Below, one piece after another: positions 1 through 51,707 of a DNA stretch of 51,707 nucleotides. Position 1 is the stretch's first letter. Each line of letters starts with the position of its first letter. The translations under genes were made by a program, and so were the position numbers. This DNA is from a virus (lineage: Duplodnaviria; Heunggongvirae; Uroviricota; Caudoviricetes), in IMG/VR virus record IMGVR_UViG_3300032144_000001, positions 73,293 to 124,999 of that record; one strand, written 5' to 3'. The notes under the pieces are model-generated. The model saw nothing but the letters and a program-made list of their open reading frames with translations, ran no database searches and was not told where the DNA came from.

Positions 1-3000
1 AGTACATTCTTTAATGTTAAGGGTGAAAGAACTCAAACTTATATAGGAACTAATCCAGTTAGCGATCTTCATGATCACTTATCCCAAATTGATAATATCA
101 GTCAGTTAGCCGGTACTCCATATGAATATTTACTTTCAGATACTTTCTCACAAGGATCAGTTATCTTAGGTAAGATATTTAATCTTGAAACAGGTAATAG
201 AATTAAAGGTGGTGAACTTTTAATGAAACCCGGATATGCTGATGGTACAGTAAATCTTGAAAATGGTAAAAAGAAACAATCTGGTAAATTAACATATAAA
301 GAAAGAATTATTCAGGAAACTAACCTGAATTTAGCAGGATATTATTACAATCTTGTACCTGGAGATTCATCCCTTGAATGGATGGTTTATATGGGAAATC
401 AAATAACTCCTGATTCCTTATTGTCTGGATGGAAAAGAGTTAATGACATTTTTAAAGATTATTTTATTTCTGAATTAAATCTTTCCAGAGAAGAAAGATC
501 TATAAATGAAAAGAAAGGTAGAAAAACAACTGACCTTCGTTTTCTTAAACCTATACTTGGAGCAGAATTACATAACCAAATAATTAAAGAAAAAGGTACT
601 CCTGAAGAGGTGTACACAAAATATCAATCTAAAATTGATAAAGCAGTTCAGTCATTTATAGAGCAAGAATCTAATAAGTTCAGGGACTTACTTGAGAAAT
701 ATGAGATTCTTACAAAAACCCCTGAAGGAAACTTTATTACTGAGAATATATCCTTCAATAAGGGTGAAAGCATGAAAGAGGATACCTTAAAAAGACAATT
801 AAATACTCTTTCTGCTAACTTTGCTATAAACAATATAGAACTTCATAAGCTTATATATTCAGATCCTTATCAGTATTCTGATGAATTAAAACGTATTAAG
901 AATGCTAATTCACCTAGACAATCACTTATTCATAACTCCCCAGAGTTCAATATGTCTCTTAATGAAGTGTGGAATAAAGGATATAATAAAGAAGATATAG
1001 GTTATACTGACTTTACAAGAGATTATTTTAAAACAATCACAGCATCAGATGTTACTGGAACCTCAGATTTGAAGGATTATGGTACATTTGATGAAACTGA
1101 TGGTGGCGGTATAATTAGTCTAAAAGCTCACAGATGGTTAAGAATTAAGGCTGGTGAATGGTCTTCTGAAGAAGAAAAGCAGTATAAATATGATATTGCT
1201 TACGAGAAAAGAGATAAAAATAAGGAACTTTCAAAAGAAGAAAAGAAACTTTTAGAGCAACCTAATCCTTCTGTAAAAAGTACTTACACTCCTTTGAAGC
1301 CTATTGTATTTGGTAATAAGGCTAACGGAAAACCTTATAATGATATAGATTTGGATAAATTCGCACTTTATCCATTATCTTATAGAATTATGAAGGAAAT
1401 TAATCCTAGTTCTAATGCAATAAAACTTTATAATAAAATGCAGAGAGAAGATATTGATTATCTTGTATTTGCATCTGGTAGAAAAGTAGGTTCTGAAGGA
1501 ACTAATTCTCTTTATAATCAAGATGGATCATTTAATCAATTACCTTTCAACTATAAGATTAATATTCCTCATAATATCATAGCTATTCAATCTGAAGTTC
1601 CTTCCAAAGATGAGCCATTAGTAACAAGAGGTAGTCAGATTACTAAGCTTGTTACTCTGGATTTCATGAACGCTGGAGTACCTATTGATTATAAAGAAGG
1701 ATTTGAAGCTTGGAATAAATTAACCGAAGATCAAAAGCAAAAATCTTCTCCTCTATATAAGGAAATTAAACATAATCAAGAAGTTCTAGAGCAACTTATT
1801 GAGCAAGGTTATCAACTTTTACTTAATAAATTAGGTATAGAACAAACTCCTGATGGAGGTTTCCAAATCACAGATTTCACTAAAGCCGCTGAAACACTAA
1901 GAGAAGAAATCTTCAAGAGAGAAGTAAATGATAATGTAGTAGATTCATTAACATCCTTTTTGAATGGATCAGTTATTCTTGAAGCTACTCCTGCTTATCA
2001 GCAAGTCAGAAATATACTTTATTCTATAGCTGATAAAAACGTTATTTCTGCTAAGATTTCAGGTGGTCAAAAGGTACAAATTCCTTCTACGTTATTTGAA
2101 TCAGTAAGACCTGCTGGTAAAAATGGTATATTCCAATCAGATGTTCTTGATTTTTATCAAGATGAAGATGGTAAAAGAGTATGTGAAATAATGGTAGGTA
2201 GATGGTTTGATTCTAGTCTTTCAGATGATAAACTGTTAAATTACTTAAATAATACTAAAGAAGGACAAAAAATCCTTTCTGGTGTAGCTTATAGAATTCC
2301 TACTCAGAAGCAGAACTCTATTGATGCTTTTAAAATTAAACAGTTCTTACCAAGAGAATTTGGTGATTCTGTAGTAATTCCTTCTGCACTTGTTAAGAAA
2401 GTAGGTTCTGACTTTGATATAGATAAGCTTTATATCTACTTTAAGAATATATATCAAAATCTTAAAGGTGAACCTAAATTAGTTCCTTTTGTAGGATATG
2501 GTCAACAAGCTAAAGATAAGCTTGCTAAAATGTACGAAGAAGGAGCTTTCTTAAATGAAGAACAGAGAAAGATTATAAATAATTGGGTTTCTGCTAGAAA
2601 ACAAGAAGATAAAGATGATTCTGCAAACAAATTAGCTGTAGCTATATTTGGTGAGGGTTCGTATGAACAAGAAGTCATTGATGATTTTTTAGATGCTAAG
2701 AATAGTAAGGATATTCAGAATAGGATTATAGACAGAGTGTACAAACAATCTCTAGAAAATGAATATATTCAGTCTTTGGAAAATCTTATATCTAATCCTT
2801 TAAATTTTGAAAACCTTATTAAACCTAACTCTGCTGATCAATTAAAAGGATTAGCTAAAGATATTACTAAAGCCATTGGAAGAGAAGAATTTGATTATTC
2901 TTCTACTGAAAATATGTTAAGTAAGACATTTATGTCCTCTTTGAGACAAGCTTTCGTATCTGGTAAATATGCTATTGGTATTGCTGCTGTTAATCAGACT

Positions 3001-4992
3001 AACCATTCTTTGAACCAGAGACAACCTATCTATATTGACTCTGAGAGATTTAATAAGATTACCCCTGAAGATCTAGATTGGCTCACTGGAGGAACTTTAA
3101 ATAAGAAGGATATAGCTATTAAATTCAAAGATTTCAATAGAATTGAAATTGATGGTAAAATGGTAGCTTCTTTATCAATGGTTAAGAATGCTGCTGGAGA
3201 GAATATATCTGATATCATAGGTCAATTCATTGATGGATATGTAGATATTTCAAAAGGTCCTTGGATTATGGAATTAGGTGCTACTCCAAATGTAGCTTCT
3301 ACATGGTTATTTTTAACTAAAATAGGTGTTCCTATTGAAACAGTGGCTTATTTCATGAATCAGCCTATCATTAGAGACTACCTAACTAAAGTTGAAAATG
3401 CTGGTTATTCATGGTTATTTATTGATGATTTTGTAGATGAAGTTAAAAAATCTTCTAAATATAATGTTGATAAATCTGAAATCAATAAAGTAAAGTTAAT
3501 TCCTTCTAACCTCAAATCAACTGTAGGTAAGGATAAATTTACTCCTAAAGAAAAAGCAGAACAACAATTTATACTGACAGAATTTCTGAAATATGCCAAA
3601 ATGGCAAATCATATGTTCCTTGTAACACAAGGTTCTAATTGGGATACTGCTACATTTAATGATCCTTTCTTAGTATTTAAGAAACTTAAACAGCTTGAAA
3701 AAGCTCAATCTAGTATTATTTCTTCTGTAACTGATCTAATAAATAATTCATTTATTAGAAAACTTATGGATAAAGTATATGATACTAGAGATGCTTTATC
3801 TACTGTTCTAATATCTGATCTTCCAAATACAAGAGAGGTGCTTGAGAAAGTTCTTACTCCTTATGTAGATTTAACAGATAGAGAATTTGTTAAAATAGCT
3901 AGAAAAGCTGTAAATGACCTATTTGATTGGGCTGTTCAAAATGATAGAAAACTTAATACTCAAGTAACTAATATTTTACTTTCTGATGAAAATGCAGCTT
4001 CTGAGATTAATGACTTTGTAGTATCTGTAAGAAGAAATCCTTCTCATCCTTTATTTAATAATCAAGTTGTTAAACTTATAACTCCTCATTTTGACTCTTT
4101 ACCTAATAAGGTAAATAACATTAAGATTAAGAATAAGGACAATAAGGTATATGATCAGAATCAAATGATTTATGCTTTTAATGAACTGAGAGAATACTTA
4201 AAAGGAGAAAATAATCCTTTATACGGATCTTTAGTAAGATTAGCTGTATTACAATCAGGTCTTTCTAACTCACCAATATCATTTACTTCGTTATTACCAT
4301 ATGATGATTTTAAAGAAATTTATAATAAAACCTTGTTAGAATTAGAAAATAGTGCTAACTTGGAAGATTTCTATAAATTGAACGTTTTTGAGAGAAATAA
4401 CTGGAATGATGATGATTTAGTTCCTACCAGAAAAGCTAGATGGAAAAAGAGCAAATCTGGAGAATGGAGTTATAATAACAATATGAAATTTTATGTTAAT
4501 AAAGTAAGTTCCGCAATCAGAGAAAATAAAATTCCTCAACTTGTTAAAATTAATAATAAATCCAGAGAAGCTGAGAATGATGTTATTGTGTATACTTGGG
4601 AGGAGGGAACTAAAGCTCAAAAAGATGCTAAAAAGAAAATAGGTGATTATTCTTATATTAAGAAAGGTTTATTTAAGAAAATGTATAGAGGAGGTCAACC
4701 TTATACGAATTCATATACGATAACAGATAAAGAGACTGGAGAAAATAAGATAATAACTGAGTATATTTATAAAATGATAAATGCTTGGGGAGATTCTCAT
4801 GTTTCTGATGGTGTGTATTACGGAGCAAATGAGTTCTATTCTACACCAAGAGAATCAGTTATTGACAATGGATTCATAAAGGTTGAAAATGAACAATCTG
4901 ATGAATCTATTCTTACATACTTTGATAAACCTGTAAAACAGACTATTTCTGATACAAAAGTTGATAATTCACAAAACCAAATTCCTTGCTAA
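1..4992 (+). CDS. Virion-encoded DNA-dependent RNA polymerase, crAss-like (phi14:2 gp66 type); 5'-truncated by window edge
   Basis: Frame 1 is open from base 1 (STFFNVKGERTQ...) into the 223..4992 ORF, so the true start is upstream. Catalytic loop YRIPTQ...FLP..GDSVVIP...GSDFDIDKL (DFDID at 2410-2424); also DGYVDISKGP. Confidence 0.92.
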   Translation, partial: STFFNVKGERTQTYIGTNPVSDLHDHLSQIDNISQLAGTPYEYLLSDTFSQGSVILGKIFNLETGNRIKGGELLMKPGYADGTVNLENGKKKQSGKLTYKERIIQETNLNLAGYYYNLVPGDSSLEWMVYMGNQITPDSLLSGWKRVNDIFKDYFISELNLSREERSINEKKGRKTTDLRFLKPILGAELHNQIIKEKGTPEEVYTKYQSKIDKAVQSFIEQESNKFRDLLEKYEILTKTPEGNFITENISFNKGESMKEDTLKRQLNTLSANFAINNIELHKLIYSDPYQYSDELKRIKNANSPRQSLIHNSPEFNMSLNEVWNKGYNKEDIGYTDFTRDYFKTITASDVTGTSDLKDYGTFDETDGGGIISLKAHRWLRIKAGEWSSEEEKQYKYDIAYEKRDKNKELSKEEKKLLEQPNPSVKSTYTPLKPIVFGNKANGKPYNDIDLDKFALYPLSYRIMKEINPSSNAIKLYNKMQREDIDYLVFASGRKVGSEGTNSLYNQDGSFNQLPFNYKINIPHNIIAIQSEVPSKDEPLVTRGSQITKLVTLDFMNAGVPIDYKEGFEAWNKLTEDQKQKSSPLYKEIKHNQEVLEQLIEQGYQLLLNKLGIEQTPDGGFQITDFTKAAETLREEIFKREVNDNVVDSLTSFLNGSVILEATPAYQQVRNILYSIADKNVISAKISGGQKVQIPSTLFESVRPAGKNGIFQSDVLDFYQDEDGKRVCEIMVGRWFDSSLSDDKLLNYLNNTKEGQKILSGVAYRIPTQKQNSIDAFKIKQFLPREFGDSVVIPSALVKKVGSDFDIDKLYIYFKNIYQNLKGEPKLVPFVGYGQQAKDKLAKMYEEGAFLNEEQRKIINNWVSARKQEDKDDSANKLAVAIFGEGSYEQEVIDDFLDAKNSKDIQNRIIDRVYKQSLENEYIQSLENLISNPLNFENLIKPNSADQLKGLAKDITKAIGREEFDYSSTENMLSKTFMSSLRQAFVSGKYAIGIAAVNQTNHSLNQRQPIYIDSERFNKITPEDLDWLTGGTLNKKDIAIKFKDFNRIEIDGKMVASLSMVKNAAGENISDIIGQFIDGYVDISKGPWIMELGATPNVASTWLFLTKIGVPIETVAYFMNQPIIRDYLTKVENAGYSWLFIDDFVDEVKKSSKYNVDKSEINKVKLIPSNLKSTVGKDKFTPKEKAEQQFILTEFLKYAKMANHMFLVTQGSNWDTATFNDPFLVFKKLKQLEKAQSSIISSVTDLINNSFIRKLMDKVYDTRDALSTVLISDLPNTREVLEKVLTPYVDLTDREFVKIARKAVNDLFDWAVQNDRKLNTQVTNILLSDENAASEINDFVVSVRRNPSHPLFNNQVVKLITPHFDSLPNKVNNIKIKNKDNKVYDQNQMIYAFNELREYLKGENNPLYGSLVRLAVLQSGLSNSPISFTSLLPYDDFKEIYNKTLLELENSANLEDFYKLNVFERNNWNDDDLVPTRKARWKKSKSGEWSYNNNMKFYVNKVSSAIRENKIPQLVKINNKSREAENDVIVYTWEEGTKAQKDAKKKIGDYSYIKKGLFKKMYRGGQPYTNSYTITDKETGENKIITEYIYKMINAWGDSHVSDGVYYGANEFYSTPRESVIDNGFIKVENEQSDESILTYFDKPVKQTISDTKVDNSQNQIPC

Positions 4993-7900
4993 TGGCTAAC
5001 TGTAAACTAGACTATATTGAAAATCAATCATTTAGTGATACTGAGAAGCAACGTCTTGTAAGTATCCATAAGTCGATTTTTGATAGAGCTAAGGCTTCTA
5101 AAGCTTTTAGAAATTTCAATGATAAATTGTTTACTCTGAAGAACAATTACCCTAGTGCTACTCAATTTGTATATAATACAAATAATGAGTATAATGCACC
5201 TATTACAAGGATAGATACTTCTGCTCCTGGTCAACATTATCTGAACGTTAATGTTTTACCTTTAGCTGAAGAGATACAAGGTGAACTTTTTCAGGTTGAA
5301 AATATACCTGTATCAGTAGCCTCTAAAGAAACTTTAGATAGAGTTAAAGAAGCTCTCGTAAAAATGAAAGTTTCTTTGCAAGATTTATCAGAATACGCTA
5401 AAAAGGATAAACTTGATACTAAAACTATTAATGGTTTAGCTGACCTTTCTAGGGGTATTATAGCTATTGCTGATGGAAAAGAAAGTGTAGCTCTTACTGA
5501 AGAAATGGTTCATATAGCTACTCAGATTATTGAACAAACTAATCCTAAAATGATTACTGAAATGATCTCTAAGATAGATCGTTTCAATATATATAAAAAA
5601 GTTTATCAGGAATATAAGGATATTTACACTTTACCTAATGGTAAACCTGATATTAGGAAGATTAAAAAAGAAGCTGTAGATAAACTTATAGCTGAATTAA
5701 TAGTCAATAATGGACAAGAATTTGAGCAATATCCTGAATTAAGAGAAGAAACAAACAGATCGCTAGTTCGTAAATGGTGGACTTCTATACTTGACTTCAT
5801 TAAAGGATTATATAGGGAGTCCAATATCTATATCTTTGATGAAGCTGCTAAGCAAATAATTGAAGGTGAAATAGGTACTGTTGAGGAAATGGTTGGAGAA
5901 GGTGTACTTTTCCAATTATCAGATAAACAGAAGGAAATTCAGGAAAGAATTAAACTTACTTCTGAAAGAGTAGAAAAAGTACAATCTAATGAAAAAGTAG
6001 ATCCTATTCTGCTAGATAGTGAAGAAGCTAATAATTTCTATCGTATTAAGGATGATCAGGGAAATTGGACTAAAATTACCAGAAGGGTAACTGATAGGGT
6101 TAAGAACTGGTATAAAGAAAGATTCCCAGGCAAAGTATTCTCTAAATCGGAGCAAGAATTCAATGAACTTAAAAGACAATATGGAGTTCAAGGTCACCAG
6201 GACTTAGAAGAAATTCATTCCAGGTTCTATAATACTGATGGTACTAAGAGGGAAAACCCCTTAGAGAAGCCTAAAAAGTTCAATTTACCATCTCAGGATA
6301 TGTATGATAAACTTGAGAAATGGTATACTGGATATATTAAATCTCTTCCTAAAGATACTTTAGTATTCTCAGAAGTTATTATTTATGATGAAAAGCAGAA
6401 AGAAGCTGGTACGATAGACTTTCTAGCTGTAGAACCTTCTGGTAAAACTCATATTCTTGACTGGAAGTTTATGAATGTTTCTGCTGATCAAGAAGATGTA
6501 GCTTGGTATAAACAAGGTGCTTATAATCTCCAGATAGGTAGATATAAGGATATTCTTAGGGATAATTATGGAGTTAAGGAATTTGGTCAATTAAGAGCAA
6601 TTCCTATCATAATGAAATTTGAGTTTAAAAAGGATAAATCCCCTCAAATTAAAGGTATTGCTATTGGGAGCCTAGATACCTCAAAAATACAAGATCTCAC
6701 TCTATTACCAGTTGCTGAAGAGTCAGAATCTACAGGATATGAAGCTTTGGACAATATTATAGGTAAACTTAATGCTCATTTAAAACAAGTTGCGAAGGAG
6801 AAAGTTACTTCTGAAGAAGAAAGAGAGTTTAAGTATGAACGAATGAGTATTATTAGTAAAGCCGTAAGGTTAGCACATATAACTCAAAATGTAGTACCTC
6901 TTATTGATGTTATTGAAGTAATGAGAAAAGAAGGAGATCGTATTTTAGGTGAATATACTACTACTTATAAAGATAGACCTGCTTCTTCTGAGGATAATAC
7001 AGATTCAGAATTATCTGATTTCTCTGAGGAAATGAATGACTATATAAGTCTATCTAGAGGATTTGAAGAAATTAGTGATGATCTTGGAGATTTAATATAT
7101 TCAGAAGGTCTTAAAGAAGAAGGATTAACCGAAAAAGAAATTACGCTTAGAAAAGGATTTTTAGATAAATTAAACACGGAATCTACTCAGTTACGAAAAC
7201 TAAGGAAGAAAATACAGGAATCTTCAGAAGCATTTGCAGATAAACATATAGGTGAAAGAAATCTTGTAGTAAGTCTTCTTAAACCAGAAAAGATAGTTAA
7301 AGGTTTGGGATCTACATTTAGAGGAGTTTCAGAATTTGGGTTAAAAGCTGTTGATATTTTGGTAAAACTAGCTAGGTCTGCTCAAAATAAAGCTTCTGAA
7401 TCTGCACTGAAAGAAATTCAAGAACTTATATCTATACGAGAAAAGTTATCAAAAAGAGGCAATATTAAAGAGTTAGCTAAAAGGGTATACGAAAAAGATG
7501 AGAAAGGTAATATAGTAAATAGAATAATTCGTCAATATCAGGTTAAGTTCTTTGAAGAAGTGGATAAGAAAGCCAAAGAAGGTGGAGATTTAAAATGGCT
7601 AAAGGACAATATTAATATAGAAGAGTATAAAAAAGAAGCTCAAGAAAAGATAAATAATAGAATTAAACAAATTAAACAAACTCCATATCCGGGATCTGAT
7701 TCAGAAGTAGCTGACAGAGTAGAGGAAGAGATTCTAAAAACAAAAAGGTTATATGATATTACAAGACCAGATTTTATAGGATGGAATAATTATATAATTA
7801 AGAGACATCCTCTTGAAAAATGGGAATCTGAAGAATACAAATCTATTAAAAATGATTCAGATTTAATGGATTTGTACAAATTTATTGTTAAATATAATAA

Positions 7901-10037
7901 TAAGGCCAAGGATATAGGCTATATAGCTAATAATATCTCATCTAAAACATTCTTACCTTTTGTTAGAAAATCTATGGCTGAGTCCCTATCTTGGGATTTT
8001 GGATTGTCTGTTATTAATAATTTTAATGAAAGTTTAAAATTAACAGCAGGGGATACAGGTTACGGATCTGTAAACGAAATTACAGGAGAATTAGAAAATA
8101 GTATACCAAAATACTATACATATGATTTTACTAAAAAAGATGGAGTAAATGACTATTCTGAAGTAAGTGATGAACTGTTTAAGAATTTAATCCTATATAT
8201 TCAGCAGGTAGAAAAATATAAATATATGACCGAAATAGAAGGTCAATTGAAACTTGTAAAAACAGTTGAAGAGTTTAAAGGACATTTAAATACAGACAGA
8301 TCTGGAAATGTAATTAGAGACTCTGCTGGAAATGTAGAAATACAAGGAAAAGGAGTACATGGAGGTAATTCTGAGAATACTAAAATGTTTGATGATTTCA
8401 TGAGAGTTTTGGTTTATGATCAGAAATATGTATTAACTGATACAGATACTCCTTTAAATTTTGGTAAAATAACAGAATTTGTTAAGAAATCTATAAATAA
8501 AATAACAGGTAAGGAAGTATTTAAACCAGAAGAAAATCCTACACCCACTTCTTTATTTAAGTCAATGGATGCTATGAACAGAGCATTTCAGTTAAAAACA
8601 TTAGGTTTTGATATCGTATCTGGAGCAGTTAACTTATTTGGTAGTAATATTCAAATAGCAACACAGGCTGGAAATTACTTTAAAGCTAGAGAATTTGCTA
8701 AAAATGAAGCTAAATTAATTGCACAAAAGTTTAAGAATGAAGAAGAAAAAGAGATTTTTATCCAACTCATTAATACATTTATGCCTTTAAAAGAAGATCC
8801 TGCTTATAAGTTATATAAAGAAGCCGGAATGACTGTTTTAACGAGGCAGAATTTAGGAGACATTCTTATGACATTTATGAGAGAGGGTGAACTTTTAGTA
8901 GAAAAAGCTGCCTTTTTGTCACTATTGGATAATGGTATGATTATAGATGGTAAAATAGTTAATATTAGAGAGTATGTAAAGTCTAAATATAGAGGTCAAA
9001 GAATAAATTCCTCTGATTTCAGAAGAATAAACCCATTGATTGAAAAGGAAGTAGAAGAGCTTAAAAACACACAATCTATAAGTAAAACTAGAAAATTAAT
9101 AGATGGTAAGTTAGTAATTCCAGGATTAGATTTAACGAATAGACAAGAATTACAAAGATTAACCAATTTATCAAGAAATATAGCATCTAAAGCCACTGGT
9201 TCCCTAACTAAGGAGAATTTGAATAGAATGTCTATGTCTATATGGACTAAATCTATGATGGTATTTAAAAATTGGATTGCACCTCTTGCATTTACTAGAT
9301 TTGATGAATTTAGAAAAGTAGCGGATGATTTTACAGTTGTAGTAGGGGAAGATGGAACTACTACTGGTGAGAAATATGATATTGGTAGATTAAGGCTTTT
9401 GGGTTATGTTTTAACCTTTAATATATTTAAAGGTACGCAAAACCTCATAAATATCATGAAATTGACTGAAAAGGGTATTCAGGAATTGGATATAATGTTT
9501 GAAGACTTTAAAGCTAAATATGAGCTTCAAACTGGTGAGAAATTGAATATAACCAGAGAAGATTTTATAGATCTGATAAGAACTAATCTTCGCAATCAAT
9601 TAAAAGAACTAGCTATACTAGCTGGATTAATGGGAACAATGTTATCTCTAGGATTTATAGCTCCTGATGATGACGAGGACAAGGCAGCTAAGAATGCTCA
9701 TAGATATGCTTTAAAAGTGGTAGATAAGTTTGTTTCTGAACTATCCTTCTTCTACAATCCTGATGAGTTAAGAAGTATTCTTACAGGAGGTATATTCCCT
9801 GCTCTAGGATTAGTTAATGATTTTGAACGATTTATGCATAATTTCTGGCTTGAAATTACAGGATTGGATTATAACTCAGAAACTTCCTATGATGAGGTTA
9901 GAAAAAAGGCACAACCTATAAAGTATGCAATGCGAATGTTTCCTATATCAAAACAATTAGTTACTTATTTATCTATAATGAGCGACAGCTTCGCAAAAGA
10001 TTTTGACGTAACTATACCTAAAGAATCTAATCGTTAA
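4992..10037 (+). CDS. Large virion/injected polyvalent protein with EExxH metallopeptidase-like and PD-(D/E)xK nuclease motifs
   Basis: ATG at 4992 overlaps the RNAP stop (TAATG). LTEEMVH at 5499-5513; GTIDFLAVEPSGKTHILDWKF and QIGRY at about 6405-6545. Adjacent to vRNAP, as crAss-like injected proteins are. Confidence 0.75.
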   Translation: MANCKLDYIENQSFSDTEKQRLVSIHKSIFDRAKASKAFRNFNDKLFTLKNNYPSATQFVYNTNNEYNAPITRIDTSAPGQHYLNVNVLPLAEEIQGELFQVENIPVSVASKETLDRVKEALVKMKVSLQDLSEYAKKDKLDTKTINGLADLSRGIIAIADGKESVALTEEMVHIATQIIEQTNPKMITEMISKIDRFNIYKKVYQEYKDIYTLPNGKPDIRKIKKEAVDKLIAELIVNNGQEFEQYPELREETNRSLVRKWWTSILDFIKGLYRESNIYIFDEAAKQIIEGEIGTVEEMVGEGVLFQLSDKQKEIQERIKLTSERVEKVQSNEKVDPILLDSEEANNFYRIKDDQGNWTKITRRVTDRVKNWYKERFPGKVFSKSEQEFNELKRQYGVQGHQDLEEIHSRFYNTDGTKRENPLEKPKKFNLPSQDMYDKLEKWYTGYIKSLPKDTLVFSEVIIYDEKQKEAGTIDFLAVEPSGKTHILDWKFMNVSADQEDVAWYKQGAYNLQIGRYKDILRDNYGVKEFGQLRAIPIIMKFEFKKDKSPQIKGIAIGSLDTSKIQDLTLLPVAEESESTGYEALDNIIGKLNAHLKQVAKEKVTSEEEREFKYERMSIISKAVRLAHITQNVVPLIDVIEVMRKEGDRILGEYTTTYKDRPASSEDNTDSELSDFSEEMNDYISLSRGFEEISDDLGDLIYSEGLKEEGLTEKEITLRKGFLDKLNTESTQLRKLRKKIQESSEAFADKHIGERNLVVSLLKPEKIVKGLGSTFRGVSEFGLKAVDILVKLARSAQNKASESALKEIQELISIREKLSKRGNIKELAKRVYEKDEKGNIVNRIIRQYQVKFFEEVDKKAKEGGDLKWLKDNINIEEYKKEAQEKINNRIKQIKQTPYPGSDSEVADRVEEEILKTKRLYDITRPDFIGWNNYIIKRHPLEKWESEEYKSIKNDSDLMDLYKFIVKYNNKAKDIGYIANNISSKTFLPFVRKSMAESLSWDFGLSVINNFNESLKLTAGDTGYGSVNEITGELENSIPKYYTYDFTKKDGVNDYSEVSDELFKNLILYIQQVEKYKYMTEIEGQLKLVKTVEEFKGHLNTDRSGNVIRDSAGNVEIQGKGVHGGNSENTKMFDDFMRVLVYDQKYVLTDTDTPLNFGKITEFVKKSINKITGKEVFKPEENPTPTSLFKSMDAMNRAFQLKTLGFDIVSGAVNLFGSNIQIATQAGNYFKAREFAKNEAKLIAQKFKNEEEKEIFIQLINTFMPLKEDPAYKLYKEAGMTVLTRQNLGDILMTFMREGELLVEKAAFLSLLDNGMIIDGKIVNIREYVKSKYRGQRINSSDFRRINPLIEKEVEELKNTQSISKTRKLIDGKLVIPGLDLTNRQELQRLTNLSRNIASKATGSLTKENLNRMSMSIWTKSMMVFKNWIAPLAFTRFDEFRKVADDFTVVVGEDGTTTGEKYDIGRLRLLGYVLTFNIFKGTQNLINIMKLTEKGIQELDIMFEDFKAKYELQTGEKLNITREDFIDLIRTNLRNQLKELAILAGLMGTMLSLGFIAPDDDEDKAAKNAHRYALKVVDKFVSELSFFYNPDELRSILTGGIFPALGLVNDFERFMHNFWLEITGLDYNSETSYDEVRKKAQPIKYAMRMFPISKQLVTYLSIMSDSFAKDFDVTIPKESNR

Positions 10038-10072
10038 TAGCTATATTAAGTAGCAAATTTATTCGAAAATGC

Positions 10073-10101
10073 TTGTTTTTGTCATAAAAAATGTATATTT
10101 G
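10073..10101 (+). promoter_or_regulatory. Bacteroidota sigma70-type promoter (TTG-N18-TATATTTG)
   Basis: TTG 10073-10075 and TATATTTG 10094-10101 in the intergenic gap before the appendage genes. Confidence 0.6.
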
Positions 10102-10116
10102 TAATTTAATAAGAAT

Positions 10117-10455
10117 ATGAGAGTAGCTGAAATTTGTCCGAATTGTGCAACATATATCAATGCGGCATGTATTATATATAATGGTGATTATCTGAAAGCA
10201 ATAAATGCTTCCCCATTAGATTCATTGGATATTATTCTTGAATCAATTAATGATTCATTTGGAGCTATACCTGGAAGTGGTGTTCCTACAAATATTCCAT
10301 CTTTTTATGGTCAATTTTATATTGATAGTGGAACATCTCTATATATAGGATTATCCGATACAATCCCAAATTGGGGATTTGTTGGTACAATAGTTACTAC
10401 GACTACTACAACTAGTACATCAAGTACTACTACAACAACTACTACAACACCTTAA
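10117..10455 (+). CDS. Small structural protein: Cys-containing N-terminal module plus C-terminal poly-Thr/Ser tail
   Basis: 112 aa; N-terminus aligns without gaps with the next gene; ends in 18 consecutive T/S then P; stop overlaps next start (TAATG). Confidence 0.8.
   Translation: MRVAEICPNCATYINAACIIYNGDYLKAINASPLDSLDIILESINDSFGAIPGSGVPTNIPSFYGQFYIDSGTSLYIGLSDTIPNWGFVGTIVTTTTTTSTSSTTTTTTTTP
10396..10449 (+). repeat. Low-complexity Thr/Ser codon run (TTTTTTSTSSTTTTTTTT)
   Basis: 18 codons using mixed ACT/ACA/ACG/AGT/TCA. Confidence 0.9.
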
Positions 10456-12068
10456 TGAGAATCACTTGTAACGATACTGGATGCCCTGTTATCCTAAGTT
10501 CAGAGTGCGTATTTTATGAAGGATCTGCTTTGCCAGAAACTGGAATAAATACAAACGATAGCTTAGAAATAGCTCTTCAAAAGATTGAAGAAGCTATAGC
10601 TAATATTGAAGGCGGAGGCGGTGGTGGAGATGCTGTTTGGGGTCTTATTGAAGGGGTAGTAACAGATCAAACCGATTTAATGGTTTATTTAGCTGCTAAT
10701 TATTTAACTCCTGCTCAAGCAGCAAGTATATATGTACCTTTAGCCAGAACTATTACTATTAATGGTGTAACTCAATCATTAGCAGCCAATAGAACCTGGA
10801 CTGTTGGCGGAGTTACGTCTGTAACTGGAACTCCTGATAGAATAACTATAGGAGGTACAGCTACTGATCCAATTATAGATATAGCTTCTACTTATATTGG
10901 TCAAAGCTCAATTACTACTCTTGGTACAATTACAACTGGAACTTGGCAAGCCTCTGTTATAGGATCTAATTATGGAGGAGCTGGTGCTATAAATGGCCTT
11001 TTAAAAGCTGATGGCTTAGGGGTAGTTTCTCAAGCTATACCTGGAGTTGATTATAGTGCTGCCAGTAACTTACTAATTCAGTCATTTACAGGAGATGGTG
11101 TTGAAGATACATTTACTGTTACAAATGGAACGATTCAACAAATTTTAATTGTTGAAATTGGAGGTATAATTCAGAGATTGAGTACAGATTATACAGTAAG
11201 TGGACAAGACATCATATTTGCAGATGCTCCAGATGCTGGAGTTATTATAACAGTTTACTATTTTGAGGATGTTTTAGTTTCTGCTCCTGTATTTAATGCG
11301 GACATAACTGTTACTTTATCTGGAGGAAAAACGTTAGGAAAATATACAAATGGACAAACTATACCTACTTTAGGTAAAACAATCCAACAGGTTTTAGAAG
11401 ATATAGCAATCGAGTACATCTTCCCTACATGGAACTCCTTCTCTATTACAGGTCAAGCAACTACTGTAGAAGTTGGAACAACTTTATCAGGCTCTAAAAC
11501 ATTCACTTGGAGTATAAATAACAATTCAGGTATTGTTACTACCATTGATTTGTATGATAATACTGCTGCTGCGACATTACTAGCAGGAACTCCAAATGAT
11601 GGATCTCAGGCACAAACTATTACTACTATTCAATTAAACAGTAATGGGGCTACTCAGTCATGGAAAGGTATTGCGAATAACGTATCTCCAGCAGGAACTA
11701 TAAACTCATCCAACTTTGTTGTGACTTCCAGATTCTATTATTTCTATGGCCCTAGTGCTTCTTCACCAGCTAATAGTGCTGCTGTGAGAGCACTTCCCTC
11801 TAGTGCTTTTAGAATAGGAGCAACATCTTTTACATTAAATACAGGAACTACTCTTACAAAATTTGTAGTAGCTTTACCTCCTTCAATAACAATAAGTTCT
11901 GTTATAGATACATCTGCACTAAATGCAAACATTACCTCAGATTACGTACTTACTGGTACAGTAAATGTATTGGATGCTGGAGGAACTAACAGATCGTATA
12001 ATATATATGAAATGAATATAGGAGCACCATATGCTTCTTCACATGCACATTTAATAACAATATCTTAA
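10455..12068 (+). CDS. Tail/appendage fibre protein
   Basis: 537 aa, G/T/S/V-rich beta-type sequence; fibre-like motifs (VPLARTITING, VTSVTGT); located in the structural operon. Confidence 0.7.
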   Translation: MRITCNDTGCPVILSSECVFYEGSALPETGINTNDSLEIALQKIEEAIANIEGGGGGGDAVWGLIEGVVTDQTDLMVYLAANYLTPAQAASIYVPLARTITINGVTQSLAANRTWTVGGVTSVTGTPDRITIGGTATDPIIDIASTYIGQSSITTLGTITTGTWQASVIGSNYGGAGAINGLLKADGLGVVSQAIPGVDYSAASNLLIQSFTGDGVEDTFTVTNGTIQQILIVEIGGIIQRLSTDYTVSGQDIIFADAPDAGVIITVYYFEDVLVSAPVFNADITVTLSGGKTLGKYTNGQTIPTLGKTIQQVLEDIAIEYIFPTWNSFSITGQATTVEVGTTLSGSKTFTWSINNNSGIVTTIDLYDNTAAATLLAGTPNDGSQAQTITTIQLNSNGATQSWKGIANNVSPAGTINSSNFVVTSRFYYFYGPSASSPANSAAVRALPSSAFRIGATSFTLNTGTTLTKFVVALPPSITISSVIDTSALNANITSDYVLTGTVNVLDAGGTNRSYNIYEMNIGAPYASSHAHLITIS

Positions 12069-14302
12069 TGGCAACTTCTAAATTACAATTACCAGGAGGA
12101 CTTAGAACAGTCAATGGAGTTCCAGATATTGCTAAATATTGGAATAATAATGATACTCCCTATACTAGTACTGCTCAAGTTTTGTCTGAAATACCTATTG
12201 GTATTAGACATACAGGATTAAAAGTACAAGTGCTAACTGATGAATACTGGTGGCCTACTACTGGTGGAGTAACTGATGGTGAACTTGTTTTATACTCTCC
12301 AGGTGGCGGTGGATATTATCAAACTATTGAACAGGATGGGACACCTTTAACACAAAGAGCAACACTTAATATACTTAATGGTCTTACTGCTAGTGATGTA
12401 GGTGGAAAAACTCAAATTGTTTTTGGTGGATCACTTACAGCTAACACTGATTTAGTTATTGGAAGTGGACAAAGATTAAGATTTTTGTTTGATGGTATAG
12501 CTAGTAATGGTAATGTTATCATATCTCATATCAATCCTAATGCTCCTACTTTTTCAGTTTCTAGCCAAGATGATCCTCTTACAGCCAATGGTGGATTAAC
12601 TATTGGAATTGTATCAGTCAACATGAGTTGGACTGATTATACAGGAACAGGTGCTACTAATATAATAATTGCTAATATTGATGGAGTTACTCTAAATAGT
12701 TTAGATGGAGATGATGGAGATACTACTCTTTTGGTAGCTAGTACTAATTTTCAGATAAGTTCAACCTACGCTACATTTGCTGGAGCAATTTATGATCAAG
12801 ATTATTCAGCAAATTATACCAACAGATCACTTCCTGATAAACAATATGGGGATACTCATATAGGTGGACAAAATGTAAATTCAAATGTAACATCTCCTAC
12901 TTCGGGAGAAGATGGATATGTTATATCTTGGAATGATAGTAATCAAGAATATGAGTTAATCCCACCTCCTAGTGGAGGAAGTGGTTTAACAATAGGTACA
13001 ACCTTAATTTCTTCAGGAACTAACACTAGAGTATTATTTAACAACGCTGGTGTATTAGGAGAATATAGTATAAGTGGAACAGGTAATGTAGCAATGACTA
13101 CATCTCCAGTTTTTACAACTCCAAACCTAGGAACACCATCTGCCATTACCTTAACTAATGGAACAGGACTTCCAGTAGCAGGTATTACTGGATTAGGTAC
13201 AGGTGTAGCTACATTTTTAGCAACACCATCATGGACAAACTTCAACTCCATGATTACAGGTACTGCACCTTATCGCGGCCTCAACGGAACGTACACATAT
13301 ACAGGAGCTGTAACGGATGTCATCACAACAACCAATAGTCAAACGTTCTCTTCATCATCATTAGGTACATCTGTAACGCCTTCTATTATTGCTGTTAATC
13401 CTACAGCCGCATCGGCTGGTGCGCAGCAATATGGCCCAACACGTAGAACAGGTGGCCAAGGATGGAAGACGCAAGCTACAGCAGGTAGTCAGCCAGTATG
13501 GTATGATGAAACGGTGGTTCCAGTGCAAGGCGTAGTGAGTCCAACTGCAATTTATCAATTACGTTCTTATACAAATAGTGTAATCACTAATATGCAATTC
13601 GATCTTAATTCGGATGGTGGAAGATTTGAGTTACTTGCAAGTGGTATAAGATTAAGAACATCAGGTGCAGGAGTAGGAGGACTATCATTCTCTGGTTCTG
13701 CCCCAACAGGAGGTAGAATAGATTATGGTGGAGCTTTTGCTATAACTTCTGCAAGTAGTGGATCTACATTATCTATACAAGCAGGTGCTCTTTCTGGATC
13801 TAGCGGTACTGTTTCAGGGGTTACTATTGGTAATCAAACATCAGTGGCTATGTCTAGTGGTACATTATCCTATAATGTATTAAGTATATTTGACAGTCCA
13901 TCAGCTATTAACAACACAGGAACTTATACAGGGGATTTTGTTGCTATTAATTTTAACCCAACGATCACTTCTTTAACTGGTACTACTTTATATGGATTAA
14001 AAATAGTACCTTCTCAAGCGGTTAATGCTTTTGGTCAATCATCCGCAACCGCAACTATAGATATAGCAGGTTCAAGTACTACTAAAGCATCTTTAAGAAT
14101 ACGTCCTGGTACAGCACCATCATCTCCAAATGATGGAGATATCTACTATATAGATACAAATGATAGACTAATGTTTTACAAGAACGCTACTGCTTCTGAA
14201 TTTTTATCTGCAAGTGCAGTTACTACTGAAGTAGTTGTTTCAGATACAACGTTAACTATTACTTACAACGGAACAACATATAAATTATTAGCAAGAGTAT
14301 AA
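12068..14302 (+). CDS. Tail fibre protein
   Basis: 744 aa, G/S/T-rich; fibre-like segments (TSPVFTTPNLGTPSAITLTNGTGLP; PSSPNDGDIYY). Confidence 0.7.
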   Translation: MATSKLQLPGGLRTVNGVPDIAKYWNNNDTPYTSTAQVLSEIPIGIRHTGLKVQVLTDEYWWPTTGGVTDGELVLYSPGGGGYYQTIEQDGTPLTQRATLNILNGLTASDVGGKTQIVFGGSLTANTDLVIGSGQRLRFLFDGIASNGNVIISHINPNAPTFSVSSQDDPLTANGGLTIGIVSVNMSWTDYTGTGATNIIIANIDGVTLNSLDGDDGDTTLLVASTNFQISSTYATFAGAIYDQDYSANYTNRSLPDKQYGDTHIGGQNVNSNVTSPTSGEDGYVISWNDSNQEYELIPPPSGGSGLTIGTTLISSGTNTRVLFNNAGVLGEYSISGTGNVAMTTSPVFTTPNLGTPSAITLTNGTGLPVAGITGLGTGVATFLATPSWTNFNSMITGTAPYRGLNGTYTYTGAVTDVITTTNSQTFSSSSLGTSVTPSIIAVNPTAASAGAQQYGPTRRTGGQGWKTQATAGSQPVWYDETVVPVQGVVSPTAIYQLRSYTNSVITNMQFDLNSDGGRFELLASGIRLRTSGAGVGGLSFSGSAPTGGRIDYGGAFAITSASSGSTLSIQAGALSGSSGTVSGVTIGNQTSVAMSSGTLSYNVLSIFDSPSAINNTGTYTGDFVAINFNPTITSLTGTTLYGLKIVPSQAVNAFGQSSATATIDIAGSSTTKASLRIRPGTAPSSPNDGDIYYIDTNDRLMFYKNATASEFLSASAVTTEVVVSDTTLTITYNGTTYKLLARV

Positions 14303-15862
14303 ATGGGTTATATAAATAGACAAATAGGATGGTCACCAGAAGAAATTGAATATCAAAAATTTCTAAAAAACTTGAAAAAGAGAAATCAAGGATTTGGAAA
14401 AACAATTATTCCTGATCCGAGTACTCCATCAGTGTTTGATGATATTTTAGGACATTGGGATGCAGATACCTTTACAGGAACTTCTGGATCGTATGTATTA
14501 ACTGATAAATCAGGTAATGGTCATCCTATGACACAAGCTGCGGGTACTATAACTCCTGGAACATCGACTAATGGAAAACCTAGAATGGTTGGAAACGCTA
14601 CTGCAAGATTTACTTGTCCTTTAACGATGAAATCATGGCCTTTAACAGTAGTTACAGTTTTTAAAAGGACTGCCGCAGCTACTTGTGGATTTTTTGGTCA
14701 CACTGGTACAACTCCATATAATTCAATGTGGGTTGGTTATGAATCATCCAATAGTTTCAGGATATATAATACAAATAGTACAGCTAATACAACAGCAGAA
14801 GCTGGAACTACTTCTTGTTATATTGCAAGAATAGGATATGGATCTAGAATGTCAATCCTTAATGGTATCGTTTTAAATGATTGTCAATTGGGTAGTATTG
14901 TACAGACTGGATTAGTAACTACAACCATAGGTACAGAGTATCGTGGACTTAATGGTGAGTGGCAAAGAACATATGTTTGGGATAGAGAATTAAGTTTGAT
15001 TGAAATGGACGAAGTTCATACTAAGATTAATGAAGATTTTGGAACAGCTATTCCTTTATTTTCTTCATATCCTACATCAAATGTAGTTCTGATCTTTGGT
15101 GACAGTATGATAGGCGGAAGATCTGCCAGAGGAGCAAGTGATGTTAACGTACCTGTTGAATATAGAGGTGCTCAAACTAATGTGGATATTTGGTACGGAA
15201 CCCCTGCCAATAATTTTGGTACTGCATGGAATGACTTTAATTTAACAAATAACAATAATCAACTTAATGACCAGTTTGCAGGAACTAGTACTTATTTTGG
15301 TCCTAATGTATCTTTAGGTAAAGAATATGTTGATAGAACGTCTAATTCTATCAATATCATGCAATCTTCGACAGGTAGCGCTGGTCTTAGTAAAATAGGA
15401 AGTAATGCTTTCTTTGACCCTTTTGATAATTCTTTAACTCAATTAAATCCAGCAAGAGGTTATGGATCTTTTATGAAGAATTATTGGAAATCTTTTTCAG
15501 CTTTACAAGCTAGTGGAACAATACCATCTATTAAAGGAATTATAATAGGTTTAGGTACAAATGATGCTGTGAATCAAACGGCAGCAGATAATTTTGCTAT
15601 ACAGGGTAATTTATTAATACCCCAACTAAGAAGAGAGTTAGGCGTAAGTGCTGATGACTCAAAAATAATTTGGTTGAGAATGCATATAGGAACTACAGGA
15701 GGTACTTACGAAACAATTATAAGAACTAAAACTGCTGAAATAGTAGCAGCCAATCCAAATTGTGTGATGGTAAGTGACGATGCTTACAGCTTTGTAGATG
15801 GAGTACATTTAAATGCAGCGGGAAATATTGGTATTGGTTCAGATTTATCTACTTATCTATAA
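14303..15862 (+). CDS. Virion-associated lectin-like domain plus SGNH hydrolase (carbohydrate O-acetylesterase-like)
   Basis: SGNH blocks LIFGDS, GLGTNDA and DGVH; N-terminal beta-rich GHWDAD domain resembles LamG/ConA; starts with an IGWS helical peptide. Confidence 0.75.
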   Translation: MGYINRQIGWSPEEIEYQKFLKNLKKRNQGFGKTIIPDPSTPSVFDDILGHWDADTFTGTSGSYVLTDKSGNGHPMTQAAGTITPGTSTNGKPRMVGNATARFTCPLTMKSWPLTVVTVFKRTAAATCGFFGHTGTTPYNSMWVGYESSNSFRIYNTNSTANTTAEAGTTSCYIARIGYGSRMSILNGIVLNDCQLGSIVQTGLVTTTIGTEYRGLNGEWQRTYVWDRELSLIEMDEVHTKINEDFGTAIPLFSSYPTSNVVLIFGDSMIGGRSARGASDVNVPVEYRGAQTNVDIWYGTPANNFGTAWNDFNLTNNNNQLNDQFAGTSTYFGPNVSLGKEYVDRTSNSINIMQSSTGSAGLSKIGSNAFFDPFDNSLTQLNPARGYGSFMKNYWKSFSALQASGTIPSIKGIIIGLGTNDAVNQTAADNFAIQGNLLIPQLRRELGVSADDSKIIWLRMHIGTTGGTYETIIRTKTAEIVAANPNCVMVSDDAYSFVDGVHLNAAGNIGIGSDLSTYL

Positions 15863-15871
15863 AGTCAAAAT

Positions 15872-18124
15872 ATGAGAAACGATACTAGATATACTCAATT
15901 TGAAGACATTTCAGCAGATTCTTTTTTAGGAAGATTAACTAGTGATGGTCCTGCCATTGTACTAAGTGCAACTGAAGCAACATCATTACTAGATGTTTTT
16001 ACTTCAACAGATAAAGGATTAGTTCCATTTTCTGGAGGAGGAACTATTAACTTTCTTAGAGCAGATGGTACTTGGGCTGTTCCTCCTGGAGGGGGTAGTA
16101 TTTCTGATGGTGACAGAGGAGATATTACTGTATCTGGATCTGGTTCTATTTGGACTATTGATTCTGGAGTTGTAACATTTGCAAAAATGCAAAGTTCTGC
16201 TTCTGGATTAAGTGTAATAGGTAGATCATCTAATTCAGGGGGTGTCTTTGCAGAAATAGCAGCAGCTTCAGATGGAGGGGTATTAAGAAGATCAGGCACT
16301 TCTATAGCATTTGGAACTATTGGTACGTTAGGTATTGGAGATAGTCAAGTAACATATGCAAAAATTCAAAGTGTTACATCAGCTAGAATTCTAGGAAGAT
16401 ATACTGGAAGTACTGGTGTAGTTCAAGAAATTACAATAGGATCAGGACTAACACTTGACAGTGGAAGTGGTGTTTTAACATCAACTCCAGTGTCTGATGG
16501 AGATAAAGGTGATATTACAGTATCATCCAGTGGCGCTACTTGGACAGTAGATTTGAGTATAAATAAAGCTTGGAGTGGAGTTCAAAGTTATGTAGATAAT
16601 GGATTTAGGTTATTTAATCCTGCAAATACATCCTCATATAATTTTAGAACTAGTGCTATTGCAGCCAATAGGGATGTAACATTACCTTTATTAACAAGTG
16701 CTGACACTATAGTTTTTAACGATTTTACAGCTACTTTAACTAATAAAACATTAGGAACAGGAACAGTATTTTCAGTTATACCTGTTATAAATGATGGTAT
16801 AACTTTCACATTTAATCCTAATGCAACCTTATCTGGAATTAATGTTGGTTCTCATGCAAGTGATCCTTCTTCTCCTAATAATGGAGATATATACTACAAT
16901 TCTACTTCTGATGAATTAAGAGCTAGAATAGCAGGTTCTTGGATAGCACTTGGAGCAAGTGGAGGTACAGTTTCTGGTAGTGGAACTGCTGGTCAAATAG
17001 CATATTGGACTGCTGGATCTATTATTTCTTCTGAAGCTGGATTTGAATATGATTCTACTAATAATAGAATGATAGTCCCAACTATAAGAGGGACTGCTGG
17101 TACATTTACGTTAGCTTCTAATAATGGTACGGGTGCTTTTATTCAATTAACGGATGCAGGTGCTTTTAATAGTAGTAGTACATCTATAAATTTTATTACA
17201 GGTTCTAGTAGTTTATCACTAGCAACAGGAGCAATTGGAATATATTCTGCTTCAGTAGATATTGGTAATTTAGCTACTAATATCATGAATTATACAGCAG
17301 CATCTAACAGGTTAAGATTCCAAAGAGGAGGTGTTTCACCAGTTAACCATGTCATAGCAGTTACTTCTGGAGATGCAACTACTAATGACGGAGATTCTAT
17401 ATCATTACAAGGAGGAAATGCTTACACTGTATCTGGAAATGGAGATGGAGGAAACATAACACTAACTTCTGGTGAAAGAAGAACAGCCGGATCTGGAGTT
17501 GATGGTAATATTATTTTAGATCCATTAACAGGTAGTGTACTTGTTAATACTGTAACTGGTGCTGCAAAATTACAAGTAAAAGGAGGGGGTACAGGTAGCT
17601 CTGCTACTTTCCTAACTCAAAAATCAGATAGTACTCAAACATTTGAAATTGTTGATAATGGTAATGTAGGTATAGGACAAGGAACTTATGGTAGTGGAGT
17701 AGGTGTGGTTAGTATTGCTGTTGCAACAACACCTCCTTCTTCTAATCCAACAAACTCTATTGTTTTGTATGTAAAAGATGTAGCAGGTACAGCAGAATTA
17801 TATACCAAATCAGAAACAGGATCAGATGTATGTTTATCAGGTTTATTCGATCCATTAGTTGTAACAGGAACATCATTAACTTTAGATGATGATGACCATC
17901 GTGGTAAATTTATATATTTTACTAATGGTAGTGCAATTACAGTTACTGTTCCAAATACATTAAAAATTGGATTTACTTGTGTTCTTATGCAAGATGGAGG
18001 AGGGACAGTATCTATAACTGGATCAGGAGGAACTACAATTAATGGTAAAACTAGTACAACTGGGCAATACGACTCAATCGGTCTTTTACACTACAAAGAC
18101 ACAGACGTATATTTTGGAAGATGA
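15872..18124 (+). CDS. Tail fibre protein with internal repeats
   Basis: 750 aa G/S/T-rich; two SDGD(R/K)GDITVS repeats; C-terminal domain (ITVTVP...GFTCVLMQDGGGTVSI) of a type seen at fibre ends. Confidence 0.7.
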   Translation: MRNDTRYTQFEDISADSFLGRLTSDGPAIVLSATEATSLLDVFTSTDKGLVPFSGGGTINFLRADGTWAVPPGGGSISDGDRGDITVSGSGSIWTIDSGVVTFAKMQSSASGLSVIGRSSNSGGVFAEIAAASDGGVLRRSGTSIAFGTIGTLGIGDSQVTYAKIQSVTSARILGRYTGSTGVVQEITIGSGLTLDSGSGVLTSTPVSDGDKGDITVSSSGATWTVDLSINKAWSGVQSYVDNGFRLFNPANTSSYNFRTSAIAANRDVTLPLLTSADTIVFNDFTATLTNKTLGTGTVFSVIPVINDGITFTFNPNATLSGINVGSHASDPSSPNNGDIYYNSTSDELRARIAGSWIALGASGGTVSGSGTAGQIAYWTAGSIISSEAGFEYDSTNNRMIVPTIRGTAGTFTLASNNGTGAFIQLTDAGAFNSSSTSINFITGSSSLSLATGAIGIYSASVDIGNLATNIMNYTAASNRLRFQRGGVSPVNHVIAVTSGDATTNDGDSISLQGGNAYTVSGNGDGGNITLTSGERRTAGSGVDGNIILDPLTGSVLVNTVTGAAKLQVKGGGTGSSATFLTQKSDSTQTFEIVDNGNVGIGQGTYGSGVGVVSIAVATTPPSSNPTNSIVLYVKDVAGTAELYTKSETGSDVCLSGLFDPLVVTGTSLTLDDDDHRGKFIYFTNGSAITVTVPNTLKIGFTCVLMQDGGGTVSITGSGGTTINGKTSTTGQYDSIGLLHYKDTDVYFGR
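16103..16552 (+). repeat. Two diverged 20-codon repeats (16103-16162 and 16493-16552)
   Basis: SDGDRGDITVSGSGSIWTID versus SDGDKGDITVSSSGATWTVD, 390 nt apart. Confidence 0.8.
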
Positions 18125-18912
18125 TAGGATTTAGAAGCATATCGTCAATGACAGGTCCATATTCTGGACCATTTCCACCTGATCCTGAAGATGGTACACT
18201 TGTTGCTAAACAATTAGGTGGAGGTACAGGTGCTCCTAATGGATTTTATCAATGGTTACCTGATAATTATTCTCTTACAGGAATACAAACTTATCCATTT
18301 ATACTATGGTTACATGGCTCTGGAGGAAATGGTAATGGTACTTCACAATTAGGGAATGTCTTAAGTAGTGATGGGGGTGGAGTAGCTAATATTCTTAATA
18401 GTGGAGGTTGGAATGGTAAACAAGGATCTGAAAGGTTTATTGTATTAATGCCACAATGTCCAAGTAGCCAACAATGGCCAGGAGGATATTATTCTAACGG
18501 AGGAATTAGTCAAATTACAGTATTCAAAGATTGGGCCAAGACATATTATAGAATAGATACTAATAGAATGTATGTAATGGGGCATTCTATGGGAGGTAAA
18601 GGTACTTATGAAGCTTTAGCTTTAGATAATGCTAGTAATGAATGGGCTGCTGCTGCTCCTATATGTACAGCAGGATCTACTTATCAAATGGGTCAGGGGG
18701 CTGGAAATACAGATAGACCTCTTCATTGTTTCTATAGTAGTAATGATAGTTTAGATGTTGAATTATCTGTTTATAATGGATATATTGATACGGTTTCTAC
18801 CGCTTCTCATGATGTTGTTGATATGGCTAATGGTCATAATCCAACAAGAGCTTGTTCACCAACCTATTATACCCCTAATGTATACTCTAAATTACTAACT
18901 CATAGTTTATAA
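18121..18912 (+). CDS. Alpha/beta-hydrolase (esterase-like)
   Basis: Oxyanion loop LWLHGSGG; nucleophile elbow GHSMGG; downstream D and H candidates (SNDS, NGHN). Confidence 0.8.
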   Translation: MIGFRSISSMTGPYSGPFPPDPEDGTLVAKQLGGGTGAPNGFYQWLPDNYSLTGIQTYPFILWLHGSGGNGNGTSQLGNVLSSDGGGVANILNSGGWNGKQGSERFIVLMPQCPSSQQWPGGYYSNGGISQITVFKDWAKTYYRIDTNRMYVMGHSMGGKGTYEALALDNASNEWAAAAPICTAGSTYQMGQGAGNTDRPLHCFYSSNDSLDVELSVYNGYIDTVSTASHDVVDMANGHNPTRACSPTYYTPNVYSKLLTHSL

Positions 18913-18934
18913 TAACAAATATTTTAGATTATTA

Positions 18935-18965
18935 TTGCTTTTTTAATAAAAATTAATTATAATTG
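18935..18965 (+). promoter_or_regulatory. Possible Bacteroidota-type promoter (TTG-N20-TATAATTG)
   Basis: TTG 18935-18937, 20-nt spacer, -7 box with one mismatch at 18958-18965 followed by CA. Confidence 0.45.
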
Positions 18966-18986
18966 CAGATTAAAACCAAATTAATT

Positions 18987-19355
18987 ATGATTGAACTTAA
19001 AAAATACGAATTAGAGCCAGTTTTGCTTCAAATTACTACTTTCAAACAAAATGTAGAAAATGGTCCATATGCTCCGATATCCGGACTTATGTTAGAAAAT
19101 TTACCTTTAAAAGAAAAAAGAAAGCTCCAAAAAATTCAAAAGAAAGTACTTGAGTCGTATCAGGAGCTTTTAAAAGATGCTGCCTCTATTAAAGAGGAGC
19201 TAAAAGATAATAAGGAAGAACTTGAAAAAGAGACAAAAACTCTTCTGGAAGAAACAGTTAAAATTGATCTCGAAAAAGCATCTTTAGTAGTTATAGATGA
19301 AATTAAGTCATCAGTAATATATAACTTCGATTTAATCGAAAAAATAGCAGAATAA
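18987..19355 (+). CDS. Hypothetical helical protein (possible tail assembly chaperone)
   Basis: ATG at 18987 preferred over the 18963 start; charged coiled-coil sequence; stop overlaps next start. Confidence 0.55.
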   Translation: MIELKKYELEPVLLQITTFKQNVENGPYAPISGLMLENLPLKEKRKLQKIQKKVLESYQELLKDAASIKEELKDNKEELEKETKTLLEETVKIDLEKASLVVIDEIKSSVIYNFDLIEKIAE

Positions 19356-20149
19356 TGAAAGAATTAACTACCCCAACAGGCTTTAGATATAAATTATGGG
19401 ATGAGGCAGGTAGTGATTCTCCTATCATTTACTATCTATCTGGAATGGATGAGAATATTAATAATAGTATTTTTGTCAGCCAGTTTGTACCTTCAATTAA
19501 AGACAGATTTAATATAGCTATTCCATATTTTGTATCTGGAAGATCTGGATGGGAGTGGTTGATTAATGGAGAAATGGCAGAGGTTTACTTCAATAAGTAC
19601 TTCCGAAGCACCATATCATTTGATGGTAGGATGTTCTCTACTGGATGGAGTGCAGGAGGAACTTATGATCCTAAAGCTATTTTACTAAATAATCCTTCAG
19701 GTCCTCTATTAACAGGGTTTGTTATTTGTGCAGGAAGTGGTGACGATTATCATGGTATTACATCTATAATTAATAAAGTACCAGTTAGGCACTATCATGG
19801 TGATAAAGATGGGTTTAATACATCAACTGGTAAATATTCTGGACCAAATAATTATGAACTTGGTAAGAAAACAGCTATTTCCTGGTATGGACTTAGGGAT
19901 GTAAACGAAGATTCTCCTGATAATTTATGGTCTGGTTTTTGGACAATTAGAGGAGGTAATCATTCAAGTGCTCCTCAAAAAGCCTATAATCCAAGTGGTG
20001 ACTTAGCTAATTGGTTGTTATCGCAAGGACAATCTAATCCTATACCTGAACCAGATATAGTATTAACTGAACCTTTTAAAGTAAAAGATGGTACAGTTTC
20101 ATCTGTTGGTTCAGATGGAAAAACCTATAAATGGTCAATAATTACCTAA
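19355..20149 (+). CDS. Second alpha/beta-hydrolase (esterase-like)
   Basis: GWSAGG nucleophile elbow, HYHGDKD acid motif, GGNHS histidine motif. Confidence 0.75.
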   Translation: MKELTTPTGFRYKLWDEAGSDSPIIYYLSGMDENINNSIFVSQFVPSIKDRFNIAIPYFVSGRSGWEWLINGEMAEVYFNKYFRSTISFDGRMFSTGWSAGGTYDPKAILLNNPSGPLLTGFVICAGSGDDYHGITSIINKVPVRHYHGDKDGFNTSTGKYSGPNNYELGKKTAISWYGLRDVNEDSPDNLWSGFWTIRGGNHSSAPQKAYNPSGDLANWLLSQGQSNPIPEPDIVLTEPFKVKDGTVSSVGSDGKTYKWSIIT

Positions 20150-20153
20150 AAAT

Positions 20154-20342
20154 ATGAAAAACTTCTTAAAAAACATCATTATTCACTGGAAAACCACAAC
20201 CTCTGCTGTTATCTTAGCAGTACTTACTTTTATGTTATGGGATGGCGACATTACGGTGGAACAATGGGTCATAGGTACTGGTGCCCTTGGTACTGTTATA
20301 GGAGTTTTAGCTAAAGATTGGGATAAAACAGATCAACAATGA
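20154..20342 (+). CDS. Holin-like small membrane protein
   Basis: 62 aa, two hydrophobic segments, WKTT start and charged AKDWDK tail. Confidence 0.6.
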   Translation: MKNFLKNIIIHWKTTTSAVILAVLTFMLWDGDITVEQWVIGTGALGTVIGVLAKDWDKTDQQ

Positions 20343-20839
20343 ATATAAGATTTCCTTTATTATTCATTGCAAGTATAGCTATACTATCACTAGGATCATC
20401 TTTTAATCCAGGTTATGGGTTTATTGATGGTAATTGGGTAGCATGGCTGGCTTATAGTATAGTTCTTCACGAACTAGCTACTTGGCAAGCAATAAATCAT
20501 TCTAAAAAAATAGAAAAAGGAATATGGATAACTCACTGGAAAGCTAATATAGTAAGATCTGTATTTATTATAGGACTTCCTTTTCTATATCATGCTTATA
20601 ATTATAATCTTATTAAGATAACTCAACTTATTCTTATGGGAATACCTTATTTTGGTATTCTATTTAATCTAAAGTTGAATAAGTTAAGGGGATTAGATTG
20701 GGATTATGTAGGTAAGAATGACAAAAAAGATGCCCTCACAGATCGAATTTTCTCAAAAATTCCTTATGGGGGAAAGTTGTTATTCATGTTACAACTAGTT
20801 ATGCAAAAGATATTTGTTTATCTGTATATATTTAAATAA
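20339..20839 (+). CDS. Multi-pass membrane protein
   Basis: 166 aa with several hydrophobic stretches; ATGA overlap with the holin-like gene. Confidence 0.6.
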   Translation: MNIRFPLLFIASIAILSLGSSFNPGYGFIDGNWVAWLAYSIVLHELATWQAINHSKKIEKGIWITHWKANIVRSVFIIGLPFLYHAYNYNLIKITQLILMGIPYFGILFNLKLNKLRGLDWDYVGKNDKKDALTDRIFSKIPYGGKLLFMLQLVMQKIFVYLYIFK

Positions 20840-20860
20840 GACCCTATTAATTTAAATAAA

Positions 20861-21226
20861 ATGACACCAGAACAACAATTAGCTAAAATGGAAAAAGAAG
20901 TGTCCTCGTTAAGTGGAAAAGTTGATACTATCCTTCAACTTGTCCAAAAAATGGATGTTGGTTTGTATGGAGATGAAAAAAATAAACATACTGGTGTTAT
21001 AGAGAAGCAAATTCTTTTAGAGCAGGAGATAGAGAGCTTAAAAGAGAAAATTGAAGTTCTTAACAAAAGAAATAGTGAACAAGAATTAGCCTATAAAACT
21101 AAAAAGTCCTTTAAAGATGAATTAATAGAGTATGCCAAAGAGCTTGGTAAATGGATTATAAATGGAGTGGTTGTATACCTTGTTATTAAAGGTATTGTAA
21201 GTCCTGAAGCTCTTTTAAAACACTAA
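20861..21226 (+). CDS. Coiled-coil protein with C-terminal hydrophobic segment
   Basis: Heptad-like charged sequence followed by WIINGVVVYLVIKGIV. Confidence 0.55.
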   Translation: MTPEQQLAKMEKEVSSLSGKVDTILQLVQKMDVGLYGDEKNKHTGVIEKQILLEQEIESLKEKIEVLNKRNSEQELAYKTKKSFKDELIEYAKELGKWIINGVVVYLVIKGIVSPEALLKH

Positions 21227-21230
21227 TCTT

Positions 21231-21569
21231 ATGAAAGCAGTTACAGTTATAATAATGTTAGTTATAGTATTTGTAGCTGTTTTTGTTATTTCTGAAGGGT
21301 CTAGAAGAAGAGATAAAGAGTCTTATACTAGTATTATAAAAGAAAGTAATAAAAGGGAGAGAGTTCTTAGGCTGCAAGTAGATAGTTTAAAATCTGTATC
21401 TCTTAAATTGAAAAAAGAGTATAATGACTTGAAACAGAGCTATACAGAAAACAAGAATAAATTATCTGAAATCAACAAGAAGTATGAAAAAATTCGTAAT
21501 TCTAAGCCTGTTCCTTATACTGACAAGCAAATTGATAGCATCCTCAACAGATACTATCCCAGACCCTAA
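21231..21569 (+). CDS. Inner-spanin-like protein
   Basis: N-terminal TM helix followed by a long coiled coil; overlaps next gene by 86 nt. Confidence 0.55.
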   Translation: MKAVTVIIMLVIVFVAVFVISEGSRRRDKESYTSIIKESNKRERVLRLQVDSLKSVSLKLKKEYNDLKQSYTENKNKLSEINKKYEKIRNSKPVPYTDKQIDSILNRYYPRP

Positions 21570-21870
21570 TAGAATAGTAGGTATACAAGCTTGGAAAGTA
21601 TATAGTTTGATACATGACAAAAAAGCTTATGAGCAATGTAAGATATTAGCTGATAGCCAAAAAGTTCAATTATTTTTAGCAGATAGTTTAATAACTAAAG
21701 GAGAGGGTAGAATAATTGTTCTAGAAGAAGAAAATAAAGCTCAGGCTGGTATAATTGTAGAAAATAATACACAGTTTGACTCAATGAGAAGTAAGAAAAA
21801 TGGTCAAATTAAGAAACTAACAGGAATAGTTATACTTGAGACAGTACTAATAATTTTAATTATAATATAA
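21484..21870 (+). CDS. Spanin-like partner (signal peptide, coiled coil, C-terminal TM)
   Basis: MKKFVILSLFLIL signal-like start, overlapping frame with the i-spanin-like gene, hydrophobic C-terminus; no lipobox Cys. Confidence 0.45.
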   Translation: MKKFVILSLFLILTSKLIASSTDTIPDPNRIVGIQAWKVYSLIHDKKAYEQCKILADSQKVQLFLADSLITKGEGRIIVLEEENKAQAGIIVENNTQFDSMRSKKNGQIKKLTGIVILETVLIILIII

Positions 21871-21871
21871 T

Positions 21872-21988
21872 ATGGCACAGGAAATAGGCTGGTCAATACA
21901 AGATAAACTCTTGTATCAAATTAAACAGGAGATAAAGAAAAATAGACAATCTGCTGTCACAGTAAATACTACAACAACTACACCGTAA
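21872..21988 (+). CDS. 38-aa peptide MAQEIGWSIQDKLLYQIKQEIKKNRQSAVTVNTTTTTP (not in ORF track)
   Basis: Hand-translated; fills the 21871-21999 gap; IGWS motif shared with the 14303 protein; poly-Thr-Pro end like the 10117 protein. Confidence 0.8.
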   Translation: MAQEIGWSIQDKLLYQIKQEIKKNRQSAVTVNTTTTTP

Positions 21989-21999
21989 GCTAATAATTA

Positions 22000-23016
22000 A
22001 TGAAAAAACCAATATTAATTACTTGCCAACCGGATGATCAGTATTTTCTATGGCAGAATCATGTATATATAGAATCTTGTCTAGATGTTGGTTTTGAAGA
22101 AGATAAAATTCATATACTTCTCTATAAACCTATAGACAGACCTTTTAATAAGAATTGGACAAAATTAAAAGAATTATATCCTAAATTAAATCTTCATTTA
22201 TATGAAGATAAAGGAGTTGGAGATTATCTTGGAATATACATTCCTATATTAAGACCTCATATTCTCTGGCAGCATTTTGAAAAGTTCCCAGAGCTTGAAA
22301 AAGAAACAATTATATACACAGATTGTGATATAGTATGGACTAAAACTCCAGATATAGCACATCTTTTGGAGGACTCTGCTCATTATATGAGTAATGCTGC
22401 TTCTTATATGAATTATTCTTATTTTGAAAGAAAGAATACTGAGGTATTAGAGTATAAAAAAGAAGACGTAAAAACAAGAGATTTTCTAGCAGAAATATGT
22501 TCTATTGTAGGATTAGACAAGAAAATTGTTGTAGAAAATGATAACAATATCGGAGGAGTTCAATATGTCCTTAAAAATGTAACTGCTAGTTTCTGGAAGA
22601 AAGTTGAAAAAGATGTTCTTCTCATAAGACAACATTTATTAAACATTAATAAGGAGTTTTACGAGAGCGAAAATAAGGGTATTCAAAGTTGGTGTGCTGA
22701 TCTTTGGGCTGTAATATTCAATCTCTGGGCAAAAGGAGATACAGTAAAGATAGTTCCAGAGCTAAACTTTACATGGAGTTCTGATCCAATTAGTAAAATT
22801 AAGGAAACCTCAATTCTTCATAATGCAGGATTAACATCTCCATTTCACAATGGAATACCTGTGATGTATAAGGCTAAGTATATTAATGGATTAAATCCAT
22901 TTAAAGATGTTCATCTATATGAAGTATATAGTGATCCTGAAAGCAAAACATTAGCAAACTATTACTATCTTCAACGTATGTTTGATGTATATAATAAATA
23001 TAGGTTAGAATATTAA
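22000..23016 (+). CDS. GT-A fold glycosyltransferase resembling plant HPAT/SERGT1 peptidyl O-glycosyltransferases
   Basis: DQYFLWQ, YIPILRPHILWQHF, IIYTDCD (DxD) and SWCADLWAV occur in the order of the HPAT/SERGT1 blocks Y..WQ, NRP..F.QW, MAEPD and W..EMY. Confidence 0.7.
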   Translation: MKKPILITCQPDDQYFLWQNHVYIESCLDVGFEEDKIHILLYKPIDRPFNKNWTKLKELYPKLNLHLYEDKGVGDYLGIYIPILRPHILWQHFEKFPELEKETIIYTDCDIVWTKTPDIAHLLEDSAHYMSNAASYMNYSYFERKNTEVLEYKKEDVKTRDFLAEICSIVGLDKKIVVENDNNIGGVQYVLKNVTASFWKKVEKDVLLIRQHLLNINKEFYESENKGIQSWCADLWAVIFNLWAKGDTVKIVPELNFTWSSDPISKIKETSILHNAGLTSPFHNGIPVMYKAKYINGLNPFKDVHLYEVYSDPESKTLANYYYLQRMFDVYNKYRLEY

Positions 23017-23037
23017 ACAATTAATTTTTAAAAATAA

Positions 23038-23223
23038 ATGGCAACAAATAGAAAAGATTTACGTGCTTGGGTACGCTATGACGGAAGTGGTCGTGTAGTA
23101 GCAGGATCATTAATCCTTCGTAAAGATAAACCTAAAGTAGGTCAATGGACTGAAGTTAGATCATATGAGTGTTGTGATCCTCAGTTTCCGACTACAACTA
23201 GTACAACAACAGAAGAAGCTTAA
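23038..23223 (+). CDS. 61-aa protein ending in CCDPQFPTTTSTTTEEA
   Basis: Directly after the GT; basic beta-type body with a Thr/Ser tail; TAATG coupling to the next gene. Confidence 0.75.
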   Translation: MATNRKDLRAWVRYDGSGRVVAGSLILRKDKPKVGQWTEVRSYECCDPQFPTTTSTTTEEA

Positions 23224-23810
23224 TGAAGGTTAGAGGTCCAGTTGATGATTCTGTAAAAAGAGTTTGTAAGGTTTGTAATGTAGAAAAACAATTAAACACT
23301 GAATTCTCATACAGATCTGGATTCGATCTCTATAATCATTATTGTAAAGATTGTGATAATAGAAGACGAAGATTAATTCGTGCTGGACTTCCACTTCCAG
23401 AAGAATATCTAAATCTTACTAGGAGAAGTAAGAAGAAGATAGTCTTTGAAAACAAACCTTATCGAAAGACTCATTTTTACAATCGAAAAAGATTAGATTT
23501 TAAAGCGCACGATAAGAAAAAAGGATGGGAATGTGACTTAACTCCAACATTCATTGAAAGCTGCTACAACTCCAATTGTACTTATTGTGGTTATCCATCT
23601 TGTACAATAGATAGAGTAGACAATGAAATTGGTCATATCATGACTAATTGTGTACCAGCCTGTTATGAGTGTAATACTGCTAGGAATAGACTATTTTCTT
23701 TTGAAGAGATGAAAATATTAGGAAAAGTTATAAAAGAAATTAAAGATAATCGAATAGATTATAATCCTAATACAATATTTCCAAGAACTGTATATGAAAA
23801 TCAACTATAA
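23223..23810 (+). CDS. HNH-family (His-Me finger) endonuclease with Zn fingers
   Basis: CKVC...CKDC N-terminal; CTYCG...IDRVDNEIGH..TNCVPACYECN. Confidence 0.8.
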   Translation: MKVRGPVDDSVKRVCKVCNVEKQLNTEFSYRSGFDLYNHYCKDCDNRRRRLIRAGLPLPEEYLNLTRRSKKKIVFENKPYRKTHFYNRKRLDFKAHDKKKGWECDLTPTFIESCYNSNCTYCGYPSCTIDRVDNEIGHIMTNCVPACYECNTARNRLFSFEEMKILGKVIKEIKDNRIDYNPNTIFPRTVYENQL

Positions 23811-24078
23811 GTATTTTCCTGAAGTCATTCCGGATAATGAACAGATTTTCATTGCTAAACTTATTGGTACAATTGAATCAGTAGATGAGTTATGTTGTTT
23901 ACAGATATCAAAACTTCCTACTTCCTATCATTTTAGGATAGCTCCATCTATTCCAAAGTACAATAACCTCCTTTTACAGGAGGTTTTAAACTTTCATAAT
24001 TTATTTGGTATAAAACTTGATCTTTCAAAGTCAATTAAAACTAGTGGAGTTCTTGCTTTTCATATAAATTTATCATAG
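23794..24078 (+). CDS. Hypothetical protein
   Basis: 94-aa ORF overlapping the HNH gene end. Confidence 0.6.
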   Translation: MKINYKYFPEVIPDNEQIFIAKLIGTIESVDELCCLQISKLPTSYHFRIAPSIPKYNNLLLQEVLNFHNLFGIKLDLSKSIKTSGVLAFHINLS

Positions 24079-24083
24079 GTTTG
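24053..24083 (+). promoter_or_regulatory. Bacteroidota-type promoter (TTG-N20-TAGGTTTG)
   Basis: TTG 24053-24055, 20-nt spacer, TAGGTTTG 24076-24083, ATG at 24107. Confidence 0.55.
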
Positions 24084-24106
24084 TATATAAATTAAACCAA
24101 TGATAT

Positions 24107-24358
24107 ATGGAAATTGTAAAAGAAAATAAACCAGTTTATTCCCCTGAAAAGAAATATAGTTGGAAGGGAAATGATGAGTTTGTAATTAACGGAGCAGAAC
24201 TTAATTTTATTCTGAACTCTGTCAGGAAGATACTTCTTTCAGATCAAGCTCAAAATATCTTCATGTTAGAAAAAGCTAATTCAATGTTAGAAGGTATAAT
24301 GTCTAAAGCAGTAGCAGATGGAAAGATTAAAGAAGTTGAAGAAACAAAAGCCCCTTAG
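24107..24358 (+). CDS. Hypothetical protein, last gene of the + arm
   Basis: 83-aa ORF ending inside the terminator hairpin. Confidence 0.65.
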   Translation: MEIVKENKPVYSPEKKYSWKGNDEFVINGAELNFILNSVRKILLSDQAQNIFMLEKANSMLEGIMSKAVADGKIKEVEETKAP

Positions 24359-24373
24359 TTAGGGGCTTTTTTT
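24346..24373. terminator. Bidirectional intrinsic terminator at the convergence of the two arms
   Basis: AAAAGCCCCT-TAGTT-AGGGGCTTTT followed by further T; A/T tails on both sides. Confidence 0.9.
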
Positions 24374-24927
24374 ATTACTAATAATTTTCTATCTTTCTCT
24401 AGTGATACTTTAGATATATCTTTTTGATGATGAAATAACTCTCTTATTGTATCATAAACTTCTCTTCCTTTTGCTTGTTTACAATGTAAATCTTCTATAA
24501 TGTAATATCCACCTTTTTTAACTCTTGGATATAACATTGTAAAACTAGTTAAAATATCATTTATTTTATGACTACCATCATCTATAATAATGTCATATTC
24601 ATGTGGATGAGTAATTATTAATGATGATAAGTTATTTTGATCTCCTTGATCTCCTATAAAAATAGATACATTCTCCTCTTCAAGCTTTCTAGCATCTGGA
24701 TTTATATCCATTCCTACAAACTTAAGATCAGAAAAGAAAGACTGCCACATTTTTATTGATGTACCTGGAAATCTTGGGTCCATTACACCTATTTCTAGCA
24801 TTCTAATAGGATTATCTTGCCAGAGATAGAATAAAGAAGAATATACCTCTGTATATCCATGAGCTTCAAAGTGCTCATTTCCTCTATCATTTCCTAGTTT
24901 ATTAGCTATTTCAGTAAGTGTATCCAT
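24355..24927 (-). CDS. Class I SAM-dependent methyltransferase (sugar O-methyltransferase-like)
   Basis: HGYTEVY, MLEIGV, GMDI, IFIGDQ, DIIIDDGSH, GGYYIIEDL. Confidence 0.85.
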   Translation of the reverse strand: MDTLTEIANKLGNDRGNEHFEAHGYTEVYSSLFYLWQDNPIRMLEIGVMDPRFPGTSIKMWQSFFSDLKFVGMDINPDARKLEEENVSIFIGDQGDQNNLSSLIITHPHEYDIIIDDGSHKINDILTSFTMLYPRVKKGGYYIIEDLHCKQAKGREVYDTIRELFHHQKDISKVSLEKDRKLLVIKKAPN

Positions 24928-24928
24928 A

Positions 24929-25513
24929 TTAGTTGTGTACGTATAGAACTTTATTTATCTTAAATATATGATAATCTCTGAACTTTTTCTTAAAATCTTC
25001 AACAAATTCACCATCTGCTGCGTATCCTGAACCTAGTTTTATTTGTTTGGCTAAATCAGTTTTAACCGCAAAAGCACCAATATCTATCTGTCCATTAGCA
25101 GGAATACATTTAAAATAAGAATAATCAAAACTATTATGCACCATATCCCAATAGACCATACCTGGAGAACCTTTTAACTCTTTTTTAAGTTCTGAAACAA
25201 AAGTAGGGACATAATAATTATCATCTCCTGTCATAATAATATAATCAGCTTTACTATTTTGTTTACCTAATTCCCTAGGAGTATGTCCAAAATCCTTACT
25301 TCTTTGGTTAGTAATCATAAAACTGATTCGTTCATCCTCAAAGCTGGATATTAATTTAGAGGTTTTCTGAACCACATCAGAATAAGCATAATCATCTATT
25401 ACTACTACAGCAGTCCATTCTTTATCAGTTTGAGCTACTAAACAAGATAAGATAACTTTAAGTTCATTATCTCTATTCCAGGTAGGGATTATAAATTCAA
25501 CAGTTTTACTCAT
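24929..25513 (-). CDS. Glycosyltransferase family 2
   Basis: IIPTWNR, VVIDD, DFGHTPRELG, YIIMTGDDNYY. Confidence 0.85.
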   Translation of the reverse strand: MSKTVEFIIPTWNRDNELKVILSCLVAQTDKEWTAVVVIDDYAYSDVVQKTSKLISSFEDERISFMITNQRSKDFGHTPRELGKQNSKADYIIMTGDDNYYVPTFVSELKKELKGSPGMVYWDMVHNSFDYSYFKCIPANGQIDIGAFAVKTDLAKQIKLGSGYAADGEFVEDFKKKFRDYHIFKINKVLYVHN

Positions 25514-26249
25514 TTTTTAGTTTTAAAAATCTAGAATTCTTATTTTTATTTAATATTGATCTTAGATTAGAGTATCCTATTCCTATAGAAGAAGATAATT
25601 CCAGAATTGAATCATAAAATATGCCTGTTTCTAAATCAAGAACTTTAGTGCAAATTCTCTCTAACATTTTTGGACCATGTTTCTTCCCATAGAAGCCATT
25701 ATTTTCACCTTTCTGATTATTATTTTGTCTTATTTTTTGTTTACTTTCTTCAGAATGAGTTTTACCATAAAATGGATTGTTTTTACCAGAAGTAGCTCTA
25801 CTTATCTTTAATTTTACTTCATTAGAATGTTTATATTCGTTTTTTATTCTAGTAGATATGAATTTATCTACGACTTCCTTAGGTCTTTTTCTACCCTTTA
25901 AAATATTTCTTATTTTATCTCTATGTTCTTTGGTTCTTTCATATACTACTCCATTACCTCCTTCTCCACCATCTGTCATATTAGCTAATATTCCTGTATT
26001 TATATTTATTCTTCCATAAAGCTTAATAAATTCTTTCTCTTTTTCATTAACTTCATCAAAACTGATATTATCAAATAAAATTTCTACTTCATATTCAGTT
26101 TTATTTACTATCTTTTTCCAAATATTGTTTCTATCACATTTTTCATGTGCTCTATTATAATCATCAAAAGAAGTAGTACCTCCAATTCCTATATAAAAAG
26201 GTTCATTTTTGTCTAGTCTTATATGGCGATATAAATAACAAGTGTTCAT
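25506..26249 (-). CDS. GIY-YIG homing endonuclease with NUMOD3 repeats
   Basis: YLYRH...FYIGIG, NMTDGGEG, HSEESKQKI and NPFYGKTH repeats. Confidence 0.9.
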   Translation of the reverse strand: MNTCYLYRHIRLDKNEPFYIGIGGTTSFDDYNRAHEKCDRNNIWKKIVNKTEYEVEILFDNISFDEVNEKEKEFIKLYGRININTGILANMTDGGEGGNGVVYERTKEHRDKIRNILKGRKRPKEVVDKFISTRIKNEYKHSNEVKLKISRATSGKNNPFYGKTHSEESKQKIRQNNNQKGENNGFYGKKHGPKMLERICTKVLDLETGIFYDSILELSSSIGIGYSNLRSILNKNKNSRFLKLKNE

Positions 26250-26998
26250 TTTTTCCTATATTGATTTAGGAGTTTTACATAATCTCTATTCCATTTTGGT
26301 TTCAAGTAAATTCTACCTGTTGGTACTTTTCCCTGTAATCTCATGTTTTCTAAATAATTAAAATTTCTTTCAATTATATTTAATCTTCCAGGATGGTCAG
26401 TTCCTTCACCGCTCTGATGAAAATTACCTAAACCCTCTTTACTTTCAGGAGTTGCCCATCTGTAGAACCAACTAGGATTCTCAGGTTCAGCATGAACTAC
26501 CTTTTTAGGATCTAAAGCTCTAATAGTATCCGTTAAAGTAGTATCTCCTCCAGCATTCATAATTGGACTTTTACCTATATCCAACCAAGCTTTCTTACTA
26601 TAGACTATTCCACTATTACCTATCCATCCTACATCTGTAATATTAGGTTCATTATAAAATACTCCTTTTTTCCAGTGCAGTAGGTTAGTATCCTCTTTAA
26701 ACCATTCCTTAATATTAGTTAAATGCCAAGGCATGGCAATATCATCATCATCCCATACAGCAAAGATATCACCAGAGCACTGCTCTAGTGCAAAGTTCTC
26801 CTTATCCCCTATAGTAGGGAAAATCTCCTTGGAATTGAATATTTTTACATTAGGATGGTCATAAATAAGAGTTTGATGAGGATAGTCGTTAACTATAATA
26901 AGTTCTGACTCTTCATGCCCTTCTGCCTGTAAAAAAGAATAGAGTGCTTCTTCTAACAGATGCACTCTACCCATTGTAATCATTTTACAACTAATCAT
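26246..26998 (-). CDS. Glycosyltransferase family 2-like
   Basis: CKMITMGR..LLEEALYSF, LIIVND, IGDKENFALEQCSGDIFAVWDDDD. Confidence 0.85.
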   Translation of the reverse strand: MISCKMITMGRVHLLEEALYSFLQAEGHEESELIIVNDYPHQTLIYDHPNVKIFNSKEIFPTIGDKENFALEQCSGDIFAVWDDDDIAMPWHLTNIKEWFKEDTNLLHWKKGVFYNEPNITDVGWIGNSGIVYSKKAWLDIGKSPIMNAGGDTTLTDTIRALDPKKVVHAEPENPSWFYRWATPESKEGLGNFHQSGEGTDHPGRLNIIERNFNYLENMRLQGKVPTGRIYLKPKWNRDYVKLLNQYRKK

Positions 26999-27299
26999 CC
27001 CATGTATGCATTATATCGAATGATGATACTGATAATACATCTTTTCCCTTAAGTTGGAATTTAATTCCTCTTTGGAATCCTTCAGGGGAAATAAATACTT
27101 TATCACCTATCTTAAAAGTAAACCCGTTTGTAGTAAGTGGATTTTGATTAACTCCTTCACCAATACCTATAATTACCAATGATTCTAAGGTTTTAATATA
27201 AGCCTCTTTCAATTCATTTTGAAGCTCCGGACTAATACTAATTTTACTTTCTGGAGGTGCTGGTAGTTCTAGATATACCCTATTTCCGTGTATTTTCAT
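26991..27299 (-). CDS. GroES-like co-chaperonin
   Basis: KIHGNRVYL, VIIGIGEG, FKIGDKVFI and C-terminal DIM follow the GroES pattern. Confidence 0.65.
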   Translation of the reverse strand: MKIHGNRVYLELPAPPESKISISPELQNELKEAYIKTLESLVIIGIGEGVNQNPLTTNGFTFKIGDKVFISPEGFQRGIKFQLKGKDVLSVSSFDIMHTWDD

Positions 27300-27610
27300 A
27301 TTTCAATATTGGTTAGTTTATAAAATCTAGCTCCATCTTCTGGAGACAAAATAATCTCAGATTGTACAGTTTCTCTAACATTCTTATATCCATTAAACTT
27401 ATTAGTTTTAGTATTGATATCAGGTTTCTGAGTTACTCTTTCATTAAAATCATCCAAAATAACAATAACTGATCCATCAGTATGAGTTACTGAACGGATC
27501 ACCTTATTAATATTAAATGAATCAATATACTCATTAAATTGTTGTTCTTTACCTTCTACTTGTACAGGTTTAGGTTCTTTACGGGTATAAAAAAATTGGT
27601 TTCTATTCAT
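27296..27610 (-). CDS. Hypothetical protein
   Basis: 104-aa ORF, overlapping its neighbours. Confidence 0.65.
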   Translation of the reverse strand: MNRNQFFYTRKEPKPVQVEGKEQQFNEYIDSFNINKVIRSVTHTDGSVIVILDDFNERVTQKPDINTKTNKFNGYKNVRETVQSEIILSPEDGARFYKLTNIEI

Positions 27611-27827
27611 ATTTATTATTTATATGTTTTTGTGCTTCTGTAATAGCAATTGATGCTAATCTTTTTACTTCTGGATCTGAAACACTATTTCTAATATCAT
27701 TTATAGAATCAATAATGTCAGCATATGCTTTTTTAAGTTGATCTACTTTTGAATCTTTACTAGGATTAAAGTTCAATCCTACTGCTTTCTCACCATAAGT
27801 GAGTTCTCTTGTTACTTGGTTTTCCAT
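27603..27827 (-). CDS. Acb2/Tad1-like helical-hairpin protein, apparently lacking the last helix segment
   Basis: GEKAVGLNFNPS..SKVDQLK...ADIID...KRLASIAITEAQ resembles this phage family as recalled; the usual MWAVKA ending is absent. Confidence 0.55.
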   Translation of the reverse strand: MENQVTRELTYGEKAVGLNFNPSKDSKVDQLKKAYADIIDSINDIRNSVSDPEVKRLASIAITEAQKHINNKYE

Positions 27828-27829
27828 GT

Positions 27830-27994
27830 TTATTCTATAATTTTTACGTATTCTACTAATGTAATTTCTGCTCTGTCCAGAGCATTTCTAAGTTGATCTT
27901 GAGTAACTTTACCTTTGTCATAAGCATCTTTAAGTACTCTTACTTTTTCAGTATCATAATATAATACTTGATAGTAATTTGTTTCATTTTCCAT
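27830..27994 (-). CDS. 54-aa hypothetical protein MENETNYYQV...EYVKIIE (not in ORF track)
   Basis: Hand-translated; fills the gap between neighbouring genes. Confidence 0.65.
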   Translation of the reverse strand: MENETNYYQVLYYDTEKVRVLKDAYDKGKVTQDQLRNALDRAEITLVEYVKIIE

Positions 27995-28304
27995 ATTTTT
28001 CTAATAACTTCTTCCTTCTATTGTTAATTTCCTTATAAAAATACATATCTTGTTCAACTTTAGCATGAATTTCTGGCTGTAAAAGTATAATGTTCTCTTC
28101 ATCAAATTCTGCTATTTCCCACTTACTTTTTGGTAAAATATGATGGAAATACATTGAATTTATGGGATTAAATAGCTTTTGGCCAGTTATTTCACATCTA
28201 TGAGGTCTATTATTCCATATATCAGTAAAGAAAGTATTTCTTTTTTCTAGTTTCTCCTTTTGTTTTCTTATTTCTTCTGGTGATTTTTTCTTTCTTTTAA
28301 TCAT
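27984..28304 (-). CDS. Small HNH nuclease (NinG-like)
   Basis: RCEITG, FHHILPKS, ENIILL..EIH. Confidence 0.7.
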   Translation of the reverse strand: MIKRKKKSPEEIRKQKEKLEKRNTFFTDIWNNRPHRCEITGQKLFNPINSMYFHHILPKSKWEIAEFDEENIILLQPEIHAKVEQDMYFYKEINNRRKKLLEKYGK

Positions 28305-28717
28305 TTAAAGTCTATTTCGTAATTACTGATTTCAGGAATATAAATCTCATTCTCTGCTCTATAGAGCTTTTCCTCCACAAATATTAAAAAAATTGGATTA
28401 TTTTGCAAACCTTTTTCAATAAAATAATCAATAATATTTTGCAACCAATTACATGAAATATTTTTTAATTTCACATATTCTTTACCATAATAATTCCATC
28501 GTTCAAAATACTCTCTTATTGTCTCAAAAGGATCTTTAGTAGTAATTTCTACTATCTTTTCATCACCGTTAGCACTTGATCTATAATATCCTGAAGAAAC
28601 TCCACCATCCAACATGTACCATTTACCATTTTTATCATCATGGGTAACAAAATCATGCACTGATCTTGATACCAATTCTGTGCCATCTGGAGTTATAAGT
28701 TTTCTAAATAGTACCAT
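28301..28717 (-). CDS. Conserved phage hypothetical protein
   Basis: TPDGTELVSRSVHDFVTH...YMLDGG. Confidence 0.65.
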   Translation of the reverse strand: MVLFRKLITPDGTELVSRSVHDFVTHDDKNGKWYMLDGGVSSGYYRSSANGDEKIVEITTKDPFETIREYFERWNYYGKEYVKLKNISCNWLQNIIDYFIEKGLQNNPIFLIFVEEKLYRAENEIYIPEISNYEIDFK

Positions 28718-28719
28718 AA

Positions 28720-29232
28720 TTAGAACTTTTTACCGCCTTCTTTTTCTCTGTTAACTAATTGATGATCAGCTCTATTAAGGTTATAAATGAGCTTTTCCTT
28801 AATAGCTCCACCTAAATCAAGGTTGTATAGTCCTGCTATATCAAAAATTCTTATACAAGCATCCGCTAATTCCACCTCAAACATCTTTCTATCTTTTAAG
28901 TGGTCGTCTTGCAAATCCTTTCTAGCTCCTTCCATAGCTTCACTAATTTCACTATGTACTAGACATAAAAGTGTACCCACTTCTCTAGGTTTATTGTGCC
29001 ATCCCATATCTCTGGCTTGGGAGTGACAATAATCTACTACTTCATTAATATTGGTTTCTATATTCATAGTTTTCTTCATTTTATTTAATACTTCTTGTCT
29101 CTTTCTTTGATAAACTTCTTCTCCAAGAATAGCTCTTTCTATAAACTGCTTATTTAATGTATCCACAAGATTTTTATCCATTATTTTAGCTAATAATTCT
29201 TCAGCCTGCTCTTCAGGAGTTTTCTGTTCCAT
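28720..29232 (-). CDS. MazG-like nucleotide pyrophosphohydrolase
   Basis: LVHSEISEAMEG...EVELADACIRIFD. Confidence 0.8.
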   Translation of the reverse strand: MEQKTPEEQAEELLAKIMDKNLVDTLNKQFIERAILGEEVYQRKRQEVLNKMKKTMNIETNINEVVDYCHSQARDMGWHNKPREVGTLLCLVHSEISEAMEGARKDLQDDHLKDRKMFEVELADACIRIFDIAGLYNLDLGGAIKEKLIYNLNRADHQLVNREKEGGKKF

Positions 29233-30187
29233 TTAATTTTGATTTTACTTCATTTGTAATATATTCCAGTACTTCTGGATTATCATTTAAAAACTCTTTT
29301 ACTTTATCCATCCCTTGAAACTTCTCTTCTCTGAATGTATACCAAGCTCCACCTTTCTTGATTATGTCGAATTCACATGCATAATCAATGATTTCTCCTA
29401 ATTTATCATAACCGACTCCCCATAAAACATCAACTTTACATTGACCAAATGGAGCGGCTAACTTATTCTTGATAACATCTACAGTAGTCTTATTACTTTC
29501 GTTTACTTTATCATTCATTTTCCATACTTTCCAACGCATATCTGCATAGAATTTCCAAGCATTCCCTCCTGTTGAAACATCACCTTGTACCATTCCACCA
29601 ATATTAGCTCTTGTTTGACTAATAGAAAGAAGAGTAGCTTTATGAATATCTAAAAGGCCTTTGATTTTGCCACAGAATTTACTGTTTATACGGGCTTGTA
29701 AACCAATTGTAGCATCCCCAATATCACCATCAATAACAGCTTTTGGTAGAGCAGCAGTTTGACTATCTAATACCACTAATGATACAACATCATTTTCTAC
29801 CAGAGAAAGGATAAGATCATATCCACTTTCCATATCATCTGGTTGATAAATGAGTAGATTATCAACATCCACTCCTATTGTAGTAGCATATTTTTTGTCA
29901 AAACTATGTTCATAATCAAATAATGCCACTTTTTTGTCTGGAAACTCTTTTTGAAATTCAGCAATAGCATGTAATGAAATAGTACTTTTACCTGAAGATT
30001 CAGCCCCAAACATCTCTATAATTCTACCAAGAGGAATTCCTCCTATACCAACAGCTTGATTAAGCTGAATACTTCCAGTATTAACTACCCTTGGCTTCTC
30101 TGGAGTAGCTCTTGAAACATTGTATTTCTTTTCTAAATCTGCTATTATAGCATCAATTCCTTGTTTAACTTCTTTGGTTTTCGCCAT
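29213..30187 (-). CDS. recA: RecA recombinase
   Basis: GGIPLGRIIEMFGAESSGKST (Walker A), VVLDS, LQAR, STGGNAWKFY, KNKLAAPF, KKGGAWY. Confidence 0.95.
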   Translation of the reverse strand: MAKTKEVKQGIDAIIADLEKKYNVSRATPEKPRVVNTGSIQLNQAVGIGGIPLGRIIEMFGAESSGKSTISLHAIAEFQKEFPDKKVALFDYEHSFDKKYATTIGVDVDNLLIYQPDDMESGYDLILSLVENDVVSLVVLDSQTAALPKAVIDGDIGDATIGLQARINSKFCGKIKGLLDIHKATLLSISQTRANIGGMVQGDVSTGGNAWKFYADMRWKVWKMNDKVNESNKTTVDVIKNKLAAPFGQCKVDVLWGVGYDKLGEIIDYACEFDIIKKGGAWYTFREEKFQGMDKVKEFLNDNPEVLEYITNEVKSKLNGTENS

Positions 30188-30189
30188 TA

Positions 30190-30408
30190 TTATTTTGATT
30201 TTATCCCTATTTTATTTGTAAAAAGTTCTTTTCCAAGAGCATACCTAAAATATCCATTAAGTTTATCCATAGTATCTATAATAGGTGCTCTTTTATTAAT
30301 CACCCATCCTCTTTTCCTTCTATGAAGGAAACAACCTCTCATATATAGATCTTTATTCTTACCTATATATTTGAATCCTATTTTTATTAAGTCTTTTTCT
30401 TGTAACAT
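30190..30408 (-). CDS. Hypothetical protein
   Basis: 72-aa ORF between the terminator and recA. Confidence 0.6.
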   Translation of the reverse strand: MLQEKDLIKIGFKYIGKNKDLYMRGCFLHRRKRGWVINKRAPIIDTMDKLNGYFRYALGKELFTNKIGIKSK

Positions 30409-30417
30409 ATATTAAAT

Positions 30418-30456
30418 AAAAAAGTCAGAAGATATACAAATATACACCTTCTGACT
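30418..30456 (-). terminator. Intrinsic terminator after nrdJ, with a TATATTTG -7 box at its apex
   Basis: AGTCAGAAG/CTTCTGACT stem (30423-30431 with 30448-30456), U-tract on the - strand; TATATTTG at 30437-30444. Confidence 0.7.
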
Positions 30457-30486
30457 CAAACTAAAAATTAAAATTAAAAATTTATT

Positions 30487-32394
30487 TTATACTACCTCAC
30501 ACGCTCCTCCCGCGCAAGCTACAATATTTGAGAAATCTATACTATCATCTGCTTCAAATACATTAGTAAGATCAATAGATTTGAGACTTTTTACTCTCTT
30601 TTCATACTCTTCTTTACTAATTTCTTCAAAAGGAGCTTGAACATAAGATCCTCCATCATAATCTAATACTGATAAACCATTATAATGTTCTTTATTTTGC
30701 CACATCCATCTACCAACCATTTCCCATTCATTTAAATCAGAATCTCTATGATCTTCTGGAATATAAACTCCTGTATATTCTCTATTTTTATCAATAGAAA
30801 TAGTAGCAGACACATTATGGGTATTATCTCCATCTATATGTCCAGGTTTAATCCATTCTTTGGCAAACTTTTTAACCCTTTCTAAAGTATCAATAGCTGT
30901 TTCTGTTCTAAAAATAGATCCTTCTGGAGCTTTAACTGGAATTCTTACACATACAGTATCATGTGGTCTGAGAATATCATCCTCACATAATTCTTCATGA
31001 TTGATCATCAGATACTTAGCAATATCCTCATTTTTATTGAACCTAATAGTTCTTAAATAATATGGACTATGCCATGCATGAATACCACTGGAAGTTCCTA
31101 AGATAAGGGATGTTGTACCTGAAGGTTTAATACAAGTTACCCTAGCTGCTGGATTAGTTCCTATTTTCTCAGCATAATATTTATTTACTTCTGTAGCTAT
31201 TTTTGCAGCTTCTTCTAAATCATAATTTAGAATAGCTCCACTAGCTATACCAGTCATACCAATACCTAATAAAGCTTCAGCTTTAGTTGTAAGTTTCCAT
31301 CTATTTCTTAAATAGTGAAAATCTGTAAATCCAGCTTGTAAAGTACCAAAGAATGCAGCAACATGAACTCTTCCTAATAATTCACTCTGAGAAGTTATAT
31401 CTGATACATTTAGTTCACAAAGGTTGCAAAATTGAAATGGTTTTAGACCAATTTCACAACAAGGATTAGTTCCCCAATCTTTATTATTAGTCCAGTAGAT
31501 TCCAGGTTCACCTGAACCAGAAGCTTGAATTCTATTCCATAAGTTAAAGAATTCTTCTTGAGATACTTTATCTCTTTCTAAAACTGCTGAATTATTAGCT
31601 CTACCTCTTTGTTCATTAAGTTCCCACCAATTACCATACTTACAAGTAACCATTTCTTCATCATCTAATGAGAATAAAGCAATCATGGCTGCTCTTCTAA
31701 TGCCTCCAGATAGAACAGAGTTAGCTATATGACATAAGATATCATGACATTCTAATTGACTAAGTTGTTCTCCATCTTGTTTTCTATCTAGAATAGCTTG
31801 AATATGAACTAAGCATATTTTAAGAGGCTCTGGACCTGGAGCTTTACCACCTGCTGTTACTAATCTAGCTCCTTTGTGACGAATAGCTCTAAAATCAAAA
31901 TTAGGCATAAATCCACCACCAAGGTAAGCTTTCATTAATACCTTTACAGCATCAGCCCATCCCATAATACTATCTTCAATCAGATAATGTCTTGTCTTAA
32001 TAGGCTTTCTAACTGGAGGTAATTGTTCTACATGATGTTTTTGAACACTATAACCCACTCCAGTACCTCCTAATAGGAGAAACATTGATTCTGAGAAACT
32101 ATGAATACTATCTATTGGTAGATAACAACAATTATAACCTCTTGTATTATTAACTTCCATAGCAGGGCCAGCAAATTGTAATGCCCTCATGCTTGGAAGA
32201 ACTTTCTTTTCTCTTATAAATTTACTATTTTCTTTAATTTGATCCTTTAATTGTGGATATTTATTTAACATCATTAATTCGTATCTATCCACTATTTCAT
32301 CCCAAGTCTCCCTTCGTTTCTTATCTGGTAAATATTTTGAATACTTTGAAAATGTCGTTATTTTGGACAAAGCGTCTAATCCTAAATCTGTCAT
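30487..32394 (-). CDS. nrdJ: Class II (adenosylcobalamin-dependent) ribonucleotide reductase
   Basis: LPSMRALQF, YNCCY, TNPCCEI, CNLCELN, CIKPSGTTS, C-terminal CAGGAC. The ATG at 32394 (MTDLGL) is more plausible than 32469. Confidence 0.92.
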   Translation of the reverse strand: MTDLGLDALSKITTFSKYSKYLPDKKRRETWDEIVDRYELMMLNKYPQLKDQIKENSKFIREKKVLPSMRALQFAGPAMEVNNTRGYNCCYLPIDSIHSFSESMFLLLGGTGVGYSVQKHHVEQLPPVRKPIKTRHYLIEDSIMGWADAVKVLMKAYLGGGFMPNFDFRAIRHKGARLVTAGGKAPGPEPLKICLVHIQAILDRKQDGEQLSQLECHDILCHIANSVLSGGIRRAAMIALFSLDDEEMVTCKYGNWWELNEQRGRANNSAVLERDKVSQEEFFNLWNRIQASGSGEPGIYWTNNKDWGTNPCCEIGLKPFQFCNLCELNVSDITSQSELLGRVHVAAFFGTLQAGFTDFHYLRNRWKLTTKAEALLGIGMTGIASGAILNYDLEEAAKIATEVNKYYAEKIGTNPAARVTCIKPSGTTSLILGTSSGIHAWHSPYYLRTIRFNKNEDIAKYLMINHEELCEDDILRPHDTVCVRIPVKAPEGSIFRTETAIDTLERVKKFAKEWIKPGHIDGDNTHNVSATISIDKNREYTGVYIPEDHRDSDLNEWEMVGRWMWQNKEHYNGLSVLDYDGGSYVQAPFEEISKEEYEKRVKSLKSIDLTNVFEADDSIDFSNIVACAGGACEVV

Positions 32395-32420
32395 ATTTAT
32401 ATTGTTTTTTAAAAGTGAAA

Positions 32421-32475
32421 AGACAGCTAAGTTATTACTTAAAACTGTCTCTGCCAAATTATTTCTCATAATTTG
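32421..32475 (-). promoter_or_regulatory. Two tandem inverted repeats in the nrdJ leader
   Basis: AGACAG...CTGTCT (32421-32450, inner TAAG/CTTA, U-tract on - strand) and CAAATTAT-N5-ATAATTTG (32455-32475). Confidence 0.4.
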
Positions 32476-32485
32476 TATACTTATA

Positions 32486-32749
32486 CTAATTCTTATTATT
32501 AGTGAATCTATTTACTATATTTTTAGCTTTAGTTTTTAACCATTCTAGGTTATTGAAAAATCTTCTAATAAAATAACCTCTTGCAACTGATATAATTGTG
32601 AATAAGAATGTAGATAAACTCATTTGTTTAGCTGTCATTTCTATTCCACAAATATAATTAACAATAGGTAAAAAACTTATAGTTATTAAAAAGCCAACAA
32701 TAGTATTTACACAAGCTTCTATAAGACTTTCAATCTTGCTTTGATTCAT
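32486..32749 (-). CDS. Small membrane protein
   Basis: QSKIESLIEACVN, two hydrophobic helices, RGYFIRRFF. Confidence 0.65.
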   Translation of the reverse strand: MNQSKIESLIEACVNTIVGFLITISFLPIVNYICGIEMTAKQMSLSTFLFTIISVARGYFIRRFFNNLEWLKTKAKNIVNRFTNNKN

Positions 32750-33387
32750 AGTAATTTCTCATTAGTTAAAATTTCTTTAACTTTTTCTACTAATTCCTCA
32801 ATAGATCCATTATTATCTATTATATAATGAAAATTAGGATAATTATCTAATGAAGTTTCAGAAGGATGATCTGAATTATTATCTGTCTTTCTATTTACTC
32901 TTATTAATAAGCCTTCTCTATCTTTAATGGATTCAGCTTCATTTGGAAATCTAACATCTGTAATAATTATATTATCTCCTGGTTTATAGGAAGATAGAGT
33001 TGCATTAACCCATATATTAGGATGAATAATTTCCCTACCACATTCTGTTCCTAGTAATTGTAGTATCTTTCTGGGAGTTAATATTTCATCAGAATTAAAT
33101 ATTCTCCAATCCTCACCTAGAGGGGTATTTTTAAAAGATTGATTCTCTAATTGATCTCTAGAGCACCCTATTATCAAAGATGTACATTCTTTTAACTTAT
33201 CTGCAAATTTTTTAATAGGCCATCCTCCTTTTAAATTTGGTTTACCTTCATAATTTTTAAGATATTCTAAAGGTTCATTTGAATATCTACTTCCAAAATC
33301 TCTAGTTTTTTTAATACTTAGAGCTTGAATTATCATACCTACAGTATCCTTACCACAACCTATTTTTCCACTAATTCCTATAATCAT
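32746..33387 (-). CDS. Deoxynucleoside monophosphate kinase
   Basis: IIGISGKIGCGKDTV, FADKLKE, PRKILQLLGTECGR, ITDVRFPNE, HPSE. Confidence 0.88.
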   Translation of the reverse strand: MIIGISGKIGCGKDTVGMIIQALSIKKTRDFGSRYSNEPLEYLKNYEGKPNLKGGWPIKKFADKLKECTSLIIGCSRDQLENQSFKNTPLGEDWRIFNSDEILTPRKILQLLGTECGREIIHPNIWVNATLSSYKPGDNIIITDVRFPNEAESIKDREGLLIRVNRKTDNNSDHPSETSLDNYPNFHYIIDNNGSIEELVEKVKEILTNEKLL

Positions 33388-34175
33388 AATTTTAAATGTT
33401 TTATTATTTGTTTTATTTTTTCATAAAATTCAGTTTGTGTAAAATTCATTTTCATTACATTACATTGTTTACAACACGGTACACAATTATCTATATGATA
33501 ATCTCCATCTGAATTTATTCTATCTATACCATTTGCATAAAGTATTTCATTATTTCTTACTATTCTATTATTACCAGTTAAATAATCAATTTTTCTAGGA
33601 AAATTTCCACAATAATAACAGTTTTTTGATATTATATTTTCAAATTGTTCTATTGTTAAAAAATTTTGTATATTTCTATCCTTTCCTAGACTTTTTAATC
33701 TAGAAATTATACTTAAATTGTATAGTCTTTCTATATTAGAATATTTCATAGTAGACTGAGGTCTTCTTTTATAAGCGCAATGCTTACATTCTCTAGATCT
33801 TCCTGAATTTAAATGTGAGATGTTGTAATAATTTATATCTCCACATTCACATTTACATTGGTAATTTCTCACTTTAGATTTTTTACCTTTAGGTTTCATT
33901 ATAAAATCTTCAGATAAAACCTCTAATCTATTAAAAACATCTCCCTTTTTTATAACTATACGTTGTCTTAGTTTTGAGGAACATTTGATACAACTTTTGG
34001 AAATTCCCTTAATCAAAGAACTACCTCTATAAAATCCTTCTTTTCCACAATCACATTTACAAAACCATTTTGTACCATGACTCTTTCCATTTGGACCAAT
34101 AAATGAGCCACTTCTTTCAAGAACTGTCAATTTGTTATATTTCTTACCTATTTCTGGTGAATAATAATCTTTCAT
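33384..34175 (-). CDS. HNH homing endonuclease
   Basis: Two LTV/LEV...CKCxCG...SxxC repeats; CYYCG...NGIDRINSDGDYHIDNCVPCCKQCN. Confidence 0.85.
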   Translation of the reverse strand: MKDYYSPEIGKKYNKLTVLERSGSFIGPNGKSHGTKWFCKCDCGKEGFYRGSSLIKGISKSCIKCSSKLRQRIVIKKGDVFNRLEVLSEDFIMKPKGKKSKVRNYQCKCECGDINYYNISHLNSGRSRECKHCAYKRRPQSTMKYSNIERLYNLSIISRLKSLGKDRNIQNFLTIEQFENIISKNCYYCGNFPRKIDYLTGNNRIVRNNEILYANGIDRINSDGDYHIDNCVPCCKQCNVMKMNFTQTEFYEKIKQIIKHLKL

Positions 34176-34176
34176 A

Positions 34177-34226
34177 ATTACAAAAGTTATGTCACAAATG
34201 TAATAACTTTTGTAATATAAAACAAA
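34177..34226 (-). promoter_or_regulatory. Promoter TTTG-N20-TACATTTG with the -7 box inside a 14-bp perfect inverted repeat
   Basis: -33 box 34223-34226, -7 box 34195-34202; ATTACAAAAGTTAT (34177-34190) pairs with 34203-34216. Confidence 0.7.
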
Positions 34227-34244
34227 TAAAATTAAATATTTATT

Positions 34245-34484
34245 TCACCAAATATTAATTACCATATTACTGTTTTCAAATCTTATAGTCCAAGAAATAT
34301 TTTCTTTCTTAAACATAGTAATCAAATCTTCTCCTAATGCCCAATTAATAGCTGATTTATTGTAAACTGTTATATTACTACTCGAATATTCTGATACATT
34401 TACAACTGTTTCATTTATACTATGTTTAGCAAGCACTTTAAGCGTCTTGTTAATTTTGTTCAAGTTTATTATTTTTCCTCTCAT
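34245..34484 (-). CDS. Hypothetical protein
   Basis: 79-aa ORF; start uncertain. Confidence 0.5.
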   Translation of the reverse strand: MRGKIINLNKINKTLKVLAKHSINETVVNVSEYSSSNITVYNKSAINWALGEDLITMFKKENISWTIRFENSNMVINIW

Positions 34485-35085
34485 TTTCTTTAATTTTATC
34501 TAAATTTAAGATTTCTTTCTCTTCATCCCATCCATCCCATACTTCCCAATGATCTTCCCAATTTCCGGTATATGGTACTTGTTTACCATAATTGTCTTCA
34601 TATGTTCCGTATATCTTAGATTGCAAATCCGCTTTTAAATCAGAATCCTTTTTAAATATTCTATACTGTAAAGAATAAGTTTCTCTTTGTTTACCTTCTT
34701 TGTATAACTTCAGAGTTTTTGGGAACAACTCTTTGAATTTATCAGAAGTTTTAGAATATTTACCCTGCTTCACTTTATCATAATCCTCTTTAAATCTAGG
34801 GTCTAGCTTATAGACTACAACTACATAGTCATCCTCATAGTCATAATCATCTATGACTTGATACTTCTCATGTAAAGTTCTATCATATTCATTATCTAGA
34901 AAGTCCCTAAATTTTTCAATATTATTAGGTTTAAACAACAAATAACAGCAGTTTTCATACTGCACCTCCTTTCTTGAGTCAGCTATATAGCCATTGATGA
35001 ACCCATTATTTTTCAATCCCTCTCTACTAATCTTTAAAGTTGGAACAATGAAAATACTGCTAATATTTTTCTTAATTTTTGTCAT
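34450..35085 (-). CDS. Hypothetical protein of the replication region
   Basis: 211-aa ORF in operon context. Confidence 0.7.
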   Translation of the reverse strand: MTKIKKNISSIFIVPTLKISREGLKNNGFINGYIADSRKEVQYENCCYLLFKPNNIEKFRDFLDNEYDRTLHEKYQVIDDYDYEDDYVVVVYKLDPRFKEDYDKVKQGKYSKTSDKFKELFPKTLKLYKEGKQRETYSLQYRIFKKDSDLKADLQSKIYGTYEDNYGKQVPYTGNWEDHWEVWDGWDEEKEILNLDKIKENERKNNKLEQN

Positions 35086-35087
35086 TA

Positions 35088-36107
35088 TTAACTTTTTATA
35101 GGTACTTGTCCATTATTTAAGTAATTCTCTCTTGAGATTCTCCATTGATTGTTTTCTTTACTCCATATAAGATCTTTTATTATGTTTTGTACACCTGGAT
35201 AATATTTACCTTTATGTTCAAATCCTACATACGCATCTGTTATATCCCTACTATCAAGAGTATATAACAAAGGTAGGAAATAATTGATACTATCTGAAAC
35301 GATAAATATAGGATTTTTGACAGTATATCCTTCTAATTCTAGATTATTTAAGATAGTCCAACAAGCTTCTTTGTAGATATAAGCTTGAATGTAAGCTCTT
35401 CTATAAAGATAGTACTCTTCATAGAAATTTTCAACACTCCATACACACTTTAGATCATAAACCTGGATAGTTTTATCCTTATGATCTATAACTATATAAT
35501 CCATCATCGCCTTAAGAGGTAAACCATCCACTTCAAATTCCTCTACCTGGTATTGAACAAGTATAGTATATCTCTCAGAATCCTCTAAATTAAGGATTGG
35601 AGCAGTGAATTCATTAGTTTTAAGTTCTTCTACTATTCTTTCAGCATTATTAACTTCATCAAGAGTAACTACTGTTAGACCTTTACTACGTACATTCCTG
35701 ATCTCATTATAATAAATTTCTGCATCAGATCCTACAAATTTCTCTAAAACTTTCTCAAAAGACCATTTATAACCACTATCTTTATATGCTAATTTACAAG
35801 CTTCTTCAAATGATCCTTCAGATTGACTATGTTTATATAGAGCCTCTACGAATAAACCCATATTGCCAGAAGGAGTACTAGCTGTAGAAGATAAGTAGAA
35901 TCGTTCATCAAATTGATCTTTTTCAAACAAAAGTGTCTCAGTAACTCGCCCAGTAATCGAGGCTTTTGAATCTTCTTCTTCAACCTTTTCACCATCAATG
36001 TATCTTTTTTTGTATTTTCTTCGATCTAGAGAGAATTCTTTAAGACTACTAGATGAATCTAATGGTATTTTTCTATATTCAGCTTCTGTTCTTTTACCTG
36101 CTATCAT
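35088..36107 (-). CDS. PD-(D/E)xK exonuclease
   Basis: SSSSLKEF; LKAMMDYIVID...VYDLK; YIQAYIY. Confidence 0.82.
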   Translation of the reverse strand: MIAGKRTEAEYRKIPLDSSSSLKEFSLDRRKYKKRYIDGEKVEEEDSKASITGRVTETLLFEKDQFDERFYLSSTASTPSGNMGLFVEALYKHSQSEGSFEEACKLAYKDSGYKWSFEKVLEKFVGSDAEIYYNEIRNVRSKGLTVVTLDEVNNAERIVEELKTNEFTAPILNLEDSERYTILVQYQVEEFEVDGLPLKAMMDYIVIDHKDKTIQVYDLKCVWSVENFYEEYYLYRRAYIQAYIYKEACWTILNNLELEGYTVKNPIFIVSDSINYFLPLLYTLDSRDITDAYVGFEHKGKYYPGVQNIIKDLIWSKENNQWRISRENYLNNGQVPIKS

Positions 36108-36112
36108 AATTT

Positions 36113-36346
36113 TTAATTATATTCGTCTTCAAATTCTCTGTTTAATTTGTCATCACAACTTTCACATACAAAATAGGAATGTCCATTATAATCAGTTGTA
36201 GCAAAGTTATTGCAGTGTTTTTCTCTACATTTACCTAGACCTTTATCTATTGTTTTAGCTTCCAGTTCCTTTCTATTTCTTTCCTGTTTTTCATAATCAG
36301 CCACTAAAGATTTAGCTTGATCATACTGCTCCTTTGTTATTATCAT
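36113..36346 (-). CDS. Hypothetical protein with Cys/His cluster
   Basis: CREKHC...CESC. Confidence 0.6.
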   Translation of the reverse strand: MIITKEQYDQAKSLVADYEKQERNRKELEAKTIDKGLGKCREKHCNNFATTDYNGHSYFVCESCDDKLNREFEDEYN

Positions 36347-36510
36347 TTTACCCCCTCTTTTATTTTACGTAAATATTTATCTATTTCACTAGCTAAATCA
36401 TAACTGCAATCATAATCACGACATCTATATTTGTTATTAGGAACCATATTAATAAAATATACTGCATTTTCAAGTAAATGTATAGCTAATTCTTTATCTT
36501 TTTTATTCAT
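36343..36510 (-). CDS. 55-aa hypothetical protein MNKKDKELAI...KEGVK (not in ORF track)
   Basis: Hand-translated; ATGA overlap with the downstream gene. Confidence 0.65.
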   Translation of the reverse strand: MNKKDKELAIHLLENAVYFINMVPNNKYRCRDYDCSYDLASEIDKYLRKIKEGVK

Positions 36511-36513
36511 AGA

Positions 36514-36759
36514 TTAGAACTTTTCATCTTTTAAATACTCTTTTAATAGTTGTTCCGAATTAGAAAGAGGGAAATCAGTATCCCTAATCAATTTATATGC
36601 CTCTCCGGGTTTAAAGATTTCATCAGGTACAGTTCTTATTATTTGATCCTCTTCCTCATCATTATCATAATCATTAATGATAATATCTATGTCTGTTGTA
36701 GAGGCTATACTTTGTATAATACCTCCTTCCATTGTTATTAATACTCTTGGTTTACTCAT
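36514..36759 (-). CDS. Hypothetical acidic protein
   Basis: 81-aa ORF (VLITMEGGIIQSI...DYDNDEEE). Confidence 0.6.
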   Translation of the reverse strand: MSKPRVLITMEGGIIQSIASTTDIDIIINDYDNDEEEDQIIRTVPDEIFKPGEAYKLIRDTDFPLSNSEQLLKEYLKDEKF

Positions 36760-37597
36760 GTATTTTACCTTTAAAATATTCCTCTATTTCATTTACTTTG
36801 TAGCACTTTCTATTAAGTGCTATTGTCATATTGCTATATAATTTTTGCAATACAGGTATACTTTTTTTACCTGTAATAGCTACTTGATAAACATTTGTAT
36901 TTTTCATTTTTGTTATCTTGTTATTTATTTTAAAATGTTCACAAAAACTGATGAGCGTTTCTTTTGTGCCAATTAAAGATAATCCATAAAAATCAATTTT
37001 ACCGTATTTGTATTTAAATATACAACCATCTCCATCTATATATCCTCTCCAAAAATGATTATCAGTTTTATACTTGTCTGGAACTTTATAGATTAAAGAT
37101 TTCCTTTTAGTGATCCCTTGAGATTCTAAATATTTACATAAAGACCTATCGTGTATTTTTAAAGTAACTTTATTATCTTTATGTATTTTTATATTACCTG
37201 TATAATCTAAAAACCACTTAAATTTATTCAATATATCTATATCTTGTTTCTGTATAGTTATTTCTAAAGAATCTCCTAAATTACAACCGTCTGCTGCTAC
37301 AAAACCAATGAAATAGCTTTTCATTTCAGAATCTTTATAAATCTTATCATTAATTGTATATTTTCTGTTTTTAAGACCTTGTTTTTTCACAATTTCTTTT
37401 TGACCACAATTACAAGAAATTAAAGAACTTATTCTATTAGCTTTTAATATTTCAGTAGCTCTTTTAATGGTTTTATTACCACATTCACAGTCTGCTTCTA
37501 AAAAAATGTGCTTATGCTCATTTTTATGATGAAATTTAAAGTTTGAAAGTTTTCCTACTTTTGGTTGTTTTTCTATTATCTCTTTCCAAGATTTCAT
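36752..37597 (-). CDS. Free-standing LAGLIDADG-like endonuclease
   Basis: Two motifs YFIGFVAADG and FWRGYIDGDG; N-terminal CECG...CNCG. Confidence 0.85.
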   Translation of the reverse strand: MKSWKEIIEKQPKVGKLSNFKFHHKNEHKHIFLEADCECGNKTIKRATEILKANRISSLISCNCGQKEIVKKQGLKNRKYTINDKIYKDSEMKSYFIGFVAADGCNLGDSLEITIQKQDIDILNKFKWFLDYTGNIKIHKDNKVTLKIHDRSLCKYLESQGITKRKSLIYKVPDKYKTDNHFWRGYIDGDGCIFKYKYGKIDFYGLSLIGTKETLISFCEHFKINNKITKMKNTNVYQVAITGKKSIPVLQKLYSNMTIALNRKCYKVNEIEEYFKGKIHE

Positions 37598-37611
37598 ATT
37601 ATATATTTTTA

Positions 37612-37643
37612 CAAATATATGTAATTAAAATGAATTCTCCAAA
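37612..37643 (-). promoter_or_regulatory. Promoter TTTG-N20-TATATTTG
   Basis: -33 box 37640-37643, -7 box 37612-37619, ATG 14 nt downstream. Confidence 0.75.
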
Positions 37644-37657
37644 TGTTACCATTCTTT

Positions 37658-38110
37658 TTATGGATGAATTTTACCCTTGAAGAAGCGACCACTTATGTTA
37701 CCATTCCAGCAATCATCCCTAAAAAGAACATTGTTTTGTACCAAAGTTACCATTTCCCAGTATGCTAAACTAGCTTTATCTTTACAAAGCTTTAGAATCT
37801 TTCTTGTAGCATTTTTTCTACAACCTCCATTCCATTCTTGATCTTTTTGATCAAGATAATCTATAAAAGCTTTTGAAGAACCCCAGTACTCAAGCCATCC
37901 TGAATCTTGCTTAATTCTCTCAATTCTCTTTCTAGTTCCAGATTCTTTTCTGGCTTTTTTAGATAAAACCTTCTTTTTACTATGTTCAAAAGCTTTTTTA
38001 CCTATATAAAAACTACCATCCGATAAGGTTATTTTATAAATAAACCCATAATAACCCTGAGGGATTTCCTCTAAACAATTTCCCTCAGGGGTCAGCCAAC
38101 AATTATCCAT
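37658..38110 (-). CDS. GIY-YIG nuclease (Seg-like)
   Basis: GFIYKITL..GSFYIGKK, YWGSS. Confidence 0.8.
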   Translation of the reverse strand: MDNCWLTPEGNCLEEIPQGYYGFIYKITLSDGSFYIGKKAFEHSKKKVLSKKARKESGTRKRIERIKQDSGWLEYWGSSKAFIDYLDQKDQEWNGGCRKNATRKILKLCKDKASLAYWEMVTLVQNNVLFRDDCWNGNISGRFFKGKIHP

Positions 38111-39555
38111 TATTCTACGATAATTACTCTTTTACTTAAAGTTTCCTTCATTTCTTCCAAAGAAGTAATAATAGTATTTATCTGCTTACCTGTAATAGTA
38201 GGCAAGGTAAAAGTATGTCTTTTCACTTCTTGTGCAAAACTAGTTTGTACATGTTCTTGAAGATTACTAAGACATTTTTCTTCAAATATATCACCTAATT
38301 CAGATACATCAAAATCTGGATCATCCAGTATATACTTCTCATTTTCAGGAAGAGTGGCTGCAAAGAACCATCTACAAGTTCTTAGTTTACCAACTTCTCC
38401 AATTGGTACAGCTAATACATCCATTGGATTAATAATCATTAGAATAGGAGTATCTCCAAATCCACTATAATCATACTTTTTACTAGCTGCATGAAATCCA
38501 TAAGAGCAAGATTGAGTATTGTCATCAGATCCTTCATTTCTAGGCATAGAGATAACTTCACCAATTCTATAATCATAACTTTTGGTACGATCATCAGTAT
38601 AATGCTTATCTTGTATATTAGGAAGATTTAAATAAAGTTCCTCTAAATTACCAATTAATGTATTAATTCCATCTTCTTTGGATATTGTACTGAATGAAAA
38701 ATTACCATTATCTTGTTTCCATACATAATAATTAGATGGTTTCTTTTTCCACACAGCCTTAATTTTAGTATAAATGTTTGAAATAAATTCAATATAAGTC
38801 TTGTTTTCATCCATTACTTTACTAACAACTCTTCTATAAGCATAGAAATTACCATGATTGTCAATTTTAAAGTTATGATGAGTTAGAAATCCATATAAAT
38901 CCTCAGCACTTTGAGCATTTGGATTTAAACAACATTTTAACCAAAACTTCTTAAGTGCTTGATATTCATCATATTCTTTAAGAAAATGTTCGATATCTCC
39001 AGCAACATTCTTTCTCCATTTAACAACTATTTCGGCAAGCTTTTCAATCAAAAGTTTAGGTAATGATCTATCTATACCTTTAAAGTACAAAGAACCTTCT
39101 TTTACTTCAAATTCTTCTTCAATTTCACCCAATGTAGAGATAGAATCATTAATTTCCAAGAATTTTTCAACTTCTTTTTCAAACTTTTGCTTTTCATTAA
39201 CAAGTTCTTTACCCATACAAATTGCTAAAAGTTGATCTTCTGAGAAACTATTTCTTACTTTCTCAAAATCATCAAGTGTAGAATTTGGTTTAGAAACTAC
39301 ATTTCCATCTTTTAATACTACTGTAAGTACATCATTAACTAATTTAACTTTTTTATAAGGTTTTTCAGTCATCATAGTGATATTAGTAGTACTAACATAC
39401 TGATTTTCAGACTTTGGAAAGTCATCCATAAGAATATCCAGATCCTTTTGTAAGATCTGGTTCTTTAACTTTTGCTCTTCTATTTGGAGATTTTCAAGCT
39501 CCTTTTTCTTTTCGGACTTAAAGAAGTCCAGACTAAATAAACTAAATAAGCTCAT
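38110..39555 (-). CDS. rIIB: rIIB-like protein
   Basis: Follows rIIA; CSYGFHAAS...INPMDVLAVP...KLRTCRW. Confidence 0.8.
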   Translation of the reverse strand: MSLFSLFSLDFFKSEKKKELENLQIEEQKLKNQILQKDLDILMDDFPKSENQYVSTTNITMMTEKPYKKVKLVNDVLTVVLKDGNVVSKPNSTLDDFEKVRNSFSEDQLLAICMGKELVNEKQKFEKEVEKFLEINDSISTLGEIEEEFEVKEGSLYFKGIDRSLPKLLIEKLAEIVVKWRKNVAGDIEHFLKEYDEYQALKKFWLKCCLNPNAQSAEDLYGFLTHHNFKIDNHGNFYAYRRVVSKVMDENKTYIEFISNIYTKIKAVWKKKPSNYYVWKQDNGNFSFSTISKEDGINTLIGNLEELYLNLPNIQDKHYTDDRTKSYDYRIGEVISMPRNEGSDDNTQSCSYGFHAASKKYDYSGFGDTPILMIINPMDVLAVPIGEVGKLRTCRWFFAATLPENEKYILDDPDFDVSELGDIFEEKCLSNLQEHVQTSFAQEVKRHTFTLPTITGKQINTIITSLEEMKETLSKRVIIVE

Positions 39556-41857
39556 TCTCTAATTCATTAATTGTTATTTCTTCTTTTACTTCCTCGTTTA
39601 TAGGTAAATTATAATTACCCCAGTTAACTCTATGTTTATAATACTTAAACAAATCACATATAGCATCTGTATAACCTTTTCTTTCTTCGTAATATCTAGG
39701 ACAATGTTCTAAAATATTATTAAGAAATTTAAGCTTCTCAAGTACATTTTTAACTTCCTTATATATATCATATATGGAAGTATCAAATAAATTCTTACTT
39801 TCAGCTACTTCCAACATAGCTTTATAAATATCACCACTTCCATTTAAGAAATGATCATTTTTGTAAGATTCTAATTTGTGAAGCTTATCTGCTAAATCAC
39901 TTGACACATTTTCTATAGTTCCAATTCTACTAAAACAATGAATTTGTTCATTAATTAGATTATTTATGAGATAAGCTGTTACTATCCTTTTAAAAATTAT
40001 ATGTTCTCCTTTTTCAAATTCATCCATATTCATCCAATTATGAATTTTTACATCTTTTAATAGTTTAATCTCTCTTCCAGAGAATGTGACAAATCTAACC
40101 TTTTTCTTTGAAACTATAGTATAATACTTCTGAATTTTATCCTCATTATCATGAGTAGTATAAATAGTAAAATAAGGCTGCTTATAAGCTTCATCCAGCT
40201 TAAAATTAGTAGATTCAAACTTACATTCTTTTCCAGATACATATCTCTCCAGAGAACAAGCTAATTTACCTACAACTTCTCCAACTGTTTTTCTTCTCTT
40301 GCTTTCAGCTAAGACTACCTCTTTTTGACTTAATCTTAAAGATTTCTGTTCATCTAACCATTCTTGAGGAATTTCTAGTTTATCCAGATCAATAAAGGTA
40401 TCAGTTACTAGTTTTTGAATGAGTTGCCATTCTCTAATTCTCTGCCTCCATTGTGATTTAGGATGATTATATAACTCTAAAAGTTTCCAGTAACCAAATC
40501 CTGATTGATTATATCTTGTACTTGGAGCATTACCTAATTTGAAACTTTTTTCTTTCTTTACAATATCCCTAGTATTATAATCCCATATAGATCTCAAATA
40601 ATCCTGCTTCTTTTTAGGAAGGATATCAGATATTATATAAGTTCTTTTGTTTTCAGCTTTATTCCATCCAAAAGATTTCTTCCAGGTAGCTTTATCCATA
40701 TTTGAGAATCTACCAGAATAATATTCATATTTACGTGAATATTCACCTACTAGGTGATCTTTCTTAATAAATACATCTTTAAGATTTAGTAATTCTACAC
40801 CTTCAATTTTAGGTTCAGCTATCTTAATTTTACTATACTTAAGAAGATCATCTATACGCAGTTTATTACCTTTTTCATGTAAAGCATCTACATATCTTTC
40901 AGAGTACCTATAATAATTAGCTATTTCAAATACATCTTGTTTTTCAGTTATTTTGGTATTAAATTTCTCAACAAAATATTCTGCCACTAGAGCTATTTTT
41001 TTCAGAATAATATCTTTGGATTCTTTTGTATATTTAATACTTTCCCTGTTTGGAAGTGGGTAGATACCATCAGTAAGTGAAAATCTTAATCCAACAGGAA
41101 CTCTAATAGCACTAACACCTAATTTAGCCCAGTCAATTGGATAATAAACATCATCTAGACATATATGAAGATTTTGATCTTCACACATAGAACTCCATTG
41201 AAAATGTTCACTTCTGTAGATATTAAAGTCATTACCTAATCCTCCCTGGAAGTAAACTCCTTGGAAATAAGCTAATTGTTCTTTCTGCTTATCTATAAAT
41301 TCACGATAATCATTATAATTTACAGGAACAATAACCTTAACACCATTTCTATCTTCAGTAGGAGATTCATCTAGCAGATCTATAGTAGACCCACCTTCTT
41401 CACCTTCTGATTGGATATATTTTCTCTTTATACCATCTTTTACAGCTATAAATTGAAATGATGATGTATATGATAATGGAGCCTTCCATCCTAATCCCAT
41501 CGCCCCAATTTGAGAAGAATCTCCCCTTTTGGTAGATTTCCCATATAGAGAAATAACATTAATTACAGTATCATGGTCTAATCCTAAACCATAATCCTGA
41601 ACTGAATACTCATAATTACCCTGTGGAGTTCTTTTTAAGTCAACTATTACAGGCTCATTATTACCAGTTTTACGCACAGAATCTATAGCATTTGATACTG
41701 TTTCTCTAACTGTTGATCCTATACCATCAGCATAAAATCCCTTAGTCATCATTCGCATTAGGAAATCTGCACTTTCTATATCTAACTTAGATTTAATAGT
41801 ATCTACACTATCTCCATCAGATATTACTAGGTTTTCTGTTTGTTTTTCAAGTATCAT
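39542..41857 (-). CDS. rIIA: rIIA-like protein (GHKL ATPase N-terminus)
   Basis: VRETVSNAIDS, DYGLGL, YGKSTKR...IGAMGLGWKAPLSY. Confidence 0.88.
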   Translation of the reverse strand: MILEKQTENLVISDGDSVDTIKSKLDIESADFLMRMMTKGFYADGIGSTVRETVSNAIDSVRKTGNNEPVIVDLKRTPQGNYEYSVQDYGLGLDHDTVINVISLYGKSTKRGDSSQIGAMGLGWKAPLSYTSSFQFIAVKDGIKRKYIQSEGEEGGSTIDLLDESPTEDRNGVKVIVPVNYNDYREFIDKQKEQLAYFQGVYFQGGLGNDFNIYRSEHFQWSSMCEDQNLHICLDDVYYPIDWAKLGVSAIRVPVGLRFSLTDGIYPLPNRESIKYTKESKDIILKKIALVAEYFVEKFNTKITEKQDVFEIANYYRYSERYVDALHEKGNKLRIDDLLKYSKIKIAEPKIEGVELLNLKDVFIKKDHLVGEYSRKYEYYSGRFSNMDKATWKKSFGWNKAENKRTYIISDILPKKKQDYLRSIWDYNTRDIVKKEKSFKLGNAPSTRYNQSGFGYWKLLELYNHPKSQWRQRIREWQLIQKLVTDTFIDLDKLEIPQEWLDEQKSLRLSQKEVVLAESKRRKTVGEVVGKLACSLERYVSGKECKFESTNFKLDEAYKQPYFTIYTTHDNEDKIQKYYTIVSKKKVRFVTFSGREIKLLKDVKIHNWMNMDEFEKGEHIIFKRIVTAYLINNLINEQIHCFSRIGTIENVSSDLADKLHKLESYKNDHFLNGSGDIYKAMLEVAESKNLFDTSIYDIYKEVKNVLEKLKFLNNILEHCPRYYEERKGYTDAICDLFKYYKHRVNWGNYNLPINEEVKEEITINELENELI

Positions 41858-42030
41858 TCTTCTTCTCTAATTAGTTCGTTTATAAAAGTTCTGGCGTTGA
41901 GAATAGCCTTTTCCTTCTCCATACCATCTTCAACATCTTTTAAACACATATCTTCTATTGAATCTAAATCAGCCTGATATTCAGGATAGATTAGTCTTAA
42001 TTCATTTATTTGATCTAAAAATTCTTTCAT
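41854..42030 (-). CDS. 58-aa acidic hypothetical protein MKEFLDQINE...LIREEE (not in ORF track)
   Basis: Hand-translated; ATGA overlap with rIIA. Confidence 0.7.
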   Translation of the reverse strand: MKEFLDQINELRLIYPEYQADLDSIEDMCLKDVEDGMEKEKAILNARTFINELIREEE

Positions 42031-42031
42031 A

Positions 42032-42400
42032 TTAAAAAGGACAATTTTGTTCTACTGGATTATTCCACTCTCTTAAATCTAAATTTTCTTTCTTAGTCAT
42101 CTTTTTAAGGTTTACTGCTCTATTATCTTTTCTATTTCTGTTGTTGTGATGGACTTCTAGACCCTCACAATCTCCTAAAAAAGCATAACCCACCATTCGA
42201 TGCACCCAAGAGTACCATTCTTTATTTTTTCCATACATTCGGCACCTAAGGTAACCTCCTTTGCCTATTTTTAAAGACATCTTCTTACCTTTAGAGTTGT
42301 ATATTGAACCGTCTGAACAGATAATACGTTCTGGATATTTATCTAAAGCTCTAAATTCCCATTCAGTTATCATTAAAAGGGTACTTTTTCGTTTAACCAA
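42032..42400 (-). CDS. HNH homing endonuclease
   Basis: VHRMVGYAF...EVHHNNRNRKDNRAVNL...KEN. Confidence 0.85.
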   Translation of the reverse strand: MVKRKSTLLMITEWEFRALDKYPERIICSDGSIYNSKGKKMSLKIGKGGYLRCRMYGKNKEWYSWVHRMVGYAFLGDCEGLEVHHNNRNRKDNRAVNLKKMTKKENLDLREWNNPVEQNCPF

Positions 42401-43122
42401 TCAACTTCAAATTCTTTACCATTATTCTGTCTAAGGATAGTATTTAATTTACTAAATATATTTTTGTGATCCCAAGCTCTATTCTCTCTAGCTGCAAAAG
42501 CCATGTGCTCTACTTTTAAGATAACTCCATGTGTTAAAGGTGTCATATATCTTTCATAATATTGAGCATCTTTCCCAATAAGCACAATAGGTATACCTGT
42601 ATAGGCCAAACATTCCTCTATAACATACTTGGTGAAAGGTTCCCATAACTCCTGATGTTTACCTGCTTTCATATACTCAGTTGTAAGACTAGAGTTTAAT
42701 AGCAAAACACCATCATTGGCCAAATAAGTCAAATCTGGATTCTTCTCATAAGTGAGATTTAGACCTTTATGTAAATCATCCTCTATTGCCTCATAGAATA
42801 ACTCTAAAGAAGGTTGTAACTTACCTGTTAGAGAGCAGCTTAAAGCTAATCCATCAGCAGCAGGTATACCATCTTTACCTATACTATGATAAGGACAATA
42901 TCCTAAAAGTACTGTTTTTATCTCATTTAGAGGTGTTTCCTTAAAAGCTCTAAAAGTATTAGAGGAATCAGGAACGATCCTTATTCCACGTTTTGACTCA
43001 AATTTCAAGTAATCATATATAGGATCGAATCCTCCATTCATAAAAAAAGGCTTGATTTTACAAGCCCATGTCCCAAATTGGGGTTCAAATTTACTCCAAT
43101 CTAATTTTGTTTGTATTGCCAT
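42373..43122 (-). CDS. ung: Uracil-DNA glycosylase family 1-like, with variant catalytic motifs
   Basis: VLLGYCPYH, ADGLALS, QPSL, GVLLLNSSLT, HQELWEPFT; motif B reads EHMAFAAR. Confidence 0.8.
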   Translation of the reverse strand: MAIQTKLDWSKFEPQFGTWACKIKPFFMNGGFDPIYDYLKFESKRGIRIVPDSSNTFRAFKETPLNEIKTVLLGYCPYHSIGKDGIPAADGLALSCSLTGKLQPSLELFYEAIEDDLHKGLNLTYEKNPDLTYLANDGVLLLNSSLTTEYMKAGKHQELWEPFTKYVIEECLAYTGIPIVLIGKDAQYYERYMTPLTHGVILKVEHMAFAARENRAWDHKNIFSKLNTILRQNNGKEFEVDWLNEKVPF

Positions 43123-43937
43123 TTATATCCTTTATGTTGTGTTCTTCCTTGTTTATTATTACATACTGCTGTAATACATGCCTGTGAATATCCTAATTCA
43201 TCTCTAACTTGAGATGCTCCTAACCACTCTCTAATAAAACCTCCTTCCATATCCATTTGAATTACTGGTTTATATCTAGCTAATTTCATATTATTTTTAT
43301 GTTCCAGACTACATTTTTTACCCTTTTTAGAAATACTCATCTTTTTCCTAGTTTCTTCAGAATGCCAAGATTTACCATTTGTTTTTCTACTATTAACTAT
43401 TTTAAATCTTATTTCTTCAGATATTAAATGTCCTTTTAATCTTTTAGATTGAGCTATTTTTTGGTCTTGTGTCCATTTTTTACCTGTATTAGAATAGGAC
43501 ATTTTACTTCTAGTTTCTTCAGAATGTTTTTTACCTCTCATACCTTTACCTGAATCTCTTTTTTTAAATTTTTCTGAATTTCTTAATGATTTAGATATTT
43601 TCTGTCTAGTTTCTTCTGGAAACTTACCTTTTAATTCAGTTCCAGTAGGTCTAATATTATACCCAAATTTAGGATTGTGAGTATTATGAAGTTTGCAGTA
43701 ATAATCTTCTCTAATTTTAGAGAGTTCTAATTCACAATATTCTAATAAAGTAAAAGAAAAGTTCTCTAAACCATACTTATTAAAAGCATTTTGTAAATAA
43801 GGATTTTCATGACAATTATTTACTAATCTACTCTTATGTTGATCTAATCTTTTCTTTACTTTATTAGTTTCTCCTATTAATTGTTTATTGTTAATTAAGC
43901 AAATTATGGAATAAATTCCAGGTTTATTTGTTAACAT
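43101..43937 (-). CDS. GIY-YIG homing endonuclease with NUMOD3 and NUMOD1 domains
   Basis: PGIYSI...QLIGET, HSEETR repeats, KPVIQMDMEG...CNNK...GYKWQY. Confidence 0.88.
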   Translation of the reverse strand: MLTNKPGIYSIICLINNKQLIGETNKVKKRLDQHKSRLVNNCHENPYLQNAFNKYGLENFSFTLLEYCELELSKIREDYYCKLHNTHNPKFGYNIRPTGTELKGKFPEETRQKISKSLRNSEKFKKRDSGKGMRGKKHSEETRSKMSYSNTGKKWTQDQKIAQSKRLKGHLISEEIRFKIVNSRKTNGKSWHSEETRKKMSISKKGKKCSLEHKNNMKLARYKPVIQMDMEGGFIREWLGASQVRDELGYSQACITAVCNNKQGRTQHKGYKWQYKQN

Positions 43938-43952
43938 AATTTATTTTTTAAA

Positions 43953-43984
43953 CAAAAATAAGATATAACACTGAAATTTCCAAA
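43953..43984 (-). promoter_or_regulatory. Promoter TTTG-N20-TATTTTTG
   Basis: -33 box 43981-43984, -7 box 43953-43960, ATG 15 nt downstream. Confidence 0.65.
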
Positions 43985-44038
43985 CTAATGTTTAAATTTA
44001 TTAAATCTCATGAAATTGATCTTTGAATTTATCCCAAA

Positions 44039-44422
44039 TCATTTTACAAGAGATTTATAAAGCTTAATAATTTGGCTATTTTTAATAATCTGACAACCCA
44101 CTTTAACTTGTCCATTCTGAACAATTGCTTCATAATCAGAATTTAGTCTAATAACACGTGGCTTGATTATTTTCAGTAATCTAGGCTTTCTATTGTAAAT
44201 TTTTAGATTCTCAATACTGTTATTTACTAAATTTTCTGTTTTTCCATCATTTACTTGCCAACTATATTTAAACTGAAATCTATCCTCACATCTACTTCCG
44301 TCTTGTACATTTTGACATAAATAAAATGTTCTGTCTTTAAGTTGAACTTTACCTATACATGATTTTCCATCAATTATTCCAGAGAACCATTTTCCTATAT
44401 CTTTTTTTGTTAAATTTTTCAT
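44039..44422 (-). CDS. Hypothetical protein
   Basis: 127-aa ORF. Confidence 0.65.
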   Translation of the reverse strand: MKNLTKKDIGKWFSGIIDGKSCIGKVQLKDRTFYLCQNVQDGSRCEDRFQFKYSWQVNDGKTENLVNNSIENLKIYNRKPRLLKIIKPRVIRLNSDYEAIVQNGQVKVGCQIIKNSQIIKLYKSLVK

Positions 44423-44424
44423 AA

Positions 44425-44721
44425 TTATTCTGTTAAAGTACCTAACTTCTTTGAAACTTCTAAATACTTATCAATCCTCTCAATTCTCTGATAAGATAGT
44501 TCATCTACACCTTCTCCAGGTTCATCTACTATACCTTCAGTAGTAATATATTGCCATACAGCCCAAATATCCATAAGTTCTTCTTCAAGTAACTCACTAT
44601 TTGTTTTGGTTTCTCTTGGACCTATAGAATCTTTACCAAATCTGAGATATTTAGAAGCAACTTTACTAACTTCAGCACATTCTTCTATTAGTTTTACTAA
44701 TAATAGTTCTTTTTTTGTCAT
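44425..44721 (-). CDS. MazG-like protein
   Basis: LIEECAEV...LEEELMDI. Confidence 0.7.
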   Translation of the reverse strand: MTKKELLLVKLIEECAEVSKVASKYLRFGKDSIGPRETKTNSELLEEELMDIWAVWQYITTEGIVDEPGEGVDELSYQRIERIDKYLEVSKKLGTLTE

Positions 44722-45758
44722 GTTATATTCTCTCCTGGAATTGTTTTTCTGTATTGAATAAAACCTTTAAAGTTACCAGATACACCTCTTAGATGCTCTG
44801 GTAAATCATAACAAGGGTCATATTCATTAATATTCATAGCTCTACCACAATGTTCAAATGGACTGAGATGTTTTGAAGCCAATAACCTATCATGAAGTTT
44901 AATATCATTTTCATAGTTATCTGGTTTACCTTCTTCACCTACTACAGTATATGATACTCTTGCACATCTAGCTGTTGCTATTTTAATAGCAATTTGTAGC
45001 CCTTCTTCTCTTTTTATTTGTCTTCCAAACTGTTCATTAAGTTTTATATTGGTAATTCCATCTCCAAATGGTACATGCCATTCTCCAGCTTTAAGTTCTT
45101 TAGGAGTAGATTCATTATAAACATCCCACATAGCTTCTGCTAAAGCCATCATGTGAATTTCAGCTTGACCTTTGTTATCTCTTAGTTTCTCTAATATAGT
45201 TGCATTTTTTATAATTTCATTATTATCAGAATCACTAACAATATCTTTCCAACTTCTCCATAATCTATTCCCACTATGCCCAAATGATTTGTCTGCTTTA
45301 ATGGGAAGTTGAATGTTATATTGTGGACATCTTAAAGCAAAGAAATTCTCCCATTCTGTAGCAGTTACTATAACTGTATGATACATAAAGGGTTCTAACA
45401 ATCTATTGCAAAGTTGTTTAGTTATACCTACCTCATTTAGAATTTTTGCTGCTGTAACTGCCTCATTCTTAGCATTTAACCATTCATCTTTAATTGTATT
45501 TATATCTGGATTATTAAAATACTCATTTCCTTGCATCCCTTTATGGTCTTTTTGCCATGCAATAGGTATAAAAGGATTTTCTTCAACAGATTTAACCATC
45601 TTTTCAAATGGAATAGCTCTAGAAGAAGCACTATTTCTAGAAAACATTCTATGAGTATTAAACTCTGCTAGAATAAATCTAGGAAAGGTAACCACCATAG
45701 TTGTTAGGCGGTTACCAAATTCATTTTTACTATCTGCTACTACTTTTGCTTGAATCAT
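44718..45758 (-). CDS. thyX: Flavin-dependent thymidylate synthase
   Basis: EFNTHRMFSRNSASSRAIP, KQLCNRLLEPF, WENFFALR, ARCARVSY, HLSPFEH. Confidence 0.9.
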   Translation of the reverse strand: MIQAKVVADSKNEFGNRLTTMVVTFPRFILAEFNTHRMFSRNSASSRAIPFEKMVKSVEENPFIPIAWQKDHKGMQGNEYFNNPDINTIKDEWLNAKNEAVTAAKILNEVGITKQLCNRLLEPFMYHTVIVTATEWENFFALRCPQYNIQLPIKADKSFGHSGNRLWRSWKDIVSDSDNNEIIKNATILEKLRDNKGQAEIHMMALAEAMWDVYNESTPKELKAGEWHVPFGDGITNIKLNEQFGRQIKREEGLQIAIKIATARCARVSYTVVGEEGKPDNYENDIKLHDRLLASKHLSPFEHCGRAMNINEYDPCYDLPEHLRGVSGNFKGFIQYRKTIPGENIT

Positions 45759-46570
45759 ACTGTTGTATTAACCTCTTCAATTGATACTGTGTTGCTAAAT
45801 AATTCAGCCTGTGGATGACTACCAGGATCTGGTACTACAATTTGAGCTTTAGGAACAAGTATACCACTGCTATTTACAAAGAATTTATGAGCATCCATGT
45901 GATTTTGCATCCAGAGAGAAGGATGAATATCACGCATTCCTTGAGTTGTGAAGTTATAAAGTTCCCAAAGTGTATTTGGAGAATTATAATCATACTCAGG
46001 ACGAGCAATGTTATTCTTAATAATGTTTAATTGAGTAGAAGTAATAAAGTCGTTTTCAATAAACATTCGACCTATAAGCTCTGCTCTAGTTTGTTCAGAA
46101 AGCTCAATTTTCTTCATTTCTTCTCTTTCCTTCACCATTTGATTAAATACATCACCTGCACGTTTGATATATTCTGTAATAGCTGTAGGTACAAATGTTT
46201 GAATCTCACCCATGTGTTTTTTCTTAAAGTTACCTAATTCACCATGTACAGTACCATTACTACAAATAAATACTCTTGCTCCAATTGCAAATTTGGCACT
46301 TAGGCTCTTATCATAGCTATTTTGCCAGCCAATCTCCAAGCCCATTTCCTTATCTGCAATGTTCTTGATAGTATATCTGGCATTAGCAATTTTACCTTCT
46401 CTGGCCATACTATATTGTTCAGAATCTAATCTGAAACCAGCCTTCTCAATAGAATCATTAGTAAGCTCTATTAATTGTTGGTGACTAACTGGCTTATAAG
46501 TCCTAGTTAATTCTGGTACTGTAACTCCTAGCAGATCTTGTCTGCTACATTTATATGTTGGTTTATCCAT
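45755..46570 (-). CDS. DUF932/DUF945-like protein
   Basis: YKPVSH, NSYDKSLS, GARVFICSNG, TLWELYN. Confidence 0.7.
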   Translation of the reverse strand: MDKPTYKCSRQDLLGVTVPELTRTYKPVSHQQLIELTNDSIEKAGFRLDSEQYSMAREGKIANARYTIKNIADKEMGLEIGWQNSYDKSLSAKFAIGARVFICSNGTVHGELGNFKKKHMGEIQTFVPTAITEYIKRAGDVFNQMVKEREEMKKIELSEQTRAELIGRMFIENDFITSTQLNIIKNNIARPEYDYNSPNTLWELYNFTTQGMRDIHPSLWMQNHMDAHKFFVNSSGILVPKAQIVVPDPGSHPQAELFSNTVSIEEVNTTV

Positions 46571-46572
46571 AA

Positions 46573-46851
46573 TTATTTAATTTTCAATTTTAATATTGAT
46601 TGTTTATTTATTACTTGTTTAGTTTTATATTGACTATATCCTGTAGAAGCTACAAATCTACCTTTTTCTTTTAATTTTACATTTTTAGCAGCAGTTTCTA
46701 TACCTAGATTATAAGCTTGTTTTATAATGTTCATTATAATATTAGGTGAGAATTCTTTATTTACAGTTTCTCTTTCTTTATTTGAATATTCTTTAAAAGT
46801 AAGAAATCCAGGCCATACTTCATTGAATAAATCTTTTATCTTTTCTGTCAT
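46573..46851 (-). CDS. Hypothetical protein
   Basis: 92-aa ORF. Confidence 0.6.
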   Translation of the reverse strand: MTEKIKDLFNEVWPGFLTFKEYSNKERETVNKEFSPNIIMNIIKQAYNLGIETAAKNVKLKEKGRFVASTGYSQYKTKQVINKQSILKLKIK

Positions 46852-47834
46852 TTCAATCCTTTAAGTTTAAAATGTTCTTCTACTTTCTTTAATCCTTCTG
46901 TTTTAGCCCAACAAGCAAAATCATTACATTCTGGTAATAATCTATCTTCTGGATTAATATGTCTAAATCTAAAAGCTTGTGTTATCTGATAACTAGCTTT
47001 CTTACCTGGAGCATCAGAATCTCCTCCATAGAAGACATCTTTAGAATTAGATTTTACTCTATTAACAAACTCTTCAGAAAAAGCAGCTAATGATTCATTT
47101 TGTACTCCACAGGTATATTCATATATCTTTCGGCATACAAGGTAGTCTTTTTTACTCTTAGCTACTAGAGAATTATGATCTTTATTAAGATTTTCTTCTC
47201 CCCAAGACATACTTAAAGGTACATTAGATAACCATTTATCCCTTTTAGAAGCAAAGGGTTTATATAGCTTCCAATAACCATCATAAAAGTAACCAAACCT
47301 TAATTCTGTGTCTTTTAAAGGGAATTTCTTCTTATTAAGGAATAGAGTCTTTATAGAATATACATTGTTATTCCTAAGATCAGTAATATCCTGATAGTAA
47401 TCATTCCAATATTTAAGCTCTTCTTGGGTGAATTTCCTAGTAACCACCTGAATAAGTGTATTTCTTTTAGTTACTTCTGGTTGTTCATATTGGGAAATAG
47501 CCTTTTTATAGTCTTTTTGAACACCTCTAAAGCCTAAACCCATTTCAGCATCTATTCTTTCTAAAGTCTCATTTAAAGAAGATAGGTTATATATTTGTTT
47601 AACTAAAGAGAAACAATCACCTCTCCATAAAGGATCAGCAAAATCATAATGAGAAAGATGACCATACTTATTACCTATAATAAAAGATGGGTTATTATCC
47701 TTTCTAAAGGGGTTACATATTACACCATTTAGATCAAAATTACCTACAAAGTGCCTATATATATCAAATTCTGATACTTTTGATAATACAGCATCCATTG
47801 TTAAACCCTCTTTAAGCTTACCTTTAATTGGCAT
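46848..47834 (-). CDS. DNA primase (Toprim)
   Basis: NPFRKDNNPSF...YDF N-terminal domain; KSKKD, QNE, GGDSDAPG, NDFA. Confidence 0.85.
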   Translation of the reverse strand: MPIKGKLKEGLTMDAVLSKVSEFDIYRHFVGNFDLNGVICNPFRKDNNPSFIIGNKYGHLSHYDFADPLWRGDCFSLVKQIYNLSSLNETLERIDAEMGLGFRGVQKDYKKAISQYEQPEVTKRNTLIQVVTRKFTQEELKYWNDYYQDITDLRNNNVYSIKTLFLNKKKFPLKDTELRFGYFYDGYWKLYKPFASKRDKWLSNVPLSMSWGEENLNKDHNSLVAKSKKDYLVCRKIYEYTCGVQNESLAAFSEEFVNRVKSNSKDVFYGGDSDAPGKKASYQITQAFRFRHINPEDRLLPECNDFACWAKTEGLKKVEEHFKLKGLK

Positions 47835-47840
47835 TTTTTA

Positions 47841-48074
47841 TTAATTTTCTTCAAAAACTAATTTATATTCAAATGTTGGAGGAAACTGATATCCAATTTC
47901 ATTGCTATCTGAATCTCTTAATTGATATTCTTTATTATTTCTAGTATCTTTTACCCAAGTAGGCATAACATTTGAATAATTCCAAGTAATATCAATGCCC
48001 AATTCATCAGCTTTCTTGCATAATTCCTCAAATCTTTTTACAAAATCATGTGAATCTTTTAATCTATATTCCAT
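47841..48074 (-). CDS. Hypothetical protein (start MEYRLKD)
   Basis: The longer 48113 start lies inside the terminator hairpin, so the ATG at 48074 is preferred. Confidence 0.6.
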   Translation of the reverse strand: MEYRLKDSHDFVKRFEELCKKADELGIDITWNYSNVMPTWVKDTRNNKEYQLRDSDSNEIGYQFPPTFEYKLVFEEN

Positions 48075-48078
48075 AAAG

Positions 48079-48118
48079 CAAATATAATAAAAAAGGTGTG
48101 AGATTTCTCCCACACCTT
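48079..48118 (-). terminator. Intrinsic terminator after the SSB-like gene, followed directly by a TATATTTG -7 box
   Basis: AAGGTGTG/CACACCTT stem (48093-48100 with 48111-48118) plus U-tract; -7 box at 48079-48086. Confidence 0.8.
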
Positions 48119-48138
48119 AAAGTTTAATAAAAAATCGA

Positions 48139-49005
48139 CTAATATGAAGCGTCATCCTCCTGTATAGGAACATTAGATGCTACTACGTTTTCTGATGGAT
48201 CATAAGTATGTAGATCCTTAAAAGAATAGAAGTTTTCACTTCCATACTGAGAATCAGTAATACCTACTACAAACTTCTCATGAGCTTTCAAATCTTTAGG
48301 TTTTTTAGCTCTTAGAGCAGCTTGAATTTCAGGTTTAGAATAGTCTACTACTCTGAATTGCTTCAAGCAATAATCTGGCATAAGAGCCTTATTATAAACA
48401 GATTGATAAGATTTAATTTCTCCATCTTTCTCTACTGTTTTAACTTCAGCCATTGCAACCACATTAGTAGCAAATTCACCACCTATTTGTTCTTTTAATT
48501 GGGACACATTACCTTTCATAAGTTTCTTCCAATCAAGTTCAAGAACAGTTTCAGCATCTTTGTAGTCAAGTTTACCTAACCATGTACGGACAGCATTATA
48601 AAGATCTTCTTCTCCTACTTTAGCTTCTCTATATTCTCTTTTTTTGAACCAATCTGGAAGATTATCTGGATCATCAGCCCAAGAACAAGCACCTATAGAG
48701 TTAATATATTGCTTTTTACTACCGTCTTTATTCTCCCTTACTTTGTCCTCTAGAAAATAGCTTACTTTTTTAAAGTTATTCTCTTTTTTAGCTACTTTAA
48801 TCCAAAAATCAATACGAAGATTAGTATTATCTTCTTTACTCTTTCCAAGGTAATCAGTAGCCTTACTATCCTCTTTAAGTTCTCTACCTAGAATTTCTTT
48901 AAATTCTTCGATAGAAGGATTAATACTAATAATTTCCCCTGAGAATAGACCTACCTCTAATTCTGTTTCAAAATTTGTTGTTCTTACATTTCCTGATATT
49001 GACAT
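48139..49005 (-). CDS. Putative single-stranded DNA-binding protein
   Basis: Next to primase; beta-type N-half (LRIDFWIK); acidic C-terminal tail QEDDASY. Confidence 0.5.
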   Translation of the reverse strand: MSISGNVRTTNFETELEVGLFSGEIISINPSIEEFKEILGRELKEDSKATDYLGKSKEDNTNLRIDFWIKVAKKENNFKKVSYFLEDKVRENKDGSKKQYINSIGACSWADDPDNLPDWFKKREYREAKVGEEDLYNAVRTWLGKLDYKDAETVLELDWKKLMKGNVSQLKEQIGGEFATNVVAMAEVKTVEKDGEIKSYQSVYNKALMPDYCLKQFRVVDYSKPEIQAALRAKKPKDLKAHEKFVVGITDSQYGSENFYSFKDLHTYDPSENVVASNVPIQEDDASY

Positions 49006-49006
49006 A

Positions 49007-49561
49007 TTATTTTTGTTTTTTAAGTTTAATTCCTTTTCTAACCTGTGAAAATTTTATTTTTCTTTCCTTTGACCACTTTTTACCTTTCATAGATTCTGAT
49101 ATTCTTCTTTTATGTTCTTCAGTAATAACTTGTTTGGCTCTATTTTGTTTTATTATTCTTTTAGTTTCTTCATTATGTCTAAATCCTTTCTTTTGTCCTC
49201 TATTAACAGATTTCTTTAAATTTTCTCTACATTTTTCCGAAATAATACCAAATAGACCTCCAGGGTGAGTATTAGTTAAATTAAATCCCCAAGTTCTAAA
49301 CTGAGAAATCCAATATTTCTCCCAAAATTCCCAATCTTTATCATCAACTATATCAACCAGCTCCATAACAGGTTTCATCCCTTTATGTAGAAGATTACTG
49401 ATCCAATTTACTTTATCTGACGAATTATTAATTGATAGTTTAGCCTCTTTTATATGCTGTAAATATCTTGACTTAGCATTATAAGTCCTTCCAATATATT
49501 TTATTTCATTAGTTATTGGATCAGCAAGAGAATAAATAAAGATTGGGAATCCTACGACCAT
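49007..49561 (-). CDS. GIY-YIG homing endonuclease with NUMOD3
   Basis: FIYSLADP...KYIGRT, HNEETK, EEHKRRISES. Confidence 0.85.
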   Translation of the reverse strand: MVVGFPIFIYSLADPITNEIKYIGRTYNAKSRYLQHIKEAKLSINNSSDKVNWISNLLHKGMKPVMELVDIVDDKDWEFWEKYWISQFRTWGFNLTNTHPGGLFGIISEKCRENLKKSVNRGQKKGFRHNEETKRIIKQNRAKQVITEEHKRRISESMKGKKWSKERKIKFSQVRKGIKLKKQK

Positions 49562-49563
49562 TA

Positions 49564-50094
49564 TTATTTTACGTTATATTTTACACCTTTAAGAATAAGA
49601 TAATTTAATGTACGTGGGTCCACAAGTCTATTAGGTGAGCCTTCTGTAACATTCATGTCCACCACTTGTACACGACCAAAATCATCCAAAGTTCCATTAT
49701 GATAACCAGTTAGTATACGTTCTTCACCATTTATGCCACGTTTTACAGCTTTTTTAATAGCTGCCTCAATGGTTTTAGGTGTTGAACCTTCATAAGCAGA
49801 CATTATCTCTTTTGTAACATCAGCTTCTTTTACTTGTTTATTAAAGCTAACAGTAAAAGCCACACTATGGTTATCCAGGAACAATTTAGTGAGTTCTGTT
49901 TTGTTAATAGATTCTTCTTTTGTATATTGTTCAGCACTTGTTAAACAATCTTCTACATAAGCTTTATCTACTACAATATCCTGATCAATTCCATTTTTAA
50001 GTTGAACTTTATCACCTGCAATTTTAATTACTTTGTAATATTGCGTTTCTGATAATTTTTCTCCTACTTTTAATGTTTTAAAATTTGTTTTCAT
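49564..50094 (-). CDS. Hypothetical protein
   Basis: 176-aa ORF (FTVSFNKQ...GRVQVVDM...RLVDPRTL). Confidence 0.7.
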   Translation of the reverse strand: MKTNFKTLKVGEKLSETQYYKVIKIAGDKVQLKNGIDQDIVVDKAYVEDCLTSAEQYTKEESINKTELTKLFLDNHSVAFTVSFNKQVKEADVTKEIMSAYEGSTPKTIEAAIKKAVKRGINGEERILTGYHNGTLDDFGRVQVVDMNVTEGSPNRLVDPRTLNYLILKGVKYNVK

Positions 50095-50993
50095 TAGTCT
50101 TCTAATTTAGCTGATAGTGATTTATACATTCCGATTAATTCTGTGTCTCCTAAAGATACTGCTGATGTATACGCTGCTGTAAACTTAGATTTTGACATTT
50201 TAGATCCTCTAGAATAAGCTGAGGCAACAAATACTTCACTTACTTTATTAGATGATTTGAATGGTAAATATACACCATTTGTAATTTCTGACAACTGTTT
50301 GTACCATTTATTTTTATCTCCATGAATACTTAGAGTATCAAATTGAATGTTAAGTTTAGATGCATTTTTAGCTTCTTCCTTCCAGTCAATTTGAGCATTT
50401 TCTACAAGTATTTTACCCCAACGATTACAAGAATAACCTACTTTATGAGGATCTGCATCTGCAATAAATAGAACAGTTCTTTTAGAATCCTCTCTCCAAG
50501 GAGTTTCTTCTACAATCTTTTTAATAACAAGTTCATAAAACTCATCTCCATCTCCTCCTGAGGTATTTTTAGCACCTTTTACAAAACTAATTAACTGATT
50601 TTCATTGTTGGTGAATTGAGACTCTTGATAAGCATCTCCAAAATCCTTAGAATTATTCATATCACAATAGTCACCAAATGCTACAATTCTCATTTTAAGA
50701 TCTAAATCTTTATTTGAGAACATTTCAGGAATAAGTTTTTCAACGTGTTCTTTTACACTACCAATATAAGCAGCCATTGAACCGGTAGTATCAAAAGCTA
50801 CTACATAGTCCATAACTACTTTTTCTGTCTTCTTTTCTACTTTAACCTTCTTACCATTCCTTTTAATACGTCTTTCAAGATCTGCTAGGTACTCAGCACC
50901 TGTTACAAATCCTGCTTTAATAGCAATTTTTTCTCTTCTTTCTTTGTTAGATTTTTTGTAATCTTCAATCTTTTGTTTTAGCGTTTTTCTCAT
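50094..50993 (-). CDS. von Willebrand factor A domain protein
   Basis: MIDAS-type VAFDTTGSM, GDYCD, GGDGDE, FIADADPH. Confidence 0.85.
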   Translation of the reverse strand: MRKTLKQKIEDYKKSNKERREKIAIKAGFVTGAEYLADLERRIKRNGKKVKVEKKTEKVVMDYVVAFDTTGSMAAYIGSVKEHVEKLIPEMFSNKDLDLKMRIVAFGDYCDMNNSKDFGDAYQESQFTNNENQLISFVKGAKNTSGGDGDEFYELVIKKIVEETPWREDSKRTVLFIADADPHKVGYSCNRWGKILVENAQIDWKEEAKNASKLNIQFDTLSIHGDKNKWYKQLSEITNGVYLPFKSSNKVSEVFVASAYSRGSKMSKSKFTAAYTSAVSLGDTELIGMYKSLSAKLED

Positions 50994-51120
50994 AATTTAT
51001 ATTTCCATTTAAAATTTCCTGCTGACTCTATATACCCATTGCAGCATAGTCTGTATCTTTTGGCTCCCTGGGGAAATCAGGGAACCAATGTAAAATAGCT
51101 TTAGACCCGATGAGTATCAT
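50990..51120 (-). pseudogene. Fusion remnant: 5' end of a nucleotidyltransferase-like gene joined to the 3' end of a NUMOD1 endonuclease gene
   Basis: 51028-51120 reads MILIGSKAILHWFPDFPREPKDTDYAAMGI*. Another frame, 50990-51046, reads CCNGYIESAGNFKWKYKL* with its TGA overlapping the vWA ATG. Confidence 0.7.
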
Positions 51121-51706
51121 ACCATTTTTTTCTAGAGTTTGACATTTTATTTTTAGTTTCTTGTGATATTTTTCTACCAATTAATGATTTTCTTATCTTT
51201 TCTTTTCTTTCTTCTGGGACAAGTTTACCTTTTCTTGATTCTGACATTTGCTTTTTCCTATCTTCAGATAATACTTTTCCTTTTAGAGCTTTAGAAACTT
51301 TTAATCTATGTTCATCAGAAAGTTTTCTACCTTTCATTTTTATAGATTGAGCAATTTTTTGTTCGATAGTTCGAATTTTACCAGAATTGGCAGCAGATAT
51401 TTTTTCTCTGGTTTCTTTAGAAACCACTTTGTTCTTGTTATATCTACCTCCAATTTCAATATTACACAAAGTGCCAGATTTATTTATTATTCTACCATAA
51501 AGTTCAATAAATTCAATCTCTTTATTTTCAATTTCTGTAATATTGTCTGTTTCAAATATTATCTCTACTAAATACTTAGTTCTAGAAGCTATAGAATTCC
51601 ATATTTTATTTCTCTTCTTTTTACTAAAAGCTCTTTTGTATATCTGCTCAAAAGATTTATACCTTTCTTCTTTAGTACCAATTCCAATGTAAAAAGGTTC
51701 AAATCT
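51101..51706 (-). CDS. GIY-YIG homing endonuclease with NUMOD3 repeats; 5'-truncated by window edge
   Basis: Frame is open from the window end (RFEPFYIGIG...RNKIW...IELYGRI...LCNIEIGG) into the 51101..51469 ORF. Confidence 0.88.
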   Translation of the reverse strand, partial: RFEPFYIGIGTKEERYKSFEQIYKRAFSKKKRNKIWNSIASRTKYLVEIIFETDNITEIENKEIEFIELYGRIINKSGTLCNIEIGGRYNKNKVVSKETREKISAANSGKIRTIEQKIAQSIKMKGRKLSDEHRLKVSKALKGKVLSEDRKKQMSESRKGKLVPEERKEKIRKSLIGRKISQETKNKMSNSRKKWYDTHRV

Positions 51707-51707
51707 T

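Follow-up and report, generated by a model that had tools for sequence, protein, structure and literature searches.

Plant hydroxyproline O-arabinosyltransferases (HPATs) and the peptidyl-serine alpha-galactosyltransferase SERGT1 are peptide O-glycosyltransferases, and the acceptor of these plant enzymes is the Ser-Hyp4 motif of extensins. In the bacterial world, GtfA/B glycosylate serine-rich-repeat adhesins. For phages, Freeman et al. 2023 reportedly described glycosylation of the virion in the mycobacteriophages Che8, Corndog and Myrna. Two papers that summarise this work (PMC12363180, PMC11256854) describe phage-encoded glycosyltransferases that modify the capsid and tail-tube proteins of these mycobacteriophages. 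Streptococci have also been found to O-glycosylate Ser/Thr-rich disordered regions (PMC12041528).

We analysed a stretch of 51,707 nucleotides (the window) from the complete 125-kb genome of a crAss-like phage. A sequence-only reading had picked out a glycosyltransferase gene with a poly-Thr gene on either side, and a third gene ending in 18 T/S residues followed by P. These ORFs were present as described:

10117-10455, plus strand: 112-aa protein, Cys-containing N-terminal module, 18-residue T/S tail, then P; candidate acceptor
21872-21988, plus strand: 38-aa protein, N-terminal 'IGWS' module followed by TTTTTP (ends VNTTTTTP); candidate acceptor
22000-23016, plus strand: 338-aa soluble GT-A glycosyltransferase, phrog_4417, HPAT/SERGT1-like fold; proposed poly-Thr protein O-glycosyltransferase
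23038-23223, plus strand: 61-aa protein, conserved 46-aa 'YECC' module followed by PTTTSTTTEEA; candidate acceptor

An HNH/EndoVII-like endonuclease (23223-23810) comes after the gene for the 61-aa protein.

The 338-aa enzyme matched the phrog_4417 profile at E 4.2e-46, its residues 6-304 aligning with positions 3-271 of a profile 293 positions long, and its homologues came to 715 cluster representatives at E <= 1e-3. Searches of Pfam-A (E <= 0.1) and NCBIfam matched zero families, PF01501 included. The AF2 model (pLDDT 97.1, pTM 0.93) has a GT-A fold. Using Foldseek against AFDB Swiss-Prot, SERGT1 ranked first (E 1.3e-9), and the HPAT-type matches (HPAT1-3, PLENTY, RDN1/2 and NOD3) had TM scores of 0.60-0.64 over residues 1-332; taken together, the SERGT1/HPAT matches spanned almost the full protein (residues 1-337) with TM scores of 0.56-0.64 and 11-12% identity. 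In afdb_clusters, its own uncharacterised family came first, followed by 'Hydroxyproline O-arabinosyltransferase-like' clusters and GT8, and the PDB matches were WbbM, glycogenin, XXYLT1 and UGGT. We observed that D108, D110, H274 and K291 were invariant across 79 diverse homologues; the first two form the DxD (within T-D-C-D-I, after strand 4), and H274 is the C-terminal His. The protein lacks an N-terminal helix, hydrophobic stretch or membrane anchor, and its strand 1 begins at residue 5 (5-11). The earlier description of the enzyme as HPAT/SERGT1-like holds for the nearest predicted fold but not for family profiles or sequence identity: it is HPAT/SERGT1-like by fold only, and is not a sequence-level member of either family. 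The structural likeness to the HPATs is moderate.

The Thr runs of this phage lie far beyond chance. In the whole 125-kb genome, runs of at least 5 Thr were observed in 5 proteins, as against 0.03 runs expected (Thr being 6.1% of about 35,000 coded residues). All five are encoded in the structural arm; of the two beyond the window, one (390 aa) is encoded three genes past the major capsid protein, and the other is a virion protein of 1610 aa. Since the codons in the Thr/Ser runs are varied (ACT, ACA, ACG, AGT, TCA), the runs are not simple DNA microsatellites. The 38-aa and 61-aa ORFs are conserved gene families across related phage contigs. The 'IGWS' module with a Thr run was seen in small ORFs immediately 5' of the enzyme (L001, L003, L005, L006), and the same module also starts long fibre-like proteins, among them that at 14303-15862 of the window. 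The 'YECC' module has 18 positions that are invariant across 6 homologues, and is followed in the relatives either by Thr runs or by bigger C-terminal domains. The first 52 aa of the 112-aa protein resemble the beginning of the gene that follows (10455-12068, a virion structural protein; E 3e-5).

We further examined the surroundings of the enzyme in other phages. A Thr-rich gene was found immediately upstream of the phrog_4417 enzyme at 16 of the 19 loci that homology searches identified, with Thr-rich genes making up 21 of the 38 ORFs adjoining the enzyme as against 21 of 437 other ORFs (Fisher 3.5e-15; the 19 loci are phylogenetically non-independent). The hosts include Enterococcus, Lactococcus, Staphylococcus, Clostridium, Lactobacillus and Chryseobacterium. 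In phiFL1A, the major tail protein gp50 carries a terminal 21-residue T/S run and is directly followed by the homologue gp51. The same order was seen in Lactococcus phage 1706, where the homologue orf14 comes after orf13 (major structural protein), and in Staphylococcus phage SA2 and in phiCTP1 of Clostridium, where the homologue follows the tail tube protein gene. Capsid and portal proteins of these phages bear Thr tails too. In Lactobacillus phage SAC12B the ORF 5' of the homologue has a terminal run of TTV(K/A)P repeats, and Chryseobacterium phage MA9V-3 is another example of a Thr-rich gene with the homologue. VPE25 is an exception, its Thr-tailed proteins being 1.4-1.8 kb away from the enzyme gene rather than adjoining it. 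The adjacency could in part come from a shared mobile cassette.

The association was also seen in the reverse direction. Among 100 IMG/VR viral loci chosen solely for an in-frame poly-Thr run, the enzyme was present in 9, and in all 9 it lay immediately downstream of the poly-Thr gene on the same strand; the background rate was 77 of 50,697 whole phage records (tblastn), giving an enrichment of P about 7e-14. The enzyme was absent within the fetched flanks of the other 91 loci, so Thr tracts also occur without it. For a matched comparison we took SPP1-type tail-protein orthologues of 50-60% identity: those of the enzyme carriers phiFL1A and R3.3 were Thr-tailed, while those from 5 phages lacking the enzyme had no Thr tail. 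The co-occurrence with poly-Thr genes, put forward earlier as a check, was thus strongly positive in both directions and reaches well beyond crAss-like phages.

These observations on fold and gene context suggest, with a probability of roughly 70% as part of the whole best explanation, that the enzyme works in the cytoplasm as a poly-Thr O-glycosyltransferase on virion proteins. It would be a metal-dependent (DxD) soluble GT-A enzyme, most likely active in the infected cell's cytoplasm, moving a sugar from a nucleotide-sugar onto the hydroxyls of contiguous threonines in virion proteins. The candidate acceptors would be the five tract-bearing proteins, namely the 38-aa and 61-aa stubs and the 112-aa, 390-aa and 1610-aa proteins. 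Since the stubs have an N-terminal module common to longer fibre-like proteins and, beyond it, only a Thr tract, they may be small glycan-bearing appendages of the virion.

The methyltransferase and two GT2 genes noted earlier on the opposite strand were also present, at 24355-26998, beyond a hairpin:

24346-24370, no strand: bidirectional terminator-like hairpin, 10-bp stem, 5 GC pairs, T-runs on both strands
24355-24927, minus strand: class I SAM methyltransferase, MycE/TylF-like, 190 aa; possible sugar O-methyltransferase
24929-25513, minus strand: GT2 glycosyltransferase 'GT2a', 194 aa, PF00535 1.7e-6; possible accessory glycan-extending enzyme
26246-26998, minus strand: GT2 glycosyltransferase 'GT2b', 250 aa, PF00535 8e-7; probable accessory glycan-extending enzyme

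The GT2 pair is interrupted by a GIY-YIG/NUMOD3 homing endonuclease (25506-26249). The two GT2 genes scored 28.5 and 29.5 bits against PF00535 (gathering cut-off 23.3), and both fall in virus-specific GT2 clusters; GT2a had weak matches, far under the cut-offs, to EPS, PglI and WcaA-type GT2 models. The methyltransferase matched phrog_21658 (E 1.7e-21), and scored below the Pfam cut-offs for TylF (15.7 bits; cut-off 23) and Methyltransf_24 (18.4 bits; cut-off 26.3). The structural neighbour of its Atlas model was the MycE cluster (TM 0.86).

It had been proposed that the GT2s extend the primary sugar and that the methyltransferase caps it. It is quite possible, though we lean against it, that the Thr tracts are glycosylated by the 338-aa enzyme while this block serves another target, so that each Thr would carry only a single sugar type. 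The hairpin separates the structural arm (with the enzyme and stubs) from the other transcription arm, which carries the block. GT2 is absent from the complete relative G001, which retains the enzyme and poly-Thr genes, and from five Gram-positive phages carrying the enzyme; the methyltransferase was found in 0 of 5 relatives. A GT2b homologue was found in the relatives G003 and G004, and none was found in cultured phages. However, natural fusion proteins join domains of these kinds. The fusion P0165 consists of Methyltransf_24, a central GT2b-like domain (30% identical to GT2b, E 2.7e-8) and an HPAT-like domain, P0208 has an N-terminal GT2b-like domain and an HPAT-like domain, and both lie directly after Thr-rich genes. 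In mycobacteriophages, members of the methyltransferase family are also found paired with a glycosyltransferase next to capsid genes. Because each is lacking in at least some of these relatives, and the methyltransferase in all five, we consider the GT2s and methyltransferase accessory. The extension and capping proposal is retained in a reduced form, in which the two GT2s and the MycE/TylF-like methyltransferase would probably elaborate the primary sugar as a lineage-specific add-on outside the conserved core.

Seroconverting phage glycosyltransferases modify host envelope polymers. We regard it as improbable that the enzyme described here likewise alters a capsule, O-antigen, teichoic acid or cell-wall polysaccharide of the host, with the Thr tracts being chance neighbouring flexible linkers. 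GT-A and GT8-like enzymes often make LPS and polysaccharides (WbbM and RfaJ-type enzymes being among the fold matches), the weak likeness of GT2a to EPS and WcaA-type enzymes fits such a role, and the Thr runs are linkers between domains in several relatives. However, the protein has no membrane segment, and the phrog_4417 genes belong to late structural operons of strictly lytic as well as temperate phages, where their usual place is between the genes for the tail tube and for the tail chaperones. A host-polymer role would also leave unexplained why orthologous tail proteins have a Thr tail only in the presence of the enzyme, and why adjacency was immediate in 9 of 9 cases in the reverse test.

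DNA glycosylation is known in T-even phages. That the glycosyltransferases and methyltransferase act on phage DNA (as a glycosylated or methylated hypermodified base evading restriction) is very improbable: this well-known precedent and the position of the block at the end of the arm bearing replication genes speak for it, but the complete genome has no thymidylate-synthase-like pyrimidine hydroxymethylase (PF00303), the enzyme lies in the structural arm (and within tail operons in Gram-positive phages), the structural neighbours of the methyltransferase are sugar O-methyltransferases such as MycE rather than DNA methyltransferases, and its phage homologues adjoin capsid genes and glycosyltransferases.

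Returning to the poly-Thr O-glycosyltransferase, we think it rather likely that phrog_4417 is an unrecognised and widespread phage protein O-glycosyltransferase family, with HPAT/SERGT1 as its nearest structural kin, which reads a poly-Thr tag, and that the virions of its carriers are glycan-coated. If so, the tag would mark capsid, portal, tail-tube and fibre proteins, and Bacteroidota and Bacillota phages including VPE25, phiFL1A, SA2 and 1706 would carry such virions. The crAss-like lineage would also show the tag on anchor-plus-tail 'glyco-stub' proteins, elaborated by the GT2s and methyltransferase. The pairing of the enzyme with poly-Thr across many unrelated phages points to an uncharacterised mode of sugar-coating particles.

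Compared with the known systems, the streptococcal and GtfA/B systems are likewise bacterial-world glycosylation of low-complexity Ser/Thr tracts. They differ in using other enzyme families (no GtfA/B or streptococcal O-glycosylation names were among the matches to the phage enzyme) and in having cellular rather than virion targets, with the streptococcal site being extracytoplasmic. Among solved structures, the GT8 retaining enzymes (glycogenin, XXYLT1, LPS glucosyltransferase RfaJ) and UGGT (GT24) matched best, at E about 1e-6 (query-based TM 0.38-0.49, below the HPAT scores). They have the DxD and C-terminal His arrangement in common with the phage enzyme, and the substrates of glycogenin, XXYLT1 and UGGT are proteins or protein-linked glycans; the phage enzyme, however, has an additional helical region of about 80 residues and no PF01501 match.

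The mycobacteriophage systems have in common with this locus a companion methyltransferase family next to glycosyltransferase and capsid genes. The window methyltransferase matched 13 mycobacteriophage records (30-34% identity), and is 31-34% identical to the mycobacteriophage methyltransferases that adjoin glycosyltransferases. In Omega, the major head protein gp15 is followed by the glycosyltransferase gp16 and the methyltransferase gp17, and in McProf (gp43/gp44) the methyltransferase homologue comes directly after a glycosyltransferase gene, upstream of the terminase genes. The priming enzyme is of a different family, since no Mycobacterium phage was among the 77 phage records with a tblastn match to the 338-aa enzyme. 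The Omega capsid protein has no poly-Thr tail, and the phages considered here infect Bacteroidota-type and Bacillota hosts.

Among named structures, those of plant HPAT1-3, RDN1/PLENTY (CAZy GT95) and SERGT1 (GT96) matched best. Unlike these enzymes, the phage enzyme is encoded by phages of bacteria, has neither a type II N-terminal membrane anchor nor a secretory (Golgi lumen) context, and has Thr as its predicted acceptor instead of Hyp or Ser. It shares with them the GT-A fold and DxD, and in each case the acceptor, established or proposed, is a run of hydroxyl-bearing residues in an extended low-complexity peptide.

A 125-kb phage genome (G000), rated complete by CheckV, contains the window as its right-hand 51.7 kb. 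The large terminase of this phage was 40% identical to its counterpart in the Leptolyngbya phage Lbo-JY46, and 27-33% identical to the terminases of Cellulophaga phi4:1-type and human-gut crAss-like phages. CrAss-type PHROG families were also matched by the terminase, portal and capsid protein, and because of these similarities the label 'crAss-like' is acceptable in the broad sense. No megablast match to 24 kb of window DNA was found among cultured phages. The ORFs named in the sequence-only reading, including the enzyme, the Thr-run genes, a methyltransferase (MTase) and two GT2 genes, were all found as described. Up to 24358, the genes lie on the + strand and are structural or fibre genes, while from 24355 on they lie on the - strand. 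These convergent arms are divided by a strong bidirectional terminator-like hairpin (24346-24370) with a perfect 10-bp stem and T-runs on both strands. Both GT2 genes scored above the Pfam cut-off, and the MTase matched phrog_21658. The features of this region are as follows.

21872-21988, + strand: 38-aa stub protein with the IGWS module
22000-23016, + strand: 338-aa protein, the HPAT/SERGT1-like enzyme
23038-23223, + strand: 61-aa stub protein with the YECC module
23223-23810, + strand: HNH/EndoVII-like homing-endonuclease-type gene (phrog_1035), directly after the 61-aa stub
24355-24927, - strand: MTase
24929-25513, - strand: GT2a
25506-26249, - strand: GIY-YIG/NUMOD3 homing-endonuclease-type gene (PF07460, E 6e-20), between the two GT2 genes
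26246-26998, - strand: GT2b

The 338-aa protein had no match in Pfam or NCBIfam, and a profile search against PDB sequences returned nothing below E 0.09. It belongs to phrog_4417, a PHROG family of unknown function, and an exhaustive search for this enzyme family gave 715 cluster representatives at E <= 0.001 (249 at 1e-30 or better). In an alignment of 79 diverse members, D108, D110, H274 and K291 were invariant; the first three give a DxD and distal His pattern, as in metal-dependent GT-A enzymes. The AlphaFold2 model obtained from this alignment was very confident (pLDDT 97.1, pTM 0.93). Its best matches among solved structures were WbbM, glycogenin, xyloside xylosyltransferase and UGGT, which represent the GT8/GT24 group of GT-A enzymes. 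Among the reviewed UniProt models, the Arabidopsis peptidyl-serine alpha-galactosyltransferase ranked first, and the hydroxyproline O-arabinosyltransferases came next (TM 0.60-0.64, residues 1-332). When 2.3 million fold clusters were searched, three uncharacterised clusters of the enzyme's own family led, followed by 'Hydroxyproline O-arabinosyltransferase-like domain' clusters and GT8. The description of the enzyme as HPAT/SERGT1-like thus holds at the level of the fold, but not as membership. Since identity was only 11-12%, no profile matched and, unlike the plant HPAT/SERGT1 enzymes, the phage protein has no membrane anchor, we consider it a separate family.

Runs of at least five Thr were observed in five proteins of this phage, against 0.03 expected in the whole proteome. 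All five are encoded in the structural arm. Three lie within the window (the two stubs and a 112-aa protein, 10117-10455), and two lie upstream of it.

G000:C1:46627-47799: 390-aa protein with a C-terminal 18-residue Thr/Ser tail, three genes after the major capsid protein
G000:C1:54334-59166: 1610-aa virion structural protein (phrog_37948) with a 40-residue Thr/Ser tract near the C-terminus

Chance does not account for the Thr runs, and as their codons are mixed, selection acts at the protein level.

The sequence-only reading had proposed that the HPAT-like enzyme primes the Thr tails encoded in the window, that the GT2 enzymes extend the glycan and that the MTase caps it. Using tblastn, we found homologues of the enzyme in 77 cultured phage records, the hosts being Lactobacillus, Enterococcus, Staphylococcus, Lactococcus, Clostridium, Chryseobacterium and others. 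At the loci inspected, the enzyme gene lies in the late structural operon, and a Thr-rich gene usually adjoins it (in VPE25, locus L016, the Thr-tailed proteins are 1.4-1.8 kb off). In phiFL1A (L013), the enzyme gene comes after that of the major tail protein, which has a C-terminal run of 21 Thr/Ser residues, and the capsid-region protein gp45 also has Thr runs at its end. In Lactococcus phage 1706 (L017), the Thr-rich orf13 is followed by the homologue, orf14, and the capsid/protease protein ends in nine Thr. Two virion proteins of 1706 share an identical ending, a poly-Thr run and then HHD. Clostridium phage phiCTP1 (L020) has Thr tails on its tail tube, head and portal proteins, and the same arrangement of enzyme and Thr-rich gene was seen in Staphylococcus SA2 (L019), Lactobacillus Semele, Lacticaseibacillus R3.3 and Chryseobacterium MA9V-3. 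Across phiFL1A, VPE25, 1706, SA2 and phiCTP1, poly-Thr C-termini occur on several different virion proteins (capsid, portal, tail tube). SAC12B, which carries the enzyme and seemingly no poly-Thr, was considered as a counter-example and rejected, as its upstream ORF ends in TTV(K/A)P repeats.

We evaluated this association in both directions. The forward test used 19 loci, which span at least 10 phage lineages and non-homologous acceptor proteins. The upstream neighbour of the enzyme was Thr-rich at 16 of these, and Thr-rich ORFs made up 21/38 of those adjacent to the enzyme vs 21/437 of the others (Fisher 3.5e-15, the 19 loci not being independent). For the reverse test, IMG/VR was scanned for nine consecutive ACN codons; this returned 118 loci, 100 of them with an in-frame run of at least six Thr. 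The enzyme was present at nine of the 100, in every case immediately downstream of the poly-Thr ORF and on the same strand (P about 7e-14 if the background is set generously, at 0.15% per whole phage genome). The co-occurrence check that the sequence-only reading had called for thus ties the enzyme to poly-Thr genes. We also examined SPP1-type tail-protein orthologues of phiFL1A gp50 (50-60% identical) in five phages, Streptococcus Javan47, Javan505 and Javan311 and Lactobacillus phiJL-1 and ATCC8014. The enzyme was absent from all five by a profile search that recovered it in 5/5 positive controls, and none of the orthologues had a terminal Thr run. Of the four genomes without the enzyme that were tested, three had no six-Thr codon run anywhere.

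An alternative is that the enzyme modifies the host envelope. This appears unlikely, as it would leave unexplained the embedding of the gene in structural operons, the lytic phages among its carriers, the lack of a membrane segment and the matched gain of Thr tails. Glycosylation of DNA is less probable still, since no thymidylate-synthase-like hydroxymethylase (PF00303) was found in the complete genome, and the location of the enzyme in tail operons weakens it further.

We favour the reading that the enzyme glycosylates Thr tails of virion proteins. The small genes around it are genuine and modular in build. In related IMG/VR contigs, where the enzyme is 35-59% identical, the small ORFs recur at the same positions. 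Upstream of the enzyme there is a 44-49-aa protein with the motif QIGWSxExxLLxQISKQL and then a Thr run. Downstream there is a protein with a 46-residue module that has 18 invariant residues and a YECC end, and after which come either Thr runs or a larger domain at the C-terminus. At one locus (L005), the IGWS stub and the enzyme gene are separated by a 197-aa ORF. The IGWS module is also N-terminal in long fibre-like proteins of the relatives and in a 519-aa protein of the window (14303-15862), and at their N-termini the 112-aa protein and the 537-aa virion protein encoded by the next gene are alike. We infer that these N-terminal modules dock cargo onto the virion, the Thr tract being the sole cargo in the stubs. 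A third swappable N-terminal module, 'FIKxGFW...', heads fibre-like proteins of the relatives (L001 7018-7494 and 8453-9103, L002 7022-7465, L003 8114-10279), which points to a docking-module family whose cargo can be exchanged. In L001 7018-7494 and L002 7022-7465, this module is followed by a poly-Thr linker, and the two share a C-terminal '...LEIRVY' ending. A Thr-linked fibre of a relative (L161 2866-5991) bears a GDSL lipase domain.

About half of the enzyme-family representatives are longer, multi-domain proteins, among them the following.

P0172 and P0210: C-terminal GT2-like/Glyco_transf_7C domain
P0157: N-terminal Methyltransf_24 domain
P0165: triple fusion of Methyltransf_24, a GT2b-like domain (30% identical to the window GT2b, E 2.7e-8) and the HPAT-like domain
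P0208: GT2b-like and HPAT-like domains

The genes of P0165 and P0208 each come directly after a Thr-rich ORF. By pairwise BLAST, only GT2b clearly matched the fusion proteins, the window MTase and GT2a showing superfamily-level similarity or none. GT2b had no match among cultured phages. In P0216 (792 aa, same enzyme family), an internal TTTTTSTTTT run lies beside the HPAT-like domain, so that enzyme and acceptor may be on one chain.

MycE, an O-methyltransferase of macrolide sugars, is a structural neighbour of the MTase. Among cultured phages, the MTase has its closest homologues in mycobacteriophages, as methyltransferases encoded immediately after a glycosyltransferase gene. In Omega (L163, 2172-5543), gp15-17 are, in order, the major head protein, a glycosyltransferase and the MTase homologue, and in McProf a glycosyltransferase/methyltransferase pair (gp43/44) lies upstream of the terminase genes. 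The fusions and this pairing favour a part for the GT2 enzymes and the MTase in the system. Against it, the complete relative G001, which has terminal repeats, carries the enzyme and the Thr genes without a GT2; in five relatives checked, no MTase was found; and no PF00535 gene was present in five Gram-positive carriers of the enzyme. The GT2/MTase block is also transcribed from the other arm than the enzyme. We conclude that the conserved core consists of the enzyme and its Thr tags; the odds are roughly even that the GT2/MTase block is a lineage-specific elaboration, which is plausible.

If the function predicted for this enzyme family is correct, glycosylated virions would be a common trait of gut, dairy and clinical phages, and poly-Thr, a short transferable acceptor tag, together with one 300-aa enzyme would suffice to glycosylate a virion protein. 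This would bear on phage therapy (immunogenicity, pharmacokinetics), on the adherence of gut phages to mucus, on virion stability and on the engineering of phage particles that display glycans. The HPAT/SERGT1 structural class is known from plants and algae, and its range would widen to bacterial viruses. The cultured carriers phiFL1A, VPE25, 1706, SA2 and phiCTP1, all well-studied Gram-positive phages, are ready experimental systems in which the hypothesis is directly testable.

According to PMC12363180 and PMC11256854, the only phages so far shown to glycosylate virion proteins with enzymes of their own are a few mycobacteriophages, in which the modification shields the particles from antibodies; Che8, Corndog and Myrna are established cases (Freeman et al. 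2023, as cited there). The literature searched, with incomplete coverage, described no HPAT-like enzyme in phages, and no paper connected such an enzyme, poly-Thr tails or crAss-like phages with glycosylated virions. No mycobacteriophage was among the 77 cultured records with an enzyme homologue. The capsid protein of Omega has no poly-Thr tail, so the acceptor code differs between Omega and the present system. With moderate confidence, we class the finding as a candidate phage self-glycosylation system in which both the enzyme family and the acceptor code would be new. Compared with mycobacteriophage glycosylation, it would use a different family of enzyme and a different, very simple acceptor signature, poly-Thr.

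Follow-up and report, generated by a model that had tools for sequence, protein, structure and literature searches.

The gene at positions 22000..23016 on the + strand of the window, by which we mean the whole 51,707-nucleotide stretch of soil-phage DNA analyzed here, encodes P0001, a 338-aa member of the PHROG 4417 family, which is probably a cytoplasmic, metal-dependent GT-A glycosyltransferase that primes O-glycosylation of poly-Thr tags on phage particle proteins. In the proposed scheme, P0001 would take a nucleotide-sugar from the host and put the first sugar on the Thr hydroxyls of these tags, which would be C-terminal tails or inter-domain linkers of particle proteins. The modification would occur before or during assembly, and the phage might benefit from it through shielding, stability, or adhesion. 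The proposal builds on the GT-A fold of P0001, on its catalytic-type residues, and on a conserved genetic pairing of its family with genes that encode poly-Thr runs.

The reading frame of P0001 starts with ATG and is open throughout, and all four sequence blocks that the original prediction had described in it are present: T8-Q19 (T..PDDQYFLWQ), Y80-F93 (Y.PILRPHILWQHF), I104-D110 (IIYTDCD), and S230-V238 (SWCADLWAV). In an alignment of 82 relatives (29–66% identity), these blocks are the most conserved core of the family, with Y80, D108, D110, and Q229 being invariant, and R85, Y106, and D234 being conserved in at least 90% of the sequences; H274 and K291 are invariant in this alignment as well. 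The family-wide conservation of the blocks is far beyond chance, with a whole-library search returning 715 cluster representatives (clusters at 50% identity) at E ≤ 1e-3, of which 249 reach E ≤ 1e-30. P0001 matches the profile of PHROG 4417, a phage family of unknown function that bears neither a Pfam nor an NCBIfam name, with an E-value of 4.2e-46 (residues 6–304 on profile positions 3–271 of 293). No match to P0001 was found in Pfam at E ≤ 10, including the PF01501 profile (Glyco_transf_8, CAZy GT8), or in NCBIfam at E ≤ 0.01, while PDB sequence searches with P0001 and its family profile gave chance matches only. A literature search turned up no paper dealing with the P0001 family or with phage poly-Thr tags. 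The protein also lacks a signal peptide and a transmembrane anchor, as had been predicted; residues 5–11 form the first core beta strand, and the N-terminus has no hydrophobic segment. P0001 is soluble by prediction and would therefore be cytoplasmic.

The AlphaFold model of P0001 (mean pLDDT 97.1) has a soluble GT-A fold, predicted to consist of a single Rossmann-like alpha/beta/alpha nucleotide-binding domain, in which the DCD comes after strand 103–106. P0001 thus has the DxD motif (D108 and D110) of a GT-A enzyme together with a downstream His, H274, as a predicted metal ligand. Among solved structures, 103 chains align with the model at Z ≥ 8, and nearly all of the top rows are GT-A enzymes, with a maximum Z of 14.7. 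The best matches are retaining GT8/GT24 enzymes (Z 13.9–14.7 over 211–245 residues), namely LgtC (1g9r), UGGT (6fsn), glycogenin (3u2t), Skp1 Gat1 (6mw8), and GlyE (5gvv), the first four with VIA-align Z scores of 14.7, 14.5, 14.4, and 14.3, respectively; Foldseek likewise matched the model to GT8/GT24 chains (E about 2e-6). These enzymes share with P0001 the arrangement of a DxD motif and a downstream His, but the identity is 7–11%, a resemblance at the fold level only, and the P0001 model is about 90 residues longer than GT8/GT24 catalytic domains. Glycogenin and Gat1 modify proteins in the cytoplasm, and GlyE decorates a Ser-rich adhesin. The model supports the assignment of P0001 as a soluble GT-A glycosyltransferase with a DxD motif, which probably works by a retaining mechanism, since its predicted fold is of the GT8/HPAT-like type.

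The original prediction had gone further and assigned P0001 to the fold of the HPAT (GT95) and SERGT1 (GT96) peptidyl glycosyltransferases, a claim that survives only in part. When predicted structures are compared, HPAT is the nearest annotated family: P0001 aligns with two Chlorophyta HPAT clusters, in which 99–100% of the members carry PF23452, with TM by query of 0.71 (299 residues) and 0.69 (293 residues), compared with TM of 0.56–0.58 for GT8 clusters, both sides of these comparisons being predicted models. Among solved structures, however, GT8/GT24 enzymes rank at the top instead of the plant family, and the Pfam HPAT profile, PF23452, does not match P0001, which fails its gathering cut-off (23.9 bits) and stays unmatched even at E ≤ 10. 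PF23452 matches more members of the P0001 family than any other Pfam family does, but these are only 3/82, with a best E of 0.012, below threshold. This profile has no match at E ≤ 1 in any of 10 relatives that come from Gram-positive phages, and the whole phage genome gave no match to it either, in a weak search for which the control genomes gave none as well. With E-values scaled to 5.8 billion sequences, a search of proteins of 668–2000 aa with the P0001 profile gave nothing but fused forms from bacteria and phages. Because the Pfam HPAT model does not match P0001, the kinship of P0001 with HPAT, as judged from predicted models, holds at the fold level only.

The 125-kb phage genome has T-rich runs in just five plausible genes, all of them on the structural arm, and two of these are the immediate neighbors of the P0001 gene. 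At 21872..21988 (+), 11 bases upstream, lies a gene for a 38-aa protein with the C-terminus NTTTTTP, a candidate acceptor whose position, build, and invariant T run are kept in relatives at 34–47% identity. Its Thr codons are mixed (ACT and ACA), and such mixed codon use in the Thr runs suggests that selection acts on the protein. At 23038..23223 (+), 21 bases downstream, another candidate acceptor is encoded, a basic 61-aa protein with an ECC motif and the C-terminus PTTTSTTTEEA, which is 58–70% identical in relatives and follows the GT gene in one to three tandem copies in loci L005-L012 and L268. A third candidate, possibly displayed on the virion, is the 112-aa protein P0289 of the fiber module (10117..10455, +), with a C-terminal run of 18 T/S residues before a final P. 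The N-terminal Cys module of P0289 is common to the next gene, a 537-aa fiber gene (E 3e-5), and the N-terminal IGWS module of the 38-aa protein resembles the start of the fiber/esterase protein at 14303 (E 0.017). With N-terminal modules shared with fiber proteins, these two tagged proteins are candidates for docking on the virion. The other two T-rich proteins of the structural arm are encoded outside the window; one is a 390-aa protein of the head module, and the other is a virion protein of 1610 aa. The likely acceptors of P0001 in this phage would be the two tiny flanking proteins, P0289, and these two larger proteins, whereas the major capsid protein has no tag.

The association between the enzyme and poly-Thr genes extends well beyond this phage. 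Across about 11 lineages, 25 loci have the enzyme gene adjoining poly-Thr genes, including genes of major capsid and tail-tube proteins, and a poly-Thr gene adjoins the GT gene in 12/12 IMG/VR relatives (35–59% identity) as well as in Chryseobacterium phage MA9V-3. In the named carrier phages, the GT gene is within the same structural gene block as the poly-Thr-tailed gene and usually directly after it. Major tail proteins bear the poly-Thr tail in the Enterococcus phages phiFL1A and VPE25, in Lacticaseibacillus phage iLp84, and in phiCTP1, TPWB06, F1, and bIL285. Such a tail is also present in iLp84 on the major capsid protein, in phiFL1A on a capsid-like protein, and in Lactococcus phage 1706 on both the capsid/protease and the major structural proteins, while the tailed proteins of Semele, SAC12B, and LP65 are small ones. 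The tailed major tail gene of VPE25 and bIL285 is located ~1.3–1.8 kb downstream of the GT gene. This conserved pairing lends strong support to the earlier claim of a peptide acceptor, although the acceptor residue is likely to be Thr rather than the Hyp or Ser expected of an HPAT- or SERGT1-type enzyme.

The pairing was also recovered in the reverse direction. When viral loci were picked solely by (ACN)9, which encodes (Thr)9, 9/118 held a family member (E ≤ 1.8e-55), each directly downstream of the poly-Thr ORF, compared with 0/118 control loci picked by (GAN)9 (Fisher one-sided p = 0.0017; ~1.0 Mb and a GC of 0.41 in each set). In the other 109/118 poly-Thr loci, no family member was present within the roughly 9 kb examined, and therefore poly-Thr runs also exist without the enzyme and could be flexible linkers. 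It is conceivable, if rather unlikely, that all such runs are mere linkers that travel with the enzyme by shared ancestry of a module, and that the acceptor is another site on the virion, a small molecule, or the enzyme itself; besides the lack of a nearby enzyme in most poly-Thr loci, the presence of self-glucosylating glycogenin among the best structural matches would fit such an explanation. However, the pairing recurs with tagged proteins that are not homologous to each other (capsid, tail tube, Ig-like arrays, tiny peptides, and large virion proteins) and spans phages of at least three host phyla, for which the shared ancestry of one module is insufficient. Moreover, the tail is lost from homologous tail-tube proteins in phages without the enzyme, with 4/4 of those sampled having no poly-Thr tail. 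The major tail protein of bIL285 has 194 homologs at <60% identity, and none of the genera listed for them (Streptococcus, Ruminococcus, Geobacillus, Bacillus, and others) occurs in the list of GT matches.

Our preferred reading, in which the poly-Thr tags are the acceptors, also bears on how the surrounding genes are viewed. A bidirectional terminator-like hairpin at 24346..24370, with a 10-bp stem and T runs on both strands, marks the convergence of the + (structural) arm and the − arm, where the sign of the GC skew flips; five terminator-like sites were found vs. 0.7 expected. The position of this hairpin places the GT gene in the late, structural transcription arm. On the other side of the terminator, the − strand encodes a class I methyltransferase (24355..24927) with weak Methyltransf_24/TylF-like matches, and two GT2-family glycosyltransferases matching PF00535, one at 24929..25513 (28.5 bits, above the cut-off) and one at 26246..26998 (29.5 bits). 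Homologs of the latter are found near the GT gene, on the opposite strand, in L012 (51.6%) and L007/L008 (26.8%). The Pfam family of the methyltransferase is also fused N-terminally to the GT in the relatives P0153 and P0161; by pairwise BLAST, the methyltransferase itself matches the fused domain of relatives weakly (E 0.007 over 42 residues), and neither GT2 protein matches the fused relatives significantly. By proximity and by these domain-class fusions, the three enzymes may be linked to P0001, with the GT2 enzymes as possible extenders of the glycan and the methyltransferase as a possible glycan O-methyltransferase that caps it.

Instead of a particle protein, P0001 might modify a glycan of the host envelope (LPS, capsule, or, in the Gram-positive cases, teichoic acid), thereby blocking superinfection or changing the receptor, as is known for prophage GtrB or TarP-type enzymes. 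Such a role would be in line with LgtC, the best solved match, which builds lipo-oligosaccharide, with the weak matches of the GT2 at 24929..25513 to EPS/Pgl-type GT2 models in NCBIfam and to teichuronic-acid-type models, and with the temperate lifestyle of several carrier phages. We regard it as unlikely, however, given that virulent phages carry the gene too, that P0001 has no membrane segment, and that the gene is located within late structural operons, between capsid/tail-tube and chaperone/tape-measure genes, rather than at moron sites close to genes for integrase or lysis; it would also leave the poly-Thr pairing, and the absence of tail and enzyme together, unexplained. Glycosylation of phage DNA bases against restriction, as by the T4 glucosyltransferases (which have a GT-B fold) and other DNA-hypermodifying enzymes, is very improbable, for although phage glycosyltransferases often modify DNA and a methyltransferase and homing endonucleases are nearby, no thymidylate-synthase-type hydroxymethylase was found in the 125-kb genome (the control search was positive in 10/14 genomes), the family is present in small temperate siphoviruses within head and tail operons, and P0001 is a GT-A of GT8 type rather than a GT-B.

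Priming of poly-Thr tags by P0001 may have a counterpart in bacteria. In three bacterial loci, a fused GT homolog adjoins both a Peptidase_C39 ABC exporter and a protein whose leader is of the Gly-Gly type (leaders read by eye), and one of these leader proteins ends in GITTPYDG repeats; a 297-aa bacterial neighbor protein has no NCBIfam match. A Gly-Gly-leader protein of this kind, presumably exported, is encoded in Sphingobacterium paramultivorum (L002, 8093-8986). Glycocin loci (SunS/GccA) have the same kind of neighbors, a C39 exporter and a Gly-Gly-leader protein, and in these loci glycosylation of the precursor by a cytoplasmic enzyme precedes its export. The glycocin enzymes, however, are GT2 enzymes acting on short peptides, whereas the fused homologs belong to another family and their putative substrates are ~300 aa long. 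The fused homologs are found in Sphingobacterium, the nearest phage isolate infects Chryseobacterium, and Shine-Dalgarno sites are hardly used in the phage genome, so that a Bacteroidota host is plausible but unproven. The host system being periplasmic, such a phage would presumably need an enzyme of its own. A scan of genome contigs returned one 5.5-kb scaffold that is binned to a Tissierellales MAG and is probably a phage contig.

Taken together, we tentatively suggest, as a possibility rather than an expectation, that PHROG 4417 proteins prime a widespread tag-and-transferase system, a cytoplasmic, mucin-like O-glycosylation of poly-Thr tags, with which phages of Bacillota, Bacteroidota, and Actinomycetota would sugar-coat their capsids, tails, and fibers, and Bacteroidota cells would modify exported Gly-Gly-leader proteins, with the family being the prokaryotic and viral sister of the extensin-glycosylating GT95/GT96 enzymes. 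If this is true, virion glycosylation would be a common phage trait instead of a peculiarity of mycobacteriophages, following a portable rule of a poly-Thr tag plus one soluble enzyme. The glycans would then account for disordered tails and mass anomalies in virion cryo-EM and proteomics, and a short tag with a cytoplasmic enzyme that works in bacteria would be a useful tool for glyco-engineering. Enterococcus, Staphylococcus, Lactococcus, and Lactobacillus are among the hosts of carrier phages, which would matter for phage therapy and food phages; mycobacteriophage glycans shield the particles from antibodies. A family of hundreds of clusters with no database name now has a functional hypothesis, and the fold-level link to HPAT offers a starting point for testing where the plant enzymes that glycosylate extensins came from.

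To our knowledge, virion glycosylation has been established by experiment in mycobacterial phages only. As cited in PMC11600133, PMC12619734, and PMC12363180, the virions of mycobacteriophages Che8 (gp108-110), Corndog, and Myrna are glycosylated (Freeman et al., 2023, Cell Host Microbe 31:1216), the glycosyltransferases decorate the C-termini of capsid and tail-tube proteins in the cytoplasm, and in Corndog-type phages they occur together with an O-methyltransferase. The logic is the same as that proposed for P0001, with the phage supplying the enzymes as well as the tags that its particle proteins carry, but the parallel is functional only. The P0001 family profile matched Che8 gp108, gp109, and gp110 with a best E of 0.086 and a negative score, and BLASTP against them was not significant. 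Further, the capsid and tail-tube tails of Che8 are not poly-Thr, unlike the tags paired with the P0001 family, its glycosylation genes are located at the extreme right of the genome rather than beside the tagged genes, and mycobacteriophage hosts are Actinomycetota.

A second parallel is A064R of chlorovirus PBCV-1, which has a three-domain make-up and whose domain 1 (2p6w) aligns with the P0001 model at a VIA-align Z of 11.0. This virus-encoded cytoplasmic set of a GT, a GT, and a methyltransferase decorates the major capsid protein without host machinery, and it parallels the set of GT, GT2, and methyltransferase in our phage and in the fused relatives. A064R differs from P0001, however, in making atypical N-linked glycans in a eukaryotic virus with no poly-Thr tags, and it is a distant fold relative only.

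Finally, GT95 is predicted to be GT-A-like and has been described as related to GT96 (PMC8476585; PMC8012813). Plant HPAT enzymes are Golgi type II membrane proteins (PMC8012813), whereas P0001 is soluble, and the acceptors are Hyp for HPAT, a hydroxyproline O-arabinosyltransferase that transfers L-arabinofuranose, and Ser for SERGT1, a Ser alpha-galactosyltransferase, compared with the Thr that genomic pairing makes likely for P0001. As peptidyl O-glycosyltransferases, HPAT (GT95) and SGT1/SERGT1 (GT96) start glycan chains on repetitive protein segments rich in hydroxyl groups, which is the role that we propose for P0001.

The gene at 22000–23016 on the + strand is an ATG-initiated open reading frame encoding a 338-amino-acid protein (P0001). 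The four motif blocks named in the original prediction, at residues 8–19, 80–93, 104–110, and 230–238, are genuine, forming the conserved core of an alignment of 82 relatives (29–66% identity), in which eight positions (Y80, D108, D110, Y136, Q229, F257, H274, and K291) never vary and R85, Y106, and D234 almost never do. Equally borne out is the lack of an N-terminal hydrophobic segment, as residues 5–11 form the first strand of the fold. Pfam and NCBIfam searches with P0001 gave no match at E ≤ 10 and E ≤ 0.01, respectively, and in PHROGs it belongs to phrog_4417 (E 4e-46), a family of unknown function on which a literature search found no publication. Among 1.84 billion cluster representatives, 715 match at E ≤ 1e-3 and 249 at E ≤ 1e-30. 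Close relatives (56–66% identity) come from contigs of uncultured phages, up to 125 kb in length, and longer relatives are fusions with an N-terminal Methyltransf_24 or a C-terminal GT2-like/Glyco_transf_7C domain. A homolog is present in 0.15% of deposited phage genomes (77 of 50,697), always annotated as hypothetical; the best is from Chryseobacterium phage MA9V-3 (32%), and the other phages infect Lactobacillus, Enterococcus, Staphylococcus/Mammaliicoccus, Lactococcus, Clostridium, and Arcanobacterium.

The whole 125-kb genome, which comes from a soil metagenome, represents a novel phage lineage, the only match of its major head protein being Leptolyngbya phage Lbo-JY46 (25.7% identity). 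Upstream regions have a GC content of 0.20, and since Shine-Dalgarno-like 4-mers are few (upstream of 7 of 107 long ORFs, where chance alone predicts 4.3) and the nearest relatives also point to Bacteroidota, a host in this phylum is plausible.

An AlphaFold2 model of P0001 built on the 82-sequence alignment (mean pLDDT 97.1, pTM 0.93) has its best solved-structure matches among retaining GT-A enzymes of the GT8/GT24 type at 7–11% identity, with Z scores of 14.7 for LgtC, 14.5 for the UGGT catalytic domain, 14.4 for glycogenin, 14.3 for the cytoplasmic Skp1 galactosyltransferase Gat1, 13.9 for both WbbM and GlyE, and 11.0 for PBCV-1 A064R domain 1. Among predicted structures in the ESM Atlas, the top annotated neighbors, the family's own clusters aside, are two Chlorophyta clusters with PF23452, the Pfam family of hydroxyproline O-arabinosyltransferases (HPAT, CAZy GT95), on 99–100% of members; their query-based TM values, 0.71 (299 residues) and 0.69 (293 residues), exceed the 0.56–0.58 of GT8 clusters. 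A value of 0.71 is also reached by a phage cluster that carries PF11397 (Skp1-type GlcNAc transferase) and O-FucT domains, and PF23452 is found on 10–16% of members in sister phage clusters. GT95 is GT-A-like by prediction (PMC8476585), and GT95 and GT96 have been described as related (PMC8012813). PF23452 matches more of the 82 members than any other Pfam family, yet it hits only three (best E 0.012), and matches neither P0001 nor any of 10 relatives from Gram-positive-host phages, which by Pfam's criterion places P0001 outside the HPAT family. Because this match is lacking despite the likeness of fold, the earlier description of P0001 as a plant/algal-type peptidyl glycosyltransferase holds, as judged from the models, at the fold level only.

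The P0001 gene stands at the end of the + strand structural arm, downstream of giant virion proteins, fibers, three esterases, and small membrane proteins. This arm meets the − strand arm at a bidirectional terminator (24346–24370), just across which lies a methyltransferase (24355–24927), followed by two GT2 genes (24929–25513 and 26246–26998). Two homing-type endonuclease genes, one Endo VII/HNH-like (23223–23810) whose start overlaps the stop of the 61-aa gene at 23038–23223 and one NUMOD3 (25506–26249) wedged between the GT2 genes, sit amid the putative glycosylation genes and look like mobile insertions.

We consider it fairly likely that P0001 acts as a priming O-glycosyltransferase on the poly-Thr tags of virion proteins. 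The whole genome has only five plausible Thr-run genes, all in the structural arm. Two flank P0001, encoding proteins of 38 aa (21872–21988, ending NTTTTTP) and 61 aa (23038–23223, ending PTTTSTTTEEA), and a 112-aa protein (10117–10455) ends with 18 T/S residues and P. Beyond the window, a 390-aa protein encoded two genes past the major head protein (genome C1 46627–47799; 6627–7799 in locus L021) ends with 18 T/S residues and LIP, and a 1610-aa virion structural protein (C1 54334–59166; L021 14334–19166) has a 40-residue T/S run at residue 1493. The runs use mixed ACT/ACA/ACG codons and thus are not simple DNA repeats. Relatives keep both flanking genes as proteins (34–47% identity for the 38-aa and 58–70% for the 61-aa protein), and in nine relatives the gene of the latter comes after the enzyme gene, with as many as three copies in tandem. 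Among loci L009–L012 and L268, some relatives have this 61-aa ECC/poly-Thr protein behind the enzyme as two or three tandem paralogous copies. N-terminal modules shared with fiber-type proteins (E 0.017 for the 38-aa and 3e-5 for the 112-aa protein) suggest that these two proteins dock on the phage particle.

A poly-Thr gene adjoins the glycosyltransferase in all 12 IMG/VR relatives and in MA9V-3. In phages of Gram-positive hosts, the enzyme gene lies within the head or tail operon, and it is major proteins that bear the tags: the major tail protein and a capsid-like protein in phiFL1A, the capsid, gp8, and tail proteins in iLp84, tail proteins in bIL285, VPE25, TPWB06, and F1, the tail tube in phiCTP1, and the capsid/protease and major structural protein in phage 1706; in Semele, SAC12B, and LP65, small proteins carry the run. 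The major tail protein of Mammaliicoccus phage vB-SscS-F1 (L020 3764–5466) is annotated as two pieces (3764–3991 and 5194–5466) parted by a 295-aa Cys-rich ORF, while the gene of its relative TPWB06 is single and intact; the F1 tail-tube gene was probably broken by an intron or endonuclease insertion. At seven IMG/VR loci (L104, L114, L124, L125, L033, L148, and L059), the protein encoded upstream of the enzyme has 558–2069 aa and three to seven poly-Thr linkers, mostly ~85–110 residues apart and the last 67–79 residues from the C-terminus, a spacing resembling a mucin-style array of small domains.

Bacterial homologs provide independent, albeit inferential, support for a protein acceptor of this enzyme family. 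At three chromosomal loci, in Sphingobacterium paramultivorum and two metagenomic Bacteroidota-type contigs (L002 8093–12283, L273 6037–10208, and L274 3574–10331), a fused enzyme of 728–776 aa invariably adjoins a Peptidase_C39 ABC exporter and a ~300-aa protein whose N-terminus resembles a Bacteroidota Gly-Gly leader (..ILGG, ..VMGG, ..ILGG); one of these putative substrates ends in GITTPYDG repeats. The layout is that of loci in which peptides are glycosylated in the cytoplasm and then exported, and may represent a Bacteroidota system for a glycosylated bacteriocin or other exported protein.

The pairing was also examined in reverse. Of 118 viral loci picked solely for nine consecutive ACN codons, nine contain a family member (E ≤ 1.8e-55), in every case as the next gene downstream of the poly-Thr ORF and on its strand, vs. 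none of 118 control loci picked by nine GAN codons with equal total length and GC (Fisher one-sided p = 0.0017). Further, the bIL285 major tail protein has 194 homologs below 60% identity, and the genera given for these, including Streptococcus, Ruminococcus, Geobacillus, and Bacillus, do not figure in the glycosyltransferase match list; all four sampled homologs stop at the same point without a Thr tail. However, the enzyme was absent from the other 109 poly-Thr loci within the ~9 kb examined per locus, and on a less likely reading the Thr runs serve as linkers only, with the enzyme's acceptor lying elsewhere. Alternatively, P0001 might modify host envelope glycans, but this would leave the late-operon position of its gene, its absent membrane segment, and the pairing with tags unaccounted for. 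Glycosylation of phage DNA is unlikely, since the genome has no thymidylate-synthase-type hydroxymethylase and the family is found in small temperate phages, within their head and tail operons.

Virion glycosylation itself is experimentally proven in mycobacteriophages, according to the passages on Freeman et al. (2023) in PMC11600133, PMC12619734, and PMC12363180. The enzymes of mycobacteriophage Che8 are not homologous to the P0001 family and, unlike the tags paired with this family, its tails are not poly-Thr. Compared with Che8, the P0001 family is another enzyme family, paired with another tag, that probably does the same job.
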